Below are positions 1 to 64,000 of a DNA stretch of 64,000 nt, one piece after another. This DNA is from a virus (lineage: Duplodnaviria; Caudoviricetes), in the IMG/VR virus record IMGVR_UViG_3300038530_003085, positions 64,001 through 128,000 of that record, one strand, 5' to 3'. The position numbers and the translations under genes are program-made. The notes beneath the pieces are model-generated. The model saw only the letters and a program-made list of their open reading frames with translations. It did not search any database and was not told where the DNA came from. The stretch's first letter is position 1; every line of letters begins with the position of its first letter.

Positions 1-310
1 CCTCTGCAATTAAATCAAAAATATCTTGAATCTGCTCATCGGAAAAGCCTGAGTCATTTAGAAGTTTTTGCCCAGATTTACGCAACCTATTCGATTTATC
101 TTTTCTCTTTATAGATTGATCTTTAATATCATCAAAAAAACTGACTATTCTATCATCTTGTTCAATGTAACCTGTGATTAAACTACGAAAAAACTGTGCT
201 TGTTTCATACCGTCGGTACGTAAACGCACCAACAGTTGGGCATGCCGATGATCCGTATCAGTAAAAACAATACGCTTATCGTTTCTACCGTATTTTGGCT
301 CGTCGCTCAC
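1..310 (-). CDS. Partial small protein, possible ribbon-helix-helix DNA-binding protein (3' end outside window)
   Basis: Manual translation from GTG at 310, overlapping the upstream stop as GTGA: MSDEPKYGRNDKRIVFTDTDHRHAQLLVRLRTDGMKQAQFFRSLITGYIEQ..., open to position 1. Strand-helix-G-helix pattern resembles RHH. Not in the ORF track. Confidence 0.6.
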   Translation of the reverse strand, partial: MSDEPKYGRNDKRIVFTDTDHRHAQLLVRLRTDGMKQAQFFRSLITGYIEQDDRIVSFFDDIKDQSIKRKDKSNRLRKSGQKLLNDSGFSDEQIQDIFDLIAE

Positions 311-1365
311 CACTTTCTCCCTAATATATGCGTTCTGCTCTCGCCCATTCCGGCCGGCGTCTGCTTGATTAGTTCTGCTACTGACTGAAACTCTGTGAGC
401 GTTCTAGCACCACTGTATGAGAAGCCAGAACGAATACCACGTTCTAAGTCTTGAAGAATCTTGACAACCGATCCTCTATATGGAACCCTTGCAGAAACAC
501 CCTCAAATGAAGAATAATTACCTCGCCAGCTAACTTGTGCCTCTTTTGAGGCCATACCTCGATAAGTTTTCCATCTAGAGCCATTCAAGTCTTCCTGAAT
601 CTTACCGGGACTTTCATCTGTTCCTGCCAAAAGAGAGCCGCACATAACCGCGTCAGCGCCACAGGCGAAAGCTTTTACAATATCACCAGAGTTTCTAATT
701 CCACCATCAGCGATAATTGTCACATTTCGGTCGGTTTGCGAGCAATCTAAGATGGTTTGCAGGCCCGGGACACCATGGCCCGTCTGTACCCTAGTCGAAC
801 AAATAGAACCACCACCAATGTTGCAACGAATAGAGTCAGCACCCCAATCTGCTAGATCGTTGATCCCCTCTAGTGTAGCAACATTACCAGCCATGATATG
901 AACATTACTGCCAGCCGCTTGTCGAATTTTTGTAATAGCCTCCTTCATTAAAATATGGTGGCCGTGAGCAACATCAACACATAAAAATGTTGCACCCGCA
1001 TCAATTAGCGCTGTCGCTCTTTCAACGAAGTCTCCTGAAATACCGACTGCTGCACCAATGTCAATAGACATATTATACTTTGTCTTTGCAATCTCGCAGG
1101 CCATAGATACCATACGGCATTGATTCTCGGCGCTGTTATACCTGTGAATGATAGCGGCGCCGCCAAGACGACCCAGAGAGACAGCCATAGCTGTCTCAGA
1201 AATAGTATCCATAGGTGAGGCCAGAACAGGCAGATTCAAGACCAAGCCGTTGCCTAGATCGGTTGTAGTACTGACCTCGGACCTGCTACGAATATCAGAA
1301 TATTGTGGTACCAAAAGAACATCATCATATGATAACATTTCTCTGGAATTTGTAAGTGGCATCAT
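307..1365 (-). CDS. IMP dehydrogenase/GMP reductase family enzyme without CBS domains
   Basis: LSYDDVLLVP, SPMDT, VDVAHGH, AGNVAT, catalytic loop GGGSICSTR, IIADGGI, YRGMAS. Confidence 0.92.
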   Translation of the reverse strand: MMPLTNSREMLSYDDVLLVPQYSDIRSRSEVSTTTDLGNGLVLNLPVLASPMDTISETAMAVSLGRLGGAAIIHRYNSAENQCRMVSMACEIAKTKYNMSIDIGAAVGISGDFVERATALIDAGATFLCVDVAHGHHILMKEAITKIRQAAGSNVHIMAGNVATLEGINDLADWGADSIRCNIGGGSICSTRVQTGHGVPGLQTILDCSQTDRNVTIIADGGIRNSGDIVKAFACGADAVMCGSLLAGTDESPGKIQEDLNGSRWKTYRGMASKEAQVSWRGNYSSFEGVSARVPYRGSVVKILQDLERGIRSGFSYSGARTLTEFQSVAELIKQTPAGMGESRTHILGRKW

Positions 1366-1733
1366 TTCATCTCCGTTATAAATTGTTTTATATCCCTAGA
1401 GCGATACCAAGTTTGCTCATTGGGCTTATCTGGATCTTTTAAAATCCGAACTTTAGGACTTACGTCTTCTGTATAAGTTTTCACTAGGGATATCGTTGGT
1501 ACGCCATTGAACTTTAATTGCTTTTCAATGTCGGGATAGTTGTCAACATTAAAAGCAAAAAAATGGATGTCAGAAAATTGATCATTATTCGATATATCTT
1601 CATAATAATCTTTCAAGTTATGACACAAATGACAACCATTAGAATAAAACTTAATCACACAGGTAGCATCTTCCTTGACTTCTCCGCCTAATATCTTTTT
1701 AAGGCCCTCGGTCGATAGTCTCGTTACGCTCAC
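1362..1733 (-). CDS. Thioredoxin-like protein
   Basis: IKFYSNGCHLC (CxxC) and GVPT cis-Pro motif; 123 aa. Confidence 0.85.
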   Translation of the reverse strand: MSVTRLSTEGLKKILGGEVKEDATCVIKFYSNGCHLCHNLKDYYEDISNNDQFSDIHFFAFNVDNYPDIEKQLKFNGVPTISLVKTYTEDVSPKVRILKDPDKPNEQTWYRSRDIKQFITEMK

Positions 1734-1965
1734 TTATCACCTCCCTCGTTTTTTCAATACAATCAGGACAAAACAGTCTTACAACTTCTTGCTTCACAAC
1801 GACACTCCAAGATTTTACCATCTCTTTGTCTTTCTTGTCAAACTCTTTCTCACAAGCATTACAAGATTGAGGTAGTTGGCCAAATAGTGCGACCTTGTTA
1901 GCCATTGCATCTGTGGCCTTTTTACCTGCATGCTTTTTCATTGCTCTACGTTGCTGGCGATTCAC
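1699..1965 (-). CDS. Hypothetical protein with CxxC...CxxC zinc finger
   Basis: CNAC and CPDC; basic MNRQQRR N-terminus; overlaps both neighbours. Confidence 0.7.
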   Translation of the reverse strand: MNRQQRRAMKKHAGKKATDAMANKVALFGQLPQSCNACEKEFDKKDKEMVKSWSVVVKQEVVRLFCPDCIEKTREVISERNETIDRGP

Positions 1966-2318
1966 TTCTTACCCTTTTTCTTTTTCTGGTGAGCTTGTGA
2001 ATTTCTGAATGTTTTTGACTCTTTTTCAAGATATTCTTCAGTAATAAAACCTTCATTTTTTTCTTCAGGAATCTGCTCCTCTTCGGGCTCTTCTTCCGGT
2101 TCTTCTTCAACTGCAGCAGAATCAATAATGTCTTGCTTGTAGCCCCTCAAAGTGAGCAGGGCGCCTTCATATTGAGCCAATTTCATACTAAGCTGGGCAA
2201 CCTTATCTACGTCGCCTTCCTGTTGCTCTCGTCTGTATATATCTTTTATCATTCCATAGGTCTCAATCACAAACGATTGAAGTCTAAGTATAGATGCATT
2301 TAATCCTTCTTCAGTCAT
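1962..2318 (-). CDS. Hypothetical protein
   Basis: AGGAG Shine-Dalgarno upstream; acidic linker and basic tail. Confidence 0.7.
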   Translation of the reverse strand: MTEEGLNASILRLQSFVIETYGMIKDIYRREQQEGDVDKVAQLSMKLAQYEGALLTLRGYKQDIIDSAAVEEEPEEEPEEEQIPEEKNEGFITEEYLEKESKTFRNSQAHQKKKKGKK

Positions 2319-2327
2319 AATAATCTC

Positions 2328-2801
2328 CTATCTGTTAATGCCTTCGACTCTCCACGGCCCAGACTTGCCATTGAATACTACAACGGCAGATGGAAATGGT
2401 GCGGAGTTGTCGCTATCACCGAATTTAAGTCTACCTCTAACAAAATAAATCTCTGATGCCTTCATTACATAGTTATGCCAATACTTTGTATCTGTACGTG
2501 CTGGAATAAGCATCACAACTTTAGTGTCAGGCTCTAACGCTGACTCGTAAGCTTTCTTAATCCACTTATCAATACCTCGCCCATATGGTGGGTTTACAAA
2601 AACATTGTTACCAGTCCAATCTTTATCAAGACCATTCTCTTCTTCAGTAAAGTACTTATCACATTTAGCGTTACTGTGACTAGCACAAGGGTCAAGATCA
2701 AAAGGGCCAAATCTCCAATCCAATTTTAAAAAGAAATCGTGTGGTGTTGCCCAGTTACCTGTTTTTGAACTAAACATAACAACTTGTGTATTCTTATCCA
2801 T
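2328..2801 (-). CDS. Phage N6-adenine DNA methyltransferase (phage Dam family)
   Basis: WATP, LDPCA, VFVNPPYG, LIPARTDT, GRLKF, APFPS motifs. Confidence 0.9.
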   Translation of the reverse strand: MDKNTQVVMFSSKTGNWATPHDFFLKLDWRFGPFDLDPCASHSNAKCDKYFTEEENGLDKDWTGNNVFVNPPYGRGIDKWIKKAYESALEPDTKVVMLIPARTDTKYWHNYVMKASEIYFVRGRLKFGDSDNSAPFPSAVVVFNGKSGPWRVEGINR

Positions 2802-3669
2802 TTTTTATTCTCTCCATAGATTTAATATAATATGTTTCATCCATCTCGCAACCAATAAAGTTACGATTATTTCTCATCGCAGCAATTGCAGTGGTGGCAG
2901 AGCCGGCAAAGCAATCTAATACAGTATCACCCTCATTCGAGTGTTTCTTGATCAAATCCTCGAACAGTGGTAGACTTTTCTGTGTAGGGTGAAAGCGATC
3001 TTTACCGCCCTGCAATGGGTATTCGTATACCCCCTTGTCATACTTACTATTGAATGTGGGCTTAGATTTTTTAATGCCGAGTAACGCAATCTCTCTACAG
3101 TTTGTAAGATAATTAACTTTGCTGTTGATCGGTTGCGGGTTTGTTTTCAACCACTCAATCATTCTTATTTGCTTAAACTTCTCGCCCTCAAGCATGTCCT
3201 TGAGGTTGGTAATCTTCCACAAATCAAAAAACATAATACACGTGCCACCGGGACGAAGAATGCGATAAAAATGCTTTACAAATAGCTCAAGCTGCTCCAT
3301 CGTAAATTCTGAATCCCATTTACCGTAGTTGGTTTTAACAGCATATTTTTTACCATAGATGCTACCATACTTAAGAAAGTCTGCTTTCATTTTCTTCAAG
3401 GCATTTGGACGCTTTAATACATCAACATTTGAGTTTTCAAACCACTGATTCCATTGTTCAGTGGTCTTATACTCATTCCAATCCTTCTCAGTCATTACAT
3501 TGACGGAGCCAGATGTATCTTGTTTAGCGATATGATTAACCCACTTGTCCATACCTGAATCACGCGATGTGATATAAGGCGGGTCTGTCAAGATTAGATC
3601 TACAGAGTTATCGGGTATATCCGACAGAAACTGTAGACCTTCTTGATGTTTAAAGACTATACTGTTCAT
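2794..3669 (-). CDS. N4/N6 DNA methyltransferase (beta-type motif order)
   Basis: LILTDPPY near the N-terminus, HPTQKS, VLDCFAGSATT (FxGxG-like) near the C-terminus. Confidence 0.9.
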   Translation of the reverse strand: MNSIVFKHQEGLQFLSDIPDNSVDLILTDPPYITSRDSGMDKWVNHIAKQDTSGSVNVMTEKDWNEYKTTEQWNQWFENSNVDVLKRPNALKKMKADFLKYGSIYGKKYAVKTNYGKWDSEFTMEQLELFVKHFYRILRPGGTCIMFFDLWKITNLKDMLEGEKFKQIRMIEWLKTNPQPINSKVNYLTNCREIALLGIKKSKPTFNSKYDKGVYEYPLQGGKDRFHPTQKSLPLFEDLIKKHSNEGDTVLDCFAGSATTAIAAMRNNRNFIGCEMDETYYIKSMERIKNG

Positions 3670-4637
3670 GGTGTGGTTTTAAGTTGGTACATATTTTCTT
3701 TGTTTGTGCCACTCTTAATTTGTGGCGCAAAGTATACATTAATGTTCCAGCCATAATGCTTAGATACTTTCTTTGCCCAATCAAGAACCTTTTGTCTTTC
3801 AGCTTTTAGCTTAGCATCATTCTTGCCAGCCATATTACCCACACAATATATTAATGTATAAGTGATGTTTAAATTATCCATAGCCTTAGACGCGATGAAA
3901 CCAATAACATTTGGATTTGTATGACTCAAGTTCATAAAAGGGAAGACTGCCTCGCCGCTTGAGATCTCGCCCACCTTTGTGCCTGAAAAGTTATGCAGTG
4001 TCTTGTACATTTCAAAAAGCTGCTTCTTAGTGTATGTTTCATATCGCACACCAATGTGTCCTTTAAGGGAACCCTCAATAGAGCGAACCCACCAATCTTT
4101 TTCCTTTCCAGCGTTGGGCAGTTTCTTCCGATAAATATCTACAGCCTGTTCGATATATTTGTCTTCGTTTCCAGTGTAGGCAAATCCAACCTTTAAAGTC
4201 ATCGCCCCAGACGATTGCTGACGACAAAGATAATCTTTAATATCTTGTGAAGCGTTAGGTGAGCTTTTAGGGTGATCGTTAAATTGCAACTGCAGATCTT
4301 CCCACTCATCAGGAGTAGGAGTAAGCTGAGTATCATGATACCAGCTAACCCATAAATGTGTTCCGGCAGCCTCTGCGGCTAAAGCTCGTGTATTTCCATC
4401 TTTTAGCTCATATTCTCCACCCGGCAGCTTGCGGACTGATGCAGGAGGAAATGCTTTAGGACCATCTTGTCGAAAGGTGGCCGTATAAGCAGGAATTTTA
4501 CTCGTCATATGACCAGCAGATCTAATTTGTGATTTGCTTTTACTATACTTTAGTGAACTTGTGGGTACAAGTTGTGTGTATAGGATGTCAAAATTAGAAA
4601 TCTTACCTTTAAGATCATCGTAAATTTGTTCTCTCAT
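3666..4637 (-). CDS. Hypothetical protein with ParB/Srx-like N-terminal motif
   Basis: PPASVR...YELKDGNTRALAA resembles the ParB-N DGxxR motif. Confidence 0.5.
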   Translation of the reverse strand: MREQIYDDLKGKISNFDILYTQLVPTSSLKYSKSKSQIRSAGHMTSKIPAYTATFRQDGPKAFPPASVRKLPGGEYELKDGNTRALAAEAAGTHLWVSWYHDTQLTPTPDEWEDLQLQFNDHPKSSPNASQDIKDYLCRQQSSGAMTLKVGFAYTGNEDKYIEQAVDIYRKKLPNAGKEKDWWVRSIEGSLKGHIGVRYETYTKKQLFEMYKTLHNFSGTKVGEISSGEAVFPFMNLSHTNPNVIGFIASKAMDNLNITYTLIYCVGNMAGKNDAKLKAERQKVLDWAKKVSKHYGWNINVYFAPQIKSGTNKENMYQLKTTP

Positions 4638-4638
4638 T

Positions 4639-5133
4639 TTAAATTACCTTTGTCCCATATTGTTGAATTTCAGACCACGTAATGTTTGCGCTTAGACGTG
4701 GATCTTTTTTATCTAAGACAGTATCGTATTTTTGCTCAAGCTTCGGCAGCAAGATATTGTAGACATCAATGCCGCTCATTTTCCAAGACTCAACAAGCTT
4801 GCCGTCTTTAAACCTATTATAATAGTGTTCAGGGTATTTTGCAAGCTTTTCTTCAAATAAATATCGCTTTTGTTCTTGCCAAGATGACTGAACTGAGATG
4901 CCAGTATAAGAACCTTTACACTTACTTGAAATAGTAGACTTGTATTCTACCTCCTGACCCTCTGCATTGACAGCATCGGCACCAGAAAATGTGTCGGCAA
5001 CCGTATGTCCTAGAACTGTAGCTGCATAGATTTCTTTGCTACGTGCGTAACTAAAAGGATCGCCCCACCCTTCCTCTTTGCAGACTTGTGCCAATTCCTC
5101 ATAAAGCATTTGATAACGTTGCTCAGGACTCAT
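4639..5133 (-). CDS. PD-(D/E)xK restriction-endonuclease-like protein
   Basis: KEIYAA...SGADAVNAEGQEVEYKS fits E...D-x(n)-ExK; start re-called at ATG 5133, which overlaps the dut 3' end. Confidence 0.55.
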   Translation of the reverse strand: MSPEQRYQMLYEELAQVCKEEGWGDPFSYARSKEIYAATVLGHTVADTFSGADAVNAEGQEVEYKSTISSKCKGSYTGISVQSSWQEQKRYLFEEKLAKYPEHYYNRFKDGKLVESWKMSGIDVYNILLPKLEQKYDTVLDKKDPRLSANITWSEIQQYGTKVI

Positions 5134-5584
5134 CAGTGCTCCCCAAGGCTCCATCACCTCTATCGCTAATAGTAATCGCACTACGATACAAATCACCTGA
5201 TGTACTGTGTACGGCCCTAAAATTTACAACTGGAATCATTACAACTTGTGCAATCTTGTCGCCTGACTGTAAAAACTGTGGGCTTTTTCCGACGTTGTGT
5301 AGATTGATAAAGACCTCTCCATCATATCCAGAATCAATAACACAAGCACCAACAAGCAATGAGCGCTTAGAAGCCACAGAGCTTCGATTCTTTACCTCCA
5401 GCATATACCCGTGTGGAATACCGAATCGCAGTCCTGTAGGGATAATGCGACTTTCACCGGGATTTACTGATATTGCTTGTCCTTCGTTTACTGGTGAATA
5501 AAAAACATCAAGCCCTGCGTCAGAAGGATTGGCCCTCTGTGGATCGTGTGCATCAGGACGTGTACGGGCATACTCAATTATCAT
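5123..5584 (-). CDS. dut: Trimeric dUTPase
   Basis: DAGLDV, NRSS, VIDSGYDGE, GDKIAQ, RGDGALGST motifs; GGAGG SD before ATG 5584. Confidence 0.95.
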   Translation of the reverse strand: MIIEYARTRPDAHDPQRANPSDAGLDVFYSPVNEGQAISVNPGESRIIPTGLRFGIPHGYMLEVKNRSSVASKRSLLVGACVIDSGYDGEVFINLHNVGKSPQFLQSGDKIAQVVMIPVVNFRAVHSTSGDLYRSAITISDRGDGALGSTDES

Positions 5585-5825
5585 TTTGACCTCCCCTAAA
5601 CATGTTAAAGTTTTCAACGACTTCATCAATGTCCACGTTATCCTTAAAAAGACGGTATGCCTTCACAGCAGCACGAATTTCGTCAGTGCTAAGCCAGCCA
5701 TTCTCCCTAAATTCAGCTCGGAGTTCGCGCTTTTGTTCTTTGTAAGGCTCCATTGCTTCTTCAATTGCCACAAGGGAACGGATATATTCTTTAACGTATT
5801 GCATACGTTGGTCTTCGTTTGACAC
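5574..5825 (-). CDS. Small dsDNA-binding protein, GapR/T4 DsbA-like coiled coil
   Basis: VKEYIRSLVAIEEAMEPYKEQKRELRAEFRENGW...IRAAVKAYRL pattern; AGGAGG SD. Confidence 0.55.
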   Translation of the reverse strand: MSNEDQRMQYVKEYIRSLVAIEEAMEPYKEQKRELRAEFRENGWLSTDEIRAAVKAYRLFKDNVDIDEVVENFNMFRGGQNDN

Positions 5826-5848
5826 TTTTACCTCCTAAGTGTACCTAA

Positions 5849-5877
5849 ATTATAATCAGTATTGACGGGGAAGTCAA
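5849..5877 (-). promoter_or_regulatory. Sigma70-type promoter TTGACT-17-TATAAT
   Basis: Minus strand TTGACT(5877-5872), 17 nt, TATAAT(5854-5849), upstream of the 5825 gene. Confidence 0.8.
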
Positions 5878-6860
5878 ATAGTTTTTGGGGATGCAGAGAA
5901 GAAAATTTCATCTACACATTCTGGGGCATTGTCGGTGATAAATTTCATAAAGCCGTCTTCACCATCAGCAAAGAAAGCGTCTGGATTTTTCATACCCCAA
6001 CTTTTAACTTCACGTAGTACATCAACTTTATTAAAGATCAGCTTGTTTACTCCATTCATACGAATAGCTCTAGTAAGTTTCTCAAAGTCAAGCCAGTTAC
6101 ATTGCCGAACGCGGCCGGTCGTTGCACCAAATTCTGAACCTGCTTTTTGAATAGTCTCAAATATTTTGTCTTCTGGCTGAAATTTTTTCATTCCAACATA
6201 AGTTTCGTAAACTTTTGCAACACCCCACACATTACGAATTGATCGAGGATCAATCCCATTATTGATGGCTGCACCAACACCACAGTTGCTACTTGTCACA
6301 AATGGGTAATCACCCCAATCCACATCAAGCCAAAAGCCTTGGGCCCCTTCCATTAGAATAACTGATTCCTCACCACCGTATAATTCTTCTTGCATATCCA
6401 CAATAAAAGGAGCTAGCAGCGGTACGTTCTCGGCACGAACACCTGATCTGTGAAACTTATCTCTATACGCAGGACCATTACCAGACTTAGTGGTGCCAAT
6501 CTTATAGTCTTTAGAATCTTCGGTTACGTGTTCTTTAGTAATAATATGAGCGTTTCTAGCAATCTTAACATTGTTCTCAATGTCAATCCCGTTTTCTGCT
6601 AGATAGTTTAGCTCTTTAAGAAACTTGTCAATGTTAACCACACATCCGGGCCCAATGATCGCCGGGATCCCAAAGAATACCGATGCTGGAATATGGTGGG
6701 TAACAAATTTCTTATCGTTGTGAAAGATAGTGTGGCCCGCGTTACACCCACCGTTAAAGCGTATGCAATGTGTGTAGTCGCCATTCTTAAGTAAATGATG
6801 AGTTACCTTTCCTTTACCCTCATCACCGTGCTGTATGCCCAAAACAATATCTGTAATCAA
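5874..6860 (-). CDS. purA: Adenylosuccinate synthetase (short form)
   Basis: GDEGKGK, GGCNAGHT, IGTTKSGNGP, EGAQG, YPFVTSS, EFGATTGRVR, NKVD; TTG start with GGAGG SD. Confidence 0.93.
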   Translation of the reverse strand: MITDIVLGIQHGDEGKGKVTHHLLKNGDYTHCIRFNGGCNAGHTIFHNDKKFVTHHIPASVFFGIPAIIGPGCVVNIDKFLKELNYLAENGIDIENNVKIARNAHIITKEHVTEDSKDYKIGTTKSGNGPAYRDKFHRSGVRAENVPLLAPFIVDMQEELYGGEESVILMEGAQGFWLDVDWGDYPFVTSSNCGVGAAINNGIDPRSIRNVWGVAKVYETYVGMKKFQPEDKIFETIQKAGSEFGATTGRVRQCNWLDFEKLTRAIRMNGVNKLIFNKVDVLREVKSWGMKNPDAFFADGEDGFMKFITDNAPECVDEIFFSASPKTI

Positions 6861-6868
6861 GTTGCCTC

Positions 6869-7582
6869 CTAAACGTTTATATTGAAAAGATGTTTGATAA
6901 ACTTACGAATCAGATTGTCTTTCTGTTCATCAGTTTCGCATTCAGAGAATGAATAATTATATGTTGTTTTCTTTTTGCTAACTTGTTCTTTCATCATTTT
7001 TAGTTCTTTTTTCATCCAGCGGATTTGCTGTTTATAATTTTTAGGACTCTTAATTTTAAACTTGGAAGCTAAATCAAGCAACACAAAATATTTTCTTTCA
7101 TCTAAAGCTTCTTTAGCTTTATTGAACATATCAATCATATCATCACGTTCTTCAGTTGTCAAGGAAGAACTAAGCTTATCTGGATGTAATTTTAATGCCA
7201 ACGCTCGAAAGAGCTTCACAAATGACTCGTGCATCTCAAGCTCTTCTTGAGTCATCTCATATTCAGTTTGTTTATTATTGTTCGGTGAATTTGCAAATGT
7301 TGAAGGTAAATTTTCGTTATCGTGTTCGGGGTCAATATCTATTACTTTTTGCTCGTCAGTTTCTTTGTCTTCATTTATTGAATAGAGTTCCGTAATCTTA
7401 TCGTGATTTTCTCTATTCAATTTATCGATATCGATATTGTTTCTTCTACAAAATTCCTCGTAATAAGCTTGAAAGTGCTTATTATACTCGTAAATTATAG
7501 AGTCTACTAACTCAGCTTCTTCATTTAAAAATGTCAACTCGTTAATAAGTCTTTTCCATCTTATGATATCAATATTTGACAC
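6869..7582 (-). CDS. J-domain (DnaJ-like) protein
   Basis: FRALALKLHPDK with the HPD motif, then a helix ...FNKAKEAL. Confidence 0.7.
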   Translation of the reverse strand: MSNIDIIRWKRLINELTFLNEEAELVDSIIYEYNKHFQAYYEEFCRRNNIDIDKLNRENHDKITELYSINEDKETDEQKVIDIDPEHDNENLPSTFANSPNNNKQTEYEMTQEELEMHESFVKLFRALALKLHPDKLSSSLTTEERDDMIDMFNKAKEALDERKYFVLLDLASKFKIKSPKNYKQQIRWMKKELKMMKEQVSKKKTTYNYSFSECETDEQKDNLIRKFIKHLFNINV

Positions 7583-7616
7583 TTGTTAGCCCTCATATAT
7601 AAGTAGAGCTAAGTGA

Positions 7617-8219
7617 TTAATGAAGTCCAAATTCAACCTTGATAGATACACTAAAGTCTGGGACGTAGCTGTGATTAGCTAAATTATGCTTCAGGCACTC
7701 GTCATGCTCTAAAAACCAATCAGAATGCCCCTTATCGTGCACAATATCGAGAAAATAGTCTGAGTGATGACCGCAGTTTTCCGCCATCATATGATATATC
7801 TTCGTATTAAGACGATCAGTTTCCTCAGCAGATGCTTTAATCTCTTCGACTTTGCCCCAGCCCATAGAACTAACATCATGAATCATAAGCGTCGAATCAG
7901 GATCCATATATCTATGACCTTCAGCACCAAAACTAAACAATATAGCACCGCAAGACATCGCCTTGCCTTGAACTATTGTTGCCACTGGAACTTTGGAGTG
8001 TTTGATATCGGATATCATTGACATCAAACTATAAACTTGACCACCATAACTGTCGATAATAACTGGTATTATGTTCTGGCCTGTGTTTTGAGCCTTCATA
8101 ATTGCTGTTGAAAAAGCTTTTGCTGTGGCTTCGTCGAATTTATTAATCCTAACAATGACAGGTTCATTTTTTAGCTCTGGCTCTTTGAGAAGCGGGCTAT
8201 AATATCTCATTACGTTCAT
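7617..8219 (-). CDS. clpP: ClpP-like serine protease
   Basis: IDSYGGQV, AMSCGA (Ser), MIHD (His), HSDWFL (Asp). Confidence 0.85.
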   Translation of the reverse strand: MNVMRYYSPLLKEPELKNEPVIVRINKFDEATAKAFSTAIMKAQNTGQNIIPVIIDSYGGQVYSLMSMISDIKHSKVPVATIVQGKAMSCGAILFSFGAEGHRYMDPDSTLMIHDVSSMGWGKVEEIKASAEETDRLNTKIYHMMAENCGHHSDYFLDIVHDKGHSDWFLEHDECLKHNLANHSYVPDFSVSIKVEFGLH

Positions 8220-8224
8220 ATTTT

Positions 8225-11200
8225 TTATCCTAACAATCTAAAATTGTGCCGAATAGAACGAGTGGAAAATCCCCACTGCTCATTGTAGTCAAGCCGGCTC
8301 ATATAAGGTCTGTTGATATGAACTTGATCTTTATCAGGCTTAACTCCCCAGCACCTAATTCTAGTTAGTTCATTGTTTGAGTCAATCGCCTCAATAATCC
8401 AATAAAGTTTACCATTCTTAGTTTTCTTCTCAACAATCTTACGTGGGATAAACCAACAAATTTGCAACTCTTCATCAAATTCAGAGATGGGTGGAATGTA
8501 CTTTTCCTTAAGCTTTTCAATAGTTTCTGTAGAAATAACGAGGTTGATAGGGAAAACACCGATCAGTTCGGTTTTGAACTGGATGATCTCCTCTTCAGAG
8601 AAGTCACCCTCGGGGGCAAAGATATCAATGTTCTCGCTAAATTTCTTCAAGTTCTTAGGACGCTCAACAATACAAGCAGACCAGAAATGTTTACGTCCCG
8701 TAAAACGATCATCTACAATATTGTCTAGTGCACCGCCGCGGCAAAGTGCATCGAGCGCTTTCTTATTGAGTTTGCTATACGAAATATCTTCGCGGAATAG
8801 AAGATCTTCGGCATTCATGAATGGTCTATTTTCCAACACTTGCTCGATGGCTGCCATACCTAGGCCCTTAATCGATGTCAATGGTTGAATAAGTGTTTTA
8901 CCATCGTCACTAATCTCCCAGACAGTACCAGATTTATTAATATCTAAGGCGGCAATCTCGAATCCATATTTCTTGGCAATGTTGATTGCTTTTTCCTTAC
9001 GAGATTCTGGCTCTTTGTCCAAGAAAGCTGCCATCCATTCAGCAGGGTAGTAGTTGAATAGCCAAGCACACTGGTAGGAGATAATTGAATAACTTACGGC
9101 GTGAGACTTATTGAAACCGTATCCAGAGAAATATTCAAACTTATCCCAAAGAGCTTGCGCTTCATCTCGTGGGATCTTCTTGGATACGCATCCATCAATA
9201 AACTTACTATGAAGTTTATTCTTCACTGAGCCTTTACCCGTACCCTTCTTTGTCAACACTTTACGAAGCATATTACCTTCATCAAGTGTTAAGCCGCCAA
9301 GCTTGTGAGCAAGCAGTGCAATCTGTTCTTGAAAGATTAGAAAGCCAAAAGTTTCCTCAGTGATTTCGCGAGCGTCTTCATTTAGATACTGGATATAGTG
9401 TGGGCTTTCCTTTGCCTCAACATATTCGTCGTGTACATTAGCAGCTAGTGGACCCGGACGATAAATAGATGTGATAGCTGACACATCAATGATGTTGGTT
9501 GGCTTCACTCGAGTACAGAACTGTTGTGCTCCGTGCTCTGTGAACTGGAAGATACCTGCCCATTTACCCTTATGAAAGATATTTTTATACACATTCTGAT
9601 CATTCAAATCGATTACATCAGGGTGTAAGTTCTTTTCGTAATATTCGCGCACTTGAGCGAAGGTTGGCTCCTCAACTCCGTGATGACGCTTGAGGATGTG
9701 ATAAATAGCACCTTCCATCATCTTGAGCGTAGAGAGACCGAGTAAGTCGAACTTAATAAATCCCATCGGTTCGAGGTGCCTGACGTTCTGACCTTCAGCC
9801 CACGGAGCCTGACGGACGCCGCCTGAATTAATTAAGGGCATACTCTTATCAAGGTCCTCTGCGATGACCACACCGCCAGCATGTCGAGAACAAGAACGAA
9901 CCTGACCAACCAGACCTTCAACGTGTGTTTTAACCGCTGGATACTTATCAAGGTATGCACGCAATGTTGGCGAGAATTCAATCACCTCTTCCCACGTGGG
10001 ACTATAAACACCGGCTCGAATGCCGTGTTTCTGCTTAGCGGCGGGTGTAGCCTCTCGAATCATAATAGAGGTTACAGTATTAACTTCTGTAAATTCGATG
10101 TTGTACAATTTTGAAATATCTTTGATCAGTGACTTGAGTTGCAGAGTATTCCAATTAGAAATGGGAGCAACACAGTCCTCACCCCACATTTCGACCAGCT
10201 TCTCCTTCAAGGTCATACTATCAGACACATCATAATCGATATCTGGATAGTCTGTTGCGTCTGATCGCAAAAACCGAGAGAACAGCAGTCCGTGTTTAAT
10301 CGGGTCAACTGTTGTGATATTAAGAGCGTATGCAACTAACGAACCTGCAGCAGATCCTCGACCGGGGCCTGTGAGCATCATATCAGTTGCCACATCAACA
10401 ATGGACTTCATTGTTAAGAAATACTTTGAGAATCCTCGGTCATCAATAACGTTGAGTTCTTGACGCAGACGATCGGTATATTCTTTGTTTGTATGAAGTC
10501 CTTTGTCTTTTAGTCCCTCAAGCGCATAGTTTACAAGTGCTTGCGTGGCCGTAAACCCTGCTGGAACGACGAATTCAGGCAAACGAACGGTATTATCCGG
10601 CAAAAACTTTTCAATGCGCTCAAAGGCGATACGGTGCGTTTCTTCAATACTTTGCAAAACCAAGTCATCATCATAATCAAAACCTTGTTCCTTAGAGTAT
10701 TGCTTGTAACTCTCCCACATCTGATCCCCATTCTTAGGGTATAGCTCGTAACCAATCTCTTCGACGCCATCTGGCAACTCTGATTCGCCTTCAGCCCAAG
10801 ATGGAGTGCCTTTGCCAAGCCAACCAAGACGCTTGTAAAGCTCACGGTCCTTCCAAGCGTCAGGGTTGGGGTAATGGCTATCGGCTGTAGAAACCAGTCC
10901 AACGCCAAACTCTTTGGCAACTTGAATTACATATTTGTTCAATTCATGTTGCTCTTTAATATTATTCCACTGGATCTCGGCATACCAGCGATCACCGAAA
11001 ATGTCCACCATACGTGCTGTTGTTTCACGCATAGCTTCAAGCACGGCTTCATCGCCTTCCTCTCGATTTTCCCAGTAGTTACCTGCATACACCCCGCCAA
11101 GACAAGCAGAAGAAGCGATGATGCCCTCATTGTACTTTTCCAATAGCGCATAGTCAATACGTGGGTAGCGGTAAAAATTCTCCGGTTGATATGATTCGGA

Positions 11201-11659
11201 TACCAACTTAAATAGATTGTTCAGCCCAGTTTGATTCTGCGCTAGCAGGACAAGGTGACGCCGGCGACGTAAAATATCTTGAACTTGTTTACTATTGCCC
11301 TCGTCCTCAACGGTAGCGCCAGATTGAGCGTCTTTCTTGATTGAACGGGCGCGCTTCTTGTCTGCCATAGCTTGCTCATAGGCATCGCGCCACTCTGTAA
11401 TGGAGGGAGTGAAATATGCTTCACAACCAAAAATCGGCTTGAACTCTTTACCGGCCTCTTGCATTTTCTTGGCATGCAACACCTGATAAGCTAGCCCGTT
11501 CATATTACCGTGATCTGTTAGTGCTAGTGCTTCACATCCGTTCTCATATGCAAAATCCATATGATCCTGTGGATATCCAATAGCATCAAAGATAGAACCA
11601 GCCACACTGTGCGCGTGCAGTCCTACAAATTTAATTTTAGAGTAAACCCGCTCTGCCAT
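8225..11659 (-). CDS. dnaE: DNA polymerase III alpha subunit (family C)
   Basis: PHP domain LHAHS/ALTDHG/ADSHY; GRGSAAGS; PDIDYD; HAGGVVI; KFDLLGL; YGFNKSHA. Confidence 0.97.
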   Translation of the reverse strand: MAERVYSKIKFVGLHAHSVAGSIFDAIGYPQDHMDFAYENGCEALALTDHGNMNGLAYQVLHAKKMQEAGKEFKPIFGCEAYFTPSITEWRDAYEQAMADKKRARSIKKDAQSGATVEDEGNSKQVQDILRRRRHLVLLAQNQTGLNNLFKLVSESYQPENFYRYPRIDYALLEKYNEGIIASSACLGGVYAGNYWENREEGDEAVLEAMRETTARMVDIFGDRWYAEIQWNNIKEQHELNKYVIQVAKEFGVGLVSTADSHYPNPDAWKDRELYKRLGWLGKGTPSWAEGESELPDGVEEIGYELYPKNGDQMWESYKQYSKEQGFDYDDDLVLQSIEETHRIAFERIEKFLPDNTVRLPEFVVPAGFTATQALVNYALEGLKDKGLHTNKEYTDRLRQELNVIDDRGFSKYFLTMKSIVDVATDMMLTGPGRGSAAGSLVAYALNITTVDPIKHGLLFSRFLRSDATDYPDIDYDVSDSMTLKEKLVEMWGEDCVAPISNWNTLQLKSLIKDISKLYNIEFTEVNTVTSIMIREATPAAKQKHGIRAGVYSPTWEEVIEFSPTLRAYLDKYPAVKTHVEGLVGQVRSCSRHAGGVVIAEDLDKSMPLINSGGVRQAPWAEGQNVRHLEPMGFIKFDLLGLSTLKMMEGAIYHILKRHHGVEEPTFAQVREYYEKNLHPDVIDLNDQNVYKNIFHKGKWAGIFQFTEHGAQQFCTRVKPTNIIDVSAITSIYRPGPLAANVHDEYVEAKESPHYIQYLNEDAREITEETFGFLIFQEQIALLAHKLGGLTLDEGNMLRKVLTKKGTGKGSVKNKLHSKFIDGCVSKKIPRDEAQALWDKFEYFSGYGFNKSHAVSYSIISYQCAWLFNYYPAEWMAAFLDKEPESRKEKAINIAKKYGFEIAALDINKSGTVWEISDDGKTLIQPLTSIKGLGMAAIEQVLENRPFMNAEDLLFREDISYSKLNKKALDALCRGGALDNIVDDRFTGRKHFWSACIVERPKNLKKFSENIDIFAPEGDFSEEEIIQFKTELIGVFPINLVISTETIEKLKEKYIPPISEFDEELQICWFIPRKIVEKKTKNGKLYWIIEAIDSNNELTRIRCWGVKPDKDQVHINRPYMSRLDYNEQWGFSTRSIRHNFRLLG

Positions 11660-11689
11660 ACATCCCTCCTGAAATAAATGTATTTAAAT

Positions 11690-11718
11690 AGTATAATCAA
11701 TATGACCGTACATTGCAA
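11690..11718 (-). promoter_or_regulatory. Sigma70-type promoter TTGCAA-17-TATACT upstream of dnaE
   Basis: Minus strand TTGCAA(11718-11713), 17 nt, TATACT(11695-11690). Confidence 0.65.
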
Positions 11719-11720
11719 GT

Positions 11721-12608
11721 CTAAATTTCTTCAAAAGGAAACTTTTCGTGCGTATGTGGTCTAATCAGTTCTGAATAAGGCTTTTTAATAAGATTATCGG
11801 AGGACATATATTCTTTATACTGTGTCCACTGGTGTGCATCATAAAACCACGGAGTTTCAATCTTCGTCGTCTTGCTGTTCGTCATCACCGAATGGAAAAC
11901 AACGCTCAAAGGGAAGTGGCGAGCCGTCCACCTCTCCTTCAAGGGGAGTTTTTCCGAAGGAAAAGGCTGGTCGGGTGAAGGGGGTAAAAACTCCCTTGTG
12001 GTTTCTCTGTTGATGTGCTTTCTGCATTTTTTAAAATCCTCTCCAAACATTGTAAATGAAAGTGGCAAATCATTTTTAATGTTTTTGTTATTAAATGTAA
12101 AGAAAAAGTTGTTTTTCTTGTCTCGAATTAGTTTTCTATTTTCCCTAACGACCGAAAAATCGAAAAAACCTAACGGAAATGATACATAATACTTATCTGG
12201 CGTTAACCAAGACGATATTTTGTTAGCTGTATGCCAAGCTGTTAACTGGCCACAAAGGACCGACCATCCATAAGAGTCTCTTCTGTCTCTGTCCTTCGGG
12301 TGAATAGGAACGTAGTAAATAGGTATCTCTTTTCTTTCTTGGCTTGAGAATTTTGACATTCTATTGTAATAAACCGGGTCATATATCCAATCACCAACTG
12401 TGTGACGTATAATTGGCGCCATATCATCATTAGCAACAATCCATATTGTGCTACAACCAGCCAGTGCACATTCATACACCGACTTCTGTATGGCGGTGAA
12501 GCCATTGTCAACCGGTAACATAACCTCTGGCAGTGGGTTATCGTGATCTGTTTTAATATTAGCTATGGGGATAATCCCAGCCATATGTAGCCTAAAGCTT
12601 GTTTCCAT
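11721..12608 (-). CDS. Divergent nucleotidyltransferase (NTP-transferase-like) protein
   Basis: MAGIIPIA...LPEVMLPV...ECALAGCSTIWIVA matches the sugar-NTP transferase N-terminus, but GxGTR is absent. Confidence 0.55.
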   Translation of the reverse strand: METSFRLHMAGIIPIANIKTDHDNPLPEVMLPVDNGFTAIQKSVYECALAGCSTIWIVANDDMAPIIRHTVGDWIYDPVYYNRMSKFSSQERKEIPIYYVPIHPKDRDRRDSYGWSVLCGQLTAWHTANKISSWLTPDKYYVSFPLGFFDFSVVRENRKLIRDKKNNFFFTFNNKNIKNDLPLSFTMFGEDFKKCRKHINRETTREFLPPSPDQPFPSEKLPLKERWTARHFPLSVVFHSVMTNSKTTKIETPWFYDAHQWTQYKEYMSSDNLIKKPYSELIRPHTHEKFPFEEI

Positions 12609-13458
12609 TTAGATACTCATAGTTCATCAAAACATCATGATTGATTTGATTTAATAATTTAGACACATCGGAATTAATTTTTTTTATTCGATCATTCTCA
12701 ATCCAATGTGGCTGCTCTATCTTTAATTTTTTGCGTTCAATATTGTGAGCCTTGAAATCATAGTGTCGCGGTGTTCCATTCTTAGTAAAGCCGTTTTGTT
12801 TGCCCCGCATCCCGTTCTCTTTCATAATCGATAATAGCTTAAATCTTGCCATTGTGTTAGTAAATGACGGATCATTCAACTGCTCATAAGTGAGTGTTGA
12901 TAAAACATAAGCATCTTTAACACCAGTATTCCCGCAAATTCTGTCACTTGAGAAAAACCATACTTTGCTAACAAAATCATCGTCTGTCTGGAAGTAGTCG
13001 ATATCGTGTTTGCCACCTGATGTAAAAGCAATTTTATCGTAGACCTTATATCTAACATTTTTGGGCTCCTTTAAATTAATTAATTTGTATGTTTTATTAT
13101 CCCCACCATAAAAACAATTTTTAAATTTTATCTCGCATAATTTTGAATACTCTGTTGAACAAACTAATCTTTCGCCATCATATCTTATTGTATCACAAAT
13201 ATCTGCGAGTGGCAATAGTCCTTGCATAGACAATAGAAAATATAACCTTTCCCACATATCAATCTTTTGTATTCCAAACTTATAAATATTGTTAAAGGAT
13301 TTAAAACTGTTGGAACCGTCATTGTGATAGTCAACAAAGAAATCAAATTGATGTGGCTTGTTTTGCTCTGTGAAGAAAATTGGGTATTGATTGATAAATG
13401 CAAATAATAAAGATTTTAAATCGCTGCCAATCACGATATTATCGTATTCAAACTTCAT
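12592..13458 (-). CDS. Hypothetical protein with a degenerate Rossmann-like N-terminus
   Basis: YDNIVIGSDLKSLLFAF resembles a DVIVIGxG dinucleotide-binding start. Confidence 0.45.
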   Translation of the reverse strand: MKFEYDNIVIGSDLKSLLFAFINQYPIFFTEQNKPHQFDFFVDYHNDGSNSFKSFNNIYKFGIQKIDMWERLYFLLSMQGLLPLADICDTIRYDGERLVCSTEYSKLCEIKFKNCFYGGDNKTYKLINLKEPKNVRYKVYDKIAFTSGGKHDIDYFQTDDDFVSKVWFFSSDRICGNTGVKDAYVLSTLTYEQLNDPSFTNTMARFKLLSIMKENGMRGKQNGFTKNGTPRHYDFKAHNIERKKLKIEQPHWIENDRIKKINSDVSKLLNQINHDVLMNYEYLNGNKL

Positions 13459-13473
13459 TAAAATATTATAACT

Positions 13474-13989
13474 TTAATCCACATAATTTTTATAGAAAAG
13501 TTTCAAACCACTTGAATTATGGCCGCCGGTGTGCCAATTAGAGTTCATTATATGAAAGGGCTGATTGATATGTGGCCAACCAAGAGCGTGTCCTAATTCG
13601 TGCTCAATGACTCTTTCTTTATTAGCAGTTTTAGGAAATACAAATATTTTTGCCTTAACAATTTCTTTTGTTTTGTTTGAGATTGTAATCCTTGTGGAAG
13701 CCAAATGATTTCCAAAGTCAAATTCTTGATTTGGCAACGTTATAATAATCTCACCATATCTGGGCTCACCGCAACTAATACTGTCATCGTATCTAATGTA
13801 ATCAAATTTATAGCCAAGTCTTTCCCAGTATTTTACAGACTGAGAAACACGATAACTATGCACACCAGAATTGTTGCATACTGTTATACCGGGTGCCATC
13901 TGCCATTCGTGCGTGCGAGTCCTCACTATCTCAGCGTAGTTTGCTGACTGTAGTCCCATCATCAGAAATAATAAATTGACAAACATCAT
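13474..13989 (-). CDS. Secreted zinc metallopeptidase (metzincin/matrixin-like)
   Basis: Hydrophobic N-terminal signal; HELGHALGWPH (HExxHxxGxxH) and HIM Met-turn. Confidence 0.85.
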   Translation of the reverse strand: MMFVNLLFLMMGLQSANYAEIVRTRTHEWQMAPGITVCNNSGVHSYRVSQSVKYWERLGYKFDYIRYDDSISCGEPRYGEIIITLPNQEFDFGNHLASTRITISNKTKEIVKAKIFVFPKTANKERVIEHELGHALGWPHINQPFHIMNSNWHTGGHNSSGLKLFYKNYVD

Positions 13990-14906
13990 TCATCTAACAC
14001 CTCACTGGTGCAAGATATTTCATCTAATAGACTTTTTATATCTAAACCGGCACAATCTATCTTTCTTTTACTAACGTGATAATGACTTACAAAGCCAGAG
14101 AACTTGCCATAAGCGACCTGCTGCTCGTATTTAGTTGATGTACTACCAAACTGGTTTAAGGGTGTTTGATACGGGATATTTGTTGCGTGATGAATCGCTT
14201 CCCAAAGTTTCTTTAACGCTTCAAGCTGAACAGGGTAAAACCCAGTAAATGGTTCAAGCTTTTCACCGTGCACCCAAGCATCGTCAATGACAGGGCGTTC
14301 ACCAAAGCCGTGTTTAGTATACCAGTTTTGATATTTTAAATAATAAGCGTTTGATATTTCAACACCGACAGAAGGTCTGTTAGTTCTATTTGAACCAGCA
14401 TGCCAAGCTGCGTGTTGAAGATCCATAGTTTGATAGATAGTTCCATCGTTATCGATAAGAAAATGAACTGATGCTCCTCGTCGATTGAGCACATTTTGAC
14501 AAGATTTAGAGTTTAAGCAGACATCCCAATGATTAACAAAATATCTGATTTGTCTTTTTGGTCGGCCGGAATAATCGTAGTAATTACCAGCCGGTGTCTC
14601 TATCCCACCCTTCTCGGACCACAAGACAAACTTGTCCCAATCAATTGGTACAAAATCACCGTTGTAAACAATATAATTGGAGAAGTGTTTGCTTTCAGGC
14701 TTGTAATTAGTAATTTCGGACTGTCTCTCAGTCCACAGTCTTCTAAATGTCGCAGGTCCGCATAGGCCATCCGCTGTTAGGTTTCTTGCTCTCTGCCATT
14801 TTTTAATTTCTCTGACTAATTTGTCATCAAAATATTTCTCTCCAAACCAAGAAGGTTCCCACCCAAGCTTCTTGGCGGAAGCCTCATTGTAGAAATTCTT
14901 ATCCAT
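13986..14906 (-). CDS. N-acetylmuramoyl-L-alanine amidase with N-terminal peptidoglycan-binding domain (endolysin-like)
   Basis: WQRARNLTADGLCGPAT (PG-binding 1); SVHFLIDNDGTIYQ, AWHAG, SVGVEI, SHYHV (Amidase_2). Confidence 0.88.
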   Translation of the reverse strand: MDKNFYNEASAKKLGWEPSWFGEKYFDDKLVREIKKWQRARNLTADGLCGPATFRRLWTERQSEITNYKPESKHFSNYIVYNGDFVPIDWDKFVLWSEKGGIETPAGNYYDYSGRPKRQIRYFVNHWDVCLNSKSCQNVLNRRGASVHFLIDNDGTIYQTMDLQHAAWHAGSNRTNRPSVGVEISNAYYLKYQNWYTKHGFGERPVIDDAWVHGEKLEPFTGFYPVQLEALKKLWEAIHHATNIPYQTPLNQFGSTSTKYEQQVAYGKFSGFVSHYHVSKRKIDCAGLDIKSLLDEISCTSEVLDE

Positions 14907-14922
14907 TACATATTACTTTATT

Positions 14923-15192
14923 TTATTCAGTAATTCCTATAACATAGTTGTCTAAAATTACATCATAATTAGTACTGCCAATAGTAATTTGCTCTACCAT
15001 CGAGCGATCAATGATGATTTTATTGTTTTGATGCAAATCAAATCTAACATCACTAGCAGCTTTAACTACAGTAACTTCAGAATATCTTTGTTCTTCAGGC
15101 TTGTAATCCTCTGGTAGTAATACAACCGAATTTGTCTCTGTTTGCTTGGGCGGCATTTTAATAAGTATATACCTGTTAACTGGATTAAACAT
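14923..15192 (-). CDS. groS: GroES-like co-chaperonin
   Basis: MFNPVNRYILIK...VVLLPED...EVTVV...ILDNYVIG; 89 aa. Confidence 0.7.
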   Translation of the reverse strand: MFNPVNRYILIKMPPKQTETNSVVLLPEDYKPEEQRYSEVTVVKAASDVRFDLHQNNKIIIDRSMVEQITIGSTNYDVILDNYVIGITE

Positions 15193-15412
15193 ATCCTGTC
15201 TCCTTATGAATTAAGTTTTGTTGTGTAAAGTATTCTTCTTTTGTCAAAAATACATCTTTTCGCTTTGCACAGCGCTTACAGACCATTGTGAGATGTACGT
15301 TTTCACCCAGCATAGTCCTTACAGGGCCACGTGGAACATAGTAGCAACATGTATCTAAATCACCACATTTATCCCTAAGTTCTGCCTTTTTCATCAAATG
15401 ATTAAAATTCAT
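15185..15412 (-). CDS. Small Cys-rich hypothetical protein
   Basis: Start re-called at ATG 15412 with GAGG SD; KC...CC...CKRC. Confidence 0.6.
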   Translation of the reverse strand: MNFNHLMKKAELRDKCGDLDTCCYYVPRGPVRTMLGENVHLTMVCKRCAKRKDVFLTKEEYFTQQNLIHKETGYV

Positions 15413-15422
15413 CAATACCTCT

Positions 15423-17390
15423 TCAGATTTCGCAAGATTCCCCATCACAATACTTTGTGCCAACACCTGCAACGTCAGTTTCAATTCTGTGGATTGGTGT
15501 AATATTTGCGGACATTTCCCTGTATTGTTCTTCGGTGATAGGTTCGTATGGTGCCTGCTCGTATCCAGTATCTTGGTATTTAAGAAATGATACCGCTTTA
15601 AGTCTAGTTTCATACATTTCTAATGCGTTTTTCAATTGCAGTGCTTCATCCTCTCTAAACGTCACAGTAACCGATACTGCATTGTCAGCCCAATAGTTCT
15701 GGTACTGTGCTGCAATCTCTAACTGCTCCCACATACTAACATCTTTCTTTCCTTTTGTAAAGAATTCTTCATGGATCGGAAACTCAACAACGGTTGTATT
15801 CGGTGAGTATTTATCTTTTTCTGTCTTATAGCCTGCTTTTTGTAACTGCGGCACAATAGGAGATGAGTTTGAAAACCTAATACGACGAATGTAGAACTCA
15901 CTCTCTGGGAAGTGTATTCCCGGTGTAGAGCCGTTTAATAGTGATACAGTACCGGAAGGCTTAATTGAGGTCATCTTGATTGATCTAGGTACACACAACC
16001 AATTGGAATATTCAGTATCTAGCTCTCGAACATAGTCGTAAGCATCATCACACCAGTCCATCATAGTGCGACGACCATGCTTGTTAAATGCCTGCACAAT
16101 ACCTGACTGTGAAAGTCCAATGCGGCGATTCTTTAACATCTTGGCATTTGTCTCTGGCCAGTGTGTATTTACAAGCGTGACGGTCTTTCCATATAGATAG
16201 GCACACTTCAATGTCTTAACATAGTCATCATAGTCTTCGTGTTTCGCCGGAAAAGTCTCAACCAGACAACACATTTCAGCATTATGTAGACTTTGCTCCA
16301 CACAAGGATTAAAGCCCATAACCTCTGCATCGTCATAATTGACACCATCCTTCATACGGCCAAATGCCCGGGCGTTTTCAAGCCAAATATATCCCGGCTC
16401 ACCGTTCTTTTGTGATTGTTCAGCATGCCAGTCATAAGTCATCCCAACTTCAGCGTTAAAAGAGTTATTAGAGCCCCAACGATGATGATAAAGCTTTTCT
16501 TGATCATTCTTCATTTCAAGATAACGGATATCATCGTGTTCGCCAATAGCTAAAGCTGCAGAGCGTCGGACATTGCCAGCCACCACGCATCGACCAATCA
16601 AGTTTTCAGTGTCTACAATATCAACAGAGGTGATCGGTTCTCCAATTTTCTCAGAATAAAGAGCTTTCAGATTATCGTGTAATTCAATAAGCGGTTGTGC
16701 ACCTGACGAAGTACCACCAAATCCTAAAATTGGAGCACCCTCTGGCCTGATTGCAGAGTAATCAAATCTAGGTACATTGGAGCCGTGAAAGAAACCATCA
16801 AGCAAGACATGAACAGAATTTACCCACCCTTCACGAGAATCATCAATTACAAGAGTATCATTTGTATATGTTGGTTCTTTGATGGTGATAGTGCCCGCAC
16901 CTTTGGTATCGAAGCCAACACCGACACCGACCATCAATGCATCCATAATCCAAGAAAATATATATCCACCTTTTCGATCTATATCTTGAGTTGAACGAAA
17001 AGCACAATTAAATAAAGCAGCACCCGTCCTCTCTTCAACAAACTTAGTACCCATCATCCATAAACCACGGCCGGGAGGTGTCCACTTAAGATTGAACAAT
17101 CGGTCAAAAGCATCCTTAGCAGTCTTTTGTGCTTTGTTATCATTCCACTCAAGACCAAGACTAACAACGTGCTGTTTTTGAATATGGAACATACCCTCAA
17201 TTACACGGCGACAAGTTTGCCACCACTCCTCAGTTCCAGTGGCGCCGGCTTCAAACTCGCTTAAACGTCTAGCATATGTTCTTTTGAACGTGACGTAACC
17301 AAGCGGGCCCCAAGGCACTTCTGCTGTTTTGTATGGCTCCACAAAGGAGTCGGATAATCTAAATTTTCTAATTGTGTCTAAAGTTCTCAT
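15423..17390 (-). CDS. nrdJ: Class II (B12-dependent, monomeric RTPR-type) ribonucleotide reductase
   Basis: PPGRGLW, LFNCAF, GNVRRSA, FNPCVEQ, CCLVE, TSIKPSGTVS, C-terminal CDGESC. Confidence 0.95.
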   Translation of the reverse strand: MRTLDTIRKFRLSDSFVEPYKTAEVPWGPLGYVTFKRTYARRLSEFEAGATGTEEWWQTCRRVIEGMFHIQKQHVVSLGLEWNDNKAQKTAKDAFDRLFNLKWTPPGRGLWMMGTKFVEERTGAALFNCAFRSTQDIDRKGGYIFSWIMDALMVGVGVGFDTKGAGTITIKEPTYTNDTLVIDDSREGWVNSVHVLLDGFFHGSNVPRFDYSAIRPEGAPILGFGGTSSGAQPLIELHDNLKALYSEKIGEPITSVDIVDTENLIGRCVVAGNVRRSAALAIGEHDDIRYLEMKNDQEKLYHHRWGSNNSFNAEVGMTYDWHAEQSQKNGEPGYIWLENARAFGRMKDGVNYDDAEVMGFNPCVEQSLHNAEMCCLVETFPAKHEDYDDYVKTLKCAYLYGKTVTLVNTHWPETNAKMLKNRRIGLSQSGIVQAFNKHGRRTMMDWCDDAYDYVRELDTEYSNWLCVPRSIKMTSIKPSGTVSLLNGSTPGIHFPESEFYIRRIRFSNSSPIVPQLQKAGYKTEKDKYSPNTTVVEFPIHEEFFTKGKKDVSMWEQLEIAAQYQNYWADNAVSVTVTFREDEALQLKNALEMYETRLKAVSFLKYQDTGYEQAPYEPITEEQYREMSANITPIHRIETDVAGVGTKYCDGESCEI

Positions 17391-18799
17391 TATTTGTTTT
17401 TCCTTTTTATATTTCTGAATTTAGCATATTTGTCTTGTAAGACTTCTCTCTGTTCTTTTGGTGTCAAAGCGACCGGACTAGTCGCTACTGCCGGCACCGG
17501 GCTTGATGGATTTGTCGGTATAACCGTGTTACTTTTTGGTAGAACCTTAATTTTAACACAAGAAGTATCCATGAATATATTATATATCATTCCGTCTGGT
17601 CCATTACGATTTTTTGCAATAAAAATCTTACCAGTATTATTTTGTTTGTCCTCAACAGTGCGGGACACGGACATAATAAAGTCCGCCACAAAGCATTTAT
17701 TAAATGCTTCGGAAATTTGTTCCATTGTGATCACCTCAGCATTAAGACCGGAACGATTCGTTTGTGAGGCAGTCCATATTGGACACTCAAACTCAGACGA
17801 CAAAGCTCTGAGTTCTTCGTAGATTGATTCTAGCTCTGCTCGTTTTTCTTTTCTCACAACAACTGGCTTCAGCAGATCTGCATAATCCACAATAATCATA
17901 CCCGGCACAGTTCCACGCTTCTTAAGCTTAGTCAAGTGAGAACGTATTGAATTGGTAGATGCTGACTTTGTAGGATACTCTTTTACGATTAGACGACCTT
18001 CAATGTCTTTAACAGATTCATAAATCTCTTCTTTAAAAGACATAAGGTTTGAAAGAGGATAACCAGTAATGCAACTATCGTATCTTGAGGCAACAACTGT
18101 GTCTTGCAGTTCCAAGGTGTAATGAACGACGGTCTTGCCTTCAAGCACTGCTTGTGCTCCCAAGTGAACAAGAACCATAGATTTTCCAGCACCGGTGGGT
18201 GCGACAACGACACCCAACTCTTGCATTCCCAAGCCACCACCACAAATTTTATCAATATCGTCCCAACCGGTTGTTATTGGCTTTCGATAACGAGGCTTAA
18301 ATCGTTCTTCAAAATCAGCCAGATAGTCATGACCAAAATTGTTTTCAGAACCTAATATTAATGAGTCATTAATGATTTTAGATATTTCATCAAAAGAGCA
18401 AGTCTGCAGTAGACCTACAGATTTCATCATTGCTTCTTTTAAGTTTTGTTTCCTACAAAAATCAAGCGATGTTTCTTTAACGTAGTCCGCGTCATTATCA
18501 ATATCTTTCGATAGTATTCTCGTAAAGTATTCTTTGACTTGATGAACTACTATTTCTTCTTCATCTTCAAGCTCAGTGTTTAAAATGGTGGCGATTGCAT
18601 TTGATGAGGGATGCGAGCCATAACGCTGTCTGTAGTTGATGATTTTGCTTGAAAACACGCGCAGGTATTCAAGATCTAGAAAGTTAAGATCTAAGACTTC
18701 CGTAATCTGGTCCGCAAACGGTCGATCTTGGTAAATCAGTTGAACTAGGTTTTCTTGAAACGATTTACCATAGTCTGCGAAATTAGGCTTACTCTGCAA
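17390..18799 (-). CDS. dnaB: Replicative helicase (DnaB/T4 gp41-like)
   Basis: Walker A APTGAGKS, YTLEL, IIVDYAD, WTASQTNR, KNRNGP. Confidence 0.92.
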   Translation of the reverse strand: MQSKPNFADYGKSFQENLVQLIYQDRPFADQITEVLDLNFLDLEYLRVFSSKIINYRQRYGSHPSSNAIATILNTELEDEEEIVVHQVKEYFTRILSKDIDNDADYVKETSLDFCRKQNLKEAMMKSVGLLQTCSFDEISKIINDSLILGSENNFGHDYLADFEERFKPRYRKPITTGWDDIDKICGGGLGMQELGVVVAPTGAGKSMVLVHLGAQAVLEGKTVVHYTLELQDTVVASRYDSCITGYPLSNLMSFKEEIYESVKDIEGRLIVKEYPTKSASTNSIRSHLTKLKKRGTVPGMIIVDYADLLKPVVVRKEKRAELESIYEELRALSSEFECPIWTASQTNRSGLNAEVITMEQISEAFNKCFVADFIMSVSRTVEDKQNNTGKIFIAKNRNGPDGMIYNIFMDTSCVKIKVLPKSNTVIPTNPSSPVPAVATSPVALTPKEQREVLQDKYAKFRNIKRKNK

Positions 18800-18820
18800 A
18801 GTTGCTCCCGTCGATTAATA

Positions 18821-18848
18821 AGTATAACTCAATTCGGTGTAAAGTCAA
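18821..18848 (-). promoter_or_regulatory. Sigma70-type promoter TTGACT-16-TATACT upstream of the helicase
   Basis: Minus strand TTGACT(18848-18843), 16 nt, TATACT(18826-18821). Confidence 0.6.
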
Positions 18849-18850
18849 AC

Positions 18851-19822
18851 TTAGAAACAATCAATTTTGATTCGATTCATATTAGTTTTTAAGTCTTCCC
18901 AGTTAAGTTCACCGAAACCATCTTCCATCATTTTCCGATAGATTTCTAACTGGTTGAAATTACATTCAAAGTTCTCAATTGCATTGTCAATAAACGTCTT
19001 AGACTGAATCGAGAGTTGTGGAGAATACAGTTGCATCATTTTGTAATTATGTTCGATCACTTGACGGCCGTCAATAATATTTGTGAAGAATTTTAGTTTA
19101 CTATCTGCATTTTCACAGAATAATATTACATCATCAATCGTATAATCTTTTTCAGATGCTAAGAATGACAATCTTTTCTTTACTGATGTAATGCCAGCAC
19201 CTTTGATACCCGGTAGATTATCGGATGCATCACCAACAATTGAGCGTGCCAAGGCCATATTAGTGGGGTGTACGCCAAAGGTTTCAATAACACGCTTGGT
19301 ATTCATTACTTCATCAACAGTGGGTCGATAAAGAATTGTATCCTCATCGCAAAGCTGAAGGAAATCTTTGTCATTGGAAATAATAACTTTTTGCCATCCA
19401 TCGTAATGACTCATTTTAGTCACATACGCAATAACATCGTCGGCCTCTACCTCTGGAATCATGATCTGAACAATAGGCATCTGGTTAATGTAGTCAATTG
19501 TCCTACTCTGTTGCCAAATCTTATTTTCTGTTATCTGATCGTCAGTTAGATTATTAACAGAACGGTTAAGGCGGAGTGGCTTACGGCCGGCCTTATAATT
19601 TTTGTCCATACTGCGACGTTTTCTAGATCCATTTGGACCGTCCCAGACAATCACAACTGAGTCTGGCTTTGTCATTCTCACAAGTTTCTGAAGAATCTTA
19701 AACGAGCCCTTAATACCGCCGATAGGATCACCATTGGTTGATAGCGACGGGTCCACAATGTAAGCCCTCAGAAACATATTGAGGGCATCAATAATGATGA
19801 CTCTTTTCTTATCTGTTGTCAT
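18851..19822 (-). CDS. 5'-3' exonuclease/flap endonuclease (Pol I N-terminal/T4 RNase H family)
   Basis: IIDALN, VWDG, YKAGR, EADDVI, SNDKDFLQL, GDASDNLPGIKGAG. Confidence 0.93.
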   Translation of the reverse strand: MTTDKKRVIIIDALNMFLRAYIVDPSLSTNGDPIGGIKGSFKILQKLVRMTKPDSVVIVWDGPNGSRKRRSMDKNYKAGRKPLRLNRSVNNLTDDQITENKIWQQSRTIDYINQMPIVQIMIPEVEADDVIAYVTKMSHYDGWQKVIISNDKDFLQLCDEDTILYRPTVDEVMNTKRVIETFGVHPTNMALARSIVGDASDNLPGIKGAGITSVKKRLSFLASEKDYTIDDVILFCENADSKLKFFTNIIDGRQVIEHNYKMMQLYSPQLSIQSKTFIDNAIENFECNFNQLEIYRKMMEDGFGELNWEDLKTNMNRIKIDCF

Positions 19823-20009
19823 AATATTCTCTCCATAATTTATCTCGCATTGAAATAGCCATTGAAATCATATGGTGCAATTTAGCCCACTCAGGATTTT
19901 TTGACAATATCCTCTCAGCTATTTCGCCGGGCTGAGGAAATTCATCCGGTGTCCAATCAAGTGGCACTTTTTCACAAGCACCACAAATATGGTGGTGTGT
20001 CTTCTTCAT
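19809..20009 (-). CDS. Small hypothetical protein
   Basis: ATG 20009 preceded by GGAGGG; HHHICGAC motif; overlaps the exonuclease start. Confidence 0.55.
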   Translation of the reverse strand: MKKTHHHICGACEKVPLDWTPDEFPQPGEIAERILSKNPEWAKLHHMISMAISMRDKLWREYYDNR

Positions 20010-20050
20010 AAAAAAACCCTCCGACTGATTTATTATAACCAATCGGAGGG
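20010..20050 (-). terminator. Rho-independent terminator after recA, overlapping a promoter
   Basis: Minus strand CCCTCCGA...TCGGAGGG followed by T7. Confidence 0.7.
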
Positions 20051-20060
20051 CCAGAGTCAA
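20032..20060 (-). promoter_or_regulatory. Sigma70-type promoter TTGACT-17-TATAAT
   Basis: TTGACT(20060-20055), 17 nt, TATAAT(20037-20032). Confidence 0.75.
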
Positions 20061-20069
20061 GTATTTTCT

Positions 20070-21212
20070 TTACTCTTTTACAGGAACTGATATATCTTCT
20101 GGATCTTCGTAAAACTCTTTTGCGTTCCCTTGCCGCTGATCGAACTTCTGCACGATCTCTTCATCCATTACTTTGAGGACACGATTCCTAAACTCCTGAT
20201 CGGAAGTAATGATACTGGTCCACTTGGATGGTTGAAACTTTTTTGTATATCCGTCAGGAGTGGCGAATGTATACCACGCACCTGCGGAAGTTAGGTGTTC
20301 CGAACCTTTGATTGCATCAAACCAAGACTCCTCATCTCGGATCCCAACATCGTCAGTGCCCCACATGATACGGAAAGCACAAGAGCGACCTTGAGTGCCG
20401 AAACGAGACTTCTCAAGCTTCACCTTAACTTCGGAGCCGATACGGAACCCTCGTTCATCTTCAATAAATGCTGACTTAGCTTTTCGGCCAGTCAACCAAA
20501 TACGAAGTGAATAAGCATAGTGCATCGCCTTACCACCGGGGGTGATATAAGGTGTTGTCATTGCTATTTGTCGGGCCATCGGACCCTGTGGAATATTTGT
20601 CTTCAACTGATTGAGGACAATGAATGTTGCTCGTTTATCCGCAATCGGAATAACAAGCTTTGACATTCCCTTCGCGAGAATGCGGGCTTTGACAGCCATT
20701 GATGATTGAGGATTGAAATCGCCCTCAACATCTGAAATTGATGGTGTGAATGCCAACGAATCCCAAATGAACACTAGTTGTTCGTCGGTTGCACCCAATA
20801 GTTCTTCGATAGTCTCAAGCACAAACTCTACGGAGGAAGCTTGCACATACATAAGGCGATCTAAATCGCAGCCTGCTCGCTCCAAAAACATTGGATCGAT
20901 AGCAGACTCAGAATCAAAATAAACGACCATCTTGCCCGCTTTCTGGGCATTTGCAGCAATCTGCGTTGCCATATAAGACTTACCAGTTGCTTCCAATCCT
21001 GCAATCTCGGTAATCTTGCCAACTGGAATACCAGCTACTTGCCCTTTGGCAATGATAGAATCAAGCCATCGTGAACCAGTTGGAATCCACTCTTTTACAG
21101 CAGTTGGGTTATCACCCGTCAGATTGTGTGCTACATTCTGTCCTGCTTTTTTATTAACAATCTTCATCAAATCTTGCATATCTACACGACCTGCTTTTGT
21201 GGCTTTTGCCAT
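20070..21212 (-). CDS. recA: RecA/UvsX recombinase
   Basis: IPTGS, GKITEIAGLEATGKS, YFDSE, IWDSL, LNQ, TPGGKAMHY; start re-called at ATG 21212 with AAGGAG SD. Confidence 0.95.
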   Translation of the reverse strand: MAKATKAGRVDMQDLMKIVNKKAGQNVAHNLTGDNPTAVKEWIPTGSRWLDSIIAKGQVAGIPVGKITEIAGLEATGKSYMATQIAANAQKAGKMVVYFDSESAIDPMFLERAGCDLDRLMYVQASSVEFVLETIEELLGATDEQLVFIWDSLAFTPSISDVEGDFNPQSSMAVKARILAKGMSKLVIPIADKRATFIVLNQLKTNIPQGPMARQIAMTTPYITPGGKAMHYAYSLRIWLTGRKAKSAFIEDERGFRIGSEVKVKLEKSRFGTQGRSCAFRIMWGTDDVGIRDEESWFDAIKGSEHLTSAGAWYTFATPDGYTKKFQPSKWTSIITSDQEFRNRVLKVMDEEIVQKFDQRQGNAKEFYEDPEDISVPVKE

Positions 21213-21282
21213 TCTAACTCCTTTTGAAATAAAGCAGCAGACTTTGACCGGTCTGCCAGCGGTTTCCCACACACTAGACTAT

Positions 21283-22056
21283 TTACTTATTGCTCATAAG
21301 TTCATCAAACGCTCGATCGACATCACTAGTGGAGCTACCTTTTCCATACGCTGTAGTCTCACTGGACAGAGATTCTGCAGATGATGGGTTTACTAATTGT
21401 TCATCGAGAATCGCGTCGATTTCTTCGGGGGTTTTGCGCTCGAAGAGCGAAGAAAAATCCGGCATACGATCGAGGAGGGCAGGGATCGCTTCTGTATCTT
21501 CTAAAAGTGAAGATGTGTTACGCCGCATTTTCATGCTAGTCTGCGGATAAGCTCCGGGGGCTGTTGGCTTGGTATAGGTGAGTGTAATGTCTGTGCCTTC
21601 TCCAATATCGGTGATATCTCCGTATTCTGGATCAAGAATGTAGCCAAGGAGAAGTTCGTAAGCCTTCTTACCATAACCATAAACCTTGATACCTTCACTC
21701 TCGCGTCCTCGAACAACAACTGGCGAGAAGTAGCGGCCGCGAACAAATAGTGACTTTGCAAGCTTCTTAGCTTCCTCATCATTATTTTCTGTGCCATCCC
21801 TCCATACTGCAGAGGCAAAATCACACACAGGGCAGCGTTCTCCAAAGTTACGCTTCGGACACAAAATACCACCCTTGTGCTCGCCTACATTATAATGAAA
21901 GAACATCTCCTTTAGAGGATCACCATCACTTGTTGGCACGATACGAATATCAGTATCTCCCTCATCTGGTTTAAAAAACAGCGAATCGCCGTCTCGTTGC
22001 CCTTCACCACGCAATGTGGCAAGTTTCTTTCGCATTAGTTCCATATTGATTGACAT
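21283..22056 (-). CDS. Single-stranded DNA-binding protein, T4 gp32-like
   Basis: IRIVP, H...CPKRNFGERCPVC Zn motif, YGYGKK, YGDITD..G, acidic DRAFDEL tail; next to recA. Confidence 0.82.
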   Translation of the reverse strand: MSINMELMRKKLATLRGEGQRDGDSLFFKPDEGDTDIRIVPTSDGDPLKEMFFHYNVGEHKGGILCPKRNFGERCPVCDFASAVWRDGTENNDEEAKKLAKSLFVRGRYFSPVVVRGRESEGIKVYGYGKKAYELLLGYILDPEYGDITDIGEGTDITLTYTKPTAPGAYPQTSMKMRRNTSSLLEDTEAIPALLDRMPDFSSLFERKTPEEIDAILDEQLVNPSSAESLSSETTAYGKGSSTSDVDRAFDELMSNK

Positions 22057-22107
22057 TAGTTTTTCTCCTATTGTTTGTTAAAGTATTCTGTGCGTTCCAC
22101 AGAATCT

Positions 22108-22136
22108 AATGTATCACTCTTGCTCTAGCTTGTCAA
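22108..22136 (-). promoter_or_regulatory. Sigma70-type promoter TTGACA-17-TACATT (extended TG) for ssb/recA
   Basis: TTGACA(22136-22131), 17 nt, TACATT(22113-22108). Confidence 0.65.
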
Positions 22137-22980
22137 GAGTATTTTTGTTTGATTGTGTCGCATTTGTATGGGCCACGACAAACCCAAAGTCTGGTAATTC
22201 TGTTTCATAAATTGAATATGAAATCTTGCGAAAAGCATTCCTTGGCTTACTTTTCAAGATATCCACAAGCTTTTTATGTAGACCCACTTCCCCCTCAAGT
22301 CGGTCAGAATTTATACACATATAATAGCACAATTCTCGCTCCATGTCAAGGTCGTAAAGCCACATTTCAGAAAGTTTTTTCATATCGAGCATTCCTACTG
22401 TGCGGATTCGACTGATCTCGCTTGGCTTCGACATGTTCCCAATATGCGGCTCAGTGTGCTCAAAATAATTTAAATAATGAACAGAAGAATAGATCGTATC
22501 ATTTAGCGTATCATAGTATGTTTTTAAGTTGATAGAGGAGTGAATTTTTTCAATGCTCTCGTTAGAGAAAATTGTAAAACTACGTAACATACCTGAGCGG
22601 GCGTATTCTTGTAGAACACCGAATACCATATTCTCAACTAAACGCGGTATACCGGTTAACAATTCGGTATCAGGTTTAATATAAAAGACATCAATATCTT
22701 TTTCTTTAATCTGCTCAAGAATCCCAAGACTGTAAATAGAACTTAAAGACGCACCGGTAACAAAGACTTGCACACGATCGTGACAATTACTAAAAAATTT
22801 AGTTAAATCTGGTATGTTCTTCTCATAATCTTCTGGTTTTTCATATGATTTTAATTTATATTTTTGCTTGGTATTTTTTTTAATCTTGTCGTTTAACAAA
22901 TAAACATCATACTGGGGGATGCTTTGAAATTTCGTAGCAATGGCTGATGCGGCATTGCCAATTCCAACAATTGAAATCAT
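22114..22980 (-). CDS. Divergent tubulin/FtsZ-like protein with degenerate GTPase signature
   Basis: ISIVGIGNAASAIA (T1 loop), VFVTGASLSS where GGGTGS is expected, YIKP, IFSNE, LNDTI. Confidence 0.6.
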   Translation of the reverse strand: MISIVGIGNAASAIATKFQSIPQYDVYLLNDKIKKNTKQKYKLKSYEKPEDYEKNIPDLTKFFSNCHDRVQVFVTGASLSSIYSLGILEQIKEKDIDVFYIKPDTELLTGIPRLVENMVFGVLQEYARSGMLRSFTIFSNESIEKIHSSINLKTYYDTLNDTIYSSVHYLNYFEHTEPHIGNMSKPSEISRIRTVGMLDMKKLSEMWLYDLDMERELCYYMCINSDRLEGEVGLHKKLVDILKSKPRNAFRKISYSIYETELPDFGFVVAHTNATQSNKNTLDKLEQE

Positions 22981-24170
22981 AACTTAAGCTCCTCAAGATC
23001 ATAAAAGTTCTTTCCGGCGCTTAAGTTAACTTTAAATGTGTCAAGCTTATTACTCGCAAATACAGCCTTAATATCAGGGACAATATTTTTGTCCTCATCC
23101 GCTAAATCAATCACAATCTCATCGTGAATAATGTGTGATACAAAACTCTTTTTGTCGTCTAGCATTTTTGATATTGCCACAGCACGCTCCAGCACCAAAT
23201 CAGACGTTGTGCTTTGAACAATATAACTTAGCGCCCTTCTTCTGTCAATCTCTATTTCTCTACCAAATATCGTTTTAACACTGCCGTTAGCATAGTATTG
23301 ATCAATTATAGAGTTTCTATCATATAGCTCAGACTGAATTACCTCAGATTCTGGGTTGTACAGCCAGCCAAAAAACATCACCTTTGCATCGTCTCTACTA
23401 ATTGATACCTCAGACGAGCTAAAAATATTAGCCATATTCCAAGCGTGAATATCTTCGGACGGCTGTGGTTGTCCAAGAAGCGATAGAACAGTTCTAACTT
23501 CTGCACCATTATAATCCAAGGATAGGAACCAGTCGTTATGTGGCTTTATAATACGCCTAAAATCCTTTTTCATCGTTAGTATGGGGAAAGACCTAGGGTA
23601 AGTGGTAAGGCGGCCTGTGGCAGTGCCAAACAAGTTATAATCAATATATTTGGATCCTTTTAAAATCTTTTGCAAACCAAGCCTGTTGTTGGTTGTAGTA
23701 AACAAGCTCTTGCAGTCTAAAGTGTCAATATTAAGTTCTTGTTCCCCAATATTGTAAATCAATTTGTGAGCATCATTCAAAAAATCGTAGTTTTCAGGCT
23801 TATCATTCATTGCGAAAACATATTCAGTTATCTTGTTTTTTATTTCACAAAAACTTGCCAATGAATCTTCAGGTATTAAGTCAAATATACAATGTTGTGT
23901 CATGTCTAACTTTGCTATCTGAAATGATTTAAAGAATGCCTCCATCTTTTTCATACTTGAGTTTAGTTCTTTCTCAAATTCTGGTGGACATACATCTCTT
24001 AGTGTTCTCCCTTGACAATAAAGCCACGCATACTCAATGTCATCATCTTTGATAGAACCTGAGTATCTCCAAGTTCTTTTTAAGTCTGTAGGAAAATTAT
24101 CAAAGTGTAGTTTTCCATCTTTGTATATGCCGACACATTCAGACTTGTCGTCAAGTGTTTGAAAATACAT
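22977..24170 (-). CDS. polA: Minimal family A DNA polymerase (Pol I core-like)
   Basis: TATGRLT, motif A LSLDYNGAEVR, motif B RDDAKVMFFGWLY, SYIVQST, motif C IHDEIV; only 397 aa. Confidence 0.8.
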   Translation of the reverse strand: MYFQTLDDKSECVGIYKDGKLHFDNFPTDLKRTWRYSGSIKDDDIEYAWLYCQGRTLRDVCPPEFEKELNSSMKKMEAFFKSFQIAKLDMTQHCIFDLIPEDSLASFCEIKNKITEYVFAMNDKPENYDFLNDAHKLIYNIGEQELNIDTLDCKSLFTTTNNRLGLQKILKGSKYIDYNLFGTATGRLTTYPRSFPILTMKKDFRRIIKPHNDWFLSLDYNGAEVRTVLSLLGQPQPSEDIHAWNMANIFSSSEVSISRDDAKVMFFGWLYNPESEVIQSELYDRNSIIDQYYANGSVKTIFGREIEIDRRRALSYIVQSTTSDLVLERAVAISKMLDDKKSFVSHIIHDEIVIDLADEDKNIVPDIKAVFASNKLDTFKVNLSAGKNFYDLEELKL

Positions 24171-25447
24171 TAATAACCCGATGTATTAGTACTAGTTGTA
24201 GAAGTTTCGCTAGCAAAAGTTTCGCTTGAAGTTTCCTCTAGACCTTCGTTTTTAATTTTAACACGATTAAATAAGTCTGTCAAGGAACCACTGTAATTAT
24301 ATGTTTGGCCCACTATCTTTTCAAAACGATTAAGGGCAAAATTCACACCTCTCACCTCAGAGAGCGATATTGTATCTTTTGTTAATTTAAGTATTTCATA
24401 ATCCTCTAAGCCTGCGTTCTCTTCATTGATCCTAAGTTGAATATAGCTCTCTAAACAATAAGTGTCGCTTACGATTTTTTTAAAGTCGTTAAAACTATAA
24501 TTTAGGGTTTCAATTTCTTTTGTGATGGTTGTGCCATCAGCGCACATTTCTCTCTCTAGATACCTCTCTAATTTCATCAGGTTGTAGGCATCATAAATAA
24601 ATCTTTTATAAAACTCAAGATAGTTGAGATATGCTGGGGTATAATTGTTTGATAAGAGTGAGACCGTATTGTTAAAGCCACACGTTTGTTCATTTTTTGC
24701 ATATTCAATCATTTCATCAGATCCAATGTTTGCAATTAGTCTAAATGGATTAGAAGAATCAACAAGGAAACCATATGATCTACAAGTATTTAGGTAAAAT
24801 TTCCAGTTGGGGCTTTGCTTAAAACTTCTAATTTTTTCTTCGTCGTTAGCATAATCAATATCTGCAATTTCAATTACTAATCCACTGACATGAACTGGGC
24901 AAAATCGACTTTTTATAAATCCTGATAGGGTAATTGGTATTTCTTTAGAAATCGCCTGCAGTGAATCATTGAAAAAGGGGATGAATTCTTGAATGTTGGA
25001 AAATTTTCGACTTCTCTCGGACATAGCATTGGTCAAAAAGCTTAATATATTTGTCAAATGTGCATCGTATACCACACGTGGATCGATATATGCTTTTTTA
25101 ACTTCCAGCACACCAAGAAATTGATCATTTGTATTGAGTTCTCCCGATAATGTCTTGGTTAAAAATTTATTATTTAAATCATTGAACGCTTTGACAACAT
25201 AAGGTGCAGCAACAAAATTGTTGTTATTAGTATTAGTATTATTTAGTCCAGCCAGTGGTACGGCGTTTGAATTATAGACTATTGGAACATATGAGTAATT
25301 AACACGGCCGTACAGGTATTTTTCTGCGACCTCGAAATCAATCAGGTTATTGTACTCGTCTTCGCTAATTTCTAAATTGTAAATTTGACTTTTTTGATAT
25401 AAATCTTTAGCGCCTTCTTCATTGCTGCTTTTAAAAAAGAATGACAT
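24170..25447 (-). CDS. Hypothetical protein
   Basis: 425 aa ORF with GAGG SD; stop overlaps the polA start (TAATG). Confidence 0.75.
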   Translation of the reverse strand: MSFFFKSSNEEGAKDLYQKSQIYNLEISEDEYNNLIDFEVAEKYLYGRVNYSYVPIVYNSNAVPLAGLNNTNTNNNNFVAAPYVVKAFNDLNNKFLTKTLSGELNTNDQFLGVLEVKKAYIDPRVVYDAHLTNILSFLTNAMSERSRKFSNIQEFIPFFNDSLQAISKEIPITLSGFIKSRFCPVHVSGLVIEIADIDYANDEEKIRSFKQSPNWKFYLNTCRSYGFLVDSSNPFRLIANIGSDEMIEYAKNEQTCGFNNTVSLLSNNYTPAYLNYLEFYKRFIYDAYNLMKLERYLEREMCADGTTITKEIETLNYSFNDFKKIVSDTYCLESYIQLRINEENAGLEDYEILKLTKDTISLSEVRGVNFALNRFEKIVGQTYNYSGSLTDLFNRVKIKNEGLEETSSETFASETSTTSTNTSGY

Positions 25448-25465
25448 ATTAATAATTCCTCACTG

Positions 25466-28400
25466 TTACGGTACACCAACTTCATCTTTGGGCGATGCTG
25501 CTGTTTCACCAGTAGGCGCGGCCTTAGATGAGCCTTTGTTTATTGATCTTTTAGACTTACACTTTTTACTTCTAGAGCTATTATTTTCTATTTTACCGCG
25601 CATATTAGAATCTGTGTCATCACCATCAATCTGATGAACCCAGACAGCAGATAGTTTTGTTTCTGCTAAACCTTCGCTGAAATCTGTTTCAGCGCGAGTA
25701 ATCATAAAGTAGCCACCGATTCCATACTTAGAAAGATCATATTTATTGAATGTGGCTGTAGCTTGGTTTGTATCGGGCGCAAAACCTCTAGGGTCTATAA
25801 AAATATAAGTGCCCGGATATGCAGATGGAAATGCAAATGTAGTGACAGATGCATTATACACTTCTCTTAATTGTTGCAATCCATCAAAACCCTCTTGTTC
25901 AAACCTTAACTCCTTTAAACCTTGAGCATCTGTTCTAGTCAAATCAATATTTTTTATAATACCAGAATCTTTTCCTAAAACATAGTGGAATATACCGTTT
26001 TCTTTATCCATAGCGTAATCACCAACTTTTGCATCATGAGGCTGGGAACGACCAGCATAATATATTTGATAATTAGTCTCCCTACTTATGTCACGTTTAG
26101 AGCGACTGTCGTTACGAACTCCCATTGTATTTAAAAGAGAGTCAGAAAAGACGGTTACTGTCCCTTGATAAAACAATTTTAATCTTGCATCTAGTTCCCC
26201 GGTCTTCTTTATTTGATCAAGAATTTTCTCGCTTATTTCGTCATTTTCTGCACCCGGAGGGCGATAAGATGTAACGGCTGTCGAAAATGTTGATATTCTT
26301 TGTTTTACTTCTCCATTAAAACAATCTTCAGAGTTCAAAAAACTTCTAACATAATTCTTTACAATATCAGAAACAAAAGAATTGATATTATATTCTAGTC
26401 TATCACGGGCTACTACTTTTTCAGTCATCCATTCAACAAAGTAAGATACCGATATTGGAATATCAGCCAATGAGCCATTATTATAAGCACCCGGAAATGC
26501 AGGATCACGAAGTTCTACAGGCCCTAACACAACGCGATATCTTTTAAAATTTTCTCTCATAGATTTCAGTATTTTTCTTTCAGCGTTGAGAAATTCCAAA
26601 GGAACATTATCTATTTGATCCAATACTTTTGCGTAACCAGACTCAGATAGTGATTCTTCTATGTTGTCCATAACAACTTCAACTAAATCATACAAATAAA
26701 AGTATGCAATTTGTTCGTCAACATTAGAATTTATTCCAGCACTTGGTGAAACTGCTGGGCCACTGGATGAAACAGGGCCGCGGCCTCTACCTTCTAATCC
26801 AACGAGATCTTCATTACGTTCCCCAAGGGTGGCGTCAGCAACTGCTCTTGCGGCCGATGTGACAACATCTTTAATAGAATCAAGAAGAGAGCCGCCGGAG
26901 GCTTCTGATTCAGGAGGAGAGTTAGTCGATGCTGCTTTAGGTGTATCGGGTGTAGGAGTCGATGGTGTCTCTACTGGAGACGCTGCAATACTAACAATTG
27001 AGTTGAGATCAACAAGTGGATTAAGGACAAAGTTTCCTAACTCGCTATAATTAACGTTGATTAGTTGTATTTTCTCCTTTATCAATAATTTTTCAAGTAT
27101 GCGTCTCAAAGAAGCACGTTGATTTTCGGGTGTAAGTTTATCCTCTTGATCTTTTAAGTCTTTAATTTTTTCAAACAAGCACTCCTGTTCATAGTACTTT
27201 CTCAATACCTTTCTTTTAAATATACCCGAAGTCACTCTTGGGTCAGAGAAAATATTGAAGTATGAAATATCAAAATAATCATCCACGTAAGCTAAATAAT
27301 TAATTTTAAAATTAACACGGCCAGAGTCATCAAATTTAAATTCATGAGTTGTTGGTGTCAGGTTCAGAGTTACAAAACTGTTATAAATTGCATCACTAAT
27401 TTCCTTACGAGTCAAGCCACCGGTGCCTCCAATAATTAAATTGGTTGGCATTTCATAACCAACAATGGCTTTTAGTCTAAATTTTAGTTTATCAAGATTA
27501 TCTATCACAGCGTCTGTGTTTATTTTACTTTGTGGATTAACAGAAGTATATTTTTTCATCTTACTGGAACCAGTTTTAAGGGCTAAATCAGCATATGAAT
27601 AAACTTTACCGTTTTTAGTTCGTCTTTCTTGTAAAATTTCTTCAAAGGAAGATGCAAATATTGACAAATCAGCAGATATACTCTTTTTGACACTAAACGG
27701 GTCAGAACCCTCATAACTAAAACCAAAGTTTTTTATTCCTACTCCGTACCCTCTTCTTGATTGGTTTCTTAGAGCATTTTCAGCAGTTATTTTTGAGCCT
27801 TCACTGTTCAAAAATTCAATTGATGATGGAAAATCAATTTCCACTTCATATTCTTTATCGTTTTCTGGATCTGTATATACTTTGAAAAGACTTATTTTTG
27901 GCTGAAGCTGTGACAAAATGCTTGTTGGTAAATCAAACAAGGCTGCGGTTGATTTTGGCATTGTCATTGTGTTCATAAAACCGAAGGGTATCCCTGAAAT
28001 TGCTAGGGGTCTATTTCTACCAGATTCAGGCCCTTCTTCATAAGGTAAAAGATTGGTAAATACACCATTAGCCTCATCATCTTGTCTAATTTTCATTAAA
28101 TCGAATGCATATCTTTGAAGAAAACACTGTTCTTTGAAAGTGGTGCGAAGTTCAGGATCTAAACCTAAAGTATTAATTAATTCTCTTTGGATCCTTATAA
28201 GGGCCGCTCTTCTTTCATTTAGCTCTGCGAGTTGATCTTCTAATCTGCTAGCAAGAAGTGGGCCAACAAATTCGCCTTTTGCTTGGATGCCAGCTAGATT
28301 TGCTTCTTCTTCAATTGAGGCAGCTTCGGCTTGAATTGCTGCTTGAATTAAGGCTAGCACTTCGACTAACGGGGATATTTGATTTCTTAAATTTAGAAAA

Positions 28401-28951
28401 GCACCGATTGCTAAGTAGAGTTGGTCGAGGGCTTTTTTAAGAGGCTCAATTTTGGCATCAGGATCACCACCGGGGGTATTAAGGGCAGCGATGGCTTGTT
28501 CAATTTTAGATTTCTGTGCGTTTAAACTTATAAAATCGGGTGGGCCATTTAAAATTATATCTATTTCTTTTAATTTATTTTCTGCTTCTGTTAGTCTTGA
28601 AACTAATGTTCCTGCCGTATCTGAAAATACAGTGGCATCAAAATTAGGTGCTAGGCCGGGCGGTTGAAAAGCGTTACGATCTGGTAATTTTACAGTGAAA
28701 GTAGTGCCGCTGGGTGTGTAACCATCATCATTAGGTGAACCTAAGAGATTGTTTTCAGCCAATATTCTCTCTGCTTCAGCGAGGGCATTTTTTGCTTTGC
28801 TGACCTTGTTGGATGTTATTTTTCCATCATCGAATATCAAGCCTATATTGTCTAAGGTGCTTTTATTTTCTTCGAGAACTTTTGCTGTTAAAAGGTCAGA
28901 CGTTGCACCATTATCTTTTAATTCTTTGATTAATTCATCAATTCTACTCAT
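25466..28951 (-). CDS. Large baseplate hub-like protein
   Basis: Located after tape measure/LysM; C-terminal YNASVTTFAFPSAYPGTYIFID...GGYFMITRAETDF typical of hub (gp27/GpD-like) ends. Confidence 0.6.
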   Translation of the reverse strand: MSRIDELIKELKDNGATSDLLTAKVLEENKSTLDNIGLIFDDGKITSNKVSKAKNALAEAERILAENNLLGSPNDDGYTPSGTTFTVKLPDRNAFQPPGLAPNFDATVFSDTAGTLVSRLTEAENKLKEIDIILNGPPDFISLNAQKSKIEQAIAALNTPGGDPDAKIEPLKKALDQLYLAIGAFLNLRNQISPLVEVLALIQAAIQAEAASIEEEANLAGIQAKGEFVGPLLASRLEDQLAELNERRAALIRIQRELINTLGLDPELRTTFKEQCFLQRYAFDLMKIRQDDEANGVFTNLLPYEEGPESGRNRPLAISGIPFGFMNTMTMPKSTAALFDLPTSILSQLQPKISLFKVYTDPENDKEYEVEIDFPSSIEFLNSEGSKITAENALRNQSRRGYGVGIKNFGFSYEGSDPFSVKKSISADLSIFASSFEEILQERRTKNGKVYSYADLALKTGSSKMKKYTSVNPQSKINTDAVIDNLDKLKFRLKAIVGYEMPTNLIIGGTGGLTRKEISDAIYNSFVTLNLTPTTHEFKFDDSGRVNFKINYLAYVDDYFDISYFNIFSDPRVTSGIFKRKVLRKYYEQECLFEKIKDLKDQEDKLTPENQRASLRRILEKLLIKEKIQLINVNYSELGNFVLNPLVDLNSIVSIAASPVETPSTPTPDTPKAASTNSPPESEASGGSLLDSIKDVVTSAARAVADATLGERNEDLVGLEGRGRGPVSSSGPAVSPSAGINSNVDEQIAYFYLYDLVEVVMDNIEESLSESGYAKVLDQIDNVPLEFLNAERKILKSMRENFKRYRVVLGPVELRDPAFPGAYNNGSLADIPISVSYFVEWMTEKVVARDRLEYNINSFVSDIVKNYVRSFLNSEDCFNGEVKQRISTFSTAVTSYRPPGAENDEISEKILDQIKKTGELDARLKLFYQGTVTVFSDSLLNTMGVRNDSRSKRDISRETNYQIYYAGRSQPHDAKVGDYAMDKENGIFHYVLGKDSGIIKNIDLTRTDAQGLKELRFEQEGFDGLQQLREVYNASVTTFAFPSAYPGTYIFIDPRGFAPDTNQATATFNKYDLSKYGIGGYFMITRAETDFSEGLAETKLSAVWVHQIDGDDTDSNMRGKIENNSSRSKKCKSKRSINKGSSKAAPTGETAASPKDEVGVP

Positions 28952-28954
28952 AGC

Positions 28955-29293
28955 TTAAATTCCAAAATTATCTAAGACATCTTCCACACTAAGGGGAATC
29001 AATATTAAGTCACCGGGTAAAATATCCGCTTCGGTTGGACGGGCATTATACCAAGCTATTATCCACCATAATGTAGGATCATTGTAGAATTTGTTAGCCA
29101 ATTTGTAGTATCTATCCCCAAGCACCCAAATGTGTTGTGTGGTAGCCATACTAGCGCGCTCTGCAACGGTAGGGTGCCTAAGTATCGGAGTTTCATATTG
29201 AACAATGTTTTTAGTATTGTTTCTTTTCTGTCTGAGTTTACGATAATACTCGTTGGAGTTATTTAATACTCTGAAATTTTTGTATCTTGACAT
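28955..29293 (-). CDS. LysM-like baseplate wedge protein (gp53/gpX-like)
   Basis: HIWVLGDRYYKLANKFYNDPTLWWIIAWYN...PGDLILIP. Confidence 0.8.
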   Translation of the reverse strand: MSRYKNFRVLNNSNEYYRKLRQKRNNTKNIVQYETPILRHPTVAERASMATTQHIWVLGDRYYKLANKFYNDPTLWWIIAWYNARPTEADILPGDLILIPLSVEDVLDNFGI

Positions 29294-29296
29294 GGT

Positions 29297-30463
29297 TTAT
29301 ATACCTCTCAAAAGGTCTTCAGGATCTCCTGATTCAATATAGGCAGCCGCCCTTTCCTGTTTATTGATGGATTCCTGACCTCTCCTTGATGATTCTAAAT
29401 AATCAAGTTTTTCTTGTTGTCTCTCGCTTAAGTTTTCTTTGTCTCTAAGTCTATTTATTCTATTTTCATCCTTGTTAAAGCGCGCCTTACCACCTAACCC
29501 ACTGTACCGTGCCAATGCATTCGCACGATCTGCTTCATTTTGTCTCTCTCGTTGGAGTTCTTCATTGAAATCAGCAAATTGTGCTAAAGTCTCTGGTGTT
29601 TGCTCTGGTACTAAACCATCAGTTGTATTATATGGAAACCCACCAGCCATAAATTTACCATTTTGATACCCAAGAGTGTTCTCGTGAATAACATCAAAAG
29701 ACATATTCACTTCAATCAGCTTTGGTAAAACAGTATTTTTACCTAAATACAAAACACCACCACCATTATCAGGGTTTTCGATATTGTGCGATATTGTCAA
29801 GCTTTTAATAACGCCCATAGCGCCCTGTGAAGAGTCTGAATTAGATCTGTAGCCAGCAAATTTCTGAAGATCACCACGCTCTTGGCCGGCGGCCAACGCG
29901 GCGTCATCGGACGACACTGCTAGATTTGAACCTTGCTTGGCAAGAAGATTCATAACTTTTAATCTGACTAAAGAAGTCTGAGAAATTGTCTGTGCCGCAG
30001 GTATTCTTTTATAGGTTGGGTATACAAATTGAGCCAGCTTTTGTGCCTTAGCTAAATTTTCATAAGCCTCACTATATGTTGACGCAGGTATTTTCCAGTT
30101 GAGAGTAATATTTCTGGTTGTGTTTTTATACGTATAGATTGAATCTGTCCTTCCGAAGACAGTTTCTTCATTGTACGATGGGGCAATGGAATCATTAAAC
30201 GAAGTGATGAATGCTTTGAAATACAGATCTTGACCGCTTGGTAAATGTAAAAGGGATATCACAGCTTCATGTTGATTTGCTATATTATCAGTAGCCGAAG
30301 AATACTCAATACGACGGCCACGACGTGCATCGACATCGACGATATCGAAGGGGTCGTCCTCGATAATTGTACTACGGTTTCTAAGACTTGATATATCTTC
30401 GTCCAAAACTACAGGAAAATATTTTTGACTATCAAAACCTAATCCATCATCACTTTCTGCCAT
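29297..30463 (-). CDS. Tail tube initiator/baseplate cap-like protein
   Basis: FKAFITSFNDS...VFGRTDSIYTYKNTTRNITLNW...LPKLIEVNMSF tube-fold pattern; follows the tape measure. Confidence 0.65.
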   Translation of the reverse strand: MAESDDGLGFDSQKYFPVVLDEDISSLRNRSTIIEDDPFDIVDVDARRGRRIEYSSATDNIANQHEAVISLLHLPSGQDLYFKAFITSFNDSIAPSYNEETVFGRTDSIYTYKNTTRNITLNWKIPASTYSEAYENLAKAQKLAQFVYPTYKRIPAAQTISQTSLVRLKVMNLLAKQGSNLAVSSDDAALAAGQERGDLQKFAGYRSNSDSSQGAMGVIKSLTISHNIENPDNGGGVLYLGKNTVLPKLIEVNMSFDVIHENTLGYQNGKFMAGGFPYNTTDGLVPEQTPETLAQFADFNEELQRERQNEADRANALARYSGLGGKARFNKDENRINRLRDKENLSERQQEKLDYLESSRRGQESINKQERAAAYIESGDPEDLLRGI

Positions 30464-30474
30464 TTTTCAGTCTC

Positions 30475-33081
30475 CTACTTTTGTTGTCTCATATATTCTT
30501 GAACGCTTTCACCAATCACATTCTTTATATAAGTGTTAAATTGTTTACCATTGATTTCTAATTGAATTGTTTGTTTTGGTTGGTATGTGATATTTGCTGG
30601 AGCAGCAGAGAAGTTGGCCGCAGCACCAGCAACAGCATTAATTGACATCCCAGCACCTGTTGGGATTTTTTCCATTGCATTGGCGATTGCTTCTATCTCT
30701 GCTTTTACAAGCCCAAGGTTTGATACGTTCTCTGTTAATGTTGCTAAGCCAGTAACAAACGTGTTAAATGGGGTCATTTTCTCGCCAAGACTACCAAATG
30801 ACAGTGATAGGAGAGCTAGAGCCCCAGCTAAGACTACAATTCCGCCTGCAGCAGCAGGACCAGCTAGTCCCAATAGAATGGCTGAAGACGTGAATACAGC
30901 CAAGAATACTGATATACCAGTTATAGTATCAAAAGTTGTTTCTAGCCCTTTAAATGATTCAACTAAATAGGACATACCAACTGCTGCTATACCAACCGCG
31001 GCACCAATAGACAAAACTGCAAGTGCAAGTACGCCGGTCGGTGCTGCAGCAGCAAATGCGATTTTAGCAAATACTGCAAGTGCTATCCCAAGTGCTGCGA
31101 TACCACCAACAGCACCTATAATTTGATCGCCTGTAAGTTCACTAAATGCTTTTACTAAGAATGATACACCAAATGCTGCCATAGCGATCGAAGCGCCAAT
31201 CGCAAGAATTGGCTTAACCATTTTAGAAAGATTAGATGCGGCATCGCCAGATGCTTCGCCCATCGCTTCAATAGCACCGGCTGCATCTTCACCGTTTTCT
31301 GCTAGTTGAGTTGCAGCGTCTGAGAGAGGCTGCATTGCTCCACCAGCCATCTTCATTTGTCCAACAGCGGCCTGAGTGGCGCCCTTTTTGCTAAAACCAC
31401 CAAGAATTTTACCAAATAAATTAAATCCACCTTTGCCTTTGCCACCTAATTCAATACCAAGCATAGATGCTGAACCTTTCATTATTGCGCCGCGAAATGC
31501 ACCAAAGGCAACCCCGGCGGCAAGTGTTGTCTTAGGAAATTCAGCCATAACTTTAAGAAGTGGAATTAGAGAATTCTCGGCTAGCATCTTGGCGATGTCT
31601 GCAACTTTCTTAATATCTTCCCTATTATCTTCAAGTGCAACAGTAAATTCTCTAAATAATTCAACAAGTGGCGCGCTAACTGTTATAAGAGATCGTAATG
31701 ATGCTTGTAAACTTTCTTGCACATTTTGCACTTCTTTTGCTCTTTCTGCTTGTTTCGCAAAATCCGCAGAAGACATTTGAGTTGCCCCAGCAAGATCTGT
31801 AAAATCTCCACTCATTAACTTAGCAAGTTCGCCAACATCATTTAGTCCTGCAGCTTCTGTAAAGAATTTACGTTGAAAATATGACATGTCATCAAATGTC
31901 ATACCCGTATTTAAAATTGAATCACGCAACATTTCAAAACGTTCTATGGGATCTGTCGCCATCATCAGATCCATAGCATTTACAAAATTGCCTCCCAATG
32001 CAGCATTCAATTTACCGGCTTGCGCGGCAGCACCGTCAAATGTATCAAATTTATCAGTAATCTGTACCAAACGACCAATTTCAATACCAGTAATCTTAGC
32101 TGCTACTGCTAAGTCTTTAAACGCTCTTGGGCCATCCGAACCTAATTTTGCTATTGAGGTTCCAACACTTGCAAAGTCAGAGGCTATTTTGCTGGGAGAT
32201 TCACCTATGATGGTTGAAAAATCTGCTAAATCACTAGCTGTGGAGAGAGCCGCTTCGGCAGTTTGACCAAAAAACTTTGTTGTATTTTGAAAACCGGCTG
32301 CAAGATCTTGATTTGCGATGCCGAGTTGATTTAAGACTGCAGTTGAGTTTGTTAATTTTACCTGTAAATCTTCGTTAGAAAGCGAAAAGTCTGTAAACGT
32401 AGATCTTAAAGCTTGAAATGATTTAGACTGATCATCTAATGAAACACCAAATCGAGTCACTTCGTCTCGGGAGACTGCGAGCTTATCACCAAATTCTACG
32501 GTGATCCCAGTTTGTCTTGCTAATGCTTTTGATGATTCATCAGCAGAGAAAGCCAAGCTGATAAATGAATCAACAAGTCCTGTTAGGGCCACAAGGCTCA
32601 TCGCTATACCGCCGCGGACGGTACCCATTGTCAAGAAAAAATCCTTCATACGGAATATCAAATCCGAATTGACTTCCTCATGACGTTCGTAAACAGTTGT
32701 CAATTGTTTGAATCTTCCAAGGGTGGTTCTAATGGAAGCGTTTTGTTGCGCTAATGCTTTGGCATTTTCCTTAACAGCAACGGTATCTTTCGCTAAAGAC
32801 TCAGTTTTTTCTTTGATCATATCATTAAGCTTTGTGGCCTCAATGAATTCGTCAGCGGTACGTTGTTCATTATCCATGATTGCTTGATGTCGTTGCTTTA
32901 AGGCTTCTAATTCTTGTCTACTCGTCGCAAGATTTTGTTCTGCGGTCTTCTGTGAAATGTTAAGAATACTATCAAGTAAAGCTTCATTGTCCCGTAAAGT
33001 GTCTCTATAGTCAGTCTGTTCTCTATTGATGCTCTTTAGGAGTTTTTCAATGCTTTTAAATGTTTTAATATCATCAGACAT
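30475..33081 (-). CDS. Tail tape measure protein
   Basis: 868 aa, Ala/Gly-rich and helical, hydrophobic segments in the C-terminal third, downstream of tube and chaperones. Confidence 0.85.
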   Translation of the reverse strand: MSDDIKTFKSIEKLLKSINREQTDYRDTLRDNEALLDSILNISQKTAEQNLATSRQELEALKQRHQAIMDNEQRTADEFIEATKLNDMIKEKTESLAKDTVAVKENAKALAQQNASIRTTLGRFKQLTTVYERHEEVNSDLIFRMKDFFLTMGTVRGGIAMSLVALTGLVDSFISLAFSADESSKALARQTGITVEFGDKLAVSRDEVTRFGVSLDDQSKSFQALRSTFTDFSLSNEDLQVKLTNSTAVLNQLGIANQDLAAGFQNTTKFFGQTAEAALSTASDLADFSTIIGESPSKIASDFASVGTSIAKLGSDGPRAFKDLAVAAKITGIEIGRLVQITDKFDTFDGAAAQAGKLNAALGGNFVNAMDLMMATDPIERFEMLRDSILNTGMTFDDMSYFQRKFFTEAAGLNDVGELAKLMSGDFTDLAGATQMSSADFAKQAERAKEVQNVQESLQASLRSLITVSAPLVELFREFTVALEDNREDIKKVADIAKMLAENSLIPLLKVMAEFPKTTLAAGVAFGAFRGAIMKGSASMLGIELGGKGKGGFNLFGKILGGFSKKGATQAAVGQMKMAGGAMQPLSDAATQLAENGEDAAGAIEAMGEASGDAASNLSKMVKPILAIGASIAMAAFGVSFLVKAFSELTGDQIIGAVGGIAALGIALAVFAKIAFAAAAPTGVLALAVLSIGAAVGIAAVGMSYLVESFKGLETTFDTITGISVFLAVFTSSAILLGLAGPAAAGGIVVLAGALALLSLSFGSLGEKMTPFNTFVTGLATLTENVSNLGLVKAEIEAIANAMEKIPTGAGMSINAVAGAAANFSAAPANITYQPKQTIQLEINGKQFNTYIKNVIGESVQEYMRQQK

Positions 33082-33116
33082 AGGATTATTACCTTGCTTT
33101 ATTAATTAGTTACAAT

Positions 33117-33144
33117 AAAAAAAGACAGGGCTTTAACCCTGTCC
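33117..33144 (-). terminator. Rho-independent terminator
   Basis: GACAGGG-ttaaag-CCCTGTC then T7 on the minus strand. Confidence 0.8.
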
Positions 33145-33400
33145 ATATTTTTTACGATACTCTGCCGGTACGGGAGGAGCATTATTTGATGTTAAAGTTT
33201 GAGATTTTGAGCCACCTTTTGATGCCTCCTCAATTGCTTCTTGCTCTTCCTTTAGTTGTCTAGAGAGTCTTTGAACAAACCACCTACGCAAACCAATTGG
33301 CAAATTATACGCTTCAGAAAATGACCACCCACCAGCATATTTCAAATAGAAAAATTGCTCATAGATGTTTTCCATATATTCATCGGTCAGGCCAAAAAAA
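33133..33400 (-). CDS. gp51-like tail/hub assembly chaperone C-terminal part, probably reached by frameshift or by ATG 33375
   Basis: IYEQFFYLKYAGGWSFSEAYNLPIGLRRWFVQRL pattern; frame is open across the T7 run at 33394-33400. Confidence 0.65.
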
Positions 33401-34249
33401 GTCCGCGGTGAGCGGCACCTCCAAGTCCGCTTCATAGGAACAGTTAATACACTCGAAATCCTGAGTCATGTCGATATTTGGACTAACGGACTGGAATGCC
33501 TGCCTAAGATATCTCGCATCGATTGAAGGCATATTGTCAACAACATAGTTAATGGCCTCGGAAGTAGTATTACCATTAACATCAATAATGATGTTCTTAA
33601 GTTGTCTGGTCACATTCTTCTCATAATCGCCTTTAGCTTTTTTATCCATTTCAAGACCAGCTAGCAGTACTCTTTCATCAGCACCGGTTAATAAGCGGAA
33701 ACCAATGTTTAATCCTGATCTTGGTAATTCTACTACAAATGTGCCATCTTCTCGCTGCTTAACTGCACTAGAAACAACTCTATCAACAAGGTTTTTGCCA
33801 ACTGTAAGCTCACCTAAATTGAATGTGTGCTCTTGTTGAGTAGAACAGTTAGGACATACGACCTTAGTTGTGTAGTCACTGCCATATGCAGATATTCTAG
33901 CAGCAATCACAATGGCATTTCTATCACCCACTAGCAAAGTTTCTGGATCAATTGAGTTATCAATGATCAAGCTGGAAATTACACGCTCAAGTGCAACACC
34001 TTTCTTGAGAAGACTGCGTGAAGTTAGCATATCTTCTTCTTTTGCTGTCATCTGCTTAATTTCAATCGTTGACTGATTATGGAGCGGATGGCTGGGGTCG
34101 TAATAGATACCATTAGATGGTAATTCAACAAATTCCGTTGGAACTACAAAGCTAAAATTATTCGTGGCTTGTACGTTCTGTTGTGGTGGGGCAGTATCCT
34201 GTTCCGTTGCGCCGCCGCCACCGGTTACGCGCTTACTATTTCTAGACAA
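33380..34249 (-). CDS. T4 gp26-like baseplate hub/tail assembly chaperone
   Basis: VELPSNG, MTAKEEDML, LLVGDRNAI..AARI.AYG, CPNC, CINC, ends PLTADFFWP. Confidence 0.8.
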   Translation of the reverse strand: MSRNSKRVTGGGGATEQDTAPPQQNVQATNNFSFVVPTEFVELPSNGIYYDPSHPLHNQSTIEIKQMTAKEEDMLTSRSLLKKGVALERVISSLIIDNSIDPETLLVGDRNAIVIAARISAYGSDYTTKVVCPNCSTQQEHTFNLGELTVGKNLVDRVVSSAVKQREDGTFVVELPRSGLNIGFRLLTGADERVLLAGLEMDKKAKGDYEKNVTRQLKNIIIDVNGNTTSEAINYVVDNMPSIDARYLRQAFQSVSPNIDMTQDFECINCSYEADLEVPLTADFFWPDR

Positions 34250-34312
34250 TATACACCTCTTTGTTTCTAGATAGATTTATTATATCACAATTTTAATTGT
34301 TTTAGAGTTTTT

Positions 34313-34909
34313 TTAACCGTTAAAGAACTCAGTGCCTTGGTTACCTGCGGTAGCCATCGAGCCCTTGCTGTTCAATACTTCAAGTCGAGCCCAATCGTAT
34401 GCAATGTCAAGAGAAATCTCAACCAAGCCTTCGCCACCTTCATATTGCAATTGGCCATAATCAACCTTAGTGATAAAAGAGTTCCAAAGTGTCCACTTCT
34501 CAATCTCGTTGCCATCACCATCTAACTGGACAATATATACAGTACCAAGAGCACCGGCAGAACGAGACTTGGACATCGAACCTAAATCGTTGGGATTATC
34601 CGGTGGACGATAGCCCGACTGACTAACAATGTCTGACAAGGTTGCAGACATATCAGGGTCTCTCGGATCGACCAAGGTCATAGACACTGGGCTCCAAGTA
34701 ACACCACCGGGGTAGTAAAACTTGTGGTTAAGGTAAACATGTTCACCGGTTGAAACCTCGAAAGATGGCTTGTTAACGGTTTTAGCATACCACACGAGAG
34801 GACCACCGGTATCTGCATTGATACCTGTAATCTCTACTTTGAATCTAAATTGTCTCTTTGGATCTTTCAACTCAGTTGATGAGCGATAATCGTCTGACCA
34901 GAATGGCAT
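34313..34909 (-). CDS. Tail tube protein (gp19-like)
   Basis: PKRQFRF, VNKPSF, W.PVSMTLVDP, EKWTL, ISLDIAYDWA; follows the sheath. Confidence 0.88.
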   Translation of the reverse strand: MPFWSDDYRSSTELKDPKRQFRFKVEITGINADTGGPLVWYAKTVNKPSFEVSTGEHVYLNHKFYYPGGVTWSPVSMTLVDPRDPDMSATLSDIVSQSGYRPPDNPNDLGSMSKSRSAGALGTVYIVQLDGDGNEIEKWTLWNSFITKVDYGQLQYEGGEGLVEISLDIAYDWARLEVLNSKGSMATAGNQGTEFFNG

Positions 34910-34934
34910 TTTTGGGGTTCTCCTTGTATATTTT

Positions 34935-34942
34935 TAAATAGT
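34935..34942 (-). promoter_or_regulatory. Putative late promoter motif ACTATTTA (tail tube)
   Basis: One of about 15 copies of CTA(T/C/A)TTA upstream of genes. Confidence 0.65.
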
Positions 34943-34955
34943 ATGTAAGTTTTTT

Positions 34956-37910
34956 TTAGTCGTCAAAAGACGCTCCAGTTGATGCAACAACGAAGTCGAT
35001 TGCAATAAATTCAATCGCACGTGCTGGCTTAACCATGATCTTCGCATAAAGAATATTCTGATCAACGAGATCGGGGGTAGTAGTCGATTCATCAAGAATT
35101 AACTTGTAGTCCGAGATACCAAAGTTGGTCTTAACGTTTGCCAAGAATGGCTCAACAAGACCCTTGAATCTGTTCCAAGTTGTGGGAACATTTTGTTCAA
35201 AAAGAATTTGAGAAGAGATAATCGAGATCTGCTTCTTCAAGTAGATTACAAGTCTGCGAACATTAATTCTGTCAAGTGCGCTTTGACGCTCTTGTAATGT
35301 CTTCTGACCAAATACTACGATTCCAGTCGATGGGAACGAGGCGATTGGGTTGATATTAGAATCATACAACACATCTCTTTCCTTAGAAGTTAACTTAGCT
35401 GTGACACCAAGAATTGGTAATCCTGCAGCACCCTCAGTGAGTCCACCGCGGTTAAAGCCGGCTGGTGCAAACCAGAGGTGCGACTTGCGCTCAGACGAGG
35501 CGAGAACACCCATCATGGCTACGGAAGGTGGAATCCAAAGCAACTGTCCGTTAGCATCTTCGCGTGTTTGAACCCAAGGATAGAAAGTTGCACCATAGGA
35601 AGAATCAATTGCTCTGTTCTTCAAGTTGGTGGCCAACTGTGTTGGGGTGTTAGGAATGCGTGATGGCTTTGTTTTTCTTGTGGAATACTCACCTTCTGCG
35701 AATGGTAAGTATGCGTTTTCAAGATCAATAAGTGCCATTGCATCACCTCTATCTTCACAGACACTAATCATTCTCCTTGTCAATGAATCAGTAGTAATAC
35801 CGGGTGCAGTTAACAAGTTGATATCAACAAACTCGGGATCTGCTAATGTATCAATTGCTCTAAGAAGCGTGTAGTATGTGTAGCTGTTCTGCTCAGTTGC
35901 GGCAGCGCCTCTACCATTGTTGAAGAATGGGTCAGGCTTGGTAATATCAAGTCCGTCAAATCCACCCCAGAATGGCGCTGTGAACTTATCGTAACCTGCT
36001 TCGAGTGCGGCCACATACGACGCAGATGTAATTGAGCGACCACCACGACCGTCAGAGCCTCTAGAGCCAGAATCGTAATAAGCTCCGTTATCACCCAAGA
36101 CGATATCATCCAAGGTGAAGACGTATGAATAAGGGTCGATACCAGTCGTAGATGACTCAAGAGGATCATCAGGAATAGAATTATTCAAGAGTCTGTTGAC
36201 CATACGTGTGCTCGGGTCGAATCTATCAGAACCACTGGTTTGAGTAGTTTGGATACCGAAGTAGGTGCTTTCCGAAGACAATGCGCCAGCCGATGCCGAG
36301 ACTCTAAGTCTAAGATCAGGATATCTTAAAGAAGCTGTAATTGCGGCTTGCCCTTCATCAGTTCCTTTAAGTGCAAATCCACCAGATAAGTGATACTTTG
36401 CAGGCGAGCCAATGCCATCGCCGTTTAAGAAGAAGTATTGATTAGGCGTTGAAGGTGCATTTGGTGGTGTTTCATCAGATGCGTGTCCAAAGATGGTAAC
36501 CTTGCCTTCACTGTATCTAGGCGGCCCATAGAAGCCGAATGGAAGAAGAAGTGGATCAGTAGCTGCGGCTTCGACATCAGGGTTCATCTCAACATAAACA
36601 AACTTAGACTGATTTGCATATTCGCCGTATAACCTAAGTCTACGTTCATGATTATTCCACTCAAAGAATTGATCACCAATCTTTCTCGCAACAAAGTTTG
36701 GAGACGCTGGATCTAAAGTACACTTATCAAATCTTTCAACAACTTGAACTGCACCATCAGAATCGCTAATCATTCTCAATACTACAGAGAAAGTTCCGTA
36801 CTCTGTTGTAGAAGTAGTGGACTGCAAGATGTTCTCAATTGAAACTTTTAAGTTCCGGTTAATGTATTCACCGTGACCTCGACCTTTAAGTCGGAACAAT
36901 CTTTGAGGTGCAAGATTACCACCGGGAACTTGTAAATCTTGACTGATAAACCAACCAGCCTTAGCTTCTGTGGCTCCCTTGGCTGCAACGTCCTTCATAT
37001 TCGCAGGAGTATTAGAATCAGGGTTGGTTCCACTCAAAGCGACTACTCCAATAAATCCGACAAGTGTGGTACTACCTAACTGATCACCAGTGATGTCTCT
37101 TGCTTCTTGCTCGTATGTTTCACCAAGCCAGTAATCTCTTTCAACACTTGTGGGGTAGAAGTTACCATCTTTTACAATTGTTGGGTTGGTGTTGAAAACC
37201 TTACGAATATAATTTCTGTTGTTTGGATCGAGAGAGAATGGAATCTCTTCTACGACATCTGTAGAACCAGTAATAATTCTAGCAGTAAACAATCCATTAC
37301 CATCGGACACAATCGGCATACCAAAGGAAGAAGTAGTTCCTAAAGCTGGTGCGCGTCCGGTCTCGGTACCGTAAACTGTACCAGATAATTCGATACGACT
37401 ATCTTGAAGATACCACACAGCAGCTAAAGAGGCAGTTGCTTGAGTTCCTAAACCACCGCCCGACGCGGCGTCAAAAGACGATGAGGGTGCGATGAACAAT
37501 CCGAAAGCTCCTCCACCATCACCGGTGCCGGCACGGTTTTTAGTTCTCCAGCCTGCCAAAGCATCTGCTTCCTCTTCAGCCTCAGGATGTTGATGTCCTA
37601 AAAGTCTCATGTATGTTAAAGGTGCAACGTTGGGTCGTAAGAATGCTTTGGCAGCATATGTTCCGTACATAGGCGAAAGATAATTTCCATCACGGTAGAC
37701 ATCGCCACCTGAGCGGCCGGCGACTGTTTCGCCAAAGTTTTCAACGAATTGAGAATAAGACTCTACTCTGACTGGCTGCATAGAGATACCTCTCTTTGCG
37801 CGGCCAATAACTGCAGGGCCTATTGTATCTGCAGAGCGGGGGATAAACGAGTTATCAATTTCATTAATAAAAACTCCCGGGGATACAAATTTAAATTTCT
37901 TTACTGACAT
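34956..37910 (-). CDS. Tail sheath protein (gp18-like)
   Basis: FVSPGVFINEID, WFAPAGFNRG, INPIASF, GQKTLQ, LDRINVRRL, KPARAIEFI. Confidence 0.95.
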   Translation of the reverse strand: MSVKKFKFVSPGVFINEIDNSFIPRSADTIGPAVIGRAKRGISMQPVRVESYSQFVENFGETVAGRSGGDVYRDGNYLSPMYGTYAAKAFLRPNVAPLTYMRLLGHQHPEAEEEADALAGWRTKNRAGTGDGGGAFGLFIAPSSSFDAASGGGLGTQATASLAAVWYLQDSRIELSGTVYGTETGRAPALGTTSSFGMPIVSDGNGLFTARIITGSTDVVEEIPFSLDPNNRNYIRKVFNTNPTIVKDGNFYPTSVERDYWLGETYEQEARDITGDQLGSTTLVGFIGVVALSGTNPDSNTPANMKDVAAKGATEAKAGWFISQDLQVPGGNLAPQRLFRLKGRGHGEYINRNLKVSIENILQSTTSTTEYGTFSVVLRMISDSDGAVQVVERFDKCTLDPASPNFVARKIGDQFFEWNNHERRLRLYGEYANQSKFVYVEMNPDVEAAATDPLLLPFGFYGPPRYSEGKVTIFGHASDETPPNAPSTPNQYFFLNGDGIGSPAKYHLSGGFALKGTDEGQAAITASLRYPDLRLRVSASAGALSSESTYFGIQTTQTSGSDRFDPSTRMVNRLLNNSIPDDPLESSTTGIDPYSYVFTLDDIVLGDNGAYYDSGSRGSDGRGGRSITSASYVAALEAGYDKFTAPFWGGFDGLDITKPDPFFNNGRGAAATEQNSYTYYTLLRAIDTLADPEFVDINLLTAPGITTDSLTRRMISVCEDRGDAMALIDLENAYLPFAEGEYSTRKTKPSRIPNTPTQLATNLKNRAIDSSYGATFYPWVQTREDANGQLLWIPPSVAMMGVLASSERKSHLWFAPAGFNRGGLTEGAAGLPILGVTAKLTSKERDVLYDSNINPIASFPSTGIVVFGQKTLQERQSALDRINVRRLVIYLKKQISIISSQILFEQNVPTTWNRFKGLVEPFLANVKTNFGISDYKLILDESTTTPDLVDQNILYAKIMVKPARAIEFIAIDFVVASTGASFDD

Positions 37911-37966
37911 AGTGTTGCTTTCCTTCTTTAGAATGAATTTGTCATAATGACGGGTATATCATAACT

Positions 37967-37974
37967 TAAATAGT
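37967..37974 (-). promoter_or_regulatory. Putative late promoter motif ACTATTTA (sheath)
   Basis: Recurrent intergenic motif. Confidence 0.65.
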
Positions 37975-38029
37975 ATTTCTATCTTCAAAAGGAGGAAGAG
38001 AAACGACAAAATAACGTTCAGTTCCTGAT

Positions 38030-38905
38030 TTAATCTTCAAAAAAGCTGGCTTCCCCCGGAAATGGCTCAGACTCTCTTGGAAAAGTTACCTCAACAAAGT
38101 TTTCCTCAACCCTTACTAATTCTCTATCATCATTGGGGCCTTCGCCTATTAGGTAACCTAAAACTCGTATAACTATATCGGTTTGAAACATTCTTACTTC
38201 TTCGTTTAAAGTCGCAACATTATTGTTGTGGGCAAAGCTTTGATCTATAAATGCCTCGTAAATGTGTCCATTTCTTCTTAACAAAAACGAATTAATTTGT
38301 CCAGTCCTTGCGATAAAAGGTTGCATTAATGAATTCATCTGTTGTTGGTACTCAGAACGAATAGTTATTTTGTATTCTAAATTAACATATACAGGAATAG
38401 GAATGGACAAGGTTTGAATTACAACTTTGTGATTTACTCTCGGAAAGTTTTGCTGTATCTTACCTGAGTTATATGAACGTGTTCCTGAAGCAACAGCAAA
38501 GTTTCTAGTCTTATCTTGCTTGATTTTCTTAGCAATCACCATTCTTCCGCTTCGGCCATTGCCTTTATCAGAAAAAAGATGGGCTTGAAATGATCCTTTG
38601 GCAGCAGGATCCTTAACAATTCCTGTTCTTTCAATGCTGACAACAGGCAAGATAATAGAACCTTCGTCATCTCTTAACGAACGATCATTCTTGACTTGGA
38701 ATGAACGCTCTGGTGATTGCCAGAATACTGGCACTTTTGTATACCCAGCATTTGTTTTAGCTATTAATTCAAGATCTTCCTTGAGCCAAGAAACAATTGA
38801 GTAATCTATATCTTCTATAGACGAGCCAAGCATTCCGATCTCTTTTAGTGTAAATCTGTCTTTGGTTGGTGGTAATTGTGCAAAATCAAAGTTATCAGGT
38901 AGCAT
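38030..38905 (-). CDS. Tail completion/sheath terminator (gp15-like)
   Basis: Located between neck and sheath; LPVVSIER, PVYVNLEY; start re-called at ATG 38905. Confidence 0.6.
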   Translation of the reverse strand: MLPDNFDFAQLPPTKDRFTLKEIGMLGSSIEDIDYSIVSWLKEDLELIAKTNAGYTKVPVFWQSPERSFQVKNDRSLRDDEGSIILPVVSIERTGIVKDPAAKGSFQAHLFSDKGNGRSGRMVIAKKIKQDKTRNFAVASGTRSYNSGKIQQNFPRVNHKVVIQTLSIPIPVYVNLEYKITIRSEYQQQMNSLMQPFIARTGQINSFLLRRNGHIYEAFIDQSFAHNNNVATLNEEVRMFQTDIVIRVLGYLIGEGPNDDRELVRVEENFVEVTFPRESEPFPGEASFFED

Positions 38906-39383
38906 CGAATAATCCTCTTCTAGCACGCTTGCAGATTGCCATTGTCTCAAACGTGTGTTCAACTTGACCAAAAAGTTTTCTTGGTGACGTTAACTTAACT
39001 ATCTCGTAATATAAATCTCCGTATAAAACAAAATCACCTTGTCGAACAAAAACATCCTGATCATCAGTCAAACGTCTTTCGTGAAAATATACGTTAATCA
39101 TTGCATTCGCATCTACACCAACGCCTTCAAGATATGATGTAGTCTCTTCTTCAACATTAACAAGAGCATATATTCTTATTGGTGGTAAGAATGTTTTTTC
39201 CACAGCCTCACCATACATATCATGAAAGTCAGTTCTTTCTATGTCGATAGAATAGTATAGAATCTGCTGTCCAATGACTTTTTCAATTAATTCATCATTG
39301 ACTTGCTTAACAAGGTCTCTCTCCTTCTTACCCAGAAAGAGAGGTGGTGGCGGCTGCTCTGGTCTGTTCCATTCATCTGCCAT
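38895..39383 (-). CDS. Head closure/neck protein (gp14-like)
   Basis: GQQILYY...MYGEA..K.F...GDFVLYGDLYYEI; position in the neck module. Confidence 0.7.
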   Translation of the reverse strand: MADEWNRPEQPPPPLFLGKKERDLVKQVNDELIEKVIGQQILYYSIDIERTDFHDMYGEAVEKTFLPPIRIYALVNVEEETTSYLEGVGVDANAMINVYFHERRLTDDQDVFVRQGDFVLYGDLYYEIVKLTSPRKLFGQVEHTFETMAICKRARRGLFDAT

Positions 39384-39388
39384 CTACT

Positions 39389-40663
39389 TTACCCTACAAA
39401 AATTGGTAATGGAGAAGATTTGAAAACTGTCTCTGTTGCTGCAGCAGACTCGGCATCGTATTTAACAAGCTCTTTGTATTCGACCTCTTTAAGCATCTCC
39501 ATCAATTTGTCCTTAAGTTGTTGCTGCTCATCTTTAGCTTGAGCTAAGAGTTCACTGTGGTTTAACGTTACACTTTCACCCGGAATAGGAATAGTAGTAA
39601 ATTTACCTCTAATTTGTCCAAGCATTTCTTTGCACAATGCTAGCGCATATTTTCTAATCCATTGTTTACCTATTGAATTTATATTCTCAAATGGTATGTT
39701 GCCAAATGGCAGAGTGTTGATATTGTTTATACCATCGACACCATCATCATAACCAGAGTTAGATTCAAATACATTCTGATCATCAATGTAAAACCTAAAC
39801 CACATAGTCTTAATAGAATCAAATCCGTAATCACCGGGTCTTGGATATATTCTTAACTTGTTGTCTATGATCTCGTAAGAAAAATGAGATGTTCTTGTAT
39901 AGATTGAGTCCTCATACATTATAGCTTGCATCTTGTTTTGCCACGTAGGCACAATTTCAAATGTAGAATCATCTGCAAACTGTCCATATGTTGAATAGTT
40001 ACCAATAACATTGATACCACCATAATAACCAAAGAATCGCCACATTGCTCTTGGCGTTTTGAAGAAGACTTTGTTAACAATAATTCTTTTATTTTCTACT
40101 TTGCCTGCAAATGGAACTACATTCCCATTATCATCAACACCATTTGTTGATTGTGTTTCTAAAATTTGCTGCAAGTCATAATCTTGTTGACCGCTAACTG
40201 AATTAAACGATGCGGAGTATTGTTGAATAGTTCCACCAAAACCAGCCATTGCAGCCATAGAGTCGCCAATTCTTCTTTCCTGTTGTGCTTGAAATCTTGG
40301 ATACTTCATGCTTGCACTAACAGGACCAGACATTCTATTACCATTGTGATCAAATGTACCCGTTACATTTCCAAGTGCATTCGAGATACTGTTTTTACTT
40401 TGATGAAGGTTTACAATATAAGAGTACTCTAGTACAGCCTCTTCATATGCAGCATAAACATTGTCTGTTGTTAGTTCTATATCGACAACGTCGCCACCAA
40501 GCTTTTTATATGTATAAGCTACTTGGTCAGATGCGCCACTTAAAAATTCAATTGAGCCAGTGTAAATACCAAACGGAACTGCGGATGCGACATCATCAGT
40601 AGAACCAGTGGACGTTAAGACAATGGCGCTTTGTTGAGATTTAGGATTTAAATTTGTTGGCAT
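39389..40663 (-). CDS. Neck protein (gp13-like adaptor)
   Basis: KLGGDVVDIEL, WIRKYALALCKEMLGQIRGKF..IPIPG..VTLN, ends PLPIFVG. Confidence 0.8.
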   Translation of the reverse strand: MPTNLNPKSQQSAIVLTSTGSTDDVASAVPFGIYTGSIEFLSGASDQVAYTYKKLGGDVVDIELTTDNVYAAYEEAVLEYSYIVNLHQSKNSISNALGNVTGTFDHNGNRMSGPVSASMKYPRFQAQQERRIGDSMAAMAGFGGTIQQYSASFNSVSGQQDYDLQQILETQSTNGVDDNGNVVPFAGKVENKRIIVNKVFFKTPRAMWRFFGYYGGINVIGNYSTYGQFADDSTFEIVPTWQNKMQAIMYEDSIYTRTSHFSYEIIDNKLRIYPRPGDYGFDSIKTMWFRFYIDDQNVFESNSGYDDGVDGINNINTLPFGNIPFENINSIGKQWIRKYALALCKEMLGQIRGKFTTIPIPGESVTLNHSELLAQAKDEQQQLKDKLMEMLKEVEYKELVKYDAESAAATETVFKSSPLPIFVG

Positions 40664-40733
40664 TGATTAGGTTCCTCAAATTAATTAGTAAAGAGGCAAT
40701 CAATGACCACCTTTAAAATACATAAGTTTTAAA

Positions 40734-41039
40734 CTATTCAGTTGTTTGTTTCTTCTGAGTAGTTTTCTTGGTAGTCTTTCTGGTTCGCGTTTTTCTAGTT
40801 TTACTAGTTGTTTTGGTAGTAGTCTCTTTAACCTTAACACCTGCAGAGCCTGCAGTTTTAACAACGGTCTGCTCAACTGTATTCACTTTAGCAACTATCG
40901 GAGTTGAAATTGTCTCCTCAACTATTGTTGCAGGTTCTTCATCAGTGCTTGATACGCTATTAATTGCTTTTAACACTGGATGATTAGAATGCTTTGCATT
41001 GAATTTTTGACTAATACGAAGTCTGCGTTTTTTGCCCAT
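40734..41039 (-). CDS. Basic Thr/Lys-rich hypothetical protein
   Basis: GGAGG SD and own late-type promoter motif; low-complexity K/T tail. Confidence 0.7.
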   Translation of the reverse strand: MGKKRRLRISQKFNAKHSNHPVLKAINSVSSTDEEPATIVEETISTPIVAKVNTVEQTVVKTAGSAGVKVKETTTKTTSKTRKTRTRKTTKKTTQKKQTTE

Positions 41040-41085
41040 TATGGCCTCCTGTTAGTAGTAAATAGTATCAAAATATTTAAAAAGT

Positions 41086-41116
41086 AAAACCCCCCAACCC
41101 GAAAGGGAAGGGGGGC
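41086..41116 (-). terminator. Rho-independent terminator
   Basis: CCCCCCttCCC-TTTC-GGGttGGGGGG followed by TTTT. Confidence 0.8.
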
Positions 41117-41137
41117 AAAATTTAAAAGTTTAATTTA

Positions 41138-41671
41138 TTAAACAACAGTGATGTACTTGACGTAGAACCTTACAGCACCAGCAGTAATGTTGTTAGCGCT
41201 AATTGTGATTGCACCATATACATTTCTAGCTGAGGCGCTAAACGCTGAGTCAGCGACAAGCGCTAGCGCCGTTGCGCCGCCAAGAGCCGCTTGAGTGACT
41301 GGGTTAGAGCTATTGCCCTTTCCAACCGCCAATGCAGCGCCCGAAGAAGCTCGGATAGAATCATCATCATCAGCAACGATTTCTTCGCCTGCGGCTTGGG
41401 TACCAAATGTGGCACCAAGTTTTGCCGCGCCGCTCAAAGTGAATTGAGTTGTCACAACCAGACCAACCTCAGTAATAATAGAATTAGCGGGAATAGAGAT
41501 TCCTGATGTATCTCCAAATCCACCGGTTCCATCTGCAGAGATTTCGTCAGAGTAAGCAGCCATCTCAACTCCCTTAGTGGCAGTGAGTCTTGTGCCATTC
41601 ATTGTTAACTCTCTTCTTAAATTTTCAATCAAAGCCTCAATTCTTGCGAGACCAACTCTTTTACTTCCCAT
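41138..41671 (-). CDS. Putative capsid decoration/minor head protein
   Basis: Directly after MCP; IPANSIITEV..V...F...G beta-rich pattern ending VRFYVKY. Confidence 0.6.
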   Translation of the reverse strand: MGSKRVGLARIEALIENLRRELTMNGTRLTATKGVEMAAYSDEISADGTGGFGDTSGISIPANSIITEVGLVVTTQFTLSGAAKLGATFGTQAAGEEIVADDDDSIRASSGAALAVGKGNSSNPVTQAALGGATALALVADSAFSASARNVYGAITISANNITAGAVRFYVKYITVV

Positions 41672-41761
41672 GTTTAAAACCCTCCATTTATAATCATGTC
41701 AAAAACATAATAGGAAAGACTACTGTTGTAGCCTTGTCTATAAGTAGTTTTAAGATACAGG

Positions 41762-41788
41762 AAAGCCCTCGTTAAAAACGAGGGCTTT
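41762..41788 (-). terminator. Terminator hairpin after the major capsid gene
   Basis: Perfect inverted repeat AAAGCCCTCGTT-aaa-AACGAGGGCTTT. Confidence 0.8.
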
Positions 41789-41812
41789 GCACTGTGACTA
41801 ACTAGCTAGCTA

Positions 41813-43624
41813 TTAAGCTTTAGCGCCAGACTCACCTAAGAGACCACGGCAGATAACTAACCCGTAAAGATCTGGACGAACCATCTTCTTCGCGTAACGG
41901 GTCATGACACCCTTACGTGGCACGAAGTCTTCAGGTCCGAAGATCGTAGGAGTAGTTTGGAGTGGTACGTATGGTGCGTACACATAACCACTTTCAAGGA
42001 AAGAGGTACCGCGACGACCAACAAGAATCACGTTACGCAAGAAGTAAGGATCGACGTAAACATCGAACTTCTTAGTAAGTGCTCCGATTCTCACAGCACC
42101 AACGGAACCACGCTCATCATCAGCAGTGACGGAAGCACGGAAACCAGCGGTGAACTCAAGGATGTTCGCAACTTCAGGTCCGCAGACGATGAAGTTAGCG
42201 CCACCACGAAGAGTCTTGCGGTGAATTTGAGCAGAAACATCGTTAATGGTTTCAACGAGGGTTTCATACCATTCCGAAACAGTACCGGTGAAATCGGGAG
42301 CAGCCGAAGCAGCACCAACTTCTTGACCAGTTTCACGGTTAAGGAACATACCGGGCGAACGAGACCAGTAGAATGTACCAGCAGTTGCACCGCGGACGAG
42401 ATCTTCAAGAATCTCACGATCAATCTCAAGAGCAATTTGCTCCGAAAGGATCGAGGTCAACTCAACTTCTGCGTCAAGGTTGTGGTAGGCGTTAAGGTCT
42501 TGACCTAACTCCGGTGTCCACTTAGCCTTGAGCTTCTTGGTAGCTGCGGTAACAGCAACCGAGTCAACCTTAATGTTGATTTCGGGAATATCTTCATTTC
42601 CTTCCAAGCCCCAAGTTGCATCACCAATAACCGAACCAAGTGAACCACCATTTTGGAAGTCATCCTTAATGTGGAACTCGTAGTCAACGTGAGACGCTGC
42701 AGCACCAGTGAGTGCACCCAAAAGCGAATCTTGGTCACCGTTATCAAGAAGAACGGAACCAGAAGCTTGGGCAAGAACAAGAGTAATCTTGTAGTTTGCA
42801 GTAGCGGGATCTTGCGATGTAGAACCAGAGGAAACCGAAGTCAAGCGACGAACGATTTTAGCTGTGTTCTTAATGTCATCCGAAGTACCGGCACCAAGCT
42901 GAATGGTAACTAAGTTATCAACTGCTAATTGTTCAAATTGGGTTGAACCAGTTTGCTCGACAACAGCAACCAATGTACCAGAAAGATCTGGATCGTATTG
43001 GGTAAGGCTGTCAAGAGTTGCCTGATCAGCAGCGCTGAGTGGTGCAGCACCTTCTCCAGCGACAGCACCAGCGGTACCCGAAGCAATGAGAACAAGATCT
43101 GCAGTTGCACAACGAACAGCAGAGCCGGTTGGCGATGCGTACCCATTGTTAAGTCCGTAAGGACCTGCTTCAGCGTTGTCACCGGTTAAGCTGATACCAC
43201 CAGTGATTTGCGAACCAACAACACCGCCGCCGTAGAACGACGAATCAGCAGCGTAACCCGGCTTTGCAGGGGTTGGGCGCAAGCTATCGACAGTAAAGTC
43301 GAGGAAGAAAATGAGACCCGATGGGAGACTCATAGGTTGAACGGCGACGAGATCGTTGGCAATGAGGCCAGCGAAAACGCGACGAACAATTGGGAAAGCT
43401 ACGGCAGCGAAACCTTCAACATCGCCACCAGCCATAGAAGAACTCTCGCGGAGTAATTCCTTTGCTTGGTTTTCAAGCAATCGTGCCATGTTCTTGCGAG
43501 AAACATCAGTTTCAAGTCCCTCAAGAAGTCCGGTCTTCTCCCACTTGGAAAGAAGAGCATGACCTTCGGCACGCATATCACGATTGACAACACCTTCGGT
43601 CAATCTTTCGATAATGCTAGACAT
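41813..43624 (-). CDS. Major capsid protein (T4 gp23 family)
   Basis: KWEKTGLLEG, LLENQ, FPIVRR, VQPMSLPSGLIF, KLKAKWTPELGQDL.AYH, EIDREI, YAPYVPL, MTRY. Confidence 0.97.
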   Translation of the reverse strand: MSSIIERLTEGVVNRDMRAEGHALLSKWEKTGLLEGLETDVSRKNMARLLENQAKELLRESSSMAGGDVEGFAAVAFPIVRRVFAGLIANDLVAVQPMSLPSGLIFFLDFTVDSLRPTPAKPGYAADSSFYGGGVVGSQITGGISLTGDNAEAGPYGLNNGYASPTGSAVRCATADLVLIASGTAGAVAGEGAAPLSAADQATLDSLTQYDPDLSGTLVAVVEQTGSTQFEQLAVDNLVTIQLGAGTSDDIKNTAKIVRRLTSVSSGSTSQDPATANYKITLVLAQASGSVLLDNGDQDSLLGALTGAAASHVDYEFHIKDDFQNGGSLGSVIGDATWGLEGNEDIPEINIKVDSVAVTAATKKLKAKWTPELGQDLNAYHNLDAEVELTSILSEQIALEIDREILEDLVRGATAGTFYWSRSPGMFLNRETGQEVGAASAAPDFTGTVSEWYETLVETINDVSAQIHRKTLRGGANFIVCGPEVANILEFTAGFRASVTADDERGSVGAVRIGALTKKFDVYVDPYFLRNVILVGRRGTSFLESGYVYAPYVPLQTTPTIFGPEDFVPRKGVMTRYAKKMVRPDLYGLVICRGLLGESGAKA

Positions 43625-43651
43625 AATTTATCACCTCCTTTTATATATGAT

Positions 43652-45142
43652 TTATTTTATTCCAGCTAGTCTTCTCATACGATCCGCAAAAGGATCCTGA
43701 GAAGTTGCTTTGGTCTCTTTACGAGACGCGGTTAATACAGAAGATCTATTACTTATTGCTTCGCTAAGTGATTGTGGGCTTCGCTTAGGCTTGGCCTCCA
43801 CTGTGCTTTGAAGCGTTTCATAGATTGTTTTTGCTTCTGTGACAGAACCAGCACCGGAAATTGCTTCGACAATTTTATCTTTTTGTCGCTCATTTAAGGA
43901 GGAATTTCTTAATACACGGTTCGTATAAAGTAGTCTTGCATTGGAAAGATTAACGTCAAATAAGTTTTCCTTTAATCCTTCAATCGTAGACTGATAGGTT
44001 GCTAACTCTTCTTTTAAGTTCTCATTATCGGTGAGCACTTCTTGAAGTTGTGTGTTAGACTCATTAAGTTCTTCTTGCTCTTCTTCAAGCGCAGCATCAT
44101 CTTCGCTTTCGGTTGAGGCTTCGTGAGCAAGCTCCCTTTCTTGCTCGTGTTTTAATTGGGAAGTGGGGCGGCCGGCCCAGCCGGATAACTCTGCACCCAT
44201 ATCTGCAGTGAGCTTTTCCATTACTGCATCAAATAATCTTTCTTCAAGCGGCTTTGCATCGCGAGTGCGGCGAACGGCGGGGCCGATTTCGTGATTTCTA
44301 ATTGTTTTTATGTGTGCGAGTTCTTCATTCTCAAGCATGTCTACGATTTGCCCAATTATGTTTCGATCGATTTGGCCTTGAGCGGGGGTGAGTCCGAGTG
44401 CCTTAGCAACCATGAATGCGATTTGCGCTGTACCGGTCTGACCAAAGACTTTGCCAATGGGATTCCTCATTTGATCTGCTGCTTTATCTAGTACACTTGG
44501 CAACACCCTATCAATGTCATAGCCATCAAAGCCGGCTGGTTGTTGTTCAGACACCGTACCTACTTGAACTTCCTCATTTGTTCTCTTCTTGGCTACGTGT
44601 TTACGAAGTTGCGGTGGAACTTTACTTAAATCTTTGTCATCCTTGTCATCGTCATCACCTTCTTTAGCTTCTTTATCCTTTTGAGCTTTTGTAATCGGCT
44701 CATCTCTATCACCATCACCATCTACATCAGGGAAGTCTGGCTTTTCATCTTCTTCGAGTGTTAAATCAACTTCTTCATCAAGTTCGTTTGAGAGTGCTTC
44801 AATTGCTTCTTGTAAAGCGCCTAAGTCAAGAGTCACTTCCACATCTTCACCTTCAGACTGTAAAGAGTCGAGATTGACACCATCATTCTCTGCCAAGCCG
44901 TCTGTAGCGGCAAGAGGCACGTCATCACTCTGCTGCTCTACTACATCTTCACCATTTGCTTGAGTTGCCTCTTCAGCGGCTGGTGCACCCAAGCCTAAAT
45001 CTTCTTCTTGCTCCAATAAGCTTTCAAGTGTTTTCTTTACCTCTTCGGCATACTTTTCAATAACAACAGATTCAGCATTTTTGAGTGCTGATTCGCGAAG
45101 TGCTTTTGCATCCACGATGGATTCGTTAAGAAGATTAGACAT
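43652..45142 (-). CDS. Prohead scaffold/core protein (gp22-like)
   Basis: Very acidic coiled coil directly upstream of MCP; many LxE sites; NARLLYTN; ends RMRRLAGIK. Confidence 0.8.
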   Translation of the reverse strand: MSNLLNESIVDAKALRESALKNAESVVIEKYAEEVKKTLESLLEQEEDLGLGAPAAEEATQANGEDVVEQQSDDVPLAATDGLAENDGVNLDSLQSEGEDVEVTLDLGALQEAIEALSNELDEEVDLTLEEDEKPDFPDVDGDGDRDEPITKAQKDKEAKEGDDDDKDDKDLSKVPPQLRKHVAKKRTNEEVQVGTVSEQQPAGFDGYDIDRVLPSVLDKAADQMRNPIGKVFGQTGTAQIAFMVAKALGLTPAQGQIDRNIIGQIVDMLENEELAHIKTIRNHEIGPAVRRTRDAKPLEERLFDAVMEKLTADMGAELSGWAGRPTSQLKHEQERELAHEASTESEDDAALEEEQEELNESNTQLQEVLTDNENLKEELATYQSTIEGLKENLFDVNLSNARLLYTNRVLRNSSLNERQKDKIVEAISGAGSVTEAKTIYETLQSTVEAKPKRSPQSLSEAISNRSSVLTASRKETKATSQDPFADRMRRLAGIK

Positions 45143-45175
45143 GAATTTACTCCTAAATTGACAATAATTCAGAAA

Positions 45176-45183
45176 TAAATAGT
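45176..45183 (-). promoter_or_regulatory. Putative late promoter motif ACTATTTA (scaffold-MCP)
   Basis: Recurrent intergenic motif. Confidence 0.65.
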
Positions 45184-45235
45184 ATTATTATGGACGGAAA
45201 GCCATTTTAATCATTCATTATTTATTAACTAACTG

Positions 45236-46660
45236 CTATGAATTTTGATCAAATTCCCAGACAGAGGTGAGAGTCACTGTTCCGGGGTTGCTAGTTGGAT
45301 TAAATTTAACGCCAACAATGTCGCCCGGGCCATAGTTTGCAGTATCTGTAAAGTTAAAGGTATATGTTGTATTAGCGCTTGCCATATTAACTGTTATGTC
45401 TTCAGTAGATGTGCTGCTAACATTTTGTGCACCGTCTACATTACTGTGCAAACCAATAACTGTGCTTCCGGGTGCTGATGTTGCTCTAGCAACAACTTTA
45501 ATAAGCTTTCCAGAAAATGGTGCCACTAATTTATTATTATCATTCTGCACTGCATCAGAACCATTCGTATCAAATCTTACAAAGTGCGCAGTAGATCCAC
45601 CGGGTGCAAATTTGTGACTTGTCATATGTAAAGATTTAGCTCTTAATGAACCTGATATGGTTGTGTTACCATTTCCAGCAACCTGAAAAGCATTGGTGAG
45701 TGAGTCACTCTTTGCTGTGATCAGCGTTTCTGCTGTCGAGCCACTTACACTAAGTATGCCTCCATCGATATGTCCACCACCCACAAGAACTTGACCGGAG
45801 CCAGTAACAGCAAAAATAATTCGTTGTCCGTCGTTCGATGCTCCTTGGAACAAAGCTAAAACTCTATTATTCCCAGCTTCATCAGACGGTCTAACAAAAA
45901 GCATTCCATCGGCTGGCCCATGTCCTCCCAAAGTTCCAATAGATAATCTTGGGGTTGAGCCTGTTACATGCATTCCCAAGGAACTTGTGATTGCTTGGGC
46001 TGCTTGAACAGTACCACTAACATTTAAAGTGTTACCGAGAGTGGTGGCGCCAACAGCTTGAAGGGTACTAGAGCCAGAAATATCACCAGTTACAGATAAA
46101 ACTGTTCCATTAAATGTAAGATTAGCTTCGGCATTTGCTTGCCCGGTACCATCAGAGGTAATTACACGGTTAGCCGATTGATTTGTAATACTAGTAAGAG
46201 CCGGAGCGGTGCCATTAGATGCAGCGGTTAATCTACCTTGTGCATCAACAGTTAAAGAAGTATATGTATAAGAACCAGCACTGACAGATGTATCATCAAG
46301 ATTAATAGTTAAGGTATCTGTAGCGGCCGCTGTTGTTGATATGCCTGTACCACCAGCAATATCAACTGTATTGCCATCAGTAATTGACTGATTGGAACCT
46401 GCATCTCCTTGAAGCGTCCAGCCTGACATAGTTCCACCAGAGCCAGTAATATTTTGCAGACGTGAACCATCACCGTGAAACGAAGAGGCAGAAATTGGAG
46501 TTGAGGCAGAAACATGTGTGTTGATTACTTCAAGACGCTGAGAGCCACCGGTCAAAAGTTTAATGGTATCATCTTCAAAATCAATTTTTGTTTCGTCAGG
46601 ATCGCCCTCAAACTGAATATCTCCAGAGTGTTGTGGTCCTTTGTTGTTATTATATGCCAT
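45236..46660 (-). CDS. Virion fibre/decoration protein
   Basis: G/S/T-rich beta repeats (TVDAQGRLTAA, ANLTFNG, GDGSRL). Confidence 0.65.
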   Translation of the reverse strand: MAYNNNKGPQHSGDIQFEGDPDETKIDFEDDTIKLLTGGSQRLEVINTHVSASTPISASSFHGDGSRLQNITGSGGTMSGWTLQGDAGSNQSITDGNTVDIAGGTGISTTAAATDTLTINLDDTSVSAGSYTYTSLTVDAQGRLTAASNGTAPALTSITNQSANRVITSDGTGQANAEANLTFNGTVLSVTGDISGSSTLQAVGATTLGNTLNVSGTVQAAQAITSSLGMHVTGSTPRLSIGTLGGHGPADGMLFVRPSDEAGNNRVLALFQGASNDGQRIIFAVTGSGQVLVGGGHIDGGILSVSGSTAETLITAKSDSLTNAFQVAGNGNTTISGSLRAKSLHMTSHKFAPGGSTAHFVRFDTNGSDAVQNDNNKLVAPFSGKLIKVVARATSAPGSTVIGLHSNVDGAQNVSSTSTEDITVNMASANTTYTFNFTDTANYGPGDIVGVKFNPTSNPGTVTLTSVWEFDQNS

Positions 46661-46691
46661 GTTAAGTGGTTCCTTCGTTTATAAATAGGAA

Positions 46692-47825
46692 TCAAGTTCC
46701 TTTGGTGCCAATAATGTACCAGTTTTCACCATCGGATTGAAAAGTTCTCGAAGAGTAATTCATTTTGATTTCTGTTCTATTGTTTAAATCGATTTTACTA
46801 TCTTCACAAACAACATTAACTTTATTGGCTGTCAGTTTGATTTTGCCTGAATCTGCTTTTTTAATAATGATAACTCTTCCAATATTATTTTGTGCTGGTG
46901 GTAAATTTACATTAACAGGATTCTTTTGTGCATCACATATAATTGTGTAATCGGCAGTGTTGACATTATACGTTTCAGAATTAACTTTAGTAATATTGTG
47001 ATGAACAGCACCTTGACAAATCATTTTGGCTTTATTGATAATTGTAGTCGCATTAAGAGTACCATTTAAGTTTAATGCATTGTTTTCTGTGTCAAAAGAC
47101 AGCGAGTCTGTCGATTCAAAATTTCTTTTTCCCCTAAATTGTAAGTTACCTTGCTGGCCACTTGGATGGGGAACTTTTGTTCTAATATATGAATCATATA
47201 AATTAGACAATGTGGTGCTAGTAGGCTGTCCTCTAGATATGTCACCAACAATCACTAAGTCATTGTCACTCAAGTTTTGGCCTTGTGAATTAATTGGCTC
47301 TAAATTAGTAGGATCAATAGATAATTTGTTTGACTTAACAGAAATACCAGAGTTCGGTGACAAATTAACACCTATACCCTCATCAGTTAATAATAGTCCA
47401 TTGTGTGTATTAAGTTGCAGCACACCTCTAACATTCTGCAACCCTAAACCGTGATTTATAAAATTAGCATTTATTTGGCTTGTAAATGCATCAGAGGGAA
47501 TATCTTGTAAATAAATACCAGAACCAACAAACGTGTTGGCCGCTATGGTGTTGGCAGTTAAAGTTTCTGTATCTTGGTTATAGGTTAGGTTATGGTGAGT
47601 GCGCGCACCGTGCTCTTTATCACAAATCACTAACCCATTATTTACATTACCTTTTATGCTTTTTATGGCAACATCTTTCATAGTTGCACAAGGACTTTGT
47701 GCATCTGTATCCCAGAATACACTTGCACTGACAGTGTTTTTAAAAACTTTTACACCACCAATCTCCTGATCTGCGTGCTGATCAACCGAACCCTGTACAC
47801 TACCTTTTAAAACATTGTATGCCAT
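46692..47825 (-). CDS. Virion fibre protein (paralogue family)
   Basis: QEIGGVKVF; C-terminal VNLPPA...GRVIIIK...WYII domain; start re-called at ATG 47825. Confidence 0.65.
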   Translation of the reverse strand: MAYNVLKGSVQGSVDQHADQEIGGVKVFKNTVSASVFWDTDAQSPCATMKDVAIKSIKGNVNNGLVICDKEHGARTHHNLTYNQDTETLTANTIAANTFVGSGIYLQDIPSDAFTSQINANFINHGLGLQNVRGVLQLNTHNGLLLTDEGIGVNLSPNSGISVKSNKLSIDPTNLEPINSQGQNLSDNDLVIVGDISRGQPTSTTLSNLYDSYIRTKVPHPSGQQGNLQFRGKRNFESTDSLSFDTENNALNLNGTLNATTIINKAKMICQGAVHHNITKVNSETYNVNTADYTIICDAQKNPVNVNLPPAQNNIGRVIIIKKADSGKIKLTANKVNVVCEDSKIDLNNRTEIKMNYSSRTFQSDGENWYIIGTKGT

Positions 47826-47836
47826 TTCAAACCCTC

Positions 47837-48073
47837 TCAACCATAAATAGATGAACTAATTGTTTTGTCTTGTATTATGTAGGCTCCAAAATTACTGAAA
47901 TGCTCTGGAAAATAATACATCTGATGCTTTTCAACTATTTCTTTGACAATAATTTTCATTTGGTCGGAATTACCAGTTACAATCTTAATTGGAGTTTCAT
48001 TTAAAATTATAAACTCTTCAACTAGATAACGTGCTTCAATGTGTGTCTTTCCGTGTAAATCTAAAACCTTCAC
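47837..48073 (-). CDS. Stand-alone Smr (small MutS-related) domain protein
   Basis: VLDLHG...A...VEEFI...IKIVTGNS; GTG start at 48073. Confidence 0.75.
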   Translation of the reverse strand: MKVLDLHGKTHIEARYLVEEFIILNETPIKIVTGNSDQMKIIVKEIVEKHQMYYFPEHFSNFGAYIIQDKTISSSIYG

Positions 48074-48087
48074 ACAATAAGTAGTAT

Positions 48088-48120
48088 AAAAAAAAGGATG
48101 CCCCCACAAGGGAGACATCC
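48088..48120 (-). terminator. Rho-independent terminator
   Basis: GGATGTCTCC-cttgt-GGGGGCATCC followed by T8. Confidence 0.85.
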
Positions 48121-48150
48121 AAAAGATTCAACAAAGTTGAAAAAGGTAGA

Positions 48151-49695
48151 TTACACAATCTTCCACTTGTTTGCAACCATGTATACACAGGTAACAGCAG
48201 CAAGTGGCGACTCAAGAACAACAGCAGACTGTTCATCGATGTCGTGACCCGCATCACCGCGAGCAACAACAAGGATACCAGAAGTTGAGTTCTTGACTGT
48301 GACAACATCACCGACAGATGGCGAAGCTGGAAGAAGAACTGTACCACCAGCAGAGCCAGTAGCGAAGTTATAACCTTCCGAGAGGTTGGAGCCATCAACT
48401 GCAATAGCAACCGAGTTGCCTTGAACACTAAGTTGTCCAGATGCAGCCGAGAGACCAGCACCAGCCATACCAGCAACAAGGTCAGCAATGCTTTCTTTCT
48501 TACTTGCATTGCCATCATTAGCGTCAATAATAGCAATGCTGTCGGCAGCAACGTCAATATCAGCAGCAGATAATTCGTTGAGGTCAACACTCAGAACCTG
48601 AGAAGATATAGCAAGACCAACACCTGCGGTAGCAGCCTTAAGCTTTAAACCAGAGTCATCTTCTAATGCTGTAGTACCAGCAAGCTGAACAGCGGAACCA
48701 GCAACCTTATCACCAGTGGTAATTTGGTTAAGCTTGCTATCTGCGATTGAACCAGCAAGCATAGCGTTGGTAACACCAAGAGCCTTAATTCTGAGAGCAT
48801 CGGAGTTAGTCTCAATAGACGAATCATCGACACCGACAGAAAGAACACCAGAAGTTGCAGCAAGACCGTCACCAGCGATTGCAGTAGCGTAATCAGCAAA
48901 GCTTTCACGCTTAACAGAACCATCAGCATCAAGCATCATAAGTTGATCTTCAGCGACAGCAACATCAGCAGCCGGCATGAACGAAGCACTAATCTTAAGA
49001 TCAGCAACGTTAGCACTGTTTTGGAATGGTGTCATTCCAAGACCACCGTCAGCTTCAACATCAAGCGAGAAGCGAAGCGAACCACTGAGACCGACAGCCG
49101 ATAACTGACCTAAGCCAGCAATGTCTTTGCTTGCATCAAGAACAACAGTCTTAGAAGCAACAGCGGTACCAGCAGTAGCACCATCGTTAAAGTTAAGCTC
49201 TGCAGCAGTTGAAGTAACTGCAGCACCAGCAATCTGAAGACCACCTGCTTTATTAACGTTGAAGTCAACGTCGTTAGCAATAGTCAAAGTTTGAGCGGCA
49301 AAAGTCATCATGTCAGTATCAGCATCACAACCAATAGTTGAATTGTTATCAACAGCTAAAGACTTAAGCGCGGTATCACCATCGGCATCGACAGCAAAAC
49401 CAGTCATAGTAATAGTGCCCATAGTAAGATCACCACTACCATCAATGTCAGTTGCGGTAGTGATTGCACCACCAGCAGCAACACCGACGAAAGAACCTGC
49501 ACCAGCAGCGTTAATACGAGTGGCCTCTGACATAACGAGATCACCCTTTAATTGAAAGTTGCCAGAACCAGAAATAATACCGTTGTCATCAAGTTTGATC
49601 TTGACGGAACCGTCTTGAGCCTTGACTTGAACGTCACCTTCTTGGTCCAAAGCACCGGACAAGATTGCCTGTCCGAATTGAAATTTGTAAGCCAT
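48151..49695 (-). CDS. Abundant virion fibre/head-associated protein
   Basis: Ala/Asp/Gly-rich repeats (VTSTAAELN, AGDGL, GVTNAMLAGSI); C-terminal VLLPASP.VGD.V.VKN domain; MCP-like codon bias. Confidence 0.7.
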   Translation of the reverse strand: MAYKFQFGQAILSGALDQEGDVQVKAQDGSVKIKLDDNGIISGSGNFQLKGDLVMSEATRINAAGAGSFVGVAAGGAITTATDIDGSGDLTMGTITMTGFAVDADGDTALKSLAVDNNSTIGCDADTDMMTFAAQTLTIANDVDFNVNKAGGLQIAGAAVTSTAAELNFNDGATAGTAVASKTVVLDASKDIAGLGQLSAVGLSGSLRFSLDVEADGGLGMTPFQNSANVADLKISASFMPAADVAVAEDQLMMLDADGSVKRESFADYATAIAGDGLAATSGVLSVGVDDSSIETNSDALRIKALGVTNAMLAGSIADSKLNQITTGDKVAGSAVQLAGTTALEDDSGLKLKAATAGVGLAISSQVLSVDLNELSAADIDVAADSIAIIDANDGNASKKESIADLVAGMAGAGLSAASGQLSVQGNSVAIAVDGSNLSEGYNFATGSAGGTVLLPASPSVGDVVTVKNSTSGILVVARGDAGHDIDEQSAVVLESPLAAVTCVYMVANKWKIV

Positions 49696-49787
49696 GTTTA
49701 AAAACCCTCCATTTTAAGTTTTATTTATAGCTGAACGGGATACACCTATCCATATTTTGTATGAACAAATAGCAAACCGCTCACAAT

Positions 49788-49795
49788 TAAATAGT
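49788..49795 (-). promoter_or_regulatory. Putative late promoter motif ACTATTTA (fibre gene 49695)
   Basis: Recurrent intergenic motif. Confidence 0.6.
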
Positions 49796-49815
49796 ATGTA
49801 CCGCGTAGTATTTTT

Positions 49816-50565
49816 CTATGTAATGAAGTATTTATTTGCACCGTTACAATAAAGCTGGATAGATGCAAAAGGTGATTCCAAAATTACTGAATTTTGACCA
49901 TCGATTGTTTGTGAACCAGATGCTAAAATTGTTACGTTATTGGATGCTGCTGTACCTGCCTCATCTTTCACAACATAGGTTTGACCATCTAAAAGATTAG
50001 CAGCATCAGGTAGTCTAATTGATAGCACACCATTGGTAGTGTTAGTGCCGATATAATAGTCTGTGGTGGATGCCGTTATAGTGGTATTTACATTTCTTCT
50101 GTTAAGTTTAAGGCCACCAAAAACCTGTAAAATATTATTATTGAAAATAAGGTTGTTGGAGCCACTAATTGTGCCTGCTCCGGCGTCATTGCGAAATTGA
50201 AGTGCACCGACTGGTCCTTGAGCATTAGCATTCCCACCCCCACCAGCACTGATGCCTGTGAGGAGGCTGCCATCACCCATTAGATATGAAGCAGAGATAC
50301 CTGTGCTAGCCGTAATTTCTCCAGTAACATTTAATGTTTCACCATCAAATGTAAGATTAGACTCACAAGTTAATGTATTGGCATTACCATCTACATTTGT
50401 TATTATGGCATTATTTGTTGCATTACCAACTCTAGGAACATTAATAACTTCTGCACCGTCCGACGTGCTTAGATTACCAGATACAATATTTCCCGGGGCT
50501 TGATCTTTGCCCGGGCCAAAGTATAAGGGTGCAATTACTGAGCCGGTGAAAGAGTTTTTTGCCAT
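49816..50565 (-). CDS. Virion fibre protein (paralogue family)
   Basis: SNLTFDG, GDGSLLTGI, GPVGALQF, C-terminal IRLPDA...GQTYVVKDE...IDGQ...Y.NG domain. Confidence 0.65.
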   Translation of the reverse strand: MAKNSFTGSVIAPLYFGPGKDQAPGNIVSGNLSTSDGAEVINVPRVGNATNNAIITNVDGNANTLTCESNLTFDGETLNVTGEITASTGISASYLMGDGSLLTGISAGGGGNANAQGPVGALQFRNDAGAGTISGSNNLIFNNNILQVFGGLKLNRRNVNTTITASTTDYYIGTNTTNGVLSIRLPDAANLLDGQTYVVKDEAGTAASNNVTILASGSQTIDGQNSVILESPFASIQLYCNGANKYFIT

Positions 50566-50584
50566 GCGGTGTCTCCTTCTTTAA

Positions 50585-51298
50585 TTAGAAGACAAACCAG
50601 TTTGTCCCGTTTGAATACACACTAATCGCTGGCATAGTACCAGTAAGAACATATGTTCCTTCATTATCAAACAATTGATTACCGCCAGCAGTGCCGGTTA
50701 ACGTAATATTATTACCACCACCAGTTCTTGCAGGAACTTCGTCTTTGATTATCCACGTAAGCCCAACCGGCACCGCTGAGGCAGATGGAAATACTAGTGT
50801 AGTGGCTGTGGTTCTAGTCACGCCATATATATGACTGCCTTGTGTCAGTGTTGTCGGTGTTGCACTAACAGCAGTATAGCCGCCAGCAAAGCCGGCGACA
50901 CTAACAACCTTTTGAGTTGCACTAGCACTTAAAACAAAATTTGTTGCTGGGCCGGCACCGGCTTCTGTAACAACCAAGCTGCCTGTCCGCATGTGAGTGT
51001 CATCATTTGTATTACCAAAAAATGTAGAACCAGTTGCATCAATCCTAGTGATATCTTCATAATGAAAAACACTTGCTGACACTGAACCAGTGACTAGAAG
51101 GTTTCCTGATAGCACCAGCGTATTTGGCGAATAAGGATGCAACGATGTATCAGAAGCAGTATGATAAACAAGTGCTGCTACACCAAGAGTAGAATTATGG
51201 CCAGTTAAAAACTGAACAGAACCCGTTGGCCCTGCAGCTTGTCCAGCACCTTCACTCTCATCGGTGCAATTTACATATGCCCATCCAAAATTTGCCAC
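50585..51298 (-). CDS. Virion fibre protein (paralogue family)
   Basis: GPTGSVQF, GST.FG...DDTH.RTGS, C-terminal FPSA...G.TWIIKDE...YSNGTNWF; GTG start. Confidence 0.65.
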   Translation of the reverse strand: MANFGWAYVNCTDESEGAGQAAGPTGSVQFLTGHNSTLGVAALVYHTASDTSLHPYSPNTLVLSGNLLVTGSVSASVFHYEDITRIDATGSTFFGNTNDDTHMRTGSLVVTEAGAGPATNFVLSASATQKVVSVAGFAGGYTAVSATPTTLTQGSHIYGVTRTTATTLVFPSASAVPVGLTWIIKDEVPARTGGGNNITLTGTAGGNQLFDNEGTYVLTGTMPAISVYSNGTNWFVF

Positions 51299-51302
51299 GG
51301 GC

Positions 51303-51722
51303 CTAGCCTACTCCGTCAGAGCCTTTCCAGTTTGGACCGGCATCGGTTTCGACTGATGAAGCATCAATATTGGTTAAACCAGCAACAATATCAAAAGTGA
51401 ACGCGCTGCTATCTTCAGACATAAAATGCAATTCGCTAACTTTAAGATCTAGAGGGCCGGTAAAACTTCCACTACTATAAACTCTAAAGTTTTCGTTTCT
51501 ATGTAAACCATCTTGACTAAACGCAACGCGAAGTTCACGATTAAGTTGATCTTGGTGAGGGGAAATTTGAACCCACTTGGTGACTTTAGGGAATGTTATT
51601 TTTAATGTATTTGAACCACTAACAGGTGCCAAGCACGAACCTGTTGCAAACGGCTTTCCGCTAACTTGATAGGAACCGACGTTGTTTAGTCCAACTCTTG
51701 TATTCCAGTTTTGTAGTGCCAT
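51303..51722 (-). CDS. Putative structural protein
   Basis: GLNNVGSYQVSGKPF; AAGGAG SD and late-type promoter motif upstream. Confidence 0.55.
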   Translation of the reverse strand: MALQNWNTRVGLNNVGSYQVSGKPFATGSCLAPVSGSNTLKITFPKVTKWVQISPHQDQLNRELRVAFSQDGLHRNENFRVYSSGSFTGPLDLKVSELHFMSEDSSAFTFDIVAGLTNIDASSVETDAGPNWKGSDGVG

Positions 51723-51753
51723 TATTAAACTCCTTAAAATTTGTTTTACATTG

Positions 51754-51761
51754 TAAATAGT
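51754..51761 (-). promoter_or_regulatory. Putative late promoter motif ACTATTTA (gene 51722)
   Basis: Recurrent intergenic motif. Confidence 0.6.
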
Positions 51762-51763
51762 TA

Positions 51764-52006
51764 CTAAATTTTTCTACGCCGTCTTTCTATCGCCCTTTGC
51801 TTTTTTCTTTCTTCTCTAAGACGTGCTCGCTGGGCTCTTTCTTTTTTAATCTTCTTTTTCACGGAGGGTTTCTCATAGTGCTTTCTATCTCTAACTTCCT
51901 CTACAATTCTTTCTTTTTTTACTTTTTTAAGAAAACGACGAATTAATCTTTCATTGCTTTCTCTATTGTTAAATCTTTTTGTGACAACTTGTGATTTCTT
52001 TTTCAT
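51764..52006 (-). CDS. rpsU: Phage-encoded ribosomal protein bS21
   Basis: ESNERLIRRFLKKVKKERIVEEVRDRKHYEKPSVKKK, the bS21 signature. Confidence 0.9.
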   Translation of the reverse strand: MKKKSQVVTKRFNNRESNERLIRRFLKKVKKERIVEEVRDRKHYEKPSVKKKIKKERAQRARLREERKKQRAIERRRRKI

Positions 52007-52012
52007 TATTAC

Positions 52013-52402
52013 CTACTTTAATCTTTCCCATATTTTAGATGACTTACCTAAAATAGAACTAATATCAACACCGGCGTCACTAGGATCGCCTAAATCGACG
52101 GCACCAGCAGCCTGTTCACGCTGAGCAGGGGCAGGTGTAGTTCCTTCAAATAAGTCTACACCATTGAAAGCATCTTTATTGATTGCATCCATTAATTTCT
52201 TACGTTGTTCTTTCAATTTAGTATTGTTAGGCTCTCTAACTATTTGCCTAGGGGGCTCTTTGCTTTCAACAATAGGGGCGGCTCCCACACCCTTAACTAC
52301 TTCAGAAACAACATTAGACAAAAGCCCTTCTTCTATAAGAACTTCATGAATGCACTCTTTTACGAGTGGCTTGATAACTTTTTTTAATTCTGATTTTTTC
52401 AT
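52013..52402 (-). CDS. Hypothetical (putative prohead core) protein
   Basis: MKKSELKKVIKPLVKECIHEVLIEE leader; between protease and bS21. Confidence 0.65.
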   Translation of the reverse strand: MKKSELKKVIKPLVKECIHEVLIEEGLLSNVVSEVVKGVGAAPIVESKEPPRQIVREPNNTKLKEQRKKLMDAINKDAFNGVDLFEGTTPAPAQREQAAGAVDLGDPSDAGVDISSILGKSSKIWERLK

Positions 52403-52411
52403 TATACTCTC

Positions 52412-53014
52412 TTAATTTTTATCTAAAACCTCATCGATAAGTTGATTGATTTTAGATTGCTTTCCTTCCTTCAGTCCAAACTCTTTTGCTTCTCGCATCA
52501 TAAATGCACCGGGAGTTGATGGCTCTGATACCACATCGAAACATACTAACTCAAAATCTTCTTGCACTATAGATTTACCATTGCGCTCAGTGACAGAGCC
52601 AGTTCCACGAGATGATATTCCAATAGAGCATCCGCCCTCTACTAATGCACGCAATGTTTTACCAGCCGGTGTTTCAAGGACTTGAATCTTGCCCATTACC
52701 TTGTTACCATCCATCCATATTTCATTGACCTTGTGAGACACTTTTTCAAGTGATACTTCAACTTTATCAGGATGATCTAATTCACCCAAAGCTCTGTTTT
52801 GCTCAACGAGTTGTTGATACTTTTTGACTTCTCTTTCAAGGACCGGTCTTGTATAGACCCGACCATTACCGTTTAATGTTTCACACATTTGCATAATTCC
52901 TGAAAGAATCATACCGCCTTCGGAAACAAATCGCTTTTCAGCCTCGGTTAGTAAATCTTGGCAAACACCGCCCTCGCAAAGTTCGTAAAATTCTCTTAAT
53001 AATTTCTTACCCAT
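52412..53014 (-). CDS. Prohead protease (T4 gp21 family)
   Basis: NGNGRVY, ALGELDHP, VSH, TPAG, GISSRGTGS, FDVVSEPSTPGA. Confidence 0.95.
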   Translation of the reverse strand: MGKKLLREFYELCEGGVCQDLLTEAEKRFVSEGGMILSGIMQMCETLNGNGRVYTRPVLEREVKKYQQLVEQNRALGELDHPDKVEVSLEKVSHKVNEIWMDGNKVMGKIQVLETPAGKTLRALVEGGCSIGISSRGTGSVTERNGKSIVQEDFELVCFDVVSEPSTPGAFMMREAKEFGLKEGKQSKINQLIDEVLDKN

Positions 53015-53016
53015 AG

Positions 53017-53106
53017 CTAAGATCCTTTACAGCAACGCCTAACTGGCTGAAGCATCCACTTGTTTGTCCAAGTGGCAGGACTCTGGGTTTGCGTGTTTGT
53101 GTTCAT
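53017..53106 (-). CDS. Unannotated 29-aa micro-ORF MNTNTQTQSPATWTNKWMLQPVRRCCKGS
   Basis: ATG 53106 with GAGGGA SD; stop TAG lies 2 nt before the protease ATG; overlaps the upstream gene's 3' end. Confidence 0.5.
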   Translation of the reverse strand: MNTNTQTQSPATWTNKWMLQPVRRCCKGS

Positions 53107-53389
53107 GTTTAATTCCCTCATCTCCAAAAATCATATTAAGAACATATGATGTTCCTGACGATAGCCATCCCATAAGGAAAAAATTGGTTACCGTTACATC
53201 AAAATTAAATAGTTCTGTGAATGGAGAAAGTAGCAATAAAAACCAACCTATGTGAAAGCCCATACACATAGGGCAATTAAATAGTTCACCTAGACGGCCC
53301 TCTTTGGGACGAATGTTTTTAAAAATTTTACCGTATACTACTATTTGCGTTAATCCATATGCACATAGTATAAATGTTATTAGTTCCAT
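53039..53389 (-). CDS. Small membrane protein with CxxC (DUF1360-like)
   Basis: Hydrophobic helices, LFNCPMCMGFHIG; start re-called at ATG 53389 with GAGG SD. Confidence 0.65.
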   Translation of the reverse strand: MELITFILCAYGLTQIVVYGKIFKNIRPKEGRLGELFNCPMCMGFHIGWFLLLLSPFTELFNFDVTVTNFFLMGWLSSGTSYVLNMIFGDEGIKHEHKHANPESCHLDKQVDASAS

Positions 53390-53396
53390 TAATTCC

Positions 53397-53936
53397 TCAA
53401 ATAGTATACATATAGTTATAGGCGTATGGGTCACGTATGTACCCGGGTCTAATTGAACCCTTCTCTGCAGCTTGGGGAACTTCTCCAAGCTCTGTTGAGT
53501 ATTCTTTATCAGGATCTAGTACATGATTGTCATCCATAGAGACGATGGCTTCGACCTGTTCAAAGTAAGGTCTTTCTTCTTCAATAAAATTATGTATATT
53601 AATCAAAGCCATCTTAGCTGACGATGCGTCAGGATCAGTGGACTCTTCAAGTGTGGCTTCAAAAGAACCATAGAATGCGCCGGCTTGAATACTTTCAGGA
53701 ATTACGATTCCCTTTTTTCTTAAGCAAGCAAACAATCTATTTTGTGCACCATACACTAAGTCAGTCATTGTTTCTTTTGGAAAAGCAACGACCTTCTTTT
53801 TATTTGGAGATAATACAATATCAATATCTCCGTGATCAAAAATCATTAAATCGCCGTTTAATGAACGGCGTAAATCAAGTTCTAATCTAACTTTCTTTTG
53901 ATTAGACTTTTTACCTACCTTAATGATTACCGGCAT
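53397..53936 (-). CDS. Hypothetical protein
   Basis: Continuous ORF overlapping the upstream gene in the head operon. Confidence 0.7.
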   Translation of the reverse strand: MPVIIKVGKKSNQKKVRLELDLRRSLNGDLMIFDHGDIDIVLSPNKKKVVAFPKETMTDLVYGAQNRLFACLRKKGIVIPESIQAGAFYGSFEATLEESTDPDASSAKMALINIHNFIEEERPYFEQVEAIVSMDDNHVLDPDKEYSTELGEVPQAAEKGSIRPGYIRDPYAYNYMYTI

Positions 53937-54720
53937 CACTAATTTCCTTTACAAGTTGTTGAGTTTTTAAGACAGTCAACAATAAGTTATCGTCAATTTC
54001 AGTAGCTTGGAAAGAGTCAAGCTTTTCACTTATCAAACTACGACGCCCATCAAGCTTACTATCTGGAATTGAATCAATTGTCTTCTTAAGTCTGGTCAAT
54101 TCTTCATTCAGAAACATCTTAAGTTCAACAGCATTGTCAACAAAAGAAGCGATGTAATGGTTTAACAATTCTTTTTGCTCATCAAGCAACTCATCAGAGT
54201 ATTTCTGGTTGAACTTATTTACAAAAGTTGTTAGAGTGAGAGTGTCAATTTCCGTTTCAGTTTCTAATTCAACACTCTTTGACATATCTTCAATAATCTT
54301 ATTTTCTAACATGACCTTATTCTTTGGCGTTGTTTTTATATTAAAGATCTGGTCAATGGTTGCCAATGTTTTATAGTTTGGCACAAAGTTATTAAATACA
54401 GTTGGGTCAAGCTCTTTGTTAATATCGTTGATAAGCTCAGTTTGTTGCTTAAATAATCCGTGTGGATCGATTAAACGTGCTGAGATATTAGCTTCTTTTA
54501 ATATTTTTTCACATATTTCAACTGGGAGGTTCTGGTTTTCGTAGAGTGACTTGTAGCAGTTGAGATGCTGTCTTAAGTAGCTACCGGGCTTAAAGTGTTT
54601 TTTCACAAGCGATACAGCAATATTTTTTCTTTCAGTATCATTTTTGATAATCGCGGCGGTAATCTCTTTTACCAACGACTCAAAAACAAATGCCGTATTT
54701 CTTTTTTTATTGTGTTTCAT
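53920..54720 (-). CDS. Hypothetical helical protein downstream of portal
   Basis: MKHNKKRNTAFVFE...VPNYKTLATI; overlaps the portal 3' end. Confidence 0.75.
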   Translation of the reverse strand: MKHNKKRNTAFVFESLVKEITAAIIKNDTERKNIAVSLVKKHFKPGSYLRQHLNCYKSLYENQNLPVEICEKILKEANISARLIDPHGLFKQQTELINDINKELDPTVFNNFVPNYKTLATIDQIFNIKTTPKNKVMLENKIIEDMSKSVELETETEIDTLTLTTFVNKFNQKYSDELLDEQKELLNHYIASFVDNAVELKMFLNEELTRLKKTIDSIPDSKLDGRRSLISEKLDSFQATEIDDNLLLTVLKTQQLVKEISDAGNH

Positions 54721-56692
54721 CTTTTTGCTCCGTCAATAGTTTATTTTTCTTATCTAAAACATCAATTAATGATTTTACAGAATTATTCATCTCAAGAATT
54801 TTTTGTTCTTCGTCTAATTCTCTATCAGAATATATAGATGTTTGTTCTGTAAAAACTCCTCTACCCAATGATCTTAACTCTGGATAGCCTAGATTATTCT
54901 TTCTCATAGTATTTGTTTCTGGTGTAGCAATTGACCCATATGATTGAGATCTTTTACCTAGTGGCCTCTTATCATTGACACCATCTTTTCTTACATAAGT
55001 GCTCTTGTCATACACGCTTAGTTTTTTTGATGGGCGTGAACCGGGAGGCACTGCCAATAATGGTGAATCATCTCCTGCATCATCTGGCGCTGGTGTTGCG
55101 TCTGTTACGTCAGTTGCTGGTATTTCGGCTGGACCACCAGCGGCATCACCGGCATCGTCGCCAAGATCTAAGTCACCACCTCCAAGATCGCCACCTAAGC
55201 CGCCACCAAGGGCATCACCGCCTCCGCCGGCGGCACCTGCTGCCCCTTCGGCAACTTGTTGCAATGATGCATCATGTTTACGGTCGTAATACATTTCACG
55301 CTGATTACGTACAAATTCCTCGTGGTTGATACCAAAAATATTTTCAGACACCCAGCGGCGCGAGAAGTAACCTTCAGTAGCCGATGCTGCAATGTCAAAC
55401 TTCGCTTTCCAATGTTCAATTTCTTGTATCTCGGCAATCTTAGATGGGTTGTTGAGTGACAGCTTGAATGAAAGCAAGTCATCACCACGGAATCCAAGTG
55501 TATAAAGATGAATAATTCCTATCTTTTCAAGCTCAGAAATAACTACTCGCTGCAATCTTTGAATAGTTCTGGCAAAACGAATATCTTTTTGTGCTAATGT
55601 TGTTTTATCTTCTGTCGCTCCCTCACCCATCGTAAGATACGATTGAGGTATCTTTAGTGCTGAGAACAACTTGTCGCGAAGATACTTGACATCATCAATC
55701 GCTGTAATATTTTGTGCACCAGCTAATGATACAATATCGGTTTGTGAACCGGCACGGACTGGGATGTAGTAATCTTCTTCAATGCTCATCGGGTTGTAGC
55801 GTAAATCGACCCGGCCGGTGTCAGGATTGACAACAGAATTTCTTTTAAGTTGAGTAACTACTTTTTCCATATACTGTTCAACTTCATTCGGGGGAATAGC
55901 ACCAACATCAATCTTAAACACACGTCTCTCTGACGAACGCACAACACGGTAGGCCATCATTGCGTCTTCCATAAGGGTAAGCTGACGCCAGATACGACGT
56001 GAAGGCTCAAGAATAGAAGTTCCATAAGGTGCATACTTGTCGTTACCTAATACTCTAAAATGTGCAATTTGCCAATTTTCAAATGTTAAGCCAGCCGAGT
56101 TCCACTGATATTGTACATAGTTAGGGTTTGTAGCGTCCTGTCCTTCCAATCTCTCAACTTCTTGTGGAGGGAGTGAGATAGCTGACTGTACACCGTATTT
56201 ATCATCAATATCCAAGTACAACATGAAGTCACCATACTTGCACATTGTTCTTGACCAGCCAAACAAATTATATTCTACATTGAGAATGTTCTCGTATAAG
56301 ATTGCCAAAACCGCTCTTAATTCTTCGTTAGGACAACTAATATTAAGCATAGGTCTAAGATCGGAATAAGTTGTCATCTCATCTGCATAAATATCAAGTG
56401 TTGAAGCAATCTCAGGAGTGTATTCCATTTGATCAAAGTCAACATAACGTTCTGAACGACGCTGGTTTGCGATAGCATTAGAACCGATCTGATCTAACGG
56501 ACTGTAGTGAGTCTTCTTAAATTGTTGCCCAGATGCTGTTTTAAATCTTGACGAAAATTTATCAAGATGCTGTCGTCTAATCCTACGTCCCGACTGAGAA
56601 CGGTAATTAATAATAGGACCAGAAAATAATCTCGTTAAAGATTTAAATAATTGCGATTGATTATTTCTGGGATTGTTTTTGTTATCGGCCAT
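54707..56692 (-). CDS. Portal protein (T4 gp20 family)
   Basis: PEIASTLDIYADE, MEDAMMAYRVVRSSERRVFKIDVG, EDYYIPVR, ALKIP, DIRFAR; Gly/Asp-rich C-terminal linker. Confidence 0.95.
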   Translation of the reverse strand: MADNKNNPRNNQSQLFKSLTRLFSGPIINYRSQSGRRIRRQHLDKFSSRFKTASGQQFKKTHYSPLDQIGSNAIANQRRSERYVDFDQMEYTPEIASTLDIYADEMTTYSDLRPMLNISCPNEELRAVLAILYENILNVEYNLFGWSRTMCKYGDFMLYLDIDDKYGVQSAISLPPQEVERLEGQDATNPNYVQYQWNSAGLTFENWQIAHFRVLGNDKYAPYGTSILEPSRRIWRQLTLMEDAMMAYRVVRSSERRVFKIDVGAIPPNEVEQYMEKVVTQLKRNSVVNPDTGRVDLRYNPMSIEEDYYIPVRAGSQTDIVSLAGAQNITAIDDVKYLRDKLFSALKIPQSYLTMGEGATEDKTTLAQKDIRFARTIQRLQRVVISELEKIGIIHLYTLGFRGDDLLSFKLSLNNPSKIAEIQEIEHWKAKFDIAASATEGYFSRRWVSENIFGINHEEFVRNQREMYYDRKHDASLQQVAEGAAGAAGGGGDALGGGLGGDLGGGDLDLGDDAGDAAGGPAEIPATDVTDATPAPDDAGDDSPLLAVPPGSRPSKKLSVYDKSTYVRKDGVNDKRPLGKRSQSYGSIATPETNTMRKNNLGYPELRSLGRGVFTEQTSIYSDRELDEEQKILEMNNSVKSLIDVLDKKNKLLTEQKDETQ

Positions 56693-56700
56693 TTATTTTC

Positions 56701-58284
56701 TCACTTTATAATCCAATTAAATTGATTGTACATTCTTTTAGCTTCGTCTATTTTATCAAATGATTCTTTTTCTTTGTATCCAATCTGTCCTTTTATTTGT
56801 GTGTTCATAGTAGTTCTGGATGTAATAATTGCATTCGCAAAAGCTTTTTGATAGTTCAAATCTCTTGCGCTGTTTTGTATTGCAGTGTCTCTTACCCAGC
56901 AAGCAATTGCTAATGCCATTATCAAATCATCATGATAACCTTTCATTGCTTGTGGTCTACCATTCCTCCAAATAAAAGTTTTCATCTCATTAATAGTACG
57001 AGATGAATATACCGTAATTAGTTTATTTCTGATAAACTCTTCTAATTTCGCTACTATAAGAGGTCGAGTCTTAGAAGACGTTGTGAAGCCGGGCACTGCA
57101 GAGTTTCTGTATTCAGCTTGATGTTGTTCGATATATTCGTGTGTTGACTTGATAGAGTGATACAAGTTTGGATATCCAGCATCTAATAATTTATCTAACA
57201 CTGAATAACCAACATTGTTGTTTTCAACAACAAGCATCGCATTACCAAACTCTCTACCAACTTGATTTAATATATTTGCATACATATCGAGTGTTGGCTT
57301 CCCTTGATATTCGCCAACAACTTGCAAAGTTTCTAATTTTATCATATGAAAAGTTGAATAATCAGCACCATCACCACGAGCTACATCAGCGACCATAAGA
57401 TAATTACAGCTTGGATCATACTCTTCCCAAATCCAAAAGTTTCTATCAAAACCAGTTCTATACTTTGGTTCACACACATTACTAAGCAACCACTCCATAC
57501 AATCAGGGTCAATTACGGTCTCACCAGAAGTGTTGAAATTACATTCTAATTCTTGGGCAATCTGTCGTTTGGACATATTTTTAGTTTCTTTCTTGTACCA
57601 TTCTTCATCTCTATCGGGATGAACGTCCCATGGTAGTGTTGTAAGGTTAAAATTATTTGCCCCACTCTCAGCATCAACACAATTTTTATGAAACCAATTA
57701 CCAACACCGTTAGGTGTTGAAAGTGCAATACAACGACCACCAGTAGACAATGTGGGATACAAACCAGTCCACAACTCATCAAGACCTTCGATGTGTGCAG
57801 CCTCATCAAGAACCAATAAAGACAGTGCCTCAGAGCGACCTGCATCACCTGATGTTGATGCCGCCTTAATCGAAGAACCATTAGACAGTTCAAATGATGT
57901 TCGGTTGTCAACCGAGATTGTAGCTATGCGAATCCACTCTGGCAAATTCTTCATAATGCTTTTAACCTTTTTAACAAGGTTACCAGCAGTTGCAAACTTG
58001 GTTGCCATAACAAGAATTGACTTATCTTTGTGAAAAAGCATAAGCCAAGAAATATACCCGGCTGTAATAGTTGAAATACCTAACTGTCTTGCTTTTAAAA
58101 TAATGTTGAATCTGTAATCGTTAAAATCATTTAACAACACATCTTGAAAGTCATACGTATCAAAAAGGATTAGCCCGTGCATCGGATGTGATATACGGGC
58201 GTAATTTTTCAAGAAATATGCAGGGTCTTTACCGCACTTTAATATTTCTTGAAACTTTTGTTTTTTGGTAAGTTCAAAACTCAT
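56701..58284 (-). CDS. Terminase large subunit (T4 gp17 family)
   Basis: KARQLGIST Walker A, LLVLDEAAH Walker B, STPNG, ADVARG.G.DYS, HDDLIMA. Confidence 0.96.
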   Translation of the reverse strand: MSFELTKKQKFQEILKCGKDPAYFLKNYARISHPMHGLILFDTYDFQDVLLNDFNDYRFNIILKARQLGISTITAGYISWLMLFHKDKSILVMATKFATAGNLVKKVKSIMKNLPEWIRIATISVDNRTSFELSNGSSIKAASTSGDAGRSEALSLLVLDEAAHIEGLDELWTGLYPTLSTGGRCIALSTPNGVGNWFHKNCVDAESGANNFNLTTLPWDVHPDRDEEWYKKETKNMSKRQIAQELECNFNTSGETVIDPDCMEWLLSNVCEPKYRTGFDRNFWIWEEYDPSCNYLMVADVARGDGADYSTFHMIKLETLQVVGEYQGKPTLDMYANILNQVGREFGNAMLVVENNNVGYSVLDKLLDAGYPNLYHSIKSTHEYIEQHQAEYRNSAVPGFTTSSKTRPLIVAKLEEFIRNKLITVYSSRTINEMKTFIWRNGRPQAMKGYHDDLIMALAIACWVRDTAIQNSARDLNYQKAFANAIITSRTTMNTQIKGQIGYKEKESFDKIDEAKRMYNQFNWIIK

Positions 58285-58727
58285 ACATCCCTAATCATTG
58301 TACGAATCATTTCTTGCAGTGCAGACAAATCAAAATCTTCTCTAACAGGACCAAGTGTGATTGGAGATCTGCCATCGTCTCTAGGATCGCCATACAAAGA
58401 AGGTGGGTCGGGTTCATCATCCTGCATCTCTACACCGGGTAATCTTGAAAAGACAGACTGAAAAAGTTCGGCCACATCATCTGGTTGCATACCCTGAACT
58501 AAACTAGCTATCTTATCCTCTATAGAATCAGATCGTTTTTGCATTGGTGCGGTTTGTCCATCATTTCGATCTCTGGGCATCTCAAGCTCTCTACGACGCC
58601 TATACTCATCGTCACCAATCATTCGCCTAATAAGTTCTTCAGCCTCTTCGCTATACTCGGTAATGTTTTCTTCTTTCATGTATTCTTCTAGAATAATTCT
58701 ACGAAGTTGCTTTTTAGTAATCTGCAT
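58281..58727 (-). CDS. Acidic protein with MxITK..L..II.EE leader (putative internal head protein)
   Basis: ATG 58727 with AAGGAG SD: MQITKKQLRRIILEEYMKEE. Confidence 0.7.
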   Translation of the reverse strand: MQITKKQLRRIILEEYMKEENITEYSEEAEELIRRMIGDDEYRRRRELEMPRDRNDGQTAPMQKRSDSIEDKIASLVQGMQPDDVAELFQSVFSRLPGVEMQDDEPDPPSLYGDPRDDGRSPITLGPVREDFDLSALQEMIRTMIRDV

Positions 58728-58731
58728 TACC

Positions 58732-59274
58732 CTACTCCTTCTTTCTGGTGTCATTAGATGGGCGCTTACCGCCATCACCAGTCCAACCACCTTGAGACAT
58801 AAAGTCTTGCCAGTAGGCATCAGGTGCTTTTGAGGCATCTTCATTATTCATTGATTCATCTAAGCCACCTACAGTAAACTGTTGTACTGCTGTCAAAAAA
58901 GTACGCACGTTGGAAACATTCTCGACTCTAATATCTGGTTCTTCGACTTCGGTAAGTGTTACAGAACTACCAGTGATTTTACGATACTCTTTCTTTAAGA
59001 ACTTGACAACTTCTGACATGATAGCAGTAATATCATCTTCAAAACCGTTCTCATGAACTTTCTTTAAATGAACTTCAGACATATATGTAAGATGCATAAT
59101 GTTGCCTGCAAACCTAACATTAAAGCCATCAATAATGCGTCTATCTAAAATAGGATCGCCAGCCTCACGCTGCAAGCCTGCCTCAATGGGTTCGTTGTTT
59201 TCATCAAGAGCGCCGTCATAAACATTAGCTGCTGCTTGAGAGAGTCCTTGTACTATTTCATATACTGTTGCCAT
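58732..59274 (-). CDS. Hypothetical protein
   Basis: 180 aa ORF tightly packed in the operon, AAGGA SD. Confidence 0.75.
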   Translation of the reverse strand: MATVYEIVQGLSQAAANVYDGALDENNEPIEAGLQREAGDPILDRRIIDGFNVRFAGNIMHLTYMSEVHLKKVHENGFEDDITAIMSEVVKFLKKEYRKITGSSVTLTEVEEPDIRVENVSNVRTFLTAVQQFTVGGLDESMNNEDASKAPDAYWQDFMSQGGWTGDGGKRPSNDTRKKE

Positions 59275-59275
59275 T

Positions 59276-59668
59276 TTAATTATCCTTTTTTAAATTTGGT
59301 CTCCAACCATTTTTCCAACGCTCTTCTCTATCTTCGACATATTTTATGTAGCAATTGTTGCAACATTCAAATTTGACTAAACAGACATCATCCATCGAAG
59401 TCTTTGGAAACTTTCCACAGACAGGACAATTTTTACGCGGTTCTTTATTAAGTAGTTTTTTGCTTACCTTTATACCATTTACATCAATTTTATCTTCCCA
59501 TTCAGAATTTTTGGATGTCTTAGCATAAAATTCTTTCATTTGTTGAAGATATTCTTTTTCCTTATCTTCATCCCAAAATGCTCTGGGATTTGCAATTGCA
59601 TCGTCGCCATACTTTTCTTTTATAGCTTTCTCAATAGCAGCAATTTGATTAAGATTTTTATTGTTCAT
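59276..59668 (-). CDS. Hypothetical protein with Cys cluster
   Basis: CPVC...C...CCNNC; start re-called at ATG 59668. Confidence 0.7.
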   Translation of the reverse strand: MNNKNLNQIAAIEKAIKEKYGDDAIANPRAFWDEDKEKEYLQQMKEFYAKTSKNSEWEDKIDVNGIKVSKKLLNKEPRKNCPVCGKFPKTSMDDVCLVKFECCNNCYIKYVEDREERWKNGWRPNLKKDN

Positions 59669-60080
59669 TAAATACCTTATAAGCACCGTATGCACTCGCA
59701 GTTCCCACAGCAACACCTCCAGCAAACCACCACCATTTATATTTTGGTGCTGTTTTCTCTAGAGAGTTTACAAGTGCTTTTATTTCCTTGTCTTTCTCCA
59801 TTATAAACAAGTCGTATTCTTTTGTTAAAGCATTGTGTTCAATTTTTAAATTCTCTAATTTAAATTCGTATTCTTCTCTCAGTACTTTCAGTTCGTACTC
59901 TGTTTTTATCTCGCAGGAATATAATGCTATATCATAACTTGACAATACCTTTGCTATTGCATTTTCGTCAAACAAAACACCAGCAAAGGGTGCTGGGGCT
60001 TTATATTCTAATACGGTAAACTTCGCAGGCTCTGTGGCATTTGCGGCCATTGTTAGCAGAAATAATAATTTAAGGAACAT
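59658..60080 (-). CDS. Exported coiled-coil protein with C-terminal TM (possible spanin component)
   Basis: Signal peptide MFLKLLFLLTMAANA, heptad coiled coil, C-terminal WWWFAGGVAVGTASAYG. Confidence 0.55.
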   Translation of the reverse strand: MFLKLLFLLTMAANATEPAKFTVLEYKAPAPFAGVLFDENAIAKVLSSYDIALYSCEIKTEYELKVLREEYEFKLENLKIEHNALTKEYDLFIMEKDKEIKALVNSLEKTAPKYKWWWFAGGVAVGTASAYGAYKVFNEQ

Positions 60081-60453
60081 ACTCGATACCAAACTTAGAT
60101 TCTATATCTCTAATTAGTTCTTCTCTGTCACTATTAAACTTATTCTTGTATTTGCCAGCTTTATCTTGTCTTAGTTCATCTATCATATCAAGAGCATCTT
60201 CGTAGTCTTTTTCTATTTCGGCAATTGATTCAAGATGACTTTCCATTAGCAATTGTTTTTCTTTAATCTCTTGCTTGTGTATTTCTTTAAGACCTTCGAT
60301 TTGTGATTGTGCAGATTCTATTTGTGTCTTATATGTTTTCTGCATTAGATTGTAGTCATACCTCGTCTTAGCGACAACTACGATTGCTAATACAACTATT
60401 AGTATTTCTTTCCAGTGTGATATAACAAACTCTAAAATTTGTTTTCTAATCAT
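60070..60453 (-). CDS. i-spanin (Rz)-like protein
   Basis: N-terminal TM (ILIVVLAIVVVA) then periplasmic coiled coil; follows the holin-like gene. Confidence 0.55.
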   Translation of the reverse strand: MIRKQILEFVISHWKEILIVVLAIVVVAKTRYDYNLMQKTYKTQIESAQSQIEGLKEIHKQEIKEKQLLMESHLESIAEIEKDYEDALDMIDELRQDKAGKYKNKFNSDREELIRDIESKFGIEYVP

Positions 60454-60643
60454 TGTAACCTCGCAATCTAGAGATGCCATCAATAATGGTTTGGCCCCCG
60501 ATATAGATTGCTGAAATAATCACCCAGTCTTCGCTAGTAACATGTCCTGCTAGTGTTAAGCCAGTTGCTGCCAGCCAAACCATTAATTTACGTGATGTAA
60601 GCTTAGCTAACCAAGTGTCTAAGAATGCTTGTGCTTTTACCAT
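60446..60643 (-). CDS. Holin-like two-TM membrane protein
   Basis: KLTSRKLMVW...TM...EDWVIISAIYIGGQTIID, 65 aa. Confidence 0.65.
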   Translation of the reverse strand: MVKAQAFLDTWLAKLTSRKLMVWLAATGLTLAGHVTSEDWVIISAIYIGGQTIIDGISRLRGYND

Positions 60644-60652
60644 ATTGAACCT

Positions 60653-61258
60653 TTAAGTTGTTTCAGTAGTTTCGCTTGGGGGTGTGGGGCTGGTGGTCGT
60701 GGTGATATCTGCTGGGTCTGGCAATTGACCTTTGATTGTCTCTGCCATTTTATTAACTGCTGCAGCTAAACCACCCATTGCAAGGGCAGATATAATTGCT
60801 GGTTGTTCAGCCATCTTTTTCATAACGTTAAATAGCAACTCAACATTTTCAGGTGTTAATTGTTCAAGTCCTTCTTCAAGTTTACTTTCATTGGCATCAC
60901 CAACATTTGCATAAAGTGCAGCTAAATAATCTTTTACTGGGCCATCTGTGCAGCCAACTTTTGAATTATCTTCTTTTTTATAAACACACTTTCCTTTAGA
61001 GTAATAACCTTCAGACAGTTGTTCACCCCTCATATAATTTAATACTGAACTAAGATAATCTTGCGACTTAGTAATCTTGGATTCAACCCACTCTTCAAGG
61101 TTTGTGTCGTCTCCAATCATATCTTGTAGCATCAGTGCAAGTTCTGCTGTTCTGCCAAGTTGGCTGCGAGCCATCGAACCTTCACCGTAGCCACCTTCGT
61201 TAAGAGAATCAATTTCCTCTTGTATAATTTGTTTAAGTTCGGAGATAGTAATTTTCAT
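60653..61258 (-). CDS. MKIT-leader modular protein (putative internal head polyprotein)
   Basis: MKITISELKQIIQEEIDSLNE; modules separated by LNE/LSE/LEE. Confidence 0.7.
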   Translation of the reverse strand: MKITISELKQIIQEEIDSLNEGGYGEGSMARSQLGRTAELALMLQDMIGDDTNLEEWVESKITKSQDYLSSVLNYMRGEQLSEGYYSKGKCVYKKEDNSKVGCTDGPVKDYLAALYANVGDANESKLEEGLEQLTPENVELLFNVMKKMAEQPAIISALAMGGLAAAVNKMAETIKGQLPDPADITTTTSPTPPSETTETT

Positions 61259-61261
61259 TTT

Positions 61262-61570
61262 TTAAAATCCACCTATAGATGTCATCTTTGCATTGATCGC
61301 AGGATCTGTTAATTTAAATTCAGCAAACGATGCTCTGATAGATTCTTCATCCGCATCTCCGCCATACCATTGAACAAACTTTTCAGTTGCGTTTAAGCCT
61401 TCAAGAAACTTACCACCAAGTCCTGCTTGCTTGCAGATGCCCTCAAAGATCTCTGCTACAGAGGAATCATCTTCCTCAACCAAAACCTCGGTAACTTCTT
61501 CGGTAATTTCGTCTGTAACTGTTGAGGTTTTTCTAACTAAGGTAGTCCATAAATTTGTTAACCAGTTCAT
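61262..61570 (-). CDS. Hypothetical acidic protein
   Basis: Overlaps the upstream stop; GGAG SD. Confidence 0.65.
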   Translation of the reverse strand: MNWLTNLWTTLVRKTSTVTDEITEEVTEVLVEEDDSSVAEIFEGICKQAGLGGKFLEGLNATEKFVQWYGGDADEESIRASFAEFKLTDPAINAKMTSIGGF

Positions 61571-61827
61571 TTAATTTCTCCTACTTTTTTTAATGCTTCA
61601 ACAAAAGCTTCTAAGTTGGCAACTCTGGTAGCAACTGCATTAAAGTCACCTCTTTGCGCTGCTTGCATAGCATCTTCTAGATTTTCCATAATACCTCTTT
61701 TGACGCCCTTTACGCTTCTAACTCCGCCACCGGGAACTTCTACATCCGGGCTACGTGTTTGGCCGCGAACATAATCTCTCAATTCTTCATCAATAATTTC
61801 TTTGAGTATTTGCTTTGTGATTTTCAT
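61567..61827 (-). CDS. MKIT-leader small protein
   Basis: ATG 61827 with GAGGA SD: MKITKQILKEIIDEELRD; late motif upstream. Confidence 0.7.
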   Translation of the reverse strand: MKITKQILKEIIDEELRDYVRGQTRSPDVEVPGGGVRSVKGVKRGIMENLEDAMQAAQRGDFNAVATRVANLEAFVEALKKVGEIK

Positions 61828-61857
61828 AGTATATTCCTCTATATGAGTTACTAACAC

Positions 61858-61865
61858 TAAATAGT
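61858..61865 (-). promoter_or_regulatory. Putative late promoter motif ACTATTTA (gene 61827)
   Basis: Recurrent intergenic motif. Confidence 0.6.
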
Positions 61866-61882
61866 TTAATTTAAAGTAAAAA

Positions 61883-62530
61883 CTAATTTTCAGATGTGGC
61901 CCATATTATATTTTTAAACTTCTCTGGCTGTAAACCATAGTAGTTAGTTTTCCACTCTGACTGCTCAAAAAAATCTAAATTAATCCAATCATCTCTAAAC
62001 TGCCAAAGTTTTTCTGCCTCCTCATCCCAATTTTTACTTAAAACAAAAGATTCAATTTCTTGTTTTTTAGCTTGCACAGTATCGTAGTCAAACCCATCCC
62101 ACTCATAGTGAAAAACCTCGAAGACACGACCAGAACGATCAACATAATCTATACTAACATCTATTCCCCACTTTGGTTGCATATTGATAACTTTCCAAAG
62201 CATTGGGTTAATGCCAGAATATTTTACTAATTGTTTAACTGCATCACCAGAAAATGCTTTTCTTTCAAATAACTCGCAGTGATTAAAATGTGCGCCTGTA
62301 TTCTTATCCCACTCCATCCACGGTTTATGAATTACCCAATCTTGCCTTCGTAGATTTATATCATAGTCTGATATATTTGCATATGCTCGCTCAACTTCTG
62401 TCAAGTGATAACCATTCTGATCAAACAGAGCAGTGCAGTTGCGATTTAATAATATATCAGGATTTGCTATGGGTTTTGTCCAAAAACCATCTGTGTCAAA
62501 CAAAGATTCTAGAACAACTATTTCACTCAT
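61883..62530 (-). CDS. Hypothetical protein
   Basis: 215 aa aromatic-rich ORF (FDQNGY, KWGIDVSIDY). Confidence 0.7.
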   Translation of the reverse strand: MSEIVVLESLFDTDGFWTKPIANPDILLNRNCTALFDQNGYHLTEVERAYANISDYDINLRRQDWVIHKPWMEWDKNTGAHFNHCELFERKAFSGDAVKQLVKYSGINPMLWKVINMQPKWGIDVSIDYVDRSGRVFEVFHYEWDGFDYDTVQAKKQEIESFVLSKNWDEEAEKLWQFRDDWINLDFFEQSEWKTNYYGLQPEKFKNIIWATSEN

Positions 62531-62536
62531 CTTAAT

Positions 62537-62776
62537 TCAGTTGGCCAAGTCTCGTTTAGCGCTATCCATTTCATCCTTGTGACGCTCAAGCCAGCGCTCA
62601 GCTTCTTCATCAGAAAGATCAGTAGTTAAACTCTTTAGTGTTTCCTTGGCGCTTTTTCCTGTTTTCATCATTTTTTTAACGACAAGCTGGGCTGAATGTG
62701 GTACTGCGCGCTCATCAAGTGTGGCTTCCAATTCCTCTTTAATAATCTGCTTAAGTTGTTGTTTTGTAATCTTCAT
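62537..62776 (-). CDS. MKIT-leader small protein
   Basis: MKITKQQLKQIIKEELEATLDE. Confidence 0.7.
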   Translation of the reverse strand: MKITKQQLKQIIKEELEATLDERAVPHSAQLVVKKMMKTGKSAKETLKSLTTDLSDEEAERWLERHKDEMDSAKRDLAN

Positions 62777-62814
62777 GTTGCTAATCCATTCATACTATAA
62801 TTGTTTTCAAATCT

Positions 62815-63078
62815 TCAATTTTTTGAGTAGACACCTTCAAGCGCATCATAATAAGGATCCAACTTCTTATTGTTCATGGCAGCATCAATCTGATCATCGC
62901 TTAACTGTGGAAATTGTTGCTTAACCGCATTGTGAAGATCTGTATTATCCATGTCATCAAAGGGAGAGTCTTTGATGATCTTAATGATTGCATCAACCAA
63001 TGATTCTTTTAAAACCTCTGTCTTCTCTTCCATAAAATAACGAGGATCAAATCTTTTTGTGTTTTTATGTCTAGCCAT
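62815..63078 (-). CDS. Hypothetical protein
   Basis: AGGAG SD; MARHKNTKRFDPRYF...VLKE. Confidence 0.65.
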   Translation of the reverse strand: MARHKNTKRFDPRYFMEEKTEVLKESLVDAIIKIIKDSPFDDMDNTDLHNAVKQQFPQLSDDQIDAAMNNKKLDPYYDALEGVYSKN

Positions 63079-63087
63079 TATAATCTC

Positions 63088-64000
63088 CTATGTTGCCAAT
63101 CCATTCATACTTAGTATCGCAATCAAACCGGGCACATTTTTTCTGACATAAACACCAGAGAAAAGTGTCTCACATCGACCGCCGACATAAGCGATTGCCG
63201 ACTCAATATTTTTGCTAACTCTTGGGTCAGCTACCATCTCTTCTGATACAACCAGCACCAATGATCCTGCTGCAGCCTTACCTTTGGGTGGAGGACAGGC
63301 AGAACGATTCATGCAGTTATGGAGGATCACCGATCCAAGCTTTCCAGTATTTGGATCTTTAATCATAGTTGAGCCCATGAAGGCACGACCGTCATTGCCC
63401 AGACAAGTTTCTAAGTCCTTACTATCAAAAGACTGGATCGGTGAATCCTCATTGGAGAGTTTCAAAACTTGGGCTAATGACTTTGCAAATTGTGTGTTGG
63501 CGACCGGATACATACCCAGCATACCAATTCTACCACGAAGTAATCTTGTTGCTCGTTCGTTATCAAGAATGATGTGTGGATGTCTTGACACATCATTCGC
63601 AAGAGTGAGAGCATTTCTAGCTATTGTGGGGTTGAGATTTTCTTGTGCTGTTGGCCAAGATGTGACATACACTACTTGCCCAGAAGCTTGAACAGAGCGA
63701 AGGTACCGCTCAAACACAGGATGAAGAGCAGTGACAGAACTACCGGTCCCACCGCCACCGCCAGCAAGGACGAATAACCAATCAACTTTACCAAGTTTGA
63801 TGCGCAGAGCATCTTCAACAATCGCTCCATTTTGTGTTAATACCTCTTTTCCATATTCTACATTTTTGCCAATACCGTCGGCATCGGGAATGAGGACAAC
63901 GTGATCCTCTTCAACATTCTTAGGAATGTCTTTGCCTGTTGTATTAACAAGCAATGTTTTGTTAAAGCCAAGCTCAATAAAAGCGTTAGCCATTTTGTTG
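63088..64000 (-). CDS. Tubulin/FtsZ-family GTPase (PhuZ/CetZ-like), 5' end outside window
   Basis: DGIGKN, intact signature AGGGGGTGSS, ILDNE, FDSKD T7-like loop; frame stays open beyond 63993 (...NKMANAF follows the T1 loop). Confidence 0.88.
   Translation of the reverse strand, partial: NKMANAFIELGFNKTLLVNTTGKDIPKNVEEDHVVLIPDADGIGKNVEYGKEVLTQNGAIVEDALRIKLGKVDWLFVLAGGGGGTGSSVTALHPVFERYLRSVQASGQVVYVTSWPTAQENLNPTIARNALTLANDVSRHPHIILDNERATRLLRGRIGMLGMYPVANTQFAKSLAQVLKLSNEDSPIQSFDSKDLETCLGNDGRAFMGSTMIKDPNTGKLGSVILHNCMNRSACPPPKGKAAAGSLVLVVSEEMVADPRVSKNIESAIAYVGGRCETLFSGVYVRKNVPGLIAILSMNGLAT

What the first reader, a model, noticed from the sequence alone, without database searches (positions are those of the whole stretch)
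22114..22980. Second, degenerate tubulin/FtsZ paralogue translationally coupled to a mini-polymerase
Seen: this 288-aa protein keeps a T1-like IVGIGNAA start and FtsZ-like spacing (YIKP, IFSNE, LNDTI), but the GGGTG(S/T) signature reads TGASLSS. Its ATG overlaps the polA stop (ATGA) and it lies next to ssb/recA. An intact tubulin-family gene is at 63088-64000. Known: phage tubulins (PhuZ, TubZ) are usually single and best studied in nucleus-forming jumbo phages. Inference: an active plus inactive pair could form a heteropolymer, nucleator or cap linking filaments to replication, or the dead copy could poison host FtsZ.
Basis: partly seen in the sequence, partly recalled or inferred. Interest (0 to 1): 0.75.

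Follow-up and report, generated by a model that had tools for sequence, protein, structure and literature searches.

The report
Pseudo-tubulin gene in phage replication module
A 288-residue gene of an uncultured 187-kb marine myovirus encodes a complete tubulin/FtsZ fold with eroded GTPase motifs. It lies between a mini DNA polymerase and the SSB gene in every relative found, and it accompanies a normal FtsZ-like tubulin, which suggests an undescribed two-tubulin system near phage DNA replication.

Summary
The ORF at 22114-22980 (-) is a real gene under strong purifying selection (dN/dS about 0.05-0.08). Its AlphaFold2 model (pLDDT 95.9) matches CetZ, TubZ, FtsZ and tubulin over the whole length (Z 22-24). 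Pfam, PHROGs and NCBIfam do not recognise it.

It founds a large family (at least 500 clusters at 50% identity) seen only in uncultured marine phage contigs. The motif decay is family-wide and old, not a recent death:
- the T3 region is shortened;
- the T4 loop is glycine-poor and different in all 116 aligned members;
- the T7 loop is the least conserved part of the globular protein;
- T1 GxGxxG, the T6 and H7 Asn residues and an invariant-Gln patch (consensus QEYARSG) are kept.

The order mini-PolA, this gene, gp32-type SSB, RecA, FEN holds in all loci with enough flank, down to 29% identity. The ATGA overlap holds only in the close clade. A canonical FtsZ/CetZ-like tubulin (378 aa, runs past the window end) is present in 12 of 12 informative contigs.

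First readers of this scan flagged the same family on other genomes. My best reading is a non-hydrolysing partner of the phage tubulin (about 0.35).

The parts
22114..22980 (-). 288-aa divergent tubulin/FtsZ-fold protein (pseudo-GTPase), the finding itself
   Evidence: ORF. AF2 pLDDT 95.9. Foldseek and VIA matches to CetZ, TubZ, FtsZ and tubulin, Z 22-24. Family of at least 500 clusters at 50% identity. dN/dS 0.05-0.08.
22977..22994 (-). Junction with the upstream gene: GAGGAG ribosome-binding site (22994-22989) and the ATGA stop/start overlap (22980-22977)
   Evidence: Read directly from the sequence. The -4 overlap is kept in all close-clade loci with upstream flank but not in distant clades.
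22977..24170 (-). 397-aa family-A DNA polymerase, polymerase domain only (mini-PolA), always immediately upstream
   Evidence: Pfam DNA_pol_A 1.4e-13 and PHROG 17. Invariant D219/N221, R259/K263 and H349/D350 in 42 homologues. Upstream of the target in every locus with flank.
21283..22056 (-). gp32-type single-strand DNA-binding protein, always downstream
   Evidence: Pfam gp32 1.4e-14 and PHROG 1192 4.5e-25. Synteny.
20070..21272 (-). RecA/UvsX-like recombinase
   Evidence: Pfam RecA 1.3e-35 and PHROG 97 2.5e-61.
18851..19822 (-). 5'-3' exonuclease (FEN) of the same module
   Evidence: ORF. Its orthologues in relatives carry Pfam 5_3_exonuc_N.
63088..64000 (-). C-terminal 303 codons of the canonical FtsZ/CetZ-like tubulin. 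The full gene is 378 aa and runs 224 nt beyond the window end.
   Evidence: Pfam Tubulin over the cut-off at full length. PDB profile hit to CetZ 3zid at 1.8e-10. AF2 plus Foldseek, CetZ/FtsZ at E 1e-20. Present in 12 of 12 informative related contigs.

Best explanation
The ORF is a functional gene for a very divergent member of the tubulin/FtsZ superfamily. It has the complete two-domain fold. It defines a large unannotated family found so far only in one lineage of uncultured marine myoviruses that replicate with DnaE.

The family has lost the parts that make tubulins GTP-driven polymers. The T3/H3 region is about 11 residues shorter and lacks a glycine motif. The T4 loop is glycine-poor and hypervariable. 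The T7 loop has no conserved catalytic acid. The family keeps a T1 GxGxxG, the T6 and H7 asparagines and an almost invariant family-specific patch (consensus QEYARSG at the end of helix H5).

The gene is a fixed part of the replication/recombination module (mini-PolA, this gene, gp32 SSB, RecA, FEN). It co-occurs with a canonical, slowly evolving FtsZ/CetZ-like tubulin encoded 20-40 kb away.

Most likely mechanism (inferred, not shown): it is a non-hydrolysing 'pseudo-tubulin' that acts as a structural partner of the canonical phage tubulin filament, as a cap, nucleator or adaptor, and through its conserved non-GTPase patch ties that filament to replicating phage DNA or the replisome.

My odds: tubulin-superfamily identity above 0.95; loss of canonical GTPase about 0.7; partnership with the canonical tubulin about 0.35.
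For: Fold: pLDDT 95.9. The listed Foldseek PDB matches are all FtsZ/TubZ/CetZ, at E about 5e-12 and TM 0.62-0.71. VIA Z is 22-24 over 267-285 of 288 residues. The top viral structure matches are phage FtsZ, PhuZ and tubulin. The nearest named ESM clusters carry PF00091.

Functional gene: 1137 homologues among 90% clusters and 500 clusters at 50% identity, all about 275-290 aa. dN/dS is 0.05-0.08.

Motif state: hhalign to the canonical copy (88%, E 2.8e-6) aligns T1, T4, T6 and H7 and places an 8-residue gap where the T3 loop lies. Between S3 and S4 the target model has 26 residues against 37 in the canonical model. All 116 members have a different T4 string, with 1-4 Gly and never Gly at positions 79 or 80. 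The T7-equivalent loop has the highest entropy of the globular part (2.86 against a mean of 2.35). QEYARSG has the lowest (0.69).

Context: the order PolA, target, SSB is kept in all loci with flank, down to 29% identity.

Co-occurrence with the canonical tubulin: 3 of 3 and 2 of 2 contigs that reach far enough from the target side. From the tubulin side 7 of 7, including 3 of 3 records at least 90% complete.
Against: No physical interaction was tested, so the partnership rests on fold logic and co-occurrence. Both genes are simply core genes of one lineage, so their co-occurrence is not independent evidence. The two proteins evolve at very different rates between G000 and G016: 35.5% identity (rank 14 of 61 orthologue pairs from the lowest) against 61.7% (rank 57 of 61). 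That is not what an obligate alpha/beta-like pair would suggest. The genes lie 20-40 kb apart rather than adjacent. Some members keep a glycine-rich T4 (for example GGGGKISGA), so nucleotide binding and even slow hydrolysis cannot be excluded.
Confidence: 0.36

Rival explanations
1. Replisome accessory subunit. The tubulin-fold protein binds the exonuclease-less mini-PolA (or gp32 SSB) as a scaffold or regulatory subunit and has no cytoskeletal role.
For: PolA lies immediately upstream in every locus with flank. The junction is an ATGA or 1-nt overlap, or a 1-nt gap, in three separate clades. The two evolve at similar rates between G000 and G016 (35.5% and 38.9%). The conserved patch lies outside the GTPase loops.
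Against: Overlaps are common in this genome (35 of 185 junctions). In several clades 24-1950 bp, enough for inserted small ORFs, separate the two genes. The whole module is syntenic, so adjacency is not specific. No PolA fusion was found among longer proteins (weak evidence). In the close clade the target is better conserved than PolA (85-88% against 73-78%).
Confidence: 0.2
2. Autonomous filament former of the TubZ/RepX kind. It still binds a nucleotide and self-assembles, with slow or no hydrolysis, to organise or segregate replicating phage DNA independently of the second tubulin.
For: The top structural matches include TubZ/RepX, which act on plasmid and phage DNA according to the depositors' molecule names and established literature. 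T1 GxGxxG, a Ser/Thr at the T4 position aligned to the signature Thr, and the T6 and H7 Asn are retained. Some members have a Gly-rich T4.
Against: T7, which forms the longitudinal contact and catalytic site in all known polymers of the family, is the least conserved segment. No TubR- or TubY-like neighbour is present. There is no long C-terminal helix or tail; the model ends in a short helix at 279-287 with low confidence. The protein is mildly acidic (median pI 5.7), so it is not an obvious DNA binder.
Confidence: 0.15
3. Host cell-division antagonist. It is a T7-less FtsZ mimic that caps host FtsZ protofilaments and blocks septation during infection.
For: It has an FtsZ-like fold without a conserved T7 acid. 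From my own knowledge, not checked here, FtsZ mutants altered on the T7 (bottom) face are reported to be dominant-negative. It evolves faster than the median orthologue, as host-interacting proteins often do. Sigma-70-like promoter matches lie upstream of PolA (consensus matches only, not enriched over shuffles).
Against: Structure-based identity to FtsZ chains is 7-15%, so interface mimicry is not evident. Its fixed place inside the replication module is not explained by this reading. The host is unknown, so nothing could be tested.
Confidence: 0.12
4. It is not cytoskeletal at all. It is a nucleotide- or dinucleotide-binding regulator or enzyme that re-uses the tubulin scaffold, for example to sense nucleotide pools for replication.
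For: The GxGxxG plus an acidic or amide residue at the end of strand 2 resembles a classical Rossmann fingerprint. Four members hit TrkA_N (best E 3.9e-6) and the family profile hits KtrA at E 0.0037. The phage carries purine-interconversion genes.
Against: These hits cover only the first 90 or so residues, whereas the tubulin-family matches cover both domains. No conserved catalytic-looking constellation was identified in the pocket. The phosphate loop T4 is hypervariable.
Confidence: 0.1

Closest known systems
CetZ and FtsZ (e.g. PDB 3zid, 1w5a, 2r6r)
   Same: It has the full two-domain fold: a Rossmann-like N-domain, the core helix H7 and the C-terminal domain. VIA Z is 22-24 with 267-270 aligned residues. 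The order of T1, T4, T6 and H7 is preserved.
   Different: It gives no Pfam Tubulin or TIGR00065 hit. The T3 region is shortened, T4 is not GGGTG[ST]G and there is no conserved T7 acid. It is about 20-30 residues shorter than an FtsZ core, has no C-terminal linker or peptide, and is encoded in a phage replication module.
TubZ/RepX of Bacillus plasmids and Clostridium phage c-st (PDB 2xka, 4ei7)
   Same: It is a tubulin-fold protein on a mobile element linked to DNA replication or segregation. These are among the best structural matches (Foldseek E 5e-12; Z 22.8-23.1).
   Different: From established literature, TubZ keeps the GTPase signature, forms treadmilling filaments, has a long C-terminal helix and works with the adjacent TubR/tubC (and TubY). 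Here the neighbours are PolA and gp32 SSB, the signature is lost and the C-terminus is short.
PhuZ of nucleus-forming jumbo phages
   Same: It is a phage-encoded member of the tubulin superfamily. PhuZ and other phage tubulins appear among the viral structure matches at TM 0.45-0.56.
   Different: PhuZ is a canonical GTPase, usually the only tubulin of its phage, and is tied to chimallin-type phages (PMC9123017, PMC12625630). This protein is a pseudo-GTPase and the second tubulin-fold gene of a 187-kb myovirus with DnaE. Whether this phage has chimallin was not tested.
Paired or specialised tubulins: alpha/beta-tubulin, BtubA/B, gamma-tubulin
   Same: As a 'works like' lead only: two tubulin-fold genes are kept together in one genome, and one of them has reduced catalytic capacity. 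This recalls the non-hydrolysing N-site of alpha-tubulin or the capping and nucleating role of gamma-tubulin (established knowledge).
   Different: Those proteins all keep the GTP-binding signature and are 30-40% identical to each other. Here the pair shares about 15% identity, the genes are 20-40 kb apart, and no interaction has been shown.

Membership tests
Tubulin/FtsZ superfamily (structural) | Two-domain fold: nucleotide-binding Rossmann-like domain, core helix H7 and C-terminal domain | tested here: met
   AF2 pLDDT 95.9. The listed Foldseek PDB matches are all FtsZ, TubZ or CetZ. VIA Z is 22-24 across model residues 1-288.
Tubulin/FtsZ superfamily (sequence, Pfam PF00091) | Score above the Pfam Tubulin gathering threshold (33 bits) | tested here: not met
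   The window protein gives no hit. Only 2 of 116 family members give weak hits, best E 4.2e-4. The canonical copy of the same phage scores 35.3 bits.
Tubulin/FtsZ GTPases | T1 glycine-rich loop | tested here: met
   It is present in a relaxed form. The family consensus is G-L-G-x-A-G-C (G8 in 115 of 116, G6 in 95, G11 in 90). The window copy reads GIGNAAS.
Tubulin/FtsZ GTPases | T4 signature GGGTG[ST]G | tested here: not met
   The window copy reads G-A-S-L-S-S-I at positions 76-82. The family has 1-4 Gly in these 7 positions and never Gly at positions 79 or 80. All 116 members have a different string. Only G76 and a Ser/Thr at 81 are well kept.
Tubulin/FtsZ GTPases | T3 gamma-phosphate sensor loop (GxGxxxxxG) | tested here: not met
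   hhalign places an 8-residue gap at the T3 loop of the canonical copy. The segment from S3 to S4 is 26 residues against 37. A family-specific PExYE motif sits there instead.
Tubulin/FtsZ GTPases | T7 loop with a conserved catalytic Asp/Glu (NxDxx[DE]) | tested here: not met
   Loop 175-190 has the highest entropy of the globular part. The best acidic column reaches 53% D/E. The canonical copy has invariant D267 and D270.
Tubulin/FtsZ GTPases | GTP binding, GTP hydrolysis and head-to-tail polymerisation | not testable with these tools
   This needs biochemistry.
FtsZ proper | NCBIfam TIGR00065 match and a C-terminal linker plus conserved peptide | tested here: not met
   There is no NCBIfam hit at E <= 1. 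The protein ends 12 residues after the last strand.
TubZ-type partition systems | Adjacent TubR-type DNA-binding adaptor (and TubY) with a centromere | tested here: not met
   The neighbours are the mini-PolA and gp32 SSB in this window and in more than 100 related loci. Centromere repeats were not searched for.
PhuZ of nucleus-forming phages | Co-occurrence with chimallin and a multisubunit RNA polymerase; acidic C-terminal tail | not tested
   Chimallin and RNAP were not searched in the genome. The replication genes found (DnaE, DnaB, mini-PolA) differ from the divergent family-B polymerase described for PhiKZ-like marine phages (PMC9123017).

The most novel reading that the evidence does not exclude
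An abundant lineage of marine myoviruses runs a two-component tubulin system. A canonical FtsZ/CetZ-like GTPase forms the filament. A conserved pseudo-GTPase tubulin-fold partner, encoded inside the replication module, caps, nucleates or anchors that filament and couples it to the replisome or to replicating DNA. That would be a viral functional analogue of gamma-tubulin or of the catalytically silent half of the alpha/beta pair, evolved independently.
Probability: 0.25. Interest if true: 0.85.

Novelty: new variant of a known kind. Interest (0 to 1): 0.62.

Why it matters
Known phage and plasmid tubulins (PhuZ, TubZ) are active GTPases that act as single polymers. I know of no described catalytically eroded tubulin-fold protein that is strongly conserved, tied to a replication module and always paired with a canonical tubulin, and none turned up in the literature I could search. 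The family is large (at least 500 clusters at 50% identity), common in Tara and other ocean metagenomes, and invisible to Pfam, PHROGs and NCBIfam. At the least, it adds a deep new branch to the tubulin/FtsZ superfamily and an annotation for over a thousand 'hypothetical' viral proteins. If the pairing is functional, it gives a simple bacterial-virus model for how tubulin paralogues divide labour between a catalytic and a structural subunit, and a first hint of a cytoskeleton in DnaE-type marine phages outside the nucleus-forming group.

Tried and rejected
Searches and tools that gave nothing:
No interaction test exists for tubulin, PolA or self-association.
- Pfam, PHROGs and NCBIfam give no significant hit for the target.
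- A family profile against PDB sequences gave only weak Rossmann-type hits (KtrA, E 0.0037).
- BLASTP between the two tubulin-fold proteins of the phage gave nothing.
- tblastn against 50,697 cultured and GenBank phage records gave no match for the target. The canonical tubulin matched only Bacillus phage G, weakly. DnaE, RecA and PolA matched at 24-32% identity, so there is no cultured relative.
- A search for fused or longer forms found none (weak evidence).
- A scan of GTDB species genomes with the window protein found no relative. This method detects only close relatives.
- Five literature searches and four papers read gave no description of this family or of a tubulin in DnaE-type marine phages. 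The library is incomplete.

Readings rejected:
- A decaying pseudogene is rejected because of the intact ORFs across the family and the low dN/dS.
- A plain Rossmann NAD-binding enzyme is rejected because both domains match tubulins.
- The ATGA overlap is down-weighted as evidence for a PolA complex.

Not resolved: whether the family arose by duplication of the phage's own tubulin. CetZ is the top match for both proteins, but the differences between families are within noise.

Full report
**What is in the sequence.** The window is bases 64001-128000 of a 187,393-bp IMG/VR virus record that CheckV rates as complete. About 194 of 204 ORFs lie on the minus strand. The ORF at 22114-22980 (-) encodes 288 aa beginning MISIVGIGNAAS. 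Its ATG overlaps the stop of the upstream 397-aa gene as ATGA, with GAGGAG 8 nt upstream. The upstream gene is a family-A polymerase reduced to the polymerase domain (Pfam DNA_pol_A 1.4e-13). Its motif A, B and C residues are invariant in 42 homologues. Downstream lie a gp32-type SSB, a RecA/UvsX recombinase and a 5'-3' exonuclease. Further along the module are a DnaB helicase, a class II ribonucleotide reductase and a full DnaE. Tail sheath, tail tube and a T4-type baseplate protein show that the phage is a myovirus. No cultured phage is close: the target has no tblastn match at all, and RecA, DnaE and PolA match at only 24-32% identity.

**The fold.** Pfam, PHROGs and NCBIfam do not recognise the protein. 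With an alignment of 116 diverse homologues (A1), AlphaFold2 gives a very confident model (mean pLDDT 95.9, pTM 0.92). The listed Foldseek matches against the PDB (top 50 of at least 500 at E <= 0.001) are all FtsZ, TubZ or CetZ, with best E 5e-12 and TM 0.62-0.71. VIA-align gives Z 24.0 to CetZ 3zid_B (rmsd 3.6, 267 aligned), 23.1 to TubZ and about 22 to FtsZ and eukaryotic tubulins, spanning residues 1-288. The best matches among predicted viral structures are phage FtsZ, PhuZ and tubulin. The nearest named ESM Atlas clusters carry PF00091.

**The family.**
- There are 1137 homologues among 90% clusters and 500 clusters at 50% identity.
- Nearly all are 275-290 aa, come from marine metagenomes (many from Tara) and are unnamed.
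- 594 stretches in IMG/VR encode a relative. The ESM clusters are 100% viral.
- No longer fused form was found (weak evidence). No close relative turned up in GTDB genomes.
- dN/dS against three relatives at 85-88% identity is 0.05-0.08, although dS is near saturation.
- This is a constrained, functional gene and not a decaying copy.

**State of the GTPase machinery.** Profile-profile alignment with the phage's canonical tubulin family (A2) gives 88% probability and E 2.8e-6 over residues 3-185. It fixes the register of the loops as follows.
- T1 survives as GxGxxG (G8 in 115 of 116 members).
- The T3 loop of the canonical protein falls in an 8-residue gap. The S3-S4 segment is 26 residues against 37. 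A family-specific PExYE motif lies there.
- T4 aligns G76-A-S-L-S-S-I82 to G-G-G-G-G-T-G. Across the family G76 and a Ser/Thr at position 81 are kept. Positions 79 and 80 are never Gly. Every one of the 116 members has a different string, and the Gly count is 1-4.
- The window's clade is at the poorest end of that range, while a few members read GGGGKISGA.
- The T6 Asn (N140) and the H7 Asn (N158) are conserved.
- The T7-equivalent loop (175-190) is the most variable part of the globular protein (entropy 2.86 against a mean of 2.35). No acidic column exceeds 53%.
- The best conserved element is the end of helix H5, consensus QEYARSG (entropy 0.69; Q124 invariant, R128 and S129 at 90% or more). 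This lies outside the classical nucleotide loops. By the topology of the Rossmann-like domain it should sit opposite the pocket. That placement is an inference, because I could not inspect the coordinates.

I read this pattern as follows: base and ribose contacts are possibly kept, gamma-phosphate sensing and trans-activation of hydrolysis are lost, and a new conserved interaction surface has been gained.

**The second tubulin.** The gene at 63088 runs past the window end. The complete ORF (genome 127088-128224, 378 aa) has canonical T1, T4 and T7 motifs. It passes the Pfam Tubulin cut-off. It hits CetZ and FtsZ in the PDB by profile (1.8e-10) and by structure (E 1e-20, 20-23% identity). JGI names it 'cell division GTPase FtsZ'. 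It has a disordered, very acidic N-terminal extension of 60 residues (net charge -17) with conserved positions, and no C-terminal tail.

**Context and co-occurrence.**
- In more than 100 related loci the order mini-PolA, target, SSB is kept wherever flank is available, including relatives only 29-39% identical.
- The 4-nt overlap is universal in the close clade (60-88% identity). Elsewhere the gap is -1, +1, +24 to +26, or 299-1950 bp, the longer gaps being large enough for inserted small ORFs.
- In this genome 35 of 185 same-strand junctions overlap by 4 or 1 nt. Coupling is therefore weak evidence for a specific complex.
- For the canonical tubulin, of 15 IMG/VR contigs carrying the target, exactly the three that extend about 40 kb upstream contain it.
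- Of five contigs from distant clades, the two with the longest upstream sequence (37 and 111 kb) contain it, 22-31 kb away; the other three have only 19-24 kb upstream and are borderline.
- Starting from the tubulin, 7 of 17 long contigs contain the target. By my reading of the coordinates, the ten misses all have less than 35 kb downstream. All three records at least 90% complete have both genes.
- That makes 12 of 12 informative contigs. All belong to one lineage, so this shows a shared core gene set and not independent association.
- Between G000 and the distant G016, the target is 35.5% identical (rank 14 of 61 orthologue pairs from the lowest) and PolA 38.9%. The canonical tubulin is 61.7% (rank 57) and DnaE 62.7%. 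The median is 42%.

**Interpretation.** What is shown:
- a complete tubulin/FtsZ fold;
- family-wide erosion of T3, T4 and T7;
- strong purifying selection;
- fixed membership of the replication/recombination module;
- constant company of a canonical tubulin.

What is inferred is that the protein does not act as a GTP-hydrolysing homopolymer and instead works through its conserved non-GTPase patch and its tubulin-type faces. I favour a role as a non-catalytic partner (cap, nucleator or adaptor) of the canonical filament that links it to replicating DNA, at about 0.35. The rate mismatch and the distance between the genes count against an obligate heterodimer. The rivals are:
- a replisome accessory protein bound to mini-PolA or SSB (0.2);
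- an autonomous TubZ/RepX-like polymer (0.15);
- a host FtsZ cap (0.12);
- a non-cytoskeletal nucleotide-binding regulator (0.1).

**Comparison and novelty.** At the level of structure the protein is about equally distant from CetZ, TubZ, FtsZ and tubulin (Z 22-24). It fails the sequence definitions of each (see the membership table). I found no paper describing it, and none describing a tubulin in marine phages that carry DnaE. Published surveys attribute tubulin only to PhiKZ-like marine jumbo phages (PMC9123017; also PMC7824862 and PMC12625630). First readers of this scan noted the same family, with T4 strings such as GSSHSSS and the same coupling to a mini-polymerase, on at least two other genomes. 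Those notes were unchecked, and my family-level results are consistent with them. I class it as a new variant of a known kind: a deep, catalytically degenerate branch of the tubulin/FtsZ superfamily with an unusual genomic setting.

Noticed in passing
window 63088-64000 and beyond (genome 127088-128224; locus L087:1036-2172, minus strand): The canonical phage tubulin carries a disordered, very acidic 60-residue N-terminal extension (net charge -17) with invariant positions (D36, F37, G44, L55, N58). It has no C-terminal tail, the reverse of FtsZ, tubulin and PhuZ, whose partner-binding tails are C-terminal. The core alone has pI 8.4.
   Followed up: partly
G002:C1:74952-75113 and G003:C1:3-170 (loci L090, L089): Two independent IMG/VR contigs end inside the canonical tubulin gene at nearly the same codon (residue 323-325 of 378). 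This suggests a recurrent assembly breakpoint, such as a repeat or a hypervariable stretch, at that spot.
   Followed up: no
window 307-1365 and 5874-6860: There is an IMPDH/GMP-reductase-family gene (352 aa, a length that fits GuaC) and an adenylosuccinate synthetase. Together they could shift guanine nucleotides towards adenine nucleotides, which is notable in a phage that also encodes a GTP-dependent tubulin.
   Followed up: no
whole genome G000 (window included): Strand bias is extreme: about 194 of 204 ORFs of 70 aa or more are on the minus strand. The relative G016 shows 139 of 142.
   Followed up: partly
window 24170-25447 and 25466-28951: The two genes just upstream of the mini-PolA (425 aa with a Ser/Thr-rich C-terminus, and 1161 aa) have no Pfam or PHROG match. 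In G016 the counterpart of the 425-aa gene is a 1416-aa protein. The replication module therefore directly abuts what look like large structural genes, and PolA's own start overlaps the stop of the 425-aa gene by 1 nt.
   Followed up: no
loci L093, L101, L102, L103, L108 (between PolA and the target gene): In distant clades 299-1950 bp separate PolA from the target, enough for small ORFs. This junction appears to be an insertion hot spot while the flanking order stays fixed.
   Followed up: no
window 20015-20052 (minus strand): A strong terminator-like hairpin (16-bp stem followed by a T run) lies just after recA and overlaps a promoter-like TTGACT-17-TATAAT match. It may mark a transcription unit boundary inside the replication module.
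   Followed up: no
window 7617-8219: A ClpP-family protease gene sits next to DnaE, far from the head genes. It could be the prohead protease or a separate proteolytic function.
   Followed up: no
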